Positions 1 through 56,019 of a DNA stretch of 56,019 nucleotides are shown here, in pieces. Under the pieces are notes generated by a model. It was given only the letters and a program-made list of their open reading frames with translations. It had not been told where the DNA came from and did no database searches. The translations under genes and the position numbers were made by a program. The DNA is from Basidiobolus meristosporus CBS 931.73 (lineage: Eukaryota > Fungi > Basidiobolomycota). The DNA lies in assembly GCA_002104905.1 (NCBI GenBank), contig MCFE01000583.1:1-56019 (forward strand), in the 5' to 3' direction. Numbering within the stretch: position 1 is the stretch's first letter; every line of letters begins with the position of its first letter.

Positions 1-692
1 AGCAGCTGAGCATGACTGGTAGGTGTCTTTAAATGCCTTCCAGGCATTCTTTGCTGTTTTTGCTCTTGAGGATTTAATCAGCAATTTGTCTTTGACATTA
101 CAGCAAATGCAGTTGAAGGTACTTTGTTCTTTCTTCTGGTACGTTAAGGCTTCCTCTACCATGTTTTTAGTGGGGTGTTCTTCTCCCATGACAATATCCC
201 AAAGGCCTCTTTCTTGCAGCAGCATCTTCATCTTCACCTTCCACACTTGGTAGTTAGATCCATCCAACTTTTCAGCAAAGGGAAAAATTCCAGTAATAGC
301 AGTAGTGGACATTGCAGAGAGTGGCAGCTTGGGGGTCATAACCTGTTGTAAGAGTCTTGGAGATATTGCAGGTGATTGGGATAACAAGTAGATTATGTGG
401 TTTTTGCTTAATGATTTATTGAATGTAAACGTAGTATTTATACTTTGACATAGTATCGGCATTGAAAATATGATGAATAGGTTAAGAAAGGTCCCAAGAG
501 CATGTGTACCAAGTTTGGGGCTGTTTGGATAGCCTTGAGAATTTTCATGTTCTGGGCACCTGGTATTTTGGTGAAAATATTCTCAGTAAATCCCAACAAC
601 AAATTTAGTCAGTATTCTCTACAATCTGAAGGTATTGATCTAAGTGTCTAAGTTGGGTGAATATTTAGATGTATTTACAAATTTTTACAACA
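1..692 (-). mobile_element. Ty1/copia family 1, 5' portion (gag start, PBS, 5' LTR 344-692), running off the window edge
   Basis: Collinear with 41161-41836 of the near-complete copia. LTR bounded by TGTTG (344) and CAACA (692). PBS-like GGTTATGACCCC on the minus strand directly after the LTR. Confidence 0.9.
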
Positions 693-1018
693 CCATACTC
701 CCCACCACAAAATGAAGTAGTAGAATGCTCAAACAGATCATTATTGGATATGGCAAGATCTCTGATCCATGATCAGACATTATCCTATGATTTTTGGACA
801 GAATCAGTTGCCACAGCTGTATACCTTGGAAATAGGAGTTATAATGGAATACTATGTGATTCTACTCCAGATAAAGCATGGTGTGGATACAGACCAAGTA
901 CAGAATATCTAAGAATATCTGGGTATAAAGCATATGCCAAGAAAATTTCCATAAATTAGTCAAAATTTGAGCCCAAAAGTGTAAAATACATACTTTTGGG
1001 CTACCACAATTAGAATAA
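693..1018 (+). pseudogene. Copia integrase core fragment (older host copy interrupted by other copia insertions)
   Basis: ORF 669-959 reads PYSPPQNEVVECSNRSLLDMARSLIHDQ, homologous to PYSPQQNGVAEQANRSIIDTARSMIHDQ of the 38908-41244 polyprotein. Confidence 0.85.
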
Positions 1019-3708
1019 TGTTTTAAAATTTGAAATTTTGCCTAAATATTAACCTTACTCAGTCACATAGATCATTACCTTCAAATCCTAGAAAATATTA
1101 ATCAAATTCATGGTTGGGATTTACTTAGAATATTGTCACCAAAATGCCAGATACCCAGAACATGAAAATTCTCAAATTGTCCAAACAGCCCAAACTTTCT
1201 GCACCTGTTCTTTGGATCTTCCTTAACCTATTCTACAAGTTTACTTTGCCACAATCATGCTAAAGCTTAAATACTACTTTTACACTTAATAAATCATTAA
1301 GTAAAAACCACATAATCTACTTGTTATCCCAATAATTTTAATATTTCCAAGAATCTTACAACAGGTTATGACCCCCAAGCTGCCACTCTCTGCAATGTCC
1401 ACTACTGCTATTACTGGAATTTTTCCCTTTGCTGAAAAGTTGGATGGATCTATCTACCAAGTGTGGAAGGTGAAGATGAAGATGCTGCTACAAGAAAGAG
1501 GCCTTTGTGATATTGTCATGGGAGAAGAACACCCCGCTAAAAACATGGGAGAGGAAGCCTTAACCTACCAGAAGAAAAAACAAAGTGTCTTCAACTGCAT
1601 TTGCCGTAATGTCAAAGACAAATTGCTGATCCAATGCTCAAGAGCAAAAATGGCAAAGAATGCCTTGAAGGCATTAGATGACACCTACCATTCATGTTTA
1701 GCTGGCAAGAAAATGTATCTTAGACAAAAATTCTTTACTACAAAGCTGCTGCTAGGAGAAGAAATGAGAAATCTAATCAACAGACTTACCCTGCTAGTGG
1801 ATGAGATGGATTCCGTGGGTGTACCAACTACTGATGAGGATGTGATAGTAGCCATCCTGTATAGCCTGACAGACAAGTTTCAGGGCCTTGAATCAGCCCT
1901 AGAGTCCAGAACTGAAGATTTGACCTTAAATTACATATATGAAAGGCTCCTCAATGAAGAGTTAAGAAAATCAAGTGCCAATAGGAATGAGGAAGAGAAT
2001 GCTTTAATAAGCAATGATAAACAACAAACAAGGTACCCAAGACCTTACAAAGGCAACAGCAACCTATTTGCCACTACTGCAAAGGAAAGGATACACATCA
2101 GACTGGTGTCTCAAAAAGTGAAATAATTAGCAAAAGAAGCCTGAATATGGAAATGCCGCAACAACTGAAGATAAACTTTTCATATCTGCACTAAATATGA
2201 CCACATGCAAGGACTCTCAGGCATGGCATATTGACTCTGGATCATCTCAAGTGTTTACACACCAAAAAAAACTATTTACCCTATACCAACAAATTCCAAT
2301 TTAGAAGGTTTCCATGGGTGACAATAAAATACTTGATGCAGTAGGAGAAGGAACTATCCAAGTAAATCTCAGAAGCAGTGAGGGAAGCCATACACAGAGC
2401 TTTCAAGAAGTACTCTATGTACCAGAAATAGCAAAGAGCCTACTATATGTAAGTAAAGCTACAGCAGAAGGACTCTGTTTCTGCTCTGATTCTTCTGAAT
2501 GCAGGATCACAGATCAAAATAGTTCCCATATTGCTCTAGGTATCAGAGATCAGAATCTGTATACATTGGCTCATATTCCATCATATCTGGAAGCCAATAT
2601 AAGTAACTTAAATGAAGAAACACCAATGCCTTGGTACAGGAGATTTGGACACATCAAATTTAATTATTTCTGCAAAATGATCATAGATCAGCATATATAT
2701 AGAGTAAAAATTGATCCCGCAGCTAATTTGGAGCACTGTGAGGCCTGCATATATGGGAAACAAGCCAGCCAACTGTTTAAGAGCTCTGGTCTGATCAAAA
2801 CTAAGAAAAAATTAGATCTGACTCACTCAGATCTGTGTGGACCTATGCAAAATTTATCCTGTGCAGGATGAAATATTCAATCACTTTTATTGATGATTAT
2901 ACAAGATACATGTGGGTCTACCTCATGGAGAGAAAGGAAGAAGATCTGTCCAAGCTCAGGGAGTTCCAGGCCATGGTGGAGAGAGAAACTGGCAAAAAAA
3001 ATCAAGAAAATATGCTCTGATAATGGTCAAAAATGTACCACAAAACTCTTCATCTACTTCAGAAAAATATATTGAATAAAGCAAGAGACTACTGTACCAT
3101 ACCCCCACAGCAAAATGGAGTTGCAGAAAATGCAAACAGATCAATAATGGATATGGCAAGATCTATGATCCATGATCAAGAATTATCCTATGATTTTGGG
3201 CAGAATTAGTTGCCACAGCTGTATACCTTAAGAAAAGAAGTTATAACAGATTACTTTATAATTCTGCTTCATCTTAAGTACAGTATGGATGAACACCAAG
3301 TGCAGAATATCTAAGAATATTTGGGTGTATTGCATATGCCAAGAAACCACCCAGAAATGAGTCAAAATTTAAGCAGAAAGTGTAAAATGAATATTTTTGG
3401 GCTACTGCAATGCAAGCAAAGCATACAGACTTATGAAATGCCAAAGCAAAGAAGCTAATCTAGTCCAGAGATGTGCTTTTTGATGAAAATTCAAAATTTT
3501 TGCAAAAAAATGAGATCAAATGATGACAAAAAATTGATCTCCAATCCACCAATAGAGAGGATCAAATCAAAGCAAAACAATAAAAACATTTTCACTCCAG
3601 AGGACCCTACAACTGTAGTTCAGCATGAATCAATGCCCAGCAATATGCCAGAAGTGATCATTTCAGTATCAAATGCTTGGAGATCCAACCAGACCAGAAA
3701 TAGCCCAA
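1019..3708 (+). mobile_element. Ty1/copia copy B, left part: degenerate 5' LTR 1019-1363, PBS 1364-1375, decayed Gag-protease-GAG_pre-integrase-integrase
   Basis: ORFs 1368-2126, 2314-2871 and downstream fragments align with the 38908-41244 polyprotein. Sequence stops at ...AGAAATAGCCCAA and resumes at 12147 (CAAAATACTATATCAATGAGGG). Confidence 0.9.
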
Positions 3709-3799
3709 TCCATTGAAAAATTAATGAGTTGATCCCATCAAAAGGCTGTCACAAAGCTGAAGTCCCATGACTAAGAGGTACTGATCCTGTCAGGACACC

Positions 3800-6092
3800 A
3801 TCCACATAACGCTGAAAAATAATTGCGCCCCAGATTTCACAAAAAACTGGGTCAAAGTTCTTCATCACAACAATGTATAAGTGGCTTTTAATCAGTTCCC
3901 TGCCAATTTGCTCACTTTCTAATCCTGGACTCTCTATTGCCTCCTACATTGGTGTGCATTGATTGGCTATTGCCTCTTTTTCACACTCCTTACTTCCTGA
4001 CTCAACCATTACTATTACTTTTCATGCATCCAAATTGATTTATTTCCGTTGAAACTTCAGTTGTACCTCAATTGCCAATTGTATTGACCTATACAAGTCC
4101 CTACACCCCATAATAATGTTAAGCCCAACCCCACACTCAACAAGTACCTCCATTAAAATCCTCCACTCAATAAGTATTGCTGCTGTAATGCTCTGGACTC
4201 ATGACTTTAGCAGGAATCCAACAGCTATATGCCACTGTTCATTCACTGGTTCCCACACATCCTGGTCTTCAGCTGGCACTGCATGGTCTAGCACCTCATC
4301 TGCCAGTCTTTGCAATAAATCCTTGCAATATTCCAGTGCAATTTCTTGAGCACTGCTCTTGAAGAAGTGCTGCAACCTATTGATGTGTCTATCAATGTTC
4401 TAAAACGCCACTGAAGGCATCATTATAGTTTTACAAGTACTTGATGTTATAGCCTTGTTTGTAGGAGGGATCTCCACACTGTCAACAATGGAGGTTGTGA
4501 CAGAGCCTTTTTCAGCAAGCTCATCTACCTTGCTGGAGTGTAGCTCAACTGGCTGCACTTCCAACTCTTGTGAGAGAAGCAGTTTTTGTGTTGGTAATTC
4601 CTCTTGGCTATGATGGGATTCAGTCTGCTCCAGGCTTGCAGTGCCAATAGACAAGAACTGCTGTTTTTTGGCATGGCTCCCTGTCTCAGGCTTGGGTAGA
4701 CATTTTTCCCTTTACCTTTTTCTTTATCACTACCAGGTCTTTCACTGCTACTTTGTCTGAGTGCTTCTTGTAAAGTAACACATTTTCTCCTGGATAAACT
4801 TGGCTCTGAAGCATTTGTTTTGGCCTGCATGTCCCTTGCTGGCACTCTTCTGGCAACCTGACATTTTTTTTCCGCTTGTTTTAAGCTCTCAACCATATTT
4901 GTGATGGGCTCCTGCCAAAGTGGCTGGTTATTATCACTGCCAGGTCCTTAACTGCTACTTTGACTGGGTGCTTCTTGAGAGGTACTGCACTTTTTCCTTG
5001 ATTAATGAGTGCTGGTGCATCCATGTCTGCCTGCTTGTCTCTATTTGGCACTCTTCCAGCTATCTGATGCCTCTTTGACACTTGTCTGGAGCTTTTGGCC
5101 CTGCTTGTAACAGGCTCTTGAGGAGGCAGCTGGTTTTTAGCCATGGCACCCTTGTTATTCTGCCTTTGATAATTTCTGCCATTCTTGAGATACTTTCTTG
5201 GTGTACCAATGCTGGCTCAAAGTCTACTTGCCCATTTGAATCCAGGATTATGCTCATGGAACAAGTCATGTGTATTCTGCTTGGCCTTGAGTTCCTGATG
5301 GTGCCAAGGTATGCTGGCCTTAAGGTGATGGCATACCAGACTTGTGACGGCTTTGTGTTTATTAGCCCACTCTTCATTATTGCACGCAACAGCTTCATTG
5401 ATCTTCAATGTCTTTTGATTTTTAGGCTTTGGTATAAGCACCATATTGTCTCCTTCCCACACTGTGATAGGTTTTTCTGTAGGCTTTATCTTTGGGCACT
5501 GTTGTTGTGCTTCAAAGACTGTACAGTGTTGCTCTGCTGTTACATTGGGAAATGGCTCAATTCTTGGCTGTGACATTGAGCAACTTGAGTTCCTTCTTTG
5601 CAGTAAAGATACTACTTTCTCTACCTGGGATATTGATTGCTATATACATATTATCCGCTCATCCTGTTTATGGACTTTTTCCTGATTTCTCTGTGCCATT
5701 GCATCTATCCTATCAGCCACTGCACCTAATTGCTTCATTAATGCATTGGCATGAGCTGACAGCATACTTGCTAATATGGGTGATGGTGATGTTTTCATGA
5801 CCTCTTGCTGATCTTCAACTGAGGGTACTGTGTTTGCTACATTCTCATCTGCCTGAGCATAACAGTCAGCATGTGGCTCTGCAGAGGTTCTCAATTGCCT
5901 ACTTGACCAAGAGCCTGGGGGGTCTGCATTATTACCTTCAATGGGTACACTGTCCACAGGGCCTTTTTTGGATGTAATACTGCTTGTGGCAGAGAATGAC
6001 AAAGCAAACAGTTGTTCAACTTTTCTTTTGTAGCCATCAGAGGTGGGGTTTGGTTGGGAACCAGACAACTTTGCTTTATTTTTTGGCGGCAT
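3800..6092 (-). pseudogene. CACTA second ORF (ORF2), decayed, function unknown, divergent from the transposase
   Basis: A chain of minus-strand ORF pieces (5640-6092, 5217-5576, 4881-5144, 4525-4896, 4400-4654) continues into a segment RLQHFFKSSAQEIALEYCK...EDQDVWEPVNEQW that recurs in several other copies. Confidence 0.7.
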
Positions 6093-6314
6093 ATATGTGG
6101 AAGTGAGTCAAACCAAAGGGGAAATAGTGTTACATATATGTGTGTATGTGGTGCTACAACTTTATTTATAATGCTTACTGTGGCAGGTCATCATTGAATC
6201 TTACATTCATGTAGGTGCAATGTCTCAAATACAAGACTTTCTTAAGTTCACATGAGTATGGACCAAGTAGTGATATAATAGCATTGCATTGTTGAAGGTC
6301 AAGGTGTTTGCCCC

Positions 6315-9260
6315 ATGGACAACACTACTTTGACTCAACACCATAAGAGAAGAGAAAAAAGGCCATGTGGCTATTGTGGCAAGCCTCTCAGCCATGAAGC
6401 ATATAGACAGCATCAGAGGTATTACAAGGACCACTGCCAGTGTTTTGCCACCCAAGTCATATTTGACCATTCATTGGTCACTACTGTACCAACATTATCT
6501 TGCCGGTCAGTTGATACTTCTATATTGGCACCTGGCCATCTTTGTCACCTTGCGCAAATTGAGTCAGGTGAGTTTGTGACGCCTTTGGGCTCACCTCAGC
6601 CTTCTGAATATGGCACACAGAGTGATAGCTCTGACAAAGAAGGTTCACTGATGGATTTTAAGCCTATTTCCTCTAACAACAGAACAATGTATGAGCCTAG
6701 TCAAATCCCTATAGGCAATGAGACAACACCTGTGGAGACCAATGCCAAGGATACTTTATGAAGCCAGATGAGCACAGTAATCCATCTACTGGTGAATGAT
6801 GAAATATTGTAGCTAGAGAAGTGGTGCGTTTCCTCTAATATTAGTAACAGGGGCTTTGTGGATTTCTTACTACTTATTGACAAAATCATACCCGCATGCA
6901 ACTTACCATGTACATGGGATAAGTGGACAACCATCATACAGCTGCCAACATATGATCCAGAGGGTGTCCTGATTCCAGCATGTGTCAACAGTTGCATGGC
7001 ATTCACATCCAAGAATGCTACCATTGCAACATGTCCAAATTCTCAGGAATCCACCACCATTGAGGGAAAACATTGTTCATGCTCCTGACGTATTCTGGTC
7101 ATTTTGCATCTGAGGAAGCTGATGCAGTCCAACAAATATTGCAAAGCTATACAGTACCGCACTCAGTATCAATCAAGCACAAACATATCCAATGTATTCA
7201 ATGACAAACATTACAAACAGATCAGAAGCAAGGGCTACTTTAAAGGTATGTATGTCCATGCCTTTGCTTTAGCACTTGATGGATTCTCATTAAACAAGTA
7301 GTCTACCAGCAAATCCTGCTGGCCACTGATTCTCTTCAATCTAAATCTGCCACCCTTCTTACAGTATCAGAGCAATAATCTATTGGTAGTTTCACTGGTA
7401 TCTGTGCTTAAATCACTGTCCAACCTGGATAGCTACCTGTATCCATTGCTGGATGGTTTTTGTATGCTTTCTAGCAGGATAACAGCTAATGGCCATCATG
7501 TAAAAGCGCACATTATTATCTGCATTTGAGATATCCAGCCATCAGCAAGATAGCAGGTTTTTCTGGGCGCAATGGATGGTGTTGCTGTTGAATGCGTGAG
7601 ATCCAGGGGATTTACTCCATATCTTACACATTTTATTATTACGCAAACACCAGCACTAGGAAGATCATCTTTCCACAGAGAGAGTGTGCAGAAGTCCACA
7701 TGCAATTGTAGCAAAGTTAGCAAGCTATAAGTCATCAGCTGGAATATGGAATCAATTGGAAATCAGTAATTCTTAAGATAGATGGTATCTATTAGAGCAA
7801 AAGCTTTCCACTGGGAGCAATGCATTTCCTTCTCAACAATATCCCTACACTGTTGACAAAATTGTACATGGCTCATTTCAAGCTAGATGAGCCCTTTGAG
7901 ATACTGGAAATATTTGAAAAAATTGGCAAGATATTACAGAGTATCTGCTACTCTAAGTACTTCTCATGGGCTCCAATCAATATTCATATGCATATGCAAA
8001 AATACAAATGCAAAGACTGGATGAACTGGATATGTATTTTTTCAAGTGGTGTTCTGAAGCCATTCCTACCAAGAGTACATTGGAAGCATTGGGAGTCATA
8101 TGTGGACATTGTAGGAATATTTAACCAGAAGCCAATCACCAATGCCAACTTGACGCATCTACAGCTGTTGTGTGAGGAGATTGAATGGGATTTAAGCAGC
8201 TATACTGCAAGCATAAAGTTGAACACATAGATCTCAGCTGCTACTGTATCCATTCCCTACTCCATGTTGCTTGGTGTATGGAGAATATTGGGTCTTGCTT
8301 TACCTTTTGGGAGTTTTGTATGGAGCAGATGCATGGGGAGAAAGGAAGACAGGTCAAGTTGCAGGTACTACCATATCCCAATCTCATCAAGATTATTACC
8401 TTCAAGGCTGTCATGGATGTGATGAGTTGGCACATGGAAGACAGCCAAAAAGAGTTTGAAAATACTGAGGACAAATGTGCACATGGAAGCATGTATGCTT
8501 ATGGCATTAAGAAGCTAAGCAGCCCCAAAGCATGGGTAATCAGTCAAGTAATGTAAAGTAGGGTTGGGTGCAACAAGCAACTAATTTTTATCAGGAAAAT
8601 TCTACCAAGGTATGCCAGATTTCTTATGGTCACAAGCCAACTTCTACACCATTCAATATGGAACCCACACAAACAAAAGCCAGAGCACACCTATAAGGGG
8701 GACTAGAATCCAGCAGGGAGAAGAAATATATTAGCTAAATACCAAGAAGTTCATTGCAGATATTCAGGATGTATTTATGGCAGAAGTGGCAACAACCAAG
8801 CATATGTTTGCAAGATGTATATGTAACTGGCAGTACAAGGTATATGGCAACTTTTCAAGTATCACACTAAAAAGGTGTAAAGTTGTGGTGATAGAAGTAT
8901 GTCACTTGCGGCAGGTGTGCGTGCTTGTAGAGGTTAGTAAGCAGGAGGCCATAGTTTTTTTTGATTTGAGCTATATGTGAAATACCCAAGGTAGTAGTGG
9001 GTAAGCAAATAAAGAGCAGTGATTCTACAGTCAAGTGTATGAATTGCATAAGGGGAGGTAGAAAAAGGAAATACCATTTGGTAAATTGGTATAGTAGCAT
9101 TATACAGAGCCAGCTGTAGGCTGTCATATTGCCAGTATAATGCCATCAGAGTCTTGCTGTAAGGCCATCAAAATACCGCCAAGTTTCTTGACATATAAGA
9201 CAATTGGACTTCCTGGCCAATTGGATCCACTTAAAATAGTTACAGAGTGCTAAAAGATCA
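6315..9260 (+). pseudogene. CMC/CACTA transposase (Transposase_21/tnp2-like), disrupted by stops and frameshifts
   Basis: Family-typical motifs: N-terminal CGYC..H, FALALDGF, WPLILFNLNLPP, DIPAISKIAGFSGRNG..C, MHFLLNNI, W..W..FSS. The 3' limit is approximate. Confidence 0.85.
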
Positions 9261-9359
9261 CAACAATACCATGCAAATATTGTCACAGCACCAGTAAAAT
9301 ATTTTCAAGTTTTTTCCTTTATTTGGTTGTAAAATTAGCAAAACACTGTCATGTTCCTG

Positions 9360-12020
9360 TGTTATGATCTGCCGCTTGAATGTTTAAGTTAGATCAGTTT
9401 TTAGTCAAATCAATTAGTATTTGTTTAAGTTATCAGTATATCAGTAATATCTATGAAATCAGTAGCATTAGTCAGCAAATGAATCAGCATATCCTTATCA
9501 GACAGAAATAGATATATTAAGTAGGATCTTATTGGGTGATGATGATGCAATCAAATAAGTCATCAGCCACAACCTACATTAGGAAATACAATTAGTCAGC
9601 AATTGATCTGGCAAAATGTATATAAGGAGCTGCTGGAACCTCAATAAAAATCAGTTCAAGTTTCAGTGAATACAATACTAGCTAAACTCCCTATTCCCCT
9701 ACAACTCTTATACCAAGACTTGTAACATTGGTAGCAGCAATAACCAGAAACCTCCCTCCTGAAGAAAGAAGAAGCCACCCTCAAGATGTCGGACAATCAA
9801 GAATGGAAGAATGCCAGGCAGCAAATCCTGGCCCAACAGCAACAGTTACTCCAGATCCTCAGCCAACAGCAACAAGGAATGACTACCATGGCTCAGAACC
9901 AGCAATGCCCTGTTAAGAGCAACTTTAGTGTGAAGGTCAACCGGTACCATGGCAGAGTCAATGAAAACCTGGGGACTTGGCTCTTTCAGATTGAAGAAGC
10001 TTTTAAAGCTAAAGGAATTGCTCCAGAAAGCAAGTTGCATTATGCAGCTTCTTACCTGGCAGATGCAGCTTTACAGTGCTACCACAGCAAGATCAGGTCA
10101 GCCACTATGATGGGATGCTCTACAATCTCTACCTGGGATGAGTTTGTGTTGGAAATTCAGGATGCTTTTGAACCTCCACACCAACAGACACTACTAAGAA
10201 GGAAGTTAAAGACACTCAGACAGAAAGGAATGGTTCACAAATACATCTATGAGTACAGATGTCTACTTGGACAAATTGAAAAAATGGACCCCCTGGATCA
10301 AGTTGAATACTTTATTGATGGGTTAAAAGAAAGAATTTGCAAGGAAGTGAATTATTGAAGACCTCAGACTATTGAAGAAGCCATCAAGATTGCCATTGAC
10401 TATGACTCAGCTATGTTTGGAGTTGGGAAGCCTGAAGATATCAGGAAGATAATCCGTGATGAAGCCAGCAAATTTGTAGTACAGGATAAAACACTCTACC
10501 AAATTGTTGATGGAAGCCCTATTGCCCATTACCCTTATGTTTCTTGCCTGGATGTAATACATAAGCTACACAATGGATATGGACATCTTGGGATTGAAGG
10601 AACCTATAGCCTTGTGAAAGCCAGAGCATGGTGGCCCAGAATGAAACAAGATATTGAGAAGCTAGTGAAGACATGCCCAAACTGCCAAATCAATCAAGGA
10701 CAGCCACAAAGAATTGCCAAACTCCTCCCTTTGGAGCCTGTAAGACCATTTGAGAGATGGGGAATTGACTTTATTGGGAGACTGCCAACTACCAGGAAAT
10801 GCAACCGATGGATCCTAGTAGCAATTGACCACACCACTAAATGGCCAGTTGCTAAAGCTGTACCAATAGCCAGTGAACAAGAAGTTGCAAGTTTCATTTA
10901 CCGTGAGATCCTGATGAAGTTTGGATGCCCTGTGGAGATCTTATCTGATAGAGGAGCAAACTTTATGGCAAAGACATTAGAGGCTTACCTGGAAATGTAG
11001 CAGATCAGACACTTGAAAATCTTGGCATATCACCCCAGAACTAATGGAGTCACTGAGCGGTTTAATGGATTATTTGGAATAATGCTGACCAAGTATGCAA
11101 ATGGAGTTGTCAGTAGATGGGATGAGTATATAGACTAAGCACTCATTGCATGCAGAGTCAGAGTACACAACACCACCCAGCAATCACCATTTTACTTAGT
11201 GTATGGATGTGAACCAAGGATTCCAGGATATCTCACAAAACCAAAGCTTACAGACACCTTAGAAGATGAACTCAGTCAGTCAAGTAGACACCAGCAACTG
11301 GAACAAAGACGTCAAGAGGCACAGACCAAAGTTTCTCAAAGTGCAGAAAAGATGAAGCAGAGATTTGATAAGACTATAGCACCAGAAGCATTGACAGTTG
11401 GGAACTTTGTATTGCTAAGAAACAACACTTGGAAGAAGTTTGAGCCACAATGGACAGGACCATTCAAGATCATCATAGAATGTCCATTTGCAACTTACCA
11501 ACTGGTGGACAAACAAGGCAATATCCGGAAAGACTTAGTGCATAGGGACAGACTCAAGCTTGCAAGACTTGCTGATAATACTGAACCATCAAGATATTGG
11601 TATCACAAGAAAAGAGACTCAGGAGAACCCTCTCAACTTTAGTAGGGGAGAATGTTATGATCTGCCGATTGAATGTTTAAGTTAGATCAGTTTTTAGTCA
11701 AATCAATTAGTATTTGTTTAAGTTATCAGTATATCAGTATTATCTATGAAATCAGTAGCATTAGTCAGCAAATGAATCAGCATATCCTTATCAGACAGAA
11801 ATAGATATATTAAGTAGGATCTTATTGGGTGATGATGATGCAATCAAATAAGTCATCAGCCACAACCTACATTAGGAAATACAATTAGTCAGCAATTGAT
11901 CTGGCAAAATGTATATAAGGAGCTGCTGGAACCTCAATAAAAATCAGTTCAAGTTTTAGTGAATACAATACTAGCTAAACTCCCTATTCCTCTACAACTC
12001 TTATACTAAGACTTGTAACA
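9360..12020 (+). mobile_element. Ty3/gypsy family 1, internally deleted element (LTRs 9360-9727 and 11653-12020; Gag joined to integrase)
   Basis: 368-bp TG...CA LTRs with 5 differences by hand count. 4-bp TSD CCTG. PBS TGGTAGCAG at 9729 and PPT AGTAGGGGAGAA before 11653. ORFs 9786-10358, 10413-11000 and 11199-11642 share one frame. Confidence 0.95.
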
Positions 12021-12146
12021 CCTGTCAAAAGATTGTTAGAAGTGTCACTAATTTCAAGCTGCTGGCACTATGATGGTCTCCAAGTGGGATCCTGATGGCT
12101 GTCGTGGATTGGATCCACCTGTGGGACCAAATTATCTTTCATAGGG

Positions 12147-12787
12147 CAAAATACTATATCAATGAGGGTACAAACTTAGTATATGCCAATTCAGTCCATA
12201 TTGATGCGCCAAGATAACCCCCACTTGGTCTGCAAGTCAAAATGCTTTTATATGGACTCAGATAATCACCAAGAGCCTGGAATTGCAAAATAGATTCTTA
12301 TTTGGAATCTATGAGTTTCAAAAGGAGTAATGCTGACTATAGTATATAGTGTAAGCCAGATAGAGCAAATCCAGTCCTATTAGCTCTATATGTGGATGAT
12401 TGTATTATAGCAGCCAATAACCTAGCAACATTGGAAGAGACTCAATCCAGCCTATCCAAAGAGCTCAAGATGTCCAATCTAGGAGAACTCAGTTACTACT
12501 TAGGGATAAAGTTCTCAATAGACAGAAGTGCTCAGAATATCACCCTAAGCCAATCCAAGTATATTCAAGATATACTAAAGAAGTACCAAATGGAAGACTA
12601 TAACCGGCAGCTATCCCAACAGAGACAAGCCTTAACTTGGTCAAAACTCAACCAAATCAAGTGAGCTTAGCACCATCTGAAAGCCCTTACTTTCCTTATT
12701 AGTCTATAGTTAGCATCCTGATGTATATCATGCTTGGAACACGTCCTAACGTCTGATAATCAGTGGGAGTTGTCAGCCTGCATAAAT
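12147..12787 (+). pseudogene. Copia copy B continuation (reverse transcriptase fragments with internal deletion)
   Basis: YYINEGTNL followed by LYVDDCIIAANNL...ELKMSNLGELSYYLGIKF, homologous to ORF 37963-38745. Confidence 0.85.
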
Positions 12788-14243
12788 TGATCAGCTGGCC
12801 CCTGACATATCCGCATGAGATATTCTTGTCTGTACCTTAGTATATTTCCATCTTGGCATGCTCAACGCGCCTCACCCCAGAACCCCGTCAGTATTAGCCA
12901 ATATCCCTCAGCATCCATATTGCCAAAAAGTACATATAGTCCTATCCCCCTTATTTATTCCTCAGTCTGATAAACACAGGTCTTGAATAAACAGCCTTGC
13001 CTTGGAAATCTGCCTAGCCTTGTTGATCCACACCTAAGTCCTTTCCTGGTCCTGCCTTGCCTAGCTCTACTGTCCTACCTTGTGTCTATTCATAAAAGTT
13101 TTATCAGACTGATCTTGACTTACCTGTAGATCTCTGCCTTCTACCCAAAGTTCTTGAGAAGAGCTTGTAAAGGAATACCTACCATAAGTATCACCCAGAA
13201 TCTCTCCCTAGTTTTGTCCTTTAAAGGCAAAGATACTATCTTTGTAAGTTATTGGCCAAAACTGCATTCACCTTATTACCCTGCTGGTGTAGTTTACAAT
13301 TGTTACAGTATTGGAAGCCTTAGTACAATACTCTATCAAAATATGTTAAAGCCAGTACCTTCTGAAGTGATACTAGCTTATTCAAAGTTGGGGATTGTGG
13401 CTCAATATTTATATTCTTGACAAACTAGTGGCATTATAATGCAAATATTAGCTAGTAGTATTCAGTGTTCCTGAACAAGCTCAAGAAACCTCTTGACCTC
13501 CTGCTACCCAAACATGTCCAGTCCAGAGTACAACTTTACAAGTGTCACGACTGCCTTTGCCCAGCTGCAAGAAGACAATGCAGATCTTGGACACACTGTT
13601 GCTCAGCTTCACAGTCAAAATACTCAACAGCCTATCTATACTCCCTCCTACCATGATCCCAACATCACTTCCACTACTAAGTTCAGTGGCTCACAAAATG
13701 AGTTCCAAGGTTTCATCAACATAGTCAAACACCACTTGATGCTACAACCCAATTGGTTCCCAACAGATTAAGCAAAAGCTGGTTATATCTCTAACCTGCT
13801 CACTGGAACTGCCCAGAAATGGTTCACCACTTTGGTGGAAACCAACTCCCCTCTACGCAATGACTACAATGCCTTGCTCACAGAAATGGAGCTAAAATTT
13901 GGCAACATTGACCAAGCCAGAACTGCTGCCAACAAGATCAAGAAATTGAATTAAGGAAACAAAACTGCATCAGCCTATGATTCTGAATTCTGGCCACTAG
14001 CCAGTGACTTGATCCTTTGGGGTGATACTGCCCTAATTAGTCAATTTCATAATGGACTCAATGATGAAGTCAGTGACCTACTACTCACACTCCCTGACCC
14101 AACTAACCTGGGTAAAGCTATACAACAAGCAATCCAATGTGACAATTGCCTTTTCTAGAAGAAACAAAAGCTCCAGTATACTTATCAGGCAACCTCCTTC
14201 CTAGTAATCCAGTCACCCAGTACTAAGCCTGATGATGCTATGC
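12788..14243 (+). mobile_element. Ty3/gypsy family 2 (Tf1/sushi-like gag): 5'-truncated LTR 12788-13422 plus decayed gag
   Basis: LTR part is an inverted match to 32735-33370 and ends TGACA. Gag reads KFSGSQNEFQGFINIVKHHLMLQPNWFPTD*AKAGYISNLLTGTAQKWF, the pattern of Tf1/sushi/PEG10-type capsid N-termini. Confidence 0.75.
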
Positions 14244-14719
14244 AGCAGCATCTTCATCTTCACTTTGCACACTTGGTAGTTAGGTCCATCCAACTTTTCA
14301 GCACAGGGAAAAATTCCAGTAATAGCATAGTGGACATTGCAGAGAGTGACATCTTGGGCTAATAACCTGTTGCCAGAGTCTTAGGGATACTGGAATTGAC
14401 TTGGAGAGCAAGTTGATTATGTGGTCTTCACTTAATGATTCATTAAAATTGTCTAAAAGTAGTATTAAAATGTTACATATTCTTGTCATGACAAACATGT
14501 AGAATAGGTTTAGGAAGGTCCTAAGAGCATGTGTGCAAAGTTTGAGGCTGTTTGGACAACTTTGAGAATTTTCATGTTCTGGGTACCATACATCTTGGTG
14601 GAAATAGTCTAGGTAAATGCCAACAAAGAATTTGGGCAGTATACTCTAAACCTTAAAGGCAATGATGTATATGACTATGTTAAGTAAATATTTGGGTGAA
14701 ATTGCTAATTACCACAACA
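14244..14719 (-). mobile_element. Copia family 1 fragment: gag start, PBS and 5' LTR (14368-14719)
   Basis: Homologous to 41380-41836, with TGTTG...CAACA boundaries. Confidence 0.85.
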
Positions 14720-16662
14720 AAAGAAAGGTGTACTCTGTGGTGGAACATCTGTCTCCTAAATTTTGTCCTCAATCAGCATCAGAGTTTCTATTTGATGTAT
14801 AAAATATTTATATTTACTGCAATAGAAAATATTGATCCGATGGAATTTAACTTGGCTACTGGTGCAAAGGTCTGAGCATAGTCAAGTCCTTTGTGTTTGA
14901 GAATATCCTGTGACAACAGGTTTTGCATTGTAGCTTTTGATTGAACTATTGGCCTTGCATTTTGTCTTGAAGACCCATCTACATCTCATTGATTTTGGCT
15001 GATTGGTAATTTGACTAAGTCCCAAGTTTGATTTGCCAGCAGGGCCTGATACACTTAGGTCATTTCAGATCTCCAAGACACTGTCTGAAGACTATTTAGG
15101 ACCCCTTTTACAGTCTGAGGCTCATCAATATGGATTGAATAGGCACAGGATATGTTTGTTCCCACATTGATATAGTAATTTGGGCAATTTCTGGTTCAGT
15201 GGAATTGTAGAGTCTCTATGCTTTGCTCACACTGCAGTAATCCAAAAGTGTGCATTTTATACCTGTTAGCTTAAGTTTTAACTGATTCCCAGGCAGTTTC
15301 CTGGCATTTGCTGTCTGCCCAGATATTCCTAGATGTTTAGCACTTGGCCTGTATATGTGCTATGCTTTGAATGGAGTAAAACCACAAGATATCCTGTTAT
15401 AGCTCCTATTCCAAAGGCACACAGCTGTTGCAACCAATTCTACCCAATATTCATAGGATAACTTTGGATCAGGGAGCATAGATCTTGCCATATCAATTAT
15501 ACATTGCCTTACACATTCTGCCTCTCTATTATGCTATGGGGAGTATGCTACTGTAGTCTTTTGCTTTATCTCATAAAGTTTGCAGGGGATGATGGAGAGT
15601 TCTGAAGTATATTTACCATAATTGTCAGTGAGTATTTTCTTGATTTTTTCAACAGTTTCTGTCTCCACCATGGCTCTAAGCTCCCTGAGCTTGTATGGTG
15701 CATCTGTAGTGCAGATATGAATAGTGCATCTTCACTTGTGGCAGCATTTCCCTATTAAGACATAATTGGCTAATTATCTCACGCATGCTGAGTCAAGGCC
15801 CTGAAACTTGTTGGTCAAGCTATTCAGGATGGTTACTATCACATCCTCATCAGTGGTTGGCATGCCTGCATATTCCATCCCATCTACTAGCAAGGTGAGT
15901 CTGTTGGTGAAATTTTTATTTCTTCTATTGGCAGCATCTTTGAGCAAATAATTTTCATGTAAGATACATTTTCTTAGCCGCTGAGCATGACTGATATATG
16001 TTTTCTAATGACTTCCAAGCATTCTTTACTGTTTTGCTCTTGAGCTTTGAATTAGTAATTTGTACTTTGTATCAAGGCAAATTCAGTCAAAAGAGCTTTG
16101 TACCCTCTTCCAGTACTATAAAGTTTCTGCTCCCATGCTTTTAGGAGTATATTCTTCTCCCATGACAATATCCCAAAGGCATCTGTCGTGTAGTAGCATT
16201 TTCACCTTCACCATCCACACCTGGTAGTTAGATCCATCCAGCTTTTCAGCACAGGGATAAGTTCTAGTTAAACCAGTATTACTCATTGTAGAAAGTGACA
16301 GTTTGGGGCTCATGAGCTCTTGTCAGATTCTTGAAGCTATTGGAAGTGACTGGGAGAACAATTAGATTACATGGCCTTCATTTAATGATTTATTGAATGA
16401 ACAGACAGTATTAAACATTCACATGCTCTTGGCATAACAAACATGCAGAATAGGTTTAAGAAGGTCCCAAGAGTATGTGTGCAAAGCTTGGGGCTATTAG
16501 ACAACTTTGAAAATATTCAGGTTCTTGATATCTGATATTATGGTGAAATATTATATTTAAGTCCCCACAAGGCATATGTTCAGTATTCTCTGAGATTTGT
16601 GAGAATTGCTTTAAGTGACACTGTTAAGTGAATATATTGGTGGAATTACAAGTTTTACAACA
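14720..16662 (-). mobile_element. Multiply deleted copia family 1 copy (RH/RT/IN/gag remnants, 5' LTR about 16318-16662)
   Basis: Blocks collinear with 37927-41836 joined by deletions. ORF 16116-16313 MSPKLSLSTMSNTG... is the gag N-terminus. Confidence 0.8.
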
Positions 16663-16900
16663 AATATTAGTCTGATAGAATTAAACTTGGCTGCCAGTGC
16701 AAAGGTTTCAGTATAGTCCAGTCCTTTTGTTTGAGAATATCATTTGGCCACAAGTCCTGCTTTTTATCACTCAGTTGTACCATCAGCCCTATATTTACTC
16801 TTCAAGACCCATCTGAATTCAATTGCCATTTGGTTGATTACTATATTTACTAAGTTGCAATTTTGATTTTTCATTGTAGTGTGATAGTCCTCAGTCATTA
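16663..16900 (-). pseudogene. Copia RT N-terminal fragment
   Basis: Matches 38805-39040 (AATTAAACTTGGCT.CC.GTGCAAAGGT...). Confidence 0.75.
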
Positions 16901-18384
16901 CAGATAGCTAAAACTTTACCTAAGAGCTATTGACCCTTTGGATTTACATGGTTATCTGATTACATTGCGTGTGAAAACCTAAGGTTGTTTTTTCCCAAAG
17001 TTACAGATCTATTTGCTGGCTTCCCTTATCCACATTGCTCTATCAACTGGAGGCTGTTTGACTTGGAGACATGATGCAATTATGACTACCACCAGGCATG
17101 AAATTGATTCTTTCCCTACAGTTTTCAAGGGCCAACACATACATACAAGACACTATAGAGCAGTAATGCTCTACCAGCTGTCAAACCCCAGCAGTAATTA
17201 TTTTAATGTCAGGGCCATAAGCTGCTAAAAGAATAGAAAACTCTTTTCAGGGCATAAGTAGGCACCTCTGAGCTCATTTACATTGCCATAATAAATGATT
17301 TACTTCCTTATTGACCTAATTCCCTTCCATTAAGCAGTGTATTGAGTTGCACACTCTAAAACAGTGCTTCCCTATCTGTCAGGATCTGCTAACCCATGTC
17401 CAACTGCTGTTCACACAGAATCCTTATCCACTTCAGTATTTCAGTTGCCCAATGAAATACTTGCTGTAAGCATCAAGATCTGCACCAAAGGCCACTTGAT
17501 TTTGGATCACACCCAAAGCTTCTTAACAACTTCCATGCCTGACTACTTGTCAAGGCTGGGCTTTAACCTTGATGGTGAAGCATAGATACAATGCTTGAGC
17601 CCCATCTATTTTAATAGCTAGCTCATTTGGCAGCTGAGCCAATGCCCACTTCATATCAGATTCCAACCTCCATGGTCACTATCATGCAGTTTGGATGAAC
17701 ATACACCTTTTATGGTCTCTAAATGAGCATATGTTCTGGCACCTGAACATCATGCTTAGCTCATCCAGCGTTGCCAGTGCTTCTTATCAGAAATGACTGC
17801 CAGAAACTCTCAGTAAATAATCCACATCCACTTGAGTAACATGTATTGCATACATATTCAAAGTTTGTGAGTAGATTAAATACCATATCCCTAAGTTCTA
17901 TACTCATATGATATCCCTCATATAGTTGCTGAACTAGTTTCTGCTATTCTATTGGAAACTTTGCAGAAACCAGCTACCAGATTGTTTTATTAGTCTATCA
18001 TCCCCGTATATAAACTCAACAATCAACCTGCATGTCAGAAGTGCTACAAGTCTCTACCAGAGTTTCCTCTGCCACCACAGCAAGCTATCCACAAGAAGCT
18101 GATTCTCAGCCAGTAACACTGACTTCAAGTGTTGCCCTGCAGCAATTTCTTGTACTACATCACTCTTTTCATGTTCTTTCCAACCTTCCCTCATGATATT
18201 TGCTTGATATAGTACAGCTCAGTTACTCTATGGGATAGAGCTCTCTATAGACAGAAGTACCCAGACTATCACCTAAGCCAGCCCAAGTAGATACCAGATG
18301 TACATCAGAAGTACTAAACAGCAAACTCTATACCTGTTGCTACCCAAATGGAGACAAATCTTAATTGGGTTAATCAATGAGGAG

Positions 18385-18640
18385 TAGGTATGATGATCCT
18401 GTTAAATGACTGCCTCAAAATTAAAGTCCTGTGGCTAAAAGGTACTTATCCCATCAGGACACCATGCAAGGACTGCCAAAAAATCACTGAACCCCAGATT
18501 TCACTGAAAACTTGGTCAAGATTTTTCATCACAACAATACATAAGTGGCTTTTGATTGGTCCTCTGCCAATTCTCTCACTTTCTAATCCCAGACACTCAA
18601 TTAACTCCTATATTTGTAACCTTGACCAATGTCTTCATTC
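18385..18640 (+). mobile_element. CACTA left-end fragment
   Basis: Matches 3730-3970 (GATCC...GAGGTACT.ATCC..TCAGGACACCAT...CACAACAAT..ATAAGTGGCTTTT). Confidence 0.7.
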
Positions 18641-19729
18641 TTAGGCACAAGATATGCTATACATAGTATTTCCCATCACTATAGCACAGTTCTGACCTTT
18701 GGTAAACTATTAGGTTGATCTACTTTAATAATTAATTTCTTTATTTGGAAGTCACTTTCCTTGCTGAGAGATTATTTCCTAAAATGAAAATTCTGAGCTC
18801 TCCTTCAACCTCAAGGGGTGGGGTGTAGGGGTCACTAAAGGGGTCTTAAGACCTGCAAGGGTATCTAAAGGGGTGACTTTAGAGTAAAAGTACAAGTTAC
18901 AGTGGTCTCTAAAGTAAACTTTACATGGAAGGGGTGCCCAAAGGGGCAACTTTAGAGTAAAAGCACTTCTTAGAGGGGAAGTTTCAACAGAAATGCAGTA
19001 TTTTCTTGTATAACCTAGTTTGGATTATTGTAAGCTTTGCAGTCTCTTTACTGTTATAGCACCATTCAAAGTCAGAATACTCAGCAGTGCCAGTGATGCA
19101 GGCAAAGTCTTATAGCCTTTAAATTTGTAATGGAGATTCTTGAATGAGAGGCTCTCCTTTATTTTTCATCTGGGGAAGTCATATTTATGAAAATTCTGAA
19201 GGATCATAGTTTTTGGACAATTGCGCAAGCAATGCACACAACACAAATCTAAATTTTGCATTGGCACAGATGGGTTATAGGCATAGCACCTGTGAAAATA
19301 TTATGTGATGTGATTGGCAAGTTCAAAAGTTATAAGAAATCAAAGTCACCATAGTAATCCTAGCAATAGAGGCCTAGTAAATATGGTATTTGAGCTTTTT
19401 TGATCACAACTCCTTAAGTACTGCTTCAAATCAACTGTAATATGTTACAAAATACTTGGTCCAAACTCTCACCATATCAATCCAAAAGCAGCTTTTGATT
19501 GGCTCACTTCCCATGTTGTCACTTACTAGTCCCAGACACAGAATCGCCTGCTAATTTGTGTACATATATTAACTATTGCTTCTTTTCACAATATTTACTT
19601 CCTGACTAAACCAGTGATCTTGATTTTTATGCATACAAGTTTGCTTATTTCAACTCAATCTTTAGTTAGAACTCAATTGCCAATTTTACTGATGTAAAAA
19701 AGTTTAATGAACGGACAAAATGCAGTAGA

Positions 19730-20210
19730 GTACAGCTAGGCAAAGCCAGCCCAGGAAAGAACTTGGGCATGGATCATTAAGGTAAATTGGATTCCAAGGT
19801 TTGGCTTTTTACTAAAGACCTGTGTTAATCAGACTAAGAAATACATTGGGGAGGATAGAACAATGTATAGTACTTACATATATAGATGCCAAGGGACATT
19901 GGCAAATATTGGTGAGTCACAGTGAGTGTACCAAGATAGGAATATACTAATGAACATACTGGCCTATCATATGGGGATTTAGAAGTAGTCAGGTCAGCAT
20001 GAGACTTAGTCATGTGATGTTTGATTACCATATATGGTACAGAGCTAAATATTACTCATTGGGAGACTTCCACTGGATGTTTCATGGTGTAATGTTTGCT
20101 TGGAGCTTCCAAGAAGTTACCAGTATGGAGTGGCATTTTCAGGGATTTCTGCACAATCTTGATTAAGCTTTATCATTGGAGACCAGGGATAACATGTGGT
20201 CATAATAACA
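19730..20210 (-). repeat. Older gypsy family 2 LTR remnant
   Basis: Degenerate but collinear with 33090-33587, ending ATAACA where that copy ends ATGACA. Confidence 0.6.
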
Positions 20211-20339
20211 AGTCCCAATACCATACACCAATATTGAGCGCAACCTTATACTTAACAAGTAACATCATCAAAATCCACCATCCAATAGGTATTTTTTCTT
20301 AGATGCCTCTTCTTGATGACTTTGGGAGGAACCCCACTA

Positions 20340-21345
20340 CTTTATACCATAATATACTAACTGGTCACCATATGTTCTGGTCATCATCCAGTGCCACAGG
20401 GTCCAACACCTTCTCTACAAGTCTTGATGATAAATAGTTTCAACTTTAATGTGTTTTTTCTTCAGCACTGCTCTTGAAGAAGTACTGTAGCCTCTTGGTG
20501 TGCCTGTATTGTTCTAAAATCTCATTGTTGGCATTGTTATAGTTTTCTGGGTTCTTGATGTTGCTACTTTGACTGTCAGCAGGATATCCACTTTGTCTAT
20601 TTTGGAGGATATGGAGGGTGTGGTGGAGATACTGTGTTTTGTTGTAAGCTCATCTGCCTCACTGGAATGTGGCACAACTGATTGCACTTCCAACTCTTGA
20701 GAAAACAGTTGTAGCACTGCTGGTACTCTTCTTGGCTATTCCAGGACTCAGACTGTTCTATGTTTATGGCATCAGTTGGTGAAGACCCCAGCATTTGTCT
20801 CATGCTTCCAGGTCACTGGCCTGGGCAGACAATATCAAAGCTACCTTTGGCTTATCACAGTCAGGTCTTTTACTACTATTCTGACTGAATGCTGTTTGTA
20901 TTTAACTATATTTTGTCATCAATAAATTCTGCACTGGCACATCTGTTTGTACTGGCATGGTGCCGACTGGCACTCTTCTGGCAACCTGATGTTTCTTTGC
21001 TGCCTTTCTTGTGCTTATAGCCCCGCTGGTGACAAGCACCAAAGGAAGTAAGTGGTTTTCATCACTTACAGGTCTATTGCAGCTACTCTAACTGAGTGCT
21101 TTTTGAATGGAGTTACACTCTTACAGCATAATTATTGCATTGGTGCATTTGTTGCTACCAGCTTGTCCCTCGACAGCACTCTTTGGACTACCATATGTTA
21201 TTCTGCCACTTGTTTAGAGCCTTCAGCCCTCCCTTACAACAGGCTCTTGAGGAAGCTACTAGTTCTTAGCTGTAATACCCTTGTATTTCTCCCTTCAACA
21301 GTTTCTATTCTTGGGTTACTCTCTTAGCACACCAATGCTGGCCCA
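20340..21345 (-). pseudogene. CACTA ORF2 fragment
   Basis: ORFs 20514-20717 and 20597-20803 (ELEVQSVVPHSSEADEL) are homologous to 4400-4654. DNA is collinear with about 4240-5215. Confidence 0.75.
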
Positions 21346-21389
21346 ACATCAACTTGATTGCTTGTATCCTAAATAATGCTGAACTACTC

Positions 21390-22250
21390 ATGGGTCTTTG
21401 TCACATTGCCAATCAACAAAAACTCAACTAGATGTCAATGGACATAAAAGACAAGAAATAAGGTAGAGGGTACCATACAAACCTGCAAAGCAGGGCTTGT
21501 GGCCAAAGAATGCTCTCAAACAAGATAAGTGGACTACACAGAAGCCTTGACACTGGTAAATCAGTTCAATTCTTTTAATTAATACTGGCTATTACAGCCA
21601 AGTATAATTTTCTGCTTATTAAATGGATGTGAGAGCTGCACAAAGGAGTAGGGATTGTAATAATGGCATGCGCCTGCACCAGCCTGATGGATTTGCTGGC
21701 CAAGATAACTTGTACTTGAGCTGCAAGCCTAAAAATACACATTATGGACTTGAGCAATCACCCAGAGCCTGGAATTTTGTGATTGTGTCTTATTTGGAGT
21801 CCAAAAGATTCAGTACACCTATTACCAGCTCAATGAGTTTCCAGCTTAGAGAATATCCCAATATCTCATACTCAATGGATGCTGTCAGCCAGCACAATGA
21901 GAGCTGTGGATTCAATCATATTGCAAATTTTAAGTGGACTAAAATACTTAAGGGAACTGCTAATGATGGCCATAGATGGACCTATAGGTCCACAGAATAG
22001 AAGTTTCTGGGTTACTTTGACATCAATGGGGGACAAATCTAAAGGACAGCAGATGCACCAAATGATATATCTTGCTTTGTTACAAGGATTCATTCAATGG
22101 TATTCAGGAAAACAACCAGTAATTATTTTTTCAATCATAAAGTCATAGTGTATGGCAGCCTAGAAGGGAACAAAAGAAGCAATGTGGCTAAGAAGGCTAT
22201 TTAAGACTTAGGCTTAGATCAAATAGCCACCACACTATTGCCCTATGACA
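21390..22250 (+). pseudogene. Highly decayed copia RT/RNase H
   Basis: Contains GLVAKECSQ, YGLEQSPRAWNFVIVSYLES and IQWYSGKQPV, all homologous to the 37529-38940 region. Confidence 0.7.
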
Positions 22251-22289
22251 ACTAATTTCCTGTCAAAAACAATAGTAATATCATATCAG

Positions 22290-22880
22290 AAGGTCATCAC
22301 AAAATGTTAGTCCAATGACTAAGAGGCACTCATTCCATAAGGATACCTTGCACAGAATTTTAAAAAATAGACTTCAGATTTACAAAAAAATTGGTGAAAA
22401 TTTTTTGTCAGAACAATACAAAAGTGGCTTTTGAATGGTTCTCTGCCAATTCCTTCTGCTTCTGATCCCAGATACTAAATTTGTAACTACAATTATGTAT
22501 ATTGACTGACTAGTGCCTCTTTTCACAATACTTACCTCCTGACTAAACTAATGCATTTATTTATGCTTACAAATTGGTTTATATCTGCATATTTCTTAGT
22601 TCTAATTCAATTGTCAGTTACAGTGACTTATACAAATACCAATACCCAACACTAATATCATGCCCAATCACACAGTGAGCAGGTAACTCTTTTAAATCCA
22701 TCATTCTGTTTGCATTTCCACCAGAGCCCCTTTTTCCAGTACTTTGGCTGAAACCCAATGGCTTTAAGTGATTGTCAATTCACTGGTTCCCTTACATCCT
22801 AGTTTCCATCCAGCACTGTAAGGTCTAGCACCTCATCTGCTAGTCTTCTCAATAAATCCTTGCAGTATTTAAGTGAGTTT
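22290..22880 (+). mobile_element. CACTA left-end/ORF2 C-terminal fragment
   Basis: Collinear with 3760-4340. Confidence 0.7.
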
Positions 22881-23082
22881 ATTGTTGCCAACTATGAAGT
22901 GCCATGGTCATAAGGAGCATATCACAAAAGAATGATGATAGCTGAACTGTTGATTATTCTTCAAAAAGCTTGGTATTTATACCTTTGTGGATGTAATACA
23001 AATTGAAAACCAAGTAAAACAAGTCTCTAAGCATTCAGGAGTATACTTAGTAAAAGTGCTAATTTGATCTTGACTATGTGGG

Positions 23083-26000
23083 TGTTATGATCTACGACTT
23101 ATATGTTTAAGTTAGATCAGCTTTTAGTAAAATCAACTAGTTTTATGTTCAGCCTATCAGTACATCAGTGTTATCTATCAAATTGGTAGTATTAGTCAGC
23201 AGATGAGTTAGCAGATCCTTATCAGGCTGAAATAGTTATATTAAGTAGGATCTAATTATGTGATGATGATGCAATCAAATGAGTTGGCAGCCACAGGCTA
23301 CATTAGGAAATACAACTAGTCAGCAAATGATCTGGCAAAATGTATATTAGGAGCTGCTGGAACCTTGATAAAAATCAGTTCAAGTTTTAGTGAATACAAT
23401 ACTAGCTAAACTCCCTATTCCTCTACTACTCTTGTACCAAGACTTGTAACATGGGAATAACCATAAGACTATGGATCTGAACAAAATGGCAAACATTGGT
23501 AGCAGTGATAACCAGAAACCTCTCTCCTGAAGAAAGAAGAAACCACCCTCAAGATGTTGGACAATCAAGAATGGAAGAATGCGATGCAGCAAATCCTGGC
23601 CCAACAGCAACAGTTACTCCAGATTCTCAGCCAACAGCAACAAGGAATGACTACCATGGCTCAGAGCCAGCAAAGCCCTGTCAAGAGCAACTTTAGAGTG
23701 AAGGTCAACCAATACCATGGCAGAGTCAATGAAAACCTGGGAACTTGGCTCTTCCAGATTCAAGAAGCTTTCAAGGCTAAAGGAATTGCTCCAGAAAGCA
23801 AGTTACATTACGCAGCCTCTTACCTGGCAGACCCAGCTTTGCAATGGTACCACAACAAGATCAGGTCAGCCACCATGAAGGGATGCTCTACAATCTCTAC
23901 CTGGGATGAGTTTGTGTTGGAAATTCAGGATGCCATTAAGCCCTCACACCAACAGACACTATTAAGAAGAAAGTTGAAGACACTCAGACAAAAAGGAATG
24001 GTCCAAGAGTACATCTATGAATATAGATCCTTACTTAGGCAAATTGAAAGAATGGACCCTCTGGATCAAGTTGAATACTTTATTGATGGGTTGAAAGAAA
24101 GTACTTGTAAGGAAGTGAATTATCAAATACCTCAGACTAGTGAAGAAGCCATCAAGATTGCCATTGACTATGATTCAGCTATGTTTGGAATTAGGAAGCC
24201 CACAATGACTAATCTGAGAGGCTACAATCACTATGAAAGAAGTCAATCAGAAGCAGTGCCAATGGAAATAGACGCTATGCAGAAGAAATCTACCTCAGAA
24301 GAATGTAAGAAGAAAGGACTTTGCTTCAATTGCCACCAGCAGGGAGATATTGCAAAGTACTGTCCTCAGAGAAGAAATGGACACCAGCCATCAAGAACCT
24401 TTAACCGTATTGAGGACTTGGAGCATAGTAACATGGAGGATGAACTTGAAGAAGACTCAGATCTCACCTTCAACATGACAGAAAAAATACCTATCCCAGA
24501 TGACCGCAAACTCAGGAAAGCTATTATACTTGAATGTAGTAAGCAATAGAGTACCTGCCAAGATCACGACTGACTCAGGAGCATTGCATGAGTACATGTC
24601 AGAGCAATTTGCTCTGAAAGCTGGAATCATCTTGGAACCTACCAAATCAGCTTCAGTCTCAACAGCTGATGGGAACTCTCACATAATCAACCGTATTACT
24701 CAGCCAGTAAGAATGAAGATCAATGACTATGAAGAAGATCTACAGGCCTATATATTTAGGAACTGTAAGTTTGACCTTGTATTTGGGAAAACCTGGCTAT
24801 TTTGTAATAATCCATCAGTCAACTGTAGAACCCATGCTACTCAGATCCAGAAGGACAACAACACCTATGAGCTATTACCTGCCAGACTGGATTTCAGCTT
24901 GGTCAATTCCAGTGTGTGTGAGACAAGTGAGCTTAGCAAGACACAGTTCTGTAGAGCACTAAGAAAAGGCACCCAGATATTCCTCATGGCAGTATTACAG
25001 GAGGATTCCTTGACTCCAGTACCCCAGAAGGTCCAGACTCTTTTGAAGGTGTATTCAGACGTATTTCCAGAAGAGCTTGTAAGCCTACCACCAGTCAGAT
25101 ATGTGGATTATGCCATTGAAACAGGAGATAGCCCTCCAGAGAGTAAGACACCTTACAGAATGAGTCCATTGGAGTTGGAAGAGATGAAGAGACAAATAGA
25201 TCAGTTACTAGAGCTAGGATATATCAGACCCAGCAAGTCACCTTGGGGTGCACCAGCTCTTTTTGTGAAGAAGAAGGATGGAACACTTAGGATGTGCATT
25301 GACTACAGAGACCTCAACTCAGTTACCGTGAAGAATAAGTACCCCATACCTTGGAATGATGAGCTCTTGGACCAACTCAATGGAGCCACTATTTTCAGAT
25401 TATGCAATTGGTGGGGTGCTGAGCCAAGAACACAAGGGAAAGGACTACCCTGTTGCCTTTGAATCCAAGAAACTGAACTCAGCAGAACAAAACTATCCAG
25501 TACATGAGAAGGAGATGCTTGCTATAATACACAGTTTGAAGACATGGAGATGCTATATTGAAGGAGTCAAATGCACTGTGAAGACTGATCATGCCTCCCT
25601 CAAGTATACATTTACTCAGAAGGTACTCTCTAGAGGAATGACAGGATGGAGTGAATACATTCAGCAATTTGACTTGGAGATTATCTACAGCCCTGGAAAA
25701 ATAATACAGTTGCTGATGCCTTATCAAGATTAGATCAAGTTGCACAACTCAACTTGGTGCATGAATCAGATTGGCCTAGCCTATTACCAAAGTACTTGGT
25801 TGACCAGACCATTCCTAATGAGATGGATGAGAGATCACAAAGAGAATCTAGGATGAAGCCAGCAAATTTGTGGTACAGGATAAAACATTCCACCAAAATG
25901 TTGATGGAAGCCCTATTGCCTATTGCCCTTATGTTTCTTGCCTGGATTTAATACATAAGCTACACAACAAATATGGACATCTTGGAATTGAAGGAACCTA

Positions 26001-27530
26001 TAGCCTTGTGAAAGCCAGAGCATGGTGGCCCAGGATGAAATAAGATATTGAGAAGAGAGTGAAAACATGCCCAAACTGCCAAAGCAATCAAGGCCAGCCA
26101 CAAAGAATTGCCAAACTCTTCCCTTTGGAGCCTGTAAGACCAATTGGGAGATGGGGAATTGACTTTATTGGAAGACTGCCAACCACCAGGAGATGCAACT
26201 GTTGGATCCAAGTAGCAACTGACCATGCCACTAAATGGCCAGTTGCTAAAGCTGCACCAATAGCCAGTGAACAAGAAGTAGCAAGTTTCATTTACCATGA
26301 GATCCTGATGAAGTTTGGATGCCCTGTGGAGATCTTATCTGATAGAGGAGCAAACTTTATGGCAAACACATCAGAGGCTTACCTGGAAATGCAGTAGATT
26401 AAATACTTGAAAATCTTGACATATTGCCCCAGAACTAATGGAGTGACTGAATGCTTTAATGGATTATTTGGAAAAATGCTAACCAAGTATGCAAATGGAG
26501 CTGTCAGTAAATGGGATGAGTATGTAGATCAAGCACTTTTTGCCTGCAGAGTTAGAGTGCACAACACTACTCAACAATCACCATTTTACTTAGTGTATGG
26601 ATGTGAACCAAGGATTCCTGGAGATCTCACACAACCCAAGCTTACAGATACCTTAGAAGATGAACTTAGTCAGCCCAGTAGACACCAGCAATTGGAGAAA
26701 AGACAACAAGATGCACAGGCCAAAGTATCTCAAAGTGCAGAAAAGATGAAGCAGAGATTTGATAAGACTATAGCACCAGAAGCATTGACAGTTGAGAACT
26801 TTGTATTATTAAGAAACAACACTTGGAAGAAGTTTAAGCCACAAGGGACAGGACCATTCAAGATCATCAGTGAATGTCAATTTGCAACTTGCCAACTAGT
26901 GGATAAACAAGGGAATATCCGGGAAGATTTAGCTCATAGAGACAGACTCAAGCTTGCAAGACTTGCTGACAGTACTGAACCATCAAGATATTAGTATCAC
27001 AAGAAAAGAGATTCAGGAGAACGCTCTCAACTTTAGTGGGGGAGGATGTTATGATCTACCACTTGAATGTTTAAGTTAGATCAGCTTTTAGTTAAATCAA
27101 TTAGTTTTATGTTGAGCCTATCAGTACATCAGTGAACCCTCTCCACTTTACTTGGGGAGAATGTTGTGATCTACCGCTTGAATGCCTAAGCAAATATCAG
27201 TTTTTAGTCAAATCAACTAGTTGTATGCTTAGCCTATCAGTACATCAGTGTTATCTATCAAATCAGTAGTATTAGTCAGCAGATGAATTAGGAGATCCTT
27301 ATCAGTCAGAAATAGTTATATTAGTAGGATCTAATTGGGTGATGATGATACAATCAAATGAGTTGTCAGCCACAGCCTACATTATGAAATAAAATTAGTC
27401 AGCAAATGATCTGGCAAAATGTATATTAGGAGCTGCTGGAACCTCAATAAAAATCAGTTCATGTTTTAGTGAATACAATACTAGCTAAACTCCCTATTCC
27501 TCTACAACTCTTGTACCAAGAATTGTAACA
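23083..27530 (+). mobile_element. Ty3/gypsy family 1, longer copy (LTRs 23083-23451 and 27162-27530; Gag with CCHC knuckle, protease, truncated RT, RNase H, integrase)
   Basis: 4-bp TSD TGGG. Gag 23554-24549 with CFNCHQQGDIAKYC, protease-like TDSGA, RT N-terminus [24 protein letters not shown], RNase [12 protein letters not shown], integrase GIDFIG and GPF motifs. Confidence 0.95.
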
Positions 27531-27689
27531 TGGGAATAATCATAAGACTATGGATCTGAGCAAAATGGCAAAGTTAAGGCTATAGATCAGTCCTACAGTG
27601 ACCAAGACTAGTCCAGAGTTGATGGTAAGTTTGTTGATACTGAATGATATCAAATAGTTTGATGTTTCAACACTCTGCCTCTACTAAAT

Positions 27690-28050
27690 AATCTATCAAA
27701 CCCAATTCCATTCTTGAATTCTGAACTTGCAGATTAGCTAGTAGTTTTGTCAATGTATCTGCCACCAACTTGTCAGTTGGGCATTAAACTAACTCTACTA
27801 GGTAGTCTTCTACAGCTTCCATCACCAAGTAGTGTTATATATATAAATGCTTAGTTCTGCCAATTACATCCCCACCCCAATCTGATTCACTACAGCTGTT
27901 AAGTCAGGGCCTAGTAGATGCCCTAGAGTATAGCCAAGCCATATTAGTGGTATCTTATCAGAAGTTCCCCTTAACAGTTGTCTTCGGATCAGATTCATAT
28001 TTCTGTATGAATTGATGGACTATTCCAACTGCCACAGCAATATATGGACA
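27690..28050 (-). pseudogene. Decayed copia RT/RNase H of a more distant family
   Basis: Minus-strand translation with stops gives SDWGGD and EAVEDYLVELV*CPTDKLVADTLTK, typical of the copia RNase H end. Confidence 0.55.
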
Positions 28051-28052
28051 TG

Positions 28053-28345
28053 TGTAATGATGTACTGCTTGAATGTTTAAGTTAGATCAGCTTCTAGTCA
28101 AATTAATTAGTTCTATGTTTAGCCTATGAGTATATTAGTGTTGCTATGACCTACTGCTTGAATATTGAAGTTAGATCAGTTCTTAGTCAGATCAATTAGT
28201 TATATGCTTAGCCTATCATTATATCAGTGTTATCTATCAAATCAGTAGCATAAGTCAACAAATGAGTCGGCCAATCCTTTTTAGACAGAAATAGAAATAT
28301 TAAGCAGAATTGCATTGGGTGATGATGATCCAATCAAATGAGTTT
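28053..28345 (+). repeat. Gypsy family 1 partial LTR with tandemly duplicated U3 start (28053-28141 and 28142 onward)
   Basis: Both units align to the first ~90 bp of the 9360-9727 LTR. The second continues to ...GATGATGATCCAATCAAATGAG. Confidence 0.8.
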
Positions 28346-31300
28346 GTAGTAGTAGTGGGTAAGCAAATAAACAGGGGCAATTCTATACTAAAATACATGA
28401 ATGGCACAAGGGGAGGTAGAAACAGAAAATACCATTTGGTAAGTTGGTACAGTAGCATTATATAGAGCCAACTGTCAACTTCTATACTGCCAATATAATG
28501 CCAGCAGAGGTTGCCAATTGGGGGGGGTCAGAACAACATCAAGTATCTTGCCATACAAAGCAAATGGATACATTGGCTGGCTAGTGCTGCCCAAATAAAT
28601 GTGGAGTGCATTAAGACCATAAGAACTGTCAAAAGACACAACAATGCAAAAGTGGCTTTTGATTGGTTCTCTACCAATTTGCTCACCTTCTGATCCCAGA
28701 CACTCTATCACCTCCTACATTTGTGTGCATTGGCTGGTTATTGCCTCTTTTCACACTCCTTACTTCCTAACTCAACCATTTCTCTTACTTTTCATGCATA
28801 TAAATTGATATATTTCTGTTGAAACTTCAGTTGTACCTCAATTGCCAATTGTATTGACCTATACAAGCCCCTTTACCCTACACTAAGATTAAGCCCAACT
28901 CCATACTCAACAAGTAACTCCATTGAAATCCACCACTTAATCAGTATTTCTGTTGTAACGCTCTGTTTCCAGGACTCTGGCAGGAACCCAATGGCTTCAT
29001 GCAACTCTTCATTCACTGGTTCCCACAAATACTGGTCTTCAGCTGGCACCACAAGGTCTAGCATCTCATCTGCTGGCATTTGCAATAAAACCTTGCAATA
29101 TTCAAGTGCATTTTCTTGAGCGCTGCTTCTGAAGAAGTGCTGCAACCTCCTGGCGTGCCTATAAATGTTCCAAATTTCACTGAAGGCATTGTGATAGTCT
29201 TTTGAGTTATTGACACTGTAGCCTTGTCTATCAGTGGGATCTCCACTCTGTCCACAATGGCATAAATGGAGGCTGTGCTACACTTTGCCTTTCACTGCAA
29301 GCTCATCTACCTTTGCTGGAGTGTAGCTTAACTGGCTGTGCTCCCAACTCATGTGAAAACAACTGTTTTCATGTTGGTAATTCTTCTTGGCTATGATGGG
29401 ATTCAGTCCACTTTGGGCTTATAGCTTTAATTGGGAAGAACTGCAGTTTTTTGCATGCTTCCCTGTCTCAGGTTTGAGTAGACATTTTGCCCTTTACCTT
29501 TTCCTTTATCACTGCCAGGTTGTTAACTGCTACTTTGTCTGAGTGCTTCTTGTAATGAAGTTCATTTTCTCCTTGATAAATTCTGCCCTGACACATCTCT
29601 TCTGGCCTGCTTGTCCCTTGCTGGTAGTCTTCTGGCAATTTCTCATATATTTACTGCTTGTTTTGAGCTCTCAGCTGTAGTTGTGATGGGCTCCTGAGAA
29701 CGCTGCTGGCTTTTATCAATGTTAAGTCCTTCACTGCTACTTTGACTGAGTACATCTTGAGTGGTACTATGCTTTTTTCATGATAAGTGCTCTGCTGGTG
29801 CATCCATTTCTGTCTGCTTATCCCTTATTGGCACTCTTCCAGCTACCTGACATCTCTTTGACCCTTGTCTAAGGCTTTCAACCCTGTTGGTAATGTGCTC
29901 TTGAGGAAGATGCAGTTTTTTAGCCATAGCACCCTTGTTCTACTGCCTTTGATAGTTTCTACTATTCTTAAGATACTTTTGTAGCATACCAATGTGCCGG
30001 CATTATCTGGCTGGCCAGTTGATACTTCTATATTTGCACCTGGCTATCTTTGTACCCATGCACAAACTGAGTCAGGTGAGTTTGTGCTGTCATTAGGCTC
30101 ACATCAGCCTTCAAATATGGCACGCAGAGTGAATACGCTAACAAAGAAGGTTCACTGAGTGATTTTGAGCCTATCTCCCCTAACAACAGTACCACCCATG
30201 AGCCCAGTCAAATCTCAATATGCAATGAGACAGCACCCATTGAAACAAATGCCAAGGATACTTCATGGAGCCAAGTGAGCCCAGTATTCCATTGACTGGA
30301 GTATGATGTAATGTTGTGGCTAGAGAAGGGGTGTGTTTCTACTAATTTCAGTAATGTTTCCTTGAGGATTTACTACTACTACTTGCCAAAATCATCCCAG
30401 GATGCAACTTACCATGTACATGGTACAAGTGAGCAACCATCATGTGGCTGGCAATATTTGACCCGGAGATTGTCCTGATTCCAGCATGTGTTAACAGTTG
30501 CATGGCAATCACATGCAAAATGCCATCATGATAACATGTCCAAGTAGTCAGGATTCCACCACCATTGAGGGAAAGCATTGTTCACACTCCAGATATATTG
30601 CGGCAATGCCCAGTTTAAAGATGCTCATGTGGTCCAACAAATATTACAAAGCTATAAAGTACTGCACCCAGTATCACTGAAGCACAAACATATCCATTAT
30701 TTGATGGCAAACACTACTAACAGCTAAGAAGCAAGAGCTATTATGAATGTATGTATGAGCATGCCTTTGCTTGAGCACTCAATGCATTCTCATTAAACAG
30801 GTACACTACCAGCAGATTCTGCTGGCCACTGATTCTCATCAACCTGAATCTGCCACCTATCTTACAGAATTAGAGCCAAAATCTGATAGTAGTGTCACTT
30901 GAATCTGGCCCTAAATTACTGTCCAACCTGGGTTGAAACCTGTATCCATTGCTGGATGAGTTTTGTATGCTCTCCAGCAGGATCACAGTAAATGGCTGCC
31001 ATGTCAAAGTGCGTATTATTGTCTGCATTGCAGATACCCCAGCCATCAGCAAGATAGCTGGCTTTCCTGGGCACAATGGATGGTATTGCTGTCAAATGTG
31101 TGAGATCTAGGGGATTTACACCATAACCCACACACACTATTATTACCCAAACACCAACACTAAGAACATCATCCTCCCACATAGAAGGTACAAAGGTCAG
31201 CATGCAATTGCAGTAAAGTTGGCAAGCTATAAGCCTTTGGCCAGAATATGAAATCAATTAGAAGCCAGAGATACTTAAGTTAGATGGTATCTGTTGGAGC

Positions 31301-32640
31301 AAAATCTTTTCACAAGGGGCAATGCATTTGCTTTTCAACAATATCCCTATGTTGAGGACCAAGTTGTATATGGGGCATTTCAAGGTATATGAGCCCTTCA
31401 GGATACTGGTAAAATTTGAAAGAATTGTCAAGATATTACAGAGTATCCACTATCCTAAGTTTTTCTCATGGACTCCAATTAGTACCCATATGCATATGCA
31501 ACAATACAAATGCAAAGACTGGATGAACAGGAATTATATTAATTCAAGTAGCATTCAGAAGCAATTCCCACCATGAGTACATTGGAAGCATTTGGAGTCA
31601 TATGCGGACATTGTAGGAATATTTATCCTGAAGCAGATTACCAATGCCACTTGACACATCTACAGCTGCTTTACAAGGAGTGTGTAATGGGATTTCAGTG
31701 GCTGTGCTACAAGCATAAAGCTGTATGTGTAGATCTCTGCTGCTACCATATCCATTCTCTAGTTCATCTTGCTTGGTGTGTGGAAAATATTGGGTGTTGC
31801 TTCACCTTTTGGGAGCTTCCTATGGGGCAGATGTGTGGGAAGATAGGACAACAAGTCAAGTTGCAGGCACTACCATATCCCAATCTCATCAAAAGTATCA
31901 CCTACAAGTCTATGATGGATGTGATGAGTTGGAATATGGAGGACAGCCAGGAAGAGTTGGGAAATATTGAGGACAGATGAGCACTTGGAGACACCTATAC
32001 CTATGACATTAAGAAGCTAAGCAGCCCCAATGCATGGGTAGTCAGTTAAGTGATGCAAAATTGGGTTGGGTGCAACAAGCAGCTAATTTTTATCAGGAAA
32101 GCTCAGCAATAGTATGCTGGGTTTCTCTTGGTCACAAGCCAACTTCTAAACCACTCAATGTAGAATTCACACAAACAAGAGCCAGGGTGCACCAAGAATC
32201 CAGCAGGGTGAAGGAATATATTGGCTAAATACCAAAACATTTTTTGCAGATATTCATGAGGTAGTCATGGCAGAAGTGGGAGCAGCCAAGCATGCGTTTG
32301 CATGATATACATGGTACCAGCAGTACAAGGTATATGGCAACTTTGCAAGTTTCACACTAAAAAGCTGTAAAGTTGATGTGATAGAAGTATGTCAATTGCA
32401 GCAGGTGTATGTGTTTGTAGAGGTTAGTATGCAGGAGGCCATAGTATTTTTTGATTTGAACTATATGTGAAACACCCAAGGTAGTAGTGGGTAAGCAAAT
32501 AAGGAGGGGTGATTCTACAGTCAAATATATGAATTGCACAAGGGGAGGTAGAAAAAGGAAATACCGTTTGGCAAATTGGTATGGTAGCATTGTACAGAAT
32601 AGACTTGTTCTGTTGGATAGTGCCACATAGTGCCAGCTTA
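28345..32640 (+). mobile_element. CACTA copy 2: transposase 3' fragment (28345-28505), then left part, ORF2 remnant and transposase, with a ~1.3-kb deletion at about 29995 removing both start codons
   Basis: 28636-29994 is collinear with about 3870-5212, and 30000-32640 with about 6493-9140. ORFs 31322-31576 and 31573-31980 are homologous to 7820-8556. Confidence 0.85.
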
Positions 32641-32706
32641 TTTATAGTGCTGAATTGATCTGGCACCCTACACTCTATATCCTAAAGGCCTCTTTCTTGT
32701 AGCAGC

Positions 32707-33587
32707 TGTTTTTAATAGACACAAGGCATGAGAGTATCAAGAATATAATTATTGAGCCACAATCCCCAACTTTGAATAAGCTAGTATCACTTCAGAAGGT
32801 ACTGGCTTTAACATATTTTGATAGAGTATTGTACTAAGGCTTCCAATACTGTAACAATTGTAAACTACACCAGCAGGGTAATAAAGTGAATGCAGTTTTG
32901 GCCAATAACTTACAAAGATAGTATCTTTGCCTTTAAAGGACAAAACTAGGGAGAGATTCTGGGTGATACTTATGGTAGGTATTCCTTTACAAGCTCTTCT
33001 CAAGAACTTTGGGTAGAAGGCAGAGATCTACAGGTAAGTCAAGATCAGTCTGATAAAACTTTTATGAATAGACACAAGGCATGAGAGTAGGGCTAGGCAA
33101 GGCATGACCAGGAAAGGACTTAGGTGTGGATCAACAAGGCAAGGCAGATTTCCAAGGCAAGGCTGTTTATTCAAGACCTGTGTTTATCAGACTGAGGAAT
33201 ACATAGGGGGGGATAGGGCCATCTATACTTTTTGGCAATATGGATGCCAAGAGATATTGGCTAATACTGATGGGGTTCTAGGGTGAGGCACATTAGTTGT
33301 GCCAAGATAGATATATACTCAAGAACAAGCTAGAATATCACATGGGGATATGTCAGGGGTTGGCTGATCATGTGACCAGGCATATGACATGTAACTACCA
33401 AATAGGGTATGGAACTACATAAATTCAAATGGGAAGCTTTCATAAAATGATCTGTTGTGTAATGTTGACTTGGAGCTTTCAAGTGGTTGCTAGAATGTAG
33501 TAGAACTTTCTAGAAGGAACTTAGATTTCTTTGCTGACTTGATTTGGCTTGATAATTGGAAGCCAGGGATGAAATGCAATCATGACA
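32707..33587 (-). repeat. Gypsy family 2 solo LTR (about 880 bp) inserted in a copia gag
   Basis: Begins TGTCATG on the minus strand at 33587 and ends at the TGT at 32707. Flanks GCAGC/CCAGC form a near-perfect 5-bp TSD and rejoin to copia gag sequence AAAGGCCTCTTTCTTGTAGCAGCATC. Confidence 0.8.
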
Positions 33588-34058
33588 CCAGCATCTTTAT
33601 TTTCAGTGTCAACACTTGGTGGTTAGCTCCATGCAACTTTTCAGCAGAGGGAAAAGATCCAATAATAGCAGTAGTAGACATTGCAGAGAGTAACAGCTCA
33701 TGGCTCATAACCTATTGTAGGAGTCTTGGAAATACTGGAAGTGATTGGGAGAACAAGTAGAAAATATGGTGATTACTTAATGATTTATTGAATGTTAAAG
33801 TAGTATTTATACTTTTACATGGTCTTGGCATAATACTTGCATAGTGTAGGCTTAGGAAGGTCCCAGAGCATGTATATAAAGTTTGGTGCTGTTTGGGCAA
33901 CTCACCTAACTTGCATGTTCTGAGTACCTGATATTTTAGTGAAAGTATTCTCAGTATTCCAACACAAAGTTTGGTTAGTATTCCCTAAGATTTATTGGTA
34001 ATGATATAAGTGATCAAGTTAGGCAAATATTTGTATAGAACTACAGAGTTTTATAGCA
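33588..34058 (-). mobile_element. Copia family 1 fragment: gag start, PBS, 5' LTR (33713-34058)
   Basis: Homologous to 41385-41836. PBS GGTTATGAGCC on the minus strand. Confidence 0.8.
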
Positions 34059-34302
34059 TAAACATGCAGTAAAGAAATATCAGGTAGCCTGAAGTGTGCC
34101 GGTGAAGATTAATCAGGTAGAAGCAGATGCATCAGTGCAGTATTTATCAAGAGATTATGTAGTATGAGACAAGAAGCACTCAGTAGAAGTAGTATAGATG
34201 AACCTGAGAGTGATAAAGCTAAAGGGAAAGAGGAAGCAACAAAGTCTACCCAAGCTAGAGGCATAGAAATATGAGGTAAAAGCTGCAGTTCCCCTAATGA
34301 AC

Positions 34303-34651
34303 TGTTGTAAAAATTTGTAATTTCATCTAAATATTCACCTAACTTAGTCACTTAGATCCTTACCTTCAAATCCTAGAGAATACTGACAAAAGTCCTTGTT
34401 AACATTTACTTAAAATATTTTCACCCAAAAAATAGGTACTCAGAGCATGAAAATTCTCAAAGTTGTTCAAACAGCCCTAAACTTTGTACACATGTTCTTG
34501 GAACTTTCCTAAGCCTATTCTGCATGCTTTTTATGCCAAGACCATGTAAAAGCATATATACCACTTTTACATTCAATAAGTCATCAAGTGAAAACCACAT
34601 AATCTACTTGTCCTCCCAAACACTTCCACTATGTCTAAGACTTTTAAGAAA
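34303..34651 (+). repeat. Copia family 1 solo LTR inserted in a CACTA ORF2 fragment
   Basis: 349 bp starting TGTTGTAAAAATTTG. Flanks TGAAC/TGTAC form a 5-bp TSD with one mismatch. Flanking DNA encodes ORF2-like ESDKAKGKEE and SKVELPTRQQL. Confidence 0.85.
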
Positions 34652-37168
34652 TGTACATTGTCAGCCTAGTGCAGTCTGACTTCTATAATAGCAAGGTAGA
34701 ACTACCAACAAGACAACAGCTGTGTACACAAGGGCTTGTAGTGTATTCAGCAGAGCTGGGCTCAAGTGATGTAGATTAGTTTTCAGTGAGAGGCAAATTG
34801 TATACCACAGCCACCATGTCCTTCATTGTGGACCATGTGAAGAATCTACTGACAAGCTAATTAGCAATATCAGGCAATCTAGGGATTGGCACAACACCTT
34901 CAGTTGAATTTTGCAAAAGTAATGCACATACTAGAGGTTGCAGTACTTCTACAGGATCAGTGCTCCACAATATACATTTGAATTTTGAAAAAGTTTATTT
35001 CAAAGATTGGCTGATGAGGTGTTAGACCTTCTGGTGCCTGCAGAAAACCAGGACATGTAAAAACCAGTGAATAAGCTTGGAATAAAATAACATTGGAATA
35101 AAGTCCCAGGATTCCTGGCAAGTCATGGGCACAGAGCATTTTGGCCAACACACTTGACAAATGGTAAATATCAATGGAGTTACTTGTTGAGTGTGAGGTT
35201 GGGTTGATCTTAGTATGGGGCATAGCAACCTTCATGGGTTAGTTCACTCTACAATTGAGTTACTTCTCATGATCCAATGAAAATAGACCAATTTTGTGTA
35301 TGAAAAGTCTTTATGAAAAATATCTTGGTCCTGTGGTGAATCCAATCCCAATTAGCTGTAAAGATCCTGTTTGGAAACTGTCACAATACCAGCAGCTTGG
35401 AATTCATGACCATCTACACAATCTGATGATGGAATCACAATGGCATTTTACTGCCAAATAAAGTTAAAACATAACAGTGTTTAGGCAGTGTGTTGCCAAG
35501 GGTGATATGGCATTATTGCAGTCTTGATATGCTCTACAGCTATTTGAGTGAATCTAACCAGCCAGTACATCCAATTACCTGATATGGCCAAAAATATGGC
35601 AGTGTTTTGATGGCCCTATTGCAAGCCTCTGATGTCATTATCATAGCAGTATGGCAGCTTACAGCTAGTTATGTATAATGCTACCATACCAACTTACCAA
35701 ATGATACTTCATTTATCTACCTCCCCTTGTGCAATACATATAGTTCACTGTAGGACAATCCCACATTATTTGCAAACCCACTACTACCTTGGGTATTCCA
35801 CATAAAGATTAAATTGCAAAGTACAATGGCCTCCTGCTTGCTAACTTCTACAAATGTGAACACCTGCTGCAATTGACATACTACTATCACCTCAACTTTA
35901 CAGCTTTTTAGTGTGATACAAACAAAGCTACCATATACCTTGCATTGTGCCAGAAGGTTTCAAGAGACACAGAACATCCAACCAATCAGGAATCAGTATT
36001 GTGAAACCTGTTTAGCATAGGGATACCATATATGGTATGAAAATGGTAGGGATGGTGACACAAACTGGTCATGTGTCATAGGTACTGGCACAGGTGCTTG
36101 CCCAATATAGAAGTACTTATAGCTATTAATCTTACATAAAGTGAGGGATAACATATGCAATAAGGTAAGCCGCTGTAATAGTCAGTCAGCTTATTGGATA
36201 GTACTGATCAAGTAAGACAAATGGGATATAACTAAAATAAGTGTAGTAGAGATATAGGGAAGTAGAAAATATGGGAATGAGCACATCTGTCAGTGGGTGT
36301 CACTGCAACCCCACTGCAACATGTGGGAATCAGTGAAGGAACAGTGGCATAAGGCTGTTGTGTTCCCACCAAAGTTGTTGAACCAGAGCATTACAGCAGA
36401 AATACTTATTGAGTGGTGGATTTTGATGGAGTTACTTGTTTAGTATGGGGTTGGGCTTAATGTTATTGCAGGGTATAGGGACTTGTATTGGTCAATACAA
36501 TTGGCAATGGAGGTACAACTGAAGTTTCAACAGAAATATATCAATTTGTATGCATGAAAAGTAAGAGAAATGGTTGAGTTAGGAAGTAAGGGGTTTGAAA
36601 AGAGGCAATAATCAGCCAATGCACACAAATGTAGGAGGTGATAGAGTGTCTGGGATCAGAAGGTGAGCAAATTGGTAGTGAACCAATCAAAAGCCACTTT
36701 TGTATTGTTGTGGCAAAATATTTGAACTAAGTGTTTTGTGAAATCTGGGGTGCAAATATTTTTCAACAGTCTCTGGACAGTGTCCTAAAGGGATCAGTAC
36801 CTCTTTGTTGCAGGACTTTGACTCTGTGATGGCCTTTTGATGGGATCATTACAATAATTTTTCATAGGGAGTGGGCTAATATTCAAGAGGCCATTAGAAG
36901 TCTAACATGCCAACACCTTAAGGCCAGCATACCACATAACCATCAGGACCTCAAGGCCTAGCAGAATGTGCTTTAGTTTTGCCATAAGCATTATCCTGGA
37001 CTCAAACAAGCAAATGGATTTTAGGCCAGCATTAGTGTGCTAAGAAAGTATCTCAAGAATAACTGAAATTATCTAATGTAGAGGAACAAGGGTGTAATGG
37101 CTAAAGGCCAGTGGTTTCCTCAAGATCCCATTGCAGCATGGCCAAAAGCTCCAAACAAGTGTCAAAGA
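34652..37168 (-). mobile_element. Mosaic of reverse-oriented CACTA fragments (ORF2 C-terminus, transposase 3' end at about 35480-35950, left terminus ending at 36869, ORF2 middle 36870-37168)
   Basis: Reverse-complement matches to 3709-4550, 8830-9240 and 5090-5370. Well-preserved terminus ...AATAATTTTTCATAGGG at 36869. The 35950-36300 segment is unassigned. Confidence 0.7.
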
Positions 37169-40100
37169 TGTTGTAAAAGTCTTAGACATAGTGGAAGTGT
37201 TTGGGAGGACAAGTAGATTATGTGGTTTTCACTTGATGACTTATTGAATGTAAAAGTGGTATATATGCTTTTACATGGTCTTGGCATAAAAAACATGCAG
37301 AATAGGATAAGGAAGGTCCCAAGAACATGTGTGCAAAGTGTGGGGCTGTTTGGACAACTTTGAGAATTTTCATGTTCTGGGTACCTGGTATTTTGGTGAA
37401 AATATTCTAAGTAAATCCTGACAAGGAATTTGGTCAGTATTCTCTAGGATTTGAAGGTATTGATCTAAGTGACTAAGTTAGGTGAGTATTTAGGTGGATA
37501 TACAAATTTTTACAACACTCCCACTCAGCTAAAGGTTCATACTGACTAGTTGTAATTTTGACCTAGGATATTCAAACTTGTCTCTAGTTAATGGTTTTGT
37601 AAATATGTCTGCAATCATTTCATCTGTAGGACAGTAAACTAAGCTAACTAAGTTATTCTCTATAGCCTCACGTATGAAATGATGTCTAATATCTATGTGC
37701 TTGGTTCTAGCATGAAAAGTTGTATTTCTACCTAATTGTTTATATCCTTGATTATCTTGAAATAAAGTAATAGGTGTTTTTTGACATAGGCCTAAATCTG
37801 TAAACAGCTTTCTTAACCACATTGCTACTTCTGTAGCTTCACAGGCTGCCATATACTCAGCCTCTGTAGTAGAAAGTGCTATGGTTGGTTGCTTTCTTGA
37901 ATTCCATGAAATTGCTCCTTTACAGTAAAGAAAGGTGTATCCTGTGGTGGATCTTCTGTCTTCTAAATTTGTCCCCAATCAGCATCAGAGTATCCCACAA
38001 GATCCTGTTCTGAATCCTTATAAGTATATCTTAAGCAGATATCAGCAGTTCCTTTTAGGTATCTAAAAATCTGCTTAACTGCTGCAATATGATCAGATCC
38101 ATAGTTCTGATTATGTTGGCTGACAACTCCCACTGAATATGAGATATCTAGACGTGTTCCAAGCATGATATACATCAGACTGCCAACCATAGATTGATAA
38201 GGAAAGTCAGGGCTTTCAGATGGCACCAAGCTCTCTTGATTTGGTTGAGTTTTGACCAAGTTAAGGTTTGTCTCCATTGGGGTAGCTGCCAGTTTACAGT
38301 CTTCCATTTTGTACTTCTTTAGTATATCTTGAATATACTTGGATTGACTTAGGGTGATAGTCTGGGTACTTCTGTCTATGGAGAACTTAATCCCTAAGTA
38401 GTAACTAAGTTCTCCTAGATCGGACATCTTGAACTCCTTAGATAGGCTGGATTTAGTCTCTTCCAATGTTTCTAGGTTATTGGTGGCTATAATAAGATCA
38501 TCCCCATATAGAGCTAATAGAACTGGATCTGCTCTATCTGGCCTATAGTATATACTATAGTCAGCATTACTTCTTTTGAAACTCAAAGATTCCAAATAAG
38601 AATCTATCTTGCAATTCCAGGCTCTTGGTGATTGTTTGAGGCCATATAGTGACTTTTTAAGCTTGCAGACCAAATGGGGGTTATCTTGGTCAATAAACCC
38701 ATCAGGCTGGTCTATATACATGTCCTCATCAAGTTCTCCATTCAAAAATGCAGATTTTATATCTATTTGATGAATAAAAAACTAATATTTTGCTGCAATA
38801 GCCAAAATTAATCTGATGGAATTAAACTTGGCTACCGGTGCAAAGGTCTCAGTGTAGTCAAGTCCTTTTGTTTGAGAGTATCCTTTGGCTACAAGTCTTG
38901 CTTTGTATCACCCAATTGTACCATCAGCCTTGTATTTTGTCTTGAAGACCCATCTGCATCCAATTGATTTTTGGTTGATTAGTAATTTGACTAAGTCCCA
39001 AGTTTGATTTACCATCAGGGCCTGATATTCCTCAGTCATTGCAGATCTCCAAAACTCTGTCTGAGGGCTATTTAGGGCCTCTTTTACAGTCTGGGGTTCA
39101 TCAATATGGACTGAATAGGCATAGGCTAAGTTGGTACCCTCATTGATATAGTAATTTGGGCTATTTCTTGTCCAATTGGATCTCCAGGCATTTGATACTG
39201 GAATGATCACTTCTGGGATATTCCTGGGCACTGATTCTGGCTGAACCACAGTTGTAGAGTCCTCTGGAGTGAAAAAATTTTCATTGTTTTGCTCTGATTC
39301 AATCCTGACATTTGGTGGACTTGAGATCAAATTTTTGTCATCATCTGATGTCATTTTTTGTGAAAATTTTGAATTTTCATCAAACAACACATCCCTGGAC
39401 TTGATCAGCTTCTTTGCTTTGGTATTGTAGAGTCTGTATGCCCTACTCTCATTGCAGTAGCCCAAAAATATGCATTTTACACTTTTTGGTTCAAATTTTG
39501 ACTGATTTCTGGCCAGTTTTTTGGCATATGCTGTACACCCAAATATTCTTAGATGTTCTGCACTTGGTCTGTATCCATACCATGCTTCAAATGGAGTAGA
39601 ATCACAAAGTACTCTGTTATAACTCCTATTTTTAAGATATACAGCAGTGGCAACTGATTCCACCCAAAAATCATAGGATAATTTTTGATCATGGATCATA
39701 GATCTTGCTGTATCAATTATTGATCTGTTAGCTTGTTCTGCTACTCCATTTTGCTGTGGGGAGTATGGTACAGTAGTCTCTTGCTTTATCCCATGAATTT
39801 TGCAGAAGTGGATGAAGAGTTTTGAGGTATATTCTCCATCATTGCCAGAGCGTATTTTCTTGATTTTTTCACCAGTTTCTCTCTCCACCATGGCTTTAAA
39901 CTCCCTGAGCTTAGACAGTGCTTCTTCCTTTCTCTCCATGAAGTAGACCCATGTGTATCTTGTATAATCATCAATAAAAGTGAGTAAATACTTAATCCCG
40001 CCTAAGGATAAATTTTGCATTGGTCCATATAGATCTGAGTGAATTAGATCTAATTTTTTCTTAGTTTTGATTAACCCAGAGCTCTTGAACGGTTGTCTGG

Positions 40101-41836
40101 CTTGTTTCCCATATATGCAGGCTTCACAGTGCTCCAAATTAGCTGGGGGATCAATTTTCACTCCAGAAATTAGCTGATCTTTGATCATTTTACGCAAATA
40201 ATCAAAATTGATGTGTCCAAATCTCCTGTGCCAAAGCATTGGTGTTTCTTCAATTAAGTTTCTTATATTGGCCTCCAAATATGATGGAATGTAAGTCAAC
40301 TTGTATAGATTCTGATCTCTGATGCCCAAAGCAATATGGGCACCATTTTGATCAGTGATCCTGCATCCAGAATTGTCAAAACTGAAACTGAGTCCTTCTG
40401 CTGTGGCCTTGCTTACAGAGAGTAGGTTCTTGGCTATTTCTGGTACATAGAGTACTTCTTTAAAGGTCAGTGTATGGCTTCCTTCACTGCTTCTTAGGTT
40501 TACTTGGATAGTTCCTTCTCCCACTGCATCAAGTGTTCTATTGTCACCTATGAAAACCTTCTTAATTGGAATTTCTTGATATTGGGTAAAAAGTTCTTTT
40601 TGGTGTGTAATGTGTTGAGAAGCTCCAGAGTCAATATACCACACCTGAGAATCCTTGTTTGTGGTCATATTGAGTGCAGATATGAATAGTCTATCTTCAG
40701 TTGTTGCAGCATTTCCATATTCAGGCTTCTTTTGCTGATAATCTCTCTTTTTGAGACACTGGTCTGATGTGTGTCCTTTCCTTTTGCAGTAGTTGCAAAA
40801 TAGGTTGCTGTTGCCTTTGTAGGGTCTTGGGTACCTCCTTTGTTGGTTATCATTGCTTATTAAAACATTTTCTTCTTCCTTCTTATTGGTGCTTGATTTT
40901 CTTAATTCTTCATCCAGGAGCCTTCCATATATGTAATTTAAGGTCAAATCTTCAGTTCTGGACTCTAGGGCTGATACAAGGCCCTGAAACCTGTCTGTCA
41001 GGCTATTCAGGATGGTAACTATCACATCCTCATCAGTAGTTGGTACACCCACAGATTCCATCTCATCTACCAGTAGGGTAATTCTGTTAATTAGATTTTT
41101 CATTTCTTCTCCTGGCAGCATCTTTGTAGTAAAGAATTTTTGTCTCAGATACATTTTCTTGGCAGCTGAACATGACTGGTAGGTGTCTTCTAATGCTTTC
41201 CAGGCATTCTTTGCCGTTTTTGTTCTTGAGCATTGAATTAGCAATTTGTCCTTGACATTAAGGCAAATGCAGTTAAAGGTACTTTGTTCTTTCTTCTGGT
41301 ACTTTGAGGCTTCCTCTCACACGTTTTTAGGAGGGCATTCCTCTCCCATGACAATATCCCAAAGGCCTCTTTTTGGTAGCAGCATCTTCATCTTCACCTT
41401 CCACACTTGGTAGTTAGAGCCATCCAACTTTTCAGCAGAGGGAAAAATTCCAGTAATAGCAGTAGTAGACATTGCAGAGAGTGACAGCTTGGGGCTCATA
41501 ACCTGTTGTAAGAGTCTTGGAGATATTGGAAGTGATTGGGAGGACAAGTAGATTATGTGGTTTTCATTTAATGATTTATTGAATATAAAAGTAGTATTTA
41601 TACTTTTTACCTGGTCTTGGCATTACAAGCACATAGAATAGGTTAAGGAAGGTCCCAAGAACATGTGTGCAAAGTTTGGGGCTGTTTGGACAACTTTGAG
41701 AATTTTCATGTTCTGGGTAAATATTCTAAGTAAATCCAAACAAGGAATTTGGTCAGTATTCTCTAGGATTTGAGGGTAATGATCTAAGTGACTAAGTTAG
41801 GTGAACATTTAGGTGGAATTACGAGTTTTTACAACA
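37169..41836 (-). mobile_element. Near-complete Ty1/copia element (5' LTR 41504-41836, 3' LTR 37169-37517), Gag-PR-IN-RT-RH with several stops and frameshifts
   Basis: ORF 38908-41244 has CNYCKRKGHTSDQC, WYIDSGASQH, the GAG-pre-integrase WHRRFGH motif and the integrase core. ORF 37963-38745 is RT and 37529-37978 is RNase H. PBS GGTTATGAGCCC at 41503-41492, PPT TGAGTGGGAG. No matching TSD. Confidence 0.95.
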
Positions 41837-41859
41837 ATGTGCACACAAGAGGTTACTGT

Positions 41860-42587
41860 ACTTCTTCAGGAGCAGTGCTCAATAGAACACACTTGAATTT
41901 GGACTCAATTCCTCCCAAAGATTGGTAGAAGAGGTGCTAGACCTTCCAGTGCCTGCAGAAGACCAGGACATGTAAGAGCCAGTGAATAAGCAATGGTATA
42001 AAGTCACAGGGCTCATGCTAAGTCATGGACAAAGAACATTTTGGCCAGCAGTATTATTGAATGATGGAATTTAATGGAGTTACTTATTGAGTATGAGGCT
42101 GAATTAATCTTAGTGTTGGGTATAAGGACTTGTATGGGTTAGTACAATCTACTATTGAGTTATGTCTGAATATCCAAAGGAAATATACCAATTATGTGTA
42201 TGAAAAGTATGAGGACAGGTTGAGCTTGTAATTAAGGAGTAGGAGAAAGAGGGAATAGCCAATCCTTGTACACAAGCATAAAAGATGACTCAGTGTCCAG
42301 GACTGGAAAGTGAGAGGAATGGCAGAGAAACAATCAAAAGCCACTTATGTATTGTTGTGATGAAGAATTTGATCAAGTTTTCAGGAAATCTGAGGTGCAA
42401 CTTTTTTTCAAAAGTTTTTTCACAGTGACCTGATGGCATCAATGCCTATTAGTTACAGGATTTAAATTTTGTGAAGGGCTTTTGATAGGATCATCACAAT
42501 TATTTTTTTCATAAGGACCTCTTAGTTGTGGAAATTAAGCATTGTGATGGCCTTTTGACAGGATCATTGCAATTATTCTTCATAGGG
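41860..42587 (-). mobile_element. Reverse-oriented CACTA left end with ORF2 C-terminal remnant and a doubled terminus
   Basis: Reverse-complement match to about 3709-4340. Terminal motif ...TTTTGA.AGGATCAT..CAATTATT..TTCATA(A/G)GG occurs twice, ending at 42516 and 42587. Confidence 0.75.
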
Positions 42588-42739
42588 ATTGTACAGTCTT
42601 TGAAGCACATCACCAATGCCAAAAGATAAAGCCCATAGAAAAACCTATTACTGTATGAGAGGGAGAGACTACAATATATATACTAGTGCCTAAAAGTCAA
42701 TGGAAACTGATGATCTAAGATACAGTCAAGTGCAATGAT

Positions 42740-43500
42740 TATAATTGGGCTGATACTCAGGAGGCTGTGTGAGCTCTACACACAGTTATTTAAAGGACAG
42801 TTCTCCTTGGCACTATGTAGAGCCAAAGGCCAATCAGTATGTGCTTGATCTGTTTCATAAGTAGTATCCTGCTTTCAAACAAGCAAGGTGATTTTGGGCC
42901 ATCATTGGTATGCTAAGAAGATATTCCAAGAATAATTGATACTACAAATGGCAAAAGGACTAGGTTACCATGGCAAAAAACCAGCAGCTTCCTCTAAGGC
43001 TCATCTCATGTAAGATTGGGAGCTCTTAACAAGTGGCAGTGAAATGTCAGGTGGTTGGAAGAGTGCCAGATGGAGAAGAGCAATCAGAGACAGAAGCACC
43101 ATTGCTGCATTCATCAAGGGAAAATACATAACACAATACAACAAGTATTCAGTGGCAGGTGAGGTCCTGGCAGTGACAGGGGAAAGAAAGGAAAGTCTGG
43201 CTAAGTCAGAGACAGAGAAGTGTGAGACAAAAGCTGAAGTATTTGATAATCAGCACTGTCAACCAAGAACAGTGCAATTCCTAGAACAGCCAAGAAGAAT
43301 TACCAACAAGACAACAACTATTTTCACAAGAGATTGAAGGGCAGCCAGTGGTACCATGCTCCAGTGAGGTTGATGAGCTTACAGAGAAAGGTACTTCTAC
43401 TACCACAGTCTCCACATCCTCCATTGTAGACAGAGTGGAGATCCCACAGGTGGGCAGAGCAACAACATCAAGAAGTCCAGGGTTTACTAAGATGCCCACA
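42740..43500 (+). pseudogene. CACTA ORF2 middle fragment (coding on + strand)
   Basis: ORF 43348-43665 VVPCSSEVDELTEKG...IVDRVEIP is homologous to 4400-4654. Upstream DNA matches the reverse complement of about 4560-5350. Confidence 0.7.
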
Positions 43501-44466
43501 GAGGGATTTTGGTACAGTAATATGCACACACAAATGAGAGCTCCCCTAACCAAATCACTTCAGGATCCAAGGGTGAAGAGACCCACAGAGAGACCGGTTG
43601 GACACCAACCATTGACTGGATCACTATTGTCAAGGTTACCACCACCAAAGCCACTCCACACTTGACCGGAATTTTCTCCAGTCATACCAACAACCCCTTA
43701 CCGATTTGGCAGGTGATAAAGTCAAGGCTTGACACAACCATTCGTCCAGGCGATTTGGTTCAGCAAGAGCATTGCCAGCCCCGCCCCCACTCCCACGACG
43801 AAACACCCACCAAGTCCACCAGTGGCACTCGACATGTCCGAAACTCCTCCGAATCGACCACGTCTGGTGAAGGGTGGAAGCGATGAGGGTTGGCCGATTA
43901 TTTTGATGCGCGCCAAGCCAGTTCCTTCCAAAGGTAGGCATGCGCGAGAGTTCCACACGATCCACCACCAATAAGCCTACGGCGTATAAACAAGCCGAGC
44001 CGCGTATGATTGGCCAGGGACGAGGCAAGCGATGGCACTCTGTGAAGCGTTGGGCCTACGAATCAGGTGGATCAGCAATGAATGGGCCGGAAGTTTGACA
44101 GTTGCGATCGATGGAACACCCCCTCCGCAAACCCCCCACCCTAGAGTGGAAGGGAGGACGACCCGCTAAGGAACGAGGTGTCAGTCAAAGGTTGCTGTGG
44201 TTGGGATCAGCTGAGTGCCCATTTATTGGTATATATGGTGTAGGGGCCAATTTGGGGAATAAAGATGTGCCAGTGTAACGTATTCAACAGAGCAAATTAA
44301 CGGATCAAGGTGCGACGTGTCACGGGGAGGGGGGGGGGGAATACCGCAACGTTGGCTATCGACCCCAACCCCAAATCGGCCTCAGGGAAATCCATTCGTA
44401 GCCCGGGAAAGGGCAGATGGGGTAGATTGGGAAGGGGGATCATTGAATGGCAATCACTGAGTAATG

Positions 44467-45828
44467 CTAATGAGCTGTACAATGGTTGACCACCTCGGCG
44501 GTGGACCAGCTTCGGATACTGATGTAGGTGACGAATACCATGACGGCGAAGCCAAAGACGATCATCAACCCATTGCAGATCCTGTACACACGCTTGGTCG
44601 CCACCGCCTTGTAGTGGAACATGGCTGGGTAGATGAAGAGCAAGGGGATACACCCAAAGCCGCCGATCAAGGCGACGAAGTTGTCCAGGTTCGAGGCGCC
44701 GCCCCAGGCAATCATGGCCAGCGCCAGGCAGAGGAGGATACGGAAGAGGTTCTTCTGCCACTTCACCATGGTCGAGGCTCTGCCTGATCTCTTACGGAAC
44801 AGGCCCTGCTCAAGGATATCGATGGCCGGGAACAGCATCAGCGGAAGGGTCAGGATGATGGCGAATACGTACAGGAATTGTACGGTGATGGTCATCGAGT
44901 GACCCACTGGCATGTTCATCAGAATGATCGTCTCGGTCACGTTGCCAAAGGCGGCGTAGGAGATGGCACCCACCGCGACGAACACCACCGTGGCACACAC
45001 GATGACACATGCCAGGACGGCGGGGAACCGTCTGGGCTCCTTCATGGAGTTGACAACGGGCAGCACCAAGCCGATTCCCTCGTAGCTAAACAAAGCGGTC
45101 CCGATGAACAGCGGGTAATCCTTGCTGTTGAAGAGCTGGATGTCCCCGGTGCCCACGGTGGTCAGCTTGTCAATGTCCCTGTAGAGGATGTAGACGATGC
45201 CGATCAGGATGAAAACATCCGCCAGCAAAGCGGTGTAAGAGAACGCCTTGATCTTTCGGGCCAGGGAGAAGGGCATGTACACCACCAGCTGGAGCAGGAT
45301 GAAATAGATCACCGGGATGTCCACGCTACAGTTCGACAACGAGTGGGTGAGGTCGTATAGATTCTGGGCCACAAAGATGAAATAAGCACAGCAGAAGCCC
45401 ATCTAATGGATGGAGAGGTTAGGGTGGGGTGGGGGACGTGAGGAGACGGGTTGGCGGAAGAGATTTACCTGGGATATGGTGATCGAGGTCATGACGACGA
45501 TTTTCATTGGTTTACCGTAGAGCTTCCCTCCGATGTCCTCGAAGTTCCCGGGGACTTGAAGTCGCACCTTGACCAGAAGCAGCATGGCCACCGCCGTGAT
45601 GGTTGCCACCACCGAGAGCACGATCATCGAGAAGATCAAGCCACCGTTGGAAAAGGCCTTGGGCAGGAAGAGGATCCCGGTACCAACGAAGGCCTTGATC
45701 AACAGCAGGAACGCCTTCTTCGCAGAAGTGGTTCCTTCGATGTCTTCGAAGACCTCGACGCCCACCCCCTGTCCTTCGCCCTTCATCGTGGGCTTGAAAC
45801 CGTCCTTCTCGCTGAAAGCATCCGCCAT
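44467..45828 (-). CDS. Amino-acid/auxin permease (Aa_trans, AVT3/AVT4-like) transporter, 2 exons (45828-45469, 45402-44467), 431 aa
   Basis: Motifs KAFLLLIKAFVGTGILFLPKAF, GFCCAYFIFVAQNL, FIGTALFSYEGIGLVLP and LIGGFGCIPLLFIYPAMFH. 66-nt phase-0 GT-AG intron with CTAAC. Confidence 0.93.
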
Positions 45829-46605
45829 GGCAGAATGAGTGATATGAGGTGGTCGCATGCGGTGGAGCGGGATTTATAGCGGTGGCCGAGCAGCACCGAA
45901 TCAACCGCATGTTTCACGCTGCGTACAAAAAAGTGAATTAACTTTTAAAGGCTAGGTTACACCCACCCGCTCTGCCTGACTCGGGTAATTACCCCACTGC
46001 CATATCCACGATCGTGTCTCACCCTGGCTAAGGTGGGTAGAGTCTTCTTGGGAACCAGTCAATCGGGGGCGAGTGTGCGCGGTGGGTGCGCGGTGGGTGC
46101 GAACAACAGCTCCACTGGGTAATTCACTCGACCACTTTGCTGGCTGTGGGGTGGATCTGAAATGCGAGGTTTGACGGCTAAATTTAGACAAGCGTGAGAA
46201 ATTCCCTCAAACAGGAAAAGATCCGGAATATGCCACTCCGAATTCTACGGCTCCGGGGTTGTGGATGGAGACATCCTCATATACACCGTGGTGGAATACA
46301 GAATGGAATCGGCCCACATGATCCATACGAAACAGCCAAGATGTGTTGAAGTGTGGTGAAGTCATTTTATAGGAATGCTCAGCAAAAAAAACATGCTTAG
46401 GTATGAATCAATATACAAATAATACAGGGTAATAAGTGAGGGGAGGGGAGGGGAGGGGTAACACTTCCTAGATAGATATGGTCTTTAGCATGAAATACCA
46501 AGGTTGCGGGCGGACAAGAAACGTTTGGATACGGGAGCGCCGTTCTCTGGATGGATGCGAACGCCACGCCAACTAGGTTTTCCCTGTCGGAGCTGGGGAC
46601 CAGCA

Positions 46606-47029
46606 TCAGACTTCCTCCATGTCGGCGTCCCCAGGATAACGGGCTCGCCTTTCGCTCAAGTTATTCTCAGAGGTCTAGAGTATGCGGGAAACCCTGCTCA
46701 GTCGGGGGTCAAGCTGCATGGTTCGACCATACCCCACTTACCTCCAGTCTGTGTCGGATGCGGCTACGAAGCACAGCTTGAGAGATCAGTAGTTGTTGAT
46801 GGAAGTGCCGATTTTCTATAGCTTGCTGGAAGCGGCGAAGCATGCGTTCGGTCGGCTCTTCGTAATGCAAGTTCGACTCGGATTCCGAGAAGTGCTCCAT
46901 GAAATGGGTGGTCAGATCAAGCTCTTGCAAGTCGAGGGGAGGTGACTCGACACGACGCTTCTCCTTCTCCTTGCTCTCTCTTTCTAGGCGCTCAAGCTCG
47001 GCGATTCTTTTTTGGTAGGAATTTCCCAT
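46606..47029 (-). CDS. Small hypothetical protein, 2 exons (47029-46742, 46674-46606), 118 aa
   Basis: ORF 46709-47029 has a strong GTAAGT donor after codon 96. A 67-nt intron to a TAG acceptor gives an in-frame tail TSENNLSERRARYPGDADMEEV*. No recognisable domain. Confidence 0.55.
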
Positions 47030-47857
47030 GAGTCAAGGGTTATAAGGTGTGGAGCAAAGTGGGGTGGCAGTTGATGTGGAGACGAACCATCGGTCTGAAG
47101 GGATTTCTAACCGCCTCACACCATCCGATCTGAAACAGAGAAGGGCACAATGGATATTTTTCGAGATTCAGGCATATTGATCGCTTCAATCGCCTCAATT
47201 ATGCAAATCAATCTATCCGACAATCCTTTGGTGAGGATCGATTGTTTGGATCTGTTGGCGGAGAGACGAAGTTAACGATGGGAATGTGGATGGCAGTGGC
47301 TGAACCATGATGGCGAGAAGGCGTCCAATCGATCCACCAGTATTCGATACGCATCTTAGTGGGCGATATAAAGTACATTGACCAAGCTTTCAGCGCGTCC
47401 ATTAATAAATGAGGTTTCATGTAGAGATGACCACCGAAATTATCTATTTTTGGACAATACAGGCTCGTCTATGAACAGATGCTGACTACAGTTTGGTTAG
47501 CGTCATGATGGATAAGGACATCTGAACAGCAGATCTGGAACCGCGATGCACAATATACGAATGGGCCAGACATCCTAGAGAAAGGTAACACCCACCAATA
47601 AAGCACCCCTCACCCCTCGGTTTCAATAGGGCTCGAATTCTGGACACAATCTAATTTCACCTGTGACCAGCGATGCGAGACTCCCGTGTCAAAAGCAGAA
47701 ACAACTGTAGAGTGAGGGTGGATCAGTGCAGTGGTTGTATTATAGCTTATTACGGGTTGGAAATAATTTGGCCAGCTATCTATGGAGTATTACTGCTGGG
47801 TTGAGGTGGAGATGGAAGTTGTGGTGGGGTGGGGTGGGGAAGCAGCCAGACTTCCAG

Positions 47858-50309
47858 CTATATCATGATTTGAACTATGGAAAGTGCTTGGACATATGGG
47901 ACAAGCATGATGCTGGACACAAAATAGAACAGTATTCCGAAGGCAATGGAGATCGGGAGCGCCGGTAGTGCCTTCCTCGCGATGGCCAGCAAAAAGATGG
48001 TGGCGTTCAATCCCTTGAAATGCCCATGATCGGAGGTTAGTTATCACTCGGACCACTTTAAACAAGGTACTAACCGTCATGACGGCCACCAAGCACGAAA
48101 TGGTGGTTATCCAATCGGACATTGCTGCAGAAGAATGCAATACGATTTAGACATCGTCCTTGTCAATAAATTCCTTGAACCTACGCACATGCTCTGGCTA
48201 TCAGCACGCTGTAGAACACGAAGTCCCCTAGGCCAAGCTTCAACCCGCTTCGCTCATCTGCATATGGTCCCGTTAAGGGTTAGCTTTGCTTTCGAAAGGA
48301 AGTGCGTATGGGAGAACACTTCACCTCCATCTTCCCCGTTTTCAGGCTCCGGGGGTTCTTGCCGATTCCCAGTGGGGGTAGTTGCTGCACCAGAGACGGA
48401 GAGTAGGTTGCTTTCAGAATCGCTCCGAGGTTGCATAGGAACCTCTTCTTCCCGAGGCATCAATGAGGATTGCCTGACGAGGATAGTGCTGGTGGAGCTG
48501 GTGGAGGCGCTGCTGATCTCTCGCCTATCGGGATGATAGTCGGTGCTTTCCAAGAACGGGTTCTCTAGCTTTGCGGCCGAGGCTTGATCAAACGGACGGT
48601 GGGCGGACGACGCAGCAGAAAGGGAATTGGGATGCAAATTCCGAAGGTTGGGGGAGGCTGAGGATTGTGAATACTCCAACTCGGATGGCCCGCCGCCAGA
48701 CTCGTCGCTACCGGTGCGCACCGGTTCGTATCCAGATAGATTTGTTGCCATCAGCCAAACGATGCTTCCCACTAAGAATGGGTTAGCCTGATGATCAGAG
48801 GCGGGCGACTTTGGAGATGCGGAGTGTCACTTGCCTGAATAGAGTAAAGCCGGAACATCTCTCTGCTGCTCTCTCGATGACTCGACAAGCATGCGCAGGG
48901 GGCCGTATGGACAAAGTACGGCAATAAGGTCTATTGAATTCGTCACAGCGCATACGTCAAGATGCAATTAAAAGAAAGACATACCCCATATAGCCAGAAG
49001 CCCAAGTAGCATCCAGGTTGTCCACTCTTGAAGCCCAGTCAGAGAGAAAGCCTATCGGGAGAATCGTCAGCAGCCAAAAGCGCCACGGGCAGTCACCCAC
49101 ACACTTACCATTAGCGAGGACATGATGGTCAGGTAGATCTGCTGAAGCAGCAACGGCCCTTTCCAGAATATCACCACCAGCCCGACGGCGGCAAAGTTGT
49201 AGAGACAAAACACAAGGGTGATGTAATCCAAGCCGAAATTGAACACCTGCAAGAGATTCCTACAATGGCCAAATCAACATCAGTTGGAACGATATGCCTC
49301 GTCTCAGTAGGTCCTACAATGCGAGCAAGTATCCCATGAATCCCAGTAGCGTGGTTACAACCAGAATGAAAAATCCGATCAATATCTACAGTGGGAAGGC
49401 TCATCAGACGGAGACAAACAGTCACAAAGCCACCCCGCATTTACCTTGATATATCCAAACTTGAATAGACACACAATGATGAACGTGGATACTACCACCT
49501 GGCCAATGATGATCAAGGCGTTCAACAGAGAGCCCACGAATCGATCGGAGCTGGAGCCGGTTCCGGATTCGTTGTATACTGCATAGCCAGATGGGGCCGG
49601 TCTGCGACAAGAAAGCCGTTAAACCTAGTGTGTCTAGCAGCGCTTAGGGTATACTGACCGGTAGTCACTCCCCGACATCGAAATCTTGACCCACACTATG
49701 GAGAGTATGATGCAGCAGAGCACAGGTTTAATGATCTGGTAAATTTGCGCCGTGTAGAACTGAAGTTCGCTTTTTTGCTCTTCCGGCGATTCCTCGACAG
49801 GCGGGCTCTGGTTGAAAGGAACTTGGCTATGCCGACTGTCGCCGTAAGTCATCTACGTCGAAGGGAATTGTAAGCAAGAGAATAGCAACGCGAGCGCTGA
49901 GCTGGCCTACCTGGCTAATATCTGAAGCATCTGCTTGGTGTGAAATAAAGGCAGCGATGAGTATAGTTTCTCGAGTGCAGAGGAATGGGTAAAGCGAATT
50001 CTACCGCTGTCTCGATTTGTCTCAGCTATCCTCCTGCAAGTCTGGATGTGCTGTGGCCAGTCTTCTTTTTGGCACCCTTCCGAACAGTACTGAACAGAAG
50101 AGCCGCATGCGCTGCACATGAATAAGGCGGGCTTGGAACAAACATGGCACCTTGAGAACTCTTGAATAGTAAGAAGTAAAATGTTCAGGTTAGCTCATAT
50201 TATCTGGGTGGAGAATGTGGCAGTTGAATGAATAAACATCGCCCCAACCATTATCACTATCGGTACTGCTAGACGCAGTACCAGCCTGCACTCCACTTGC
50301 GGAATTCAT
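47858..50309 (-). CDS. PSEN: Presenilin (gamma-secretase catalytic subunit, peptidase A22A) with predicted N-terminal MYND zinc finger, 13 exons, 564 aa
   Basis: Exons 50309-50249, 50160-50005, 49933-49911, 49852-49659, 49601-49445, 49385-49318, 49259-49109, 49051-48985, 48930-48835, 48771-48325, 48257-48189, 48124-48075, 48013-47858 splice in frame (1695 nt). Catalytic [14 protein letters not shown] and [13 protein letters not shown] motifs plus KALPALP. The presenilin part is secure; the joining of exons 1-3 is inferred. Confidence 0.9.
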
Positions 50310-50765
50310 AGAAAAGCTCGGATGGATGCAAGCCTCGAGTAGGGACGGAAACAAACGAAGAGCCTAGCGCAAGGATAAACACTATTCTTGGGCTGGGACG
50401 GTGTGAGTTAAGGTTAATGGAGATTGTTTGCCCAAACAGGAAGCCATGAATTTTCAATTAGCCAAATCCCATTCCCATCCCATTCCATTCCCATCCCAAA
50501 TCGATCACGTACCCTGGAAGCCAATAAGTAGGAAATTGCATGGCAGATAAGAACTCTCAAATCTGGTAGGACTTCCTTTGTGCAAACAAGTTGGAATGGT
50601 TGCCATTCCTGACCATCCTTCAATGGCACAGCCCTGCATTGGTGCATATGTTTATTACTGTACATTCCATTTAATAAATCGCAACATGATTTAGTCATTA
50701 AGTTATCTGAGGATGCACCAAGCCCTAGTCTCTCTAGTGGTAGATGCCCCTCGGATGCTGGCGAA

Positions 50766-51215
50766 TTATTTCTCCTTCCACTGGTGTTGGCACTCATGGT
50801 TACAGCACTTGTAGAACGTGGACATGGGTTCATCGGCCGAACGGATTTGGATCTGCAAGAAGTACGCGCGAGGATGTTCACACTTTGGACAAGAAGCTAC
50901 ACGAGGGGATTTAGCAAAGCAACCAATGGTAACAGGCAACTAGGACAAGACATACTTTCGATGGAATCCACATTGGCCCAGGCTTTTTCTCCACCGAGGA
51001 CATCATCGACCTCCTTACGCTTCAACACGTTCCTGGTGGCATGCTGGAAGAGGAAAAGATCAGTATCTCGAGCCGATGTCGCCGGAATGCTGGACAAAAC
51101 CACCCACCGTCCTGGTCACGGGAAACATGTAGGGACATGTTTGGCAGTAAAAGTGGTTCGAACCGGTGTCGTTGGAGATGAGCAGAAGGTTCGAACACGA
51201 CGGACAGAATAACAT
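50766..51215 (-). CDS. RPC11: RNA polymerase III subunit C11 (POLR3K/RPC10), 3 exons (51215-51108, 51043-50956, 50896-50766), 108 aa
   Basis: Spliced translation MLFCPSCSNLLL...FYCQTCPY...KRKEVDDVLGGEKAWANVD...CPKCEHPRAYFLQIQIRSADEPMSTFYKC has both zinc ribbons and the TFIIS-like QIRSADEPM motif. Confidence 0.96.
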
Positions 51216-51438
51216 GTTGCTCTAGGGAGTCCTGGGGAGAGTCTACGTACAGCGTGGTCTTGTAACCCAAGGGAAGGGTTTTTTTCTTTTTTTTCGACTA
51301 TGTTAATCAAATTATGGGCGCCGTTGCCCTGCTCTTAAACAAATTGTTTATCTTGGTGTATTGGCAGCAGGGTTAAATATTTGCCTTGCATAAGTGTGTG
51401 CCGGCCTCCTTTTTTGTTTCGACAAATCAACAAACAAC
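51216..51438. promoter_or_regulatory. Probable bidirectional promoter between RPC11 and RPL1
   Basis: Only 223 bp separate two divergent start codons, and the interval has poly(T) tracts. No specific factor-binding sites assigned. Confidence 0.55.
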
Positions 51439-52159
51439 ATGAGGTACGCAGATATCGATTAGGTGCGCGTTCATCCATCAATCATCATTAACATGCGCCC
51501 GATACTACAGTAGCAAAGTCTCCGTCGCTGCCGTGAGAGAGAGCGTCCGCATTGTCTTGGCTGAATCCCAAGAGAAGACCCGTAAGTTCACCGAAACCGT
51601 CGAGCTCCAGATCGGTCTCAAGAACTACGATCCCCAACGTGACAAACGTTTCTCTGGTACCATCAAGCTTCCCAATGTCCCCCGCCCCAAGATGTCGGTC
51701 TGTGTTCTTGGTGATGCTCATCACTGCGATCAAGCCAAGGAGCAAGGTTTGGAATCTATGTCCGTCGAGGATTTGAAGAAGTTGAACAAGAACAAGAAGC
51801 TTATCAAGAAGCTCGCCAAGAAGTTCGATGCTTTCCTTGCTTCTGAAGCTTTGATTAAGCAAATCCCTCGTCTTCTGGGCCCTGGTCTCCACAAGGCCGG
51901 TAAATTCCCCACCCCCGTTTCCCACAACGACAATTTGTCCGACAAGGCCAACGAACTTCGCTCCACCATCAAGTTCCAGCTTAAGAAGGTTCTTTGCCTC
52001 GGTGTCGCGGTCGGCCATGTCCAAATGACTGAGGACCAACTTCTCGGTAACATCATGTTGTCAGTCAACTTCTTGGTTTCCCTCCTGAAGAAGAACTGGC
52101 AAAACGTCAAGTCTCTTTACATCAAGAGCTCCATGGGCAAACCTCAACGTCTTTATTAA
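51439..52159 (+). CDS. RPL1: 60S ribosomal protein uL1 (L1/L10a), 2 exons (51439-51443, 51514-52159), 216 aa
   Basis: [26 protein letters not shown]...[11 protein letters not shown]. Micro-exon ATGAG plus intron gtacgc...cagtag restores the MSKVS N-terminus. Confidence 0.97.
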
Positions 52160-52456
52160 TCACCACGGCCCTCTCAGTTACGGGTTTTAGACTTGAATCC
52201 TAAAATTCTGCGGCATACCAAAGCGTAATATATGATCTATGTACATATACATATAGCTCTTGGGAGATTGAAACTAGACTTTGCTTAATAAATTGCTCAT
52301 AAACAAATGCTGGAAAGGCGAAGGAATATCGTATTTATTCCGTATGTAGGTATTGTATACAGTAGGGAATACGGGGTGAAATGCTAGAGGTGTGAATGTG
52401 ACAGTGTTGATGTTACCTGAGTAAGATTGATGGCGTTAATCTAGAATGATCCATGC

Positions 52457-54179
52457 TTAATCTCTGTAGGTAGACATGAACTTCTTGTGGAAGTTCTCAA
52501 GAAGGTTGATGAACTCATCGAAGGTGTGCTCAGGTGGAAGGAAGGTGGCACGGAAATGCCAGGTGCCTTCTTGCTGGCCAAAGCCGGATCCAGGGACGAC
52601 GCAAACACCGGTCTCCTTCAACATCTCCAAGCTGTAGAAGGCATCGGGCTGTTTACCAGCAGCTTTGGCGGCCTCGATGGCCTTGGCGGGGAGACGGATT
52701 TGAGGGAAGAGGTACATAGCTCCTTCAGCTTTGTTGCAGGTAACGCCCTCCAAGCCATTGAAGGCAGAGGCCAATTTGGTGCTTCTTCTGATCAAGGAGG
52801 TGTAAATGTCGTCCATTTCATTCTTGTATAGTTCGTATGAAGGCTCCCCAGGTTGAGGAGGGTTGACCATTAGCTCCATCATAACCTGGCCTTGAACATT
52901 GGGGCAAAGAGAGATAGAAGAGATCTTGTACATCTGGTCGATAACCTTGGGGTCAATTCCGGTGCACTCGACATATCCACCACGTCTACCACATTCTCCG
53001 ATCATACCCTTGGAAATGGAGTGGAACGAGAAGAGCTCAACATTCTCGTAGCTTGATCCCATGCTCTTGAGAACCTTCTTAAATGAGTGGAAAGGTCTTT
53101 CTTCGGGGACGTAGATATTAGTTTGGTAGACCTCATCGGCGCAGAGAACAAGTCTTTCACGTTGGCAGAAGTCTATGACATCGCGCATATTCTCCTCAGT
53201 TAAGCATTGTCCGGTGGGGTTTCCAGGGTTGATGATGACAAGTGCACGAACGTCGGTACCATTACGTCTGGCCTCATCCACGGACTTCTTCAAGTCAGCA
53301 ATGTTCATTCCCCAGGCATTCTCCTCATCCAAGTAGTAAGGAACTGGCTGTCCATTGAACAAGGCAAGGGAGGCAGTGTAGAGAGGGTATTGGGGAATTG
53401 GGATCAAAACTCCAACCTCTGGCTTGTCAATCATGCATTGCAAAACCAATTGAACTGCTGGAGAAGCACCGGCAGTAAGGAAGATGGAATCGGGATCGGA
53501 GGAGAAACCATCACGCCTCTCGATGAACTTGGCAACCTGCTCACGGATGTATGGGATTCCCATGGAGTGGCTGTAGGAACCGACACTGCCACCAGCACTG
53601 GCAACCAATTTCTTGGCACGCTCAATAGTGTCCTTGGGGTAAAGAGCCTCAACCTTCTCTCTGTTTTCGTCAGATAGAAGTTCGGGGTTTTCTACCAGTG
53701 AGGCGACTTGGCGGAAGAAGGTAATGGGCTTTTGCTTCAATTGCTGAGGATTACCGATGTTAATGTTGGTAATCTCCTTGAATGGCAATTGAGCACCTTG
53801 GGCCAGTTTCTGGTGGAGAAGAACATAAGTAGCCAACCTAGGTATCAGTCACCAAGGATAGAGAACTTACATTCTTAAGGGTGTCGGCCAAAATGGCAAT
53901 TTCACCACGAACGGCATATTCTACACTTTTCACTCTGGGGTTAAGGTTCTCGAGGGTAAGAACTTTGCTGCTGGTGGAGGACTCGGCGACTAGAATCGTT
54001 ACAATCATGTTAATAAATGGATAGGATTAAAATTTTCATCGATCACATCTACCTTCGGGAACAGCAGATAGGGCTCTGAATCCTTGGTAACGAAGGCTAG
54101 AGGGGGTCAAAGCCAATTTACGGGCTTGGGAGCGGAAGGTGCTGAGTGAGTTAATACGGGTGAAGAGACGAACAGTCAT
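52457..54179 (-). CDS. ALT1: Alanine aminotransferase (class I PLP enzyme) with probable mitochondrial presequence, 3 exons (54179-54053, 53989-53871, 53809-52457), 532 aa
   Basis: Motifs VEYAVRGEI, NIGNPQQL, GSYSHSMG, IINPGNPTGQ, ADEVYQTN, PLP lysine in SFHSISKG, GECGRRGGY. N-terminus MTVRLFTRINSLSTFRSQARK is rich in Arg/Ser/Leu and lacks acidic residues. Confidence 0.95.
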
Positions 54180-55022
54180 TTGATTGAGATTGTAACCCTA
54201 CGAAGGCGGACGGGTGAATGCTGAGGACGAACCGAATCACATTGCTTTTATACGGGACGGGGTGTTGGGAAAAGGTCATACGCTGCTCATATTTGACTCA
54301 GTTTGTAAAATAGCGCGTGCAGTTATTCCGATTGTGTAATGTTCGTAGTAAGTCCACGACGTAACAATCTTTAGGGCTCACGAGACCACCTTATTCCTGT
54401 TGGTTTTCGGGAAAGATAAAGCCAAGGCAATCTCATTTCGCACGCTTAGCCATCAGTAGATTGATCATAGAGAACAAGGTCGGAGGTGCTCAAACTTCGA
54501 TTAAAGGCTCTTGGTAAAGTCTACCAATAATTTCCGGTAGCTCTTAATGATGGTTACTATAATTGGGAATATCTTCATCGGGTGACTGATCATCTATTAT
54601 GGACCAGCTGAAGTAGGGAGGACACTAACAGGCTATACAACATTGGGCTCTGCTTAGCGCGATGAATCATAGATTATCTATGTGCGGTTGAGCCTGTATA
54701 CAATCAGAAAGTGCCATTGACGATTAAGATTTGTGTGCTACAAGTGGTTCTGTTTACTATCTGGATGTTGATAATATAACGCCTCCGTAGATATCACGGA
54801 ATGGCTTTGGATTGATGAAGGCGCCACCGAACATCTGTGGCGCCTGCTTTACTCTGAGCAAAGCTTAGTATCCCTTACTACAGATGCACGCCACTAGATA
54901 TGTTCCGGTACATCGAAGGATGATTATTTTATCGCAGATGATCTACCATTAGCTTCAAAGTAGGGTTGACACAAAGCTAATCTGATTCTTCGTCAGCACT
55001 TGATCAATTATTGAATTGAGCC

Positions 55023-55802
55023 TTAAAACGTCGAATACTCGCTGGCCTGAGAAACACGGATTGGTATAAGATAGTTGAAGGCTCCGTGTGAGACTACACA
55101 ATCAATTAGGTGATGCTACTTATCAGTCAGGGCATCACAAGACAACTTACACAAGTAGCCGAAAACAACACAAGCTGCGTGTCCAGCAAAGGTGGAGTCT
55201 GGGCATACAGCGGCATAGAATAGAAGCAGCAGGATTGGAAATAGCCACAGGAACCTATATAGATAATAGTCATTAGTAAAGCGGTTGCTTTCAAGTATCC
55301 ACCCTAGAAGACCTTTTGTACTGATGTCTTTTCACCATCCAAGTACTTAGTATAAAACACCAGCCACTGCATCCAGCCAGACTCGTTTCGTTCAAATCGA
55401 CCAGCAGGAAGGAGCCTAGGAAGCATAAGAACGCCGGGACGAACGTAAATATAGCAAATATGGTATAAAGGAAAGTTCCTGGGCTATCTAGGTATCTTTC
55501 GTAATAAATTCCTAGCGGTGTGAAGACTGCCAGATTTACCAGTAGATGTGACAGATTATCGTGCGCTATTGGATAGCTAAGGAAGCGGTATACTATCAGA
55601 AAATAGGTTCTCGCGCATTAGTGTGTCCGTTGAGTTTCCCTTATCGTTCATCTTTACCTTGACCTTTAACGATCAGGCCTGGATCGTAACTTAGTAATTT
55701 CGGAGCATCAAGAATCTCACTTTCAGTCAACAGAAAGGCTGTGCAGCAGCCGATTGCTAGCAGAAGAGTTCCAGGAAAAACTATACACTTTCGCTGGAAC
55801 AT
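55023..55802 (-). CDS. Rhomboid-family intramembrane serine protease (Rbd2/RHBDD-like), 4 exons (55802-55658, 55592-55313, 55254-55151, 55093-55023), about 199 aa; both ends uncertain
   Basis: Spliced translation has GQVYRFLSYPIAHDNLSHLLVN, catalytic-serine motif AGCSGW and catalytic-histidine motif STFAGH. Introns are 57-65 nt with consistent phases; the second has a weak GTCTTC donor. Confidence 0.82.
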
Positions 55803-56019
55803 AGCAAAGATACCTTGGCCCGCTCTTGGATTCCAAGCCACCTGGTCAGTTAGACAATGATCCACGTGCGGTTATATTTATCATGATCAATCACTAACCC
55901 TGACCCTAACCCTATAAAGAGATTGGAATAGGCGCGTTATATAGCAGTGGTAGCTTTCAAGATACAATCTATAACATTGTCTACCTACCCTGCCAACAAT
56001 GCAGGTGCATTCCATATAG

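What the first reader, a model, noticed from the sequence alone, without database searches (positions are those of the whole stretch)
47858..50309. Presenilin apparently fused to an N-terminal MYND zinc finger
Seen: upstream of an intact presenilin (both catalytic aspartates and PALP present) is a complete MYND finger, [38 protein letters not shown]. As a stand-alone ORF it ends at 49907, but two ordinary introns (50004-49934 and 49910-49853) join it in frame to presenilin through a 23-nt exon, and an upstream 61-nt exon supplies the ATG. Established: MYND fingers are protein-interaction modules that often bind PxLxP motifs, animal presenilins have no such domain, and gamma-secretase is absent from Dikarya and essentially uncharacterised in fungi. 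Inference: this is a cytosolic adaptor-equipped gamma-secretase that may recruit substrates or couple cleavage to a partner in a Notch-less organism. I cannot verify whether this architecture is already catalogued.
Basis: partly seen in the sequence, partly recalled or inferred. Interest (0 to 1): 0.8.

Follow-up and report, generated by a model that had tools for sequence, protein, structure and literature searches.

The report
Fungal presenilin with MYND finger
This is a real gene of the fungus Basidiobolus meristosporus, already deposited in GenBank, in which presenilin (the Alzheimer-type membrane protease) carries a MYND zinc-finger docking domain on its cytosolic N-terminus; most non-Dikarya fungi share this build, and I found no paper that studies it.

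Summary
The window is a whole 56,019-bp scaffold of Basidiobolus meristosporus CBS 931.73. A 13-exon minus-strand gene (50309-47858) translates exactly to GenBank ORX85883.1 / UniProt A0A1Y1XJK0 (563 aa; Pfam zf-MYND plus Presenilin).

No RNA run was listed, so the fusion rests on comparison:
- B. ranarum keeps all 13 exons. Its exon 4 starts with ATA, and there is no Met before TM1, so its presenilin cannot start on its own.
- Catenaria anguillulae encodes the MYND finger and presenilin TM1-3 in one stop-free exon.
- 82 of the 120 best homologues, from six fungal phyla plus Aphelida, carry both domains.
- The eight zinc ligands are kept in 48-52 of 52 sequences.

The catalytic Asp residues, PALP and the TM4 Asn are intact. 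An AlphaFold model shows a confident MYND fold, a disordered linker and a PS1-like core.

The architecture is therefore ancient and already in databases, but I found no paper discussing it. The function, cytosolic docking of a partner onto a fungal gamma-secretase, is inferred and not shown.

The parts
47858..50309 (-). Whole coding region of the MYND-presenilin gene (13 exons, 563 codons plus stop); equals GenBank ORX85883.1
   Evidence: Spliced translation is identical to P0001; P0001 identified; Pfam Presenilin 401 bits and zf-MYND 36 bits
50249..50309 (-). Exon 1 (61 nt) with start codon ATG 50309; encodes residues 1-20 plus one base
   Evidence: ATG and the GATAATG|GTT donor are conserved in B. 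ranarum; matches the N-terminus of the deposited protein
50005..50160 (-). Exon 2 (156 nt); holds the MYND finger
   Evidence: the donor G|GTA is conserved in B. ranarum
50036..50149 (-). MYND zinc finger, residues C25-C62 (C4-C2HC ligands)
   Evidence: Pfam PF01753, E 2.5e-10; ligands kept in 48-52 of 52 orthologues; pLDDT 91-95; superposes on the ETO and DEAF-1/BS69 MYND domains at rmsd 1.4 A
49911..49930 (-). Exon 3, a 20-nt micro-exon that restores the frame; an alternative AAG acceptor 3 nt upstream (49933) would add one Ala
   Evidence: B. ranarum has a 20-nt exon at the same place, flanked by diverged introns with indels; needed to reproduce ORX85883.1
49907..49909 (-). TAG that ends the MYND ORF if intron 2 is retained; it overlaps the GTAG donor of intron 3
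47858..49852 (-). Exons 4-13: presenilin proper (residues 80-563), beginning with an in-frame ATG at 49852-49850
   Evidence: Pfam Presenilin on exon pieces; phmmer to human PS1, E 8.5e-74; Foldseek to PS1 in gamma-secretase, TM by target about 0.8
48929..48985 (-). Codon of catalytic Asp292 (TM6 motif WD), split by intron 8 (48985 | 48930-48929)
   Evidence: Aligned to PS1 D257; at least 90% conserved in the 58-sequence alignment; coordinates
48223..48225 (-). Codon of catalytic Asp484 (TM7 motif GLGD)
   Evidence: Aligned to PS1 D385; invariant in 58 sequences
47954..47965 (-). PALP motif (P529-P532)
   Evidence: Invariant in 58 sequences; aligned to the PS1 PALP
48772..48834 (-). Intron 9, a GC-AG intron (donor GCAAGT, branch-like CTAAC)
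   Evidence: It is the only splice that keeps the conserved PALLYS / VW.MA junction in frame, and it is used by the deposited model

Best explanation
A single gene encodes one polypeptide: an N-terminal MYND zinc finger (residues 25-62), a short disordered linker of about 45 residues, and a complete nine-helix presenilin with both catalytic aspartates. Two short introns and a 20-nt micro-exon join the MYND exon to the presenilin exons in frame. The fusion is old. It occurs in Chytridiomycota, Blastocladiomycota, Zoopagomycota, Mucoromycota, Mortierellomycota, Glomeromycota and an aphelid, so it probably arose on the fungal stem and disappeared together with presenilin in Dikarya. Because the presenilin N-terminus faces the cytosol in animals (established topology), the finger should sit in the cytosol on the N-terminal fragment of the protease. 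The most likely mechanism is that the protein is the catalytic subunit of a fungal gamma-secretase, and that its MYND finger docks a proline-rich (PxLxP-type) motif of a cytosolic or membrane-anchored partner (substrate tail, regulator or co-chaperone) onto the protease. Shown here: the gene structure, the conservation of the fusion, the integrity of both domains and the fold. Inferred: topology, protease activity, complex formation and what the finger binds.
For: Identity and model: the spliced translation equals ORX85883.1 from B. meristosporus. Pfam gives Presenilin 401 bits and zf-MYND 36 bits on one protein. B. ranarum (76% identical) has the same 13 exons, including the 20-nt micro-exon, with exon islands conserved between diverged introns. 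Its exon 4 begins ATA, and there is no Met before TM1. In Catenaria anguillulae one stop-free exon encodes residues 1-228, covering MYND 32-69 and the first presenilin helices. 82 of the 120 best homologues carry PF01753 plus PF01080, across six fungal phyla and Amoeboaphelidium protococcarum. More chytrid and Syncephalis examples appear. The MYND ligands are kept in 48-52 of 52 sequences, and Y45, S47, Q51 and W55 are invariant. Presenilin shows E 8.5e-74 to human PS1 with D257, D385 and PALP aligned. D484, PALP and N240 of the TM4 (W/Y)NF motif are invariant. In the AF2 model the MYND has pLDDT 91-95, the linker is below 50 and the TM core is about 90. Foldseek finds PS1 in gamma-secretase at TM by target about 0.8 and MYND domains at rmsd 1.4 A. 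Merenyi et al. 2023 report that the gamma-secretase complex is retained in non-Dikarya fungi, and their nicastrin, Aph-1 and PEN-2 orthogroups show phyletic patterns like that of presenilin.
Against: There is no transcript evidence for this organism: no RNA run was listed, so the splicing in B. meristosporus itself is inferred from the deposited model and from comparison. Nicastrin, APH-1 and PEN-2 were not checked in Basidiobolus. An in-frame ATG sits exactly at the start of exon 4, so a MYND-less isoform is possible here. Gonapodya prolifera and Amoeboaphelidium occidentale presenilins lack the finger, including in their upstream DNA, so the finger is dispensable in some lineages. No ligand of the finger is known, and the Basidiobolus protein holds no PxLxP motif of its own.
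Confidence: 0.8

Rival explanations
1. There are two separate genes, or a bicistronic transcript: a small stand-alone MYND protein of about 110 aa ending at TAG 49907, and a presenilin starting at ATG 49852. On this view the fusion is a gene-prediction artefact.
For: The unspliced MYND ORF does stop at 49907, and an ATG sits at 49852. The donors of introns 1-3 are weak (GTTGGG, GTAGAA, GTAGGC). No RNA data were available.
Against: Only 55 nt separate the stop from the ATG, which leaves no room for a terminator and a promoter. B. ranarum has ATA at the exon 4 start and no Met before TM1. Catenaria encodes both domains in one exon. 82 of 120 homologues are annotated as fusions by independent pipelines. 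No stand-alone protein of 46-145 aa related to this MYND piece turned up in the word search.
Confidence: 0.03
2. Both forms are made. The fused protein is the conserved product, but in B. meristosporus retention of intron 2, or an internal start at M80, also yields a MYND-less presenilin (and possibly a free small MYND protein), so that splicing regulates the finger.
For: There is an in-frame ATG exactly at the exon 4 boundary in both copies. Retaining intron 2 creates a stop just before it. A NAGNAG acceptor sits at exon 3. Micro-exons are often skipped or regulated (general knowledge).
Against: The ATG is not conserved in B. ranarum. Skipping the micro-exon shifts the frame. There are no expression data.
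Confidence: 0.15
3. The finger acts in cis or in assembly rather than in substrate recruitment. It would either bind a motif in the same protein or complex (autoinhibition or gating) or dock an Hsp90 co-chaperone, as the MYND of the prolyl hydroxylase PHD2 does, to help fold and assemble the protease.
For: Mortierellomycota orthologues carry a conserved P(R/Q)LTP, a canonical MYND-ligand pattern, in their own linker about 20 residues before TM1. MYND fingers are attached to other enzymes (prolyl hydroxylase, ubiquitin hydrolase, SET methyltransferase clusters). PHD2 MYND binding to PxLE co-chaperones is from my own knowledge and was not checked here.
Against: No such motif occurs in Basidiobolus, Mucorales, Glomeromycota or chytrid proteins, so a cis ligand is not a general feature. 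The Basidiobolus linker is short (about 45 residues).
Confidence: 0.25

Closest known systems
Human presenilin-1/-2, catalytic subunit of gamma-secretase (peptidase family A22A; PDB 5A63, 6IYC, 7Y5X)
   Same: Pfam Presenilin at 401 bits. E 8.5e-74 to PS1, with both catalytic Asp, GLGD, PALP and the TM4 NF motif aligned. Nine-helix core at TM by target about 0.8. Long disordered cytosolic loop between TM6 and TM7.
   Different: Animal presenilins have an unstructured N-terminus without any domain, whereas this one has a folded MYND finger. The TM6 motif is WD instead of YD. The organism has no Notch pathway (the last point is from general knowledge).
MYND fingers of ETO/MTG8, DEAF-1, BS69/ZMYND11 and ZMYND8 (PDB 2OD1, 2JW6, 4A24, 9WV4)
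   Same: C4-C2HC ligand pattern. Conserved Y-C-S..C-Q...W..H core. Predicted fold superposes at rmsd 1.0-1.4 A over about 40 residues. DEAF-1 is found by sequence at E 5.9e-4.
   Different: Those fingers sit in soluble nuclear co-repressors and chromatin readers. This one is tethered to a polytopic membrane protease, and its ligand is unknown.
Other enzymes carrying a MYND docking finger (PHD2-type prolyl hydroxylase, USP19/UBP-type ubiquitin hydrolases, SMYD SET methyltransferases)
   Same: The same design principle: a catalytic domain plus a small MYND module that, in the studied cases, brings in a partner. Such clusters were the structural neighbours of the N-terminal 140 residues.
   Different: None of them is an intramembrane protease. 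What their fingers bind comes from my own knowledge and was not tested here.
MYND-presenilins of other early-diverging fungi (for example Mucor lusitanicus, Rhizophagus, Mortierella alpina, Allomyces, Batrachochytrium, Amoeboaphelidium protococcarum)
   Same: The same two-domain order and 40-57% identity. UniProt even names the Lichtheimia and Phycomyces proteins 'MYND-type domain-containing protein'.
   Different: Basidiobolus has one of the shortest linkers. It lacks the AQ(I/V)IN linker motif seen in Glomeromycota, Umbelopsis, Calcarisporiella, Syncephalis and Spizellomycetales, and it joins the domains through a micro-exon.

Membership tests
Presenilin (Pfam PF01080, peptidase A22A) | Profile match above the curated threshold over the whole domain | tested here: met
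   401.4 bits against a cut-off of 34.3; residues 111-553 cover profile positions 2-408
Presenilin (Pfam PF01080, peptidase A22A) | Two catalytic aspartates: (Y/W)D in TM6 and GxGD in TM7 | tested here: met
   D292 (WD) and D484 (GLGD) align with PS1 D257 and D385; D484 is invariant and D292 at least 90% conserved in 58 sequences
Presenilin (Pfam PF01080, peptidase A22A) | PAL(P) motif in TM9 | tested here: met
   P529-A-L-P532 is invariant and aligns with the PS1 PALP
Presenilin (Pfam PF01080, peptidase A22A) | Nine-helix fold of PS1 rather than of signal peptide peptidase | tested here: met
   AF2 core pLDDT about 90. Foldseek: PS1 chains at E down to 2.5e-12 and TM by target 0.75-0.83; SPPL2a only at E 0.66 and TM 0.38
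Gamma-secretase complex (presenilin, nicastrin, APH-1, PEN-2) | Partner subunits encoded in the same genome | not testable with these tools
   I had no tool-derived query sequence for the three partners. Earlier notes on this genome mention none. The literature reports the complex in non-Dikarya fungi, but Basidiobolus was not found in the held supplement
Gamma-secretase complex (presenilin, nicastrin, APH-1, PEN-2) | TM4 (W)NF motif used for PEN-2 binding (its role is from my own knowledge) | tested here: met
   YNF in Basidiobolus and WNF in most fungi; N240 is invariant in 58 sequences
Gamma-secretase complex (presenilin, nicastrin, APH-1, PEN-2) | Intramembrane cleavage of type I membrane-protein stubs; endoproteolysis into NTF and CTF | not testable with these tools
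   Needs biochemistry. The VW.MA stretch at the position of the PS1 cleavage region is conserved
zf-MYND (Pfam PF01753) | Profile match above the curated threshold | tested here: met
   40.7 bits on the exon piece and 36.4 bits on the whole protein, against a cut-off of 22.7
zf-MYND (Pfam PF01753) | Eight zinc ligands in the C4-C2HC arrangement | tested here: met
   C25, C28, C36, C39, C46, C50, H58 and C62 are present here and kept in 48-52 of 52 orthologues
zf-MYND (Pfam PF01753) | MYND fold | tested here: met
   pLDDT 91-95 for residues 21-70; rmsd 1.4 A to the AML1-ETO and DEAF-1/BS69 MYND domains
zf-MYND (Pfam PF01753) | Binds proline-rich PxLxP-type peptides | not testable with these tools
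   Q51 and W55 of the CQ...W..H stretch are invariant; their role in peptide binding in ETO is from my own knowledge

The most novel reading that the evidence does not exclude
The MYND-presenilin fusion is a fungal-stem invention, about a billion years old, that records a physical coupling between gamma-secretase and a PxLxP-bearing partner (a Rosetta-stone fusion). Finding what the finger binds in a tractable species such as Mucor, Spizellomyces or Batrachochytrium would identify the substrate or regulator of gamma-secretase in organisms without Notch or APP. It might also point to an unrecognised MYND-protein partner of presenilin in animals.
Probability: 0.3. Interest if true: 0.7.

Novelty: new variant of a known kind. 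Interest (0 to 1): 0.45.

Why it matters
What gamma-secretase does outside animals is poorly understood, and in fungi it was long thought to be absent. A folded protein-interaction domain, fixed to the cytosolic end of the catalytic subunit and kept under strong constraint across nearly all presenilin-bearing fungal phyla, gives a concrete experimental handle. The isolated finger can be used as bait, and MYND-deletion alleles can be made in transformable Mucorales or chytrids. The finding is not a discovery of unseen sequence. The protein has been in GenBank and UniProt with both Pfam domains for years, and the MYND term appears undiscussed in a supplementary table of Merenyi et al. 2023. Its value lies in showing that the architecture is genuine, ancient and apparently unstudied.

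Tried and rejected
- RNA evidence: the look-up of sequencing runs listed no run for 47800-50400.
- A word search with the 83-aa MYND ORF found no protein of 46-145 aa. This is weak evidence against an annotated stand-alone MYND gene.
- A region-limited word search with residues 18-70 returned only the two Basidiobolus proteins, because it needs shared exact words. It says nothing about fusions outside fungi.
- The Atlas search with residues 1-140 gave only generic MYND clusters.
- Earlier notes on this genome hold nothing on nicastrin, APH-1 or PEN-2.
- I looked for a PxLxP or PxLE ligand inside the protein. Basidiobolus has none apart from one PFLE in the disordered loop, which is not conserved, so a cis ligand was rejected as a general mechanism.
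- I tested whether MYND-less fungal presenilins are all annotation errors. Several clearly are: they start inside the finger or at TM1. Gonapodya and Amoeboaphelidium occidentale, however, show no MYND-like ORF in 1-1.5 kb upstream or within the gene.
- Skipping the micro-exon (splicing 50005 directly to 49852) shifts the frame and was rejected.
- Literature searches for presenilin with MYND, fungi, Rhizopus or chytrid found no paper whose title or abstract concerns the fusion; I did not open the hits.

Full report
**What is in the sequence**

On the minus strand between 50309 and 47858 lies a gene with short fungal-type introns of 54-88 nt.

Exon pieces score as Pfam Presenilin, and the upstream ORF as zf-MYND (E 2.5e-10, 40.7 bits against a cut-off of 22.7). 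Read without splicing, the MYND ORF ends at TAG 49909-49907, which lies inside the GTAG donor of intron 3 and 55 nt before an ATG at 49852. Two introns and a micro-exon are therefore needed for a fusion. Skipping the micro-exon shifts the frame. Intron 9 (48834-48772) is a GC-AG intron with a GCAAGT donor.

**Identity**

A search of 1.84 billion representative proteins with the 50-residue exon-7 piece returned a 563-aa protein that is 100% identical over the piece. It is ORX85883.1 / UniProt A0A1Y1XJK0, 'Presenilin-domain-containing protein' of Basidiobolus meristosporus CBS 931.73, on a 56,019-bp contig, which is this window.

When exon 3 is taken as 49930-49911 (20 nt, CAG acceptor), my spliced translation equals that protein exactly.

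A second record, ORX92166.1, lies on a 102,848-bp scaffold in the same gene order. It is 99.4% identical over 8.45 kb, so it is a haplotig or a very recent duplicate. This probably explains at least one of the two earlier first-reader notes of the same fusion on other pieces of this genome; the 2452-letter note has the same length as this gene, the 2394-letter one I could not place.

**Is the fusion real?**

No RNA run was listed for this stretch, so I relied on comparison.

- *B. ranarum* (P0153, 76% identical) has the same 13 exons, including a 20-nt micro-exon. In the DNA alignment the exons are conserved islands between introns that differ by substitutions and indels. Its acceptor (TAG) sits at the position of the B. 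meristosporus CAG, with no AG upstream. Its exon 4 begins ATA (Ile) rather than ATG, and there is no Met between that point and TM1. Its presenilin therefore cannot be translated without the upstream exons. Exon 1, with its ATG and donor, is conserved as well.
- *Catenaria anguillulae* (P0210) has one stop-free exon encoding residues 1-228, which covers MYND 32-69 and the first presenilin helices. No splice prediction is involved.
- *The wider family.* A word search with the full protein listed 120 best hits, of which 82 carry precomputed PF01753 plus PF01080. They come from Mucorales, Umbelopsis, Mortierellomycota, Glomeromycota, Calcarisporiella, Syncephalis, Blastocladiomycota, many chytrid orders and Amoeboaphelidium protococcarum. 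Further chytrid, Syncephalis and metagenomic examples appear among the representatives. All named carriers are fungi or aphelids.

Several MYND-less entries are plainly truncated models, starting inside the finger or at TM1. Gonapodya prolifera and Amoeboaphelidium occidentale, however, show no MYND-like ORF in the gene or in 1-1.5 kb upstream. The finger has therefore been lost in some lineages.

**State of the two domains**

- In a 58-sequence alignment the eight zinc ligands are present in 48-52 of the 52 finger-bearing sequences. Y45, S47, Q51 and W55 are invariant.
- The presenilin part matches human PS1 at E 8.5e-74, with D257, D385 and PALP aligned.
- D484, PALP and N240 of the TM4 (W/Y)NF motif are invariant, and D292 is at least 90% conserved. 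The TM6 motif is WD in fungi rather than YD.
- An AlphaFold2 model built on that alignment gives pLDDT 91-95 for residues 21-70, below 50 for the linker 75-93, about 90 for the membrane core, and below 50 for the long loop 342-476.
- Foldseek places the core on PS1 chains of human gamma-secretase (E down to 2.5e-12, TM by target 0.75-0.83). It places the N-terminal domain on the ETO, DEAF-1/BS69, ZMYND8 and ZMYND11 MYND structures at rmsd 1.0-1.4 A.

**How it most likely works**

Shown: one gene, one reading frame, two intact domains, and strong constraint on both since the divergence of the fungal phyla.

Inferred from established presenilin topology: the N-terminus, and with it the finger, faces the cytosol and would stay on the N-terminal fragment after endoproteolysis.

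Inferred from what MYND fingers do elsewhere (my own knowledge of ETO, BS69 and PHD2): it docks a short proline-rich motif of another protein. I think the protein is the catalytic subunit of a fungal gamma-secretase whose finger recruits a partner in trans.

- The Basidiobolus protein has no conserved PxLxP of its own.
- Mortierellomycota are different. They keep a P(R/Q)LTP about 20 residues before TM1, which keeps a cis or gating role alive for that clade.
- Whether the partner is a substrate tail, a regulator or a co-chaperone cannot be decided here.
- Merenyi et al. [quoted passage not shown] Their nicastrin, Aph-1 and PEN-2 orthogroups show phyletic patterns like that of presenilin.
- Basidiobolus was not found in the held part of their supplement, so I could not check its partner subunits.

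**Rivals**

- Two separate genes, or a bicistronic message, is very unlikely given the 55-nt gap, the missing ATG in B. ranarum, the single exon in Catenaria and the breadth of the fusion.
- A MYND-less isoform from M80, or from intron retention, remains possible in B. meristosporus but is not conserved.
- A cis or assembly role for the finger is a live alternative to substrate recruitment.

**Known or new?**

The architecture is catalogued. The protein has been in GenBank, UniProt and the ESM Atlas with both Pfam domains, and UniProt names two orthologues 'MYND-type domain-containing protein'. The presenilin orthogroup in a supplementary table of Merenyi et al. lists IPR002893 (zinc finger, MYND-type) for 17 of 58 members without comment.

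Full-text searches for presenilin together with MYND, fungi, Rhizopus or chytrid found no paper whose title or abstract concerns the fusion or any functional work on fungal presenilin. I judged these hits by title and abstract and did not open them. That library is incomplete, so this is absence in what I could search, not proof.

I class the gene as a variant of a known kind: genuine, ancient and unstudied, but not unseen.

**Limits**

- There is no expression data.
- Partner subunits were not checked.
- Distribution outside fungi was not searched exhaustively. The listings are capped at 120 and 150 hits, and the region-limited search was uninformative.

Noticed in passing
window 1-43000: This stretch is AT-rich (37-41% G+C, against 47-55% in the gene-bearing end). 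It is filled with pieces of copia-type and Ty3/gypsy-type LTR retrotransposons (gag, protease, integrase and RT ORFs), many of them interrupted.
   Followed up: partly
window 48772-48834 (-): Intron 9 of the presenilin gene is a GC-AG intron with a perfect GCAAGT donor and a CTAAC branch-like site. The deposited model uses it.
   Followed up: yes
window 49931-49936 (-): There is a tandem NAGNAG acceptor (AAG then CAG) in front of the micro-exon. Only the distal CAG position has an acceptor in B. ranarum. Use of the proximal one would insert one Ala.
   Followed up: yes
L002 (MCFE01000289.1:45940-54391) versus window 44858-53309: A second scaffold of the same assembly carries the same block (aminotransferase, ribosomal L1, RPB9/TFIIS-type zinc ribbon, MYND-presenilin, amino-acid transporter) at 99.4% identity over 8.45 kb. 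It is a haplotig or a very recent duplication.
   Followed up: partly
window 50766-52159 and L001 26-1132: The neighbours ribosomal protein L1/L10a and an RPB9/TFIIS-type zinc-ribbon RNA-polymerase subunit lie next to the presenilin gene in both B. meristosporus and B. ranarum, so local synteny is conserved.
   Followed up: no
P0020, P0159, P0166, P0169, P0175, P0221, P0252 (Mortierellomycota), about 20 residues before TM1: These proteins keep a conserved P(R/Q)LTP in the MYND-presenilin linker. This is a canonical PxLxP MYND-ligand pattern, so the finger may bind its own linker in this clade. The motif is absent from Basidiobolus.
   Followed up: no
Linkers of Glomeromycota, Umbelopsis, Calcarisporiella, Syncephalis and Spizellomycetales orthologues (for example P0003 145-149, P0018 124-128): A short AQ(I/V/L)(I/L)N motif is conserved in the otherwise variable linker. 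It is also present in two entries annotated without the finger (P0250, P0238), and it is missing in Basidiobolus and Mucorales.
   Followed up: no
P0254, P0259 (Batrachochytrium salamandrivorans), P0193 (Rhizophagus irregularis): These are longer models that add armadillo/HEAT repeats or a PF06094 domain in front of MYND-presenilin. They are probably merged neighbouring genes rather than real three-part proteins.
   Followed up: no
P0248 (Gonapodya prolifera, L005), P0211 (Amoeboaphelidium occidentale, L006): These presenilins have long N-termini but no MYND finger, and no MYND-like ORF upstream. The sister species A. protococcarum has the finger, so the loss looks lineage-specific.
   Followed up: partly
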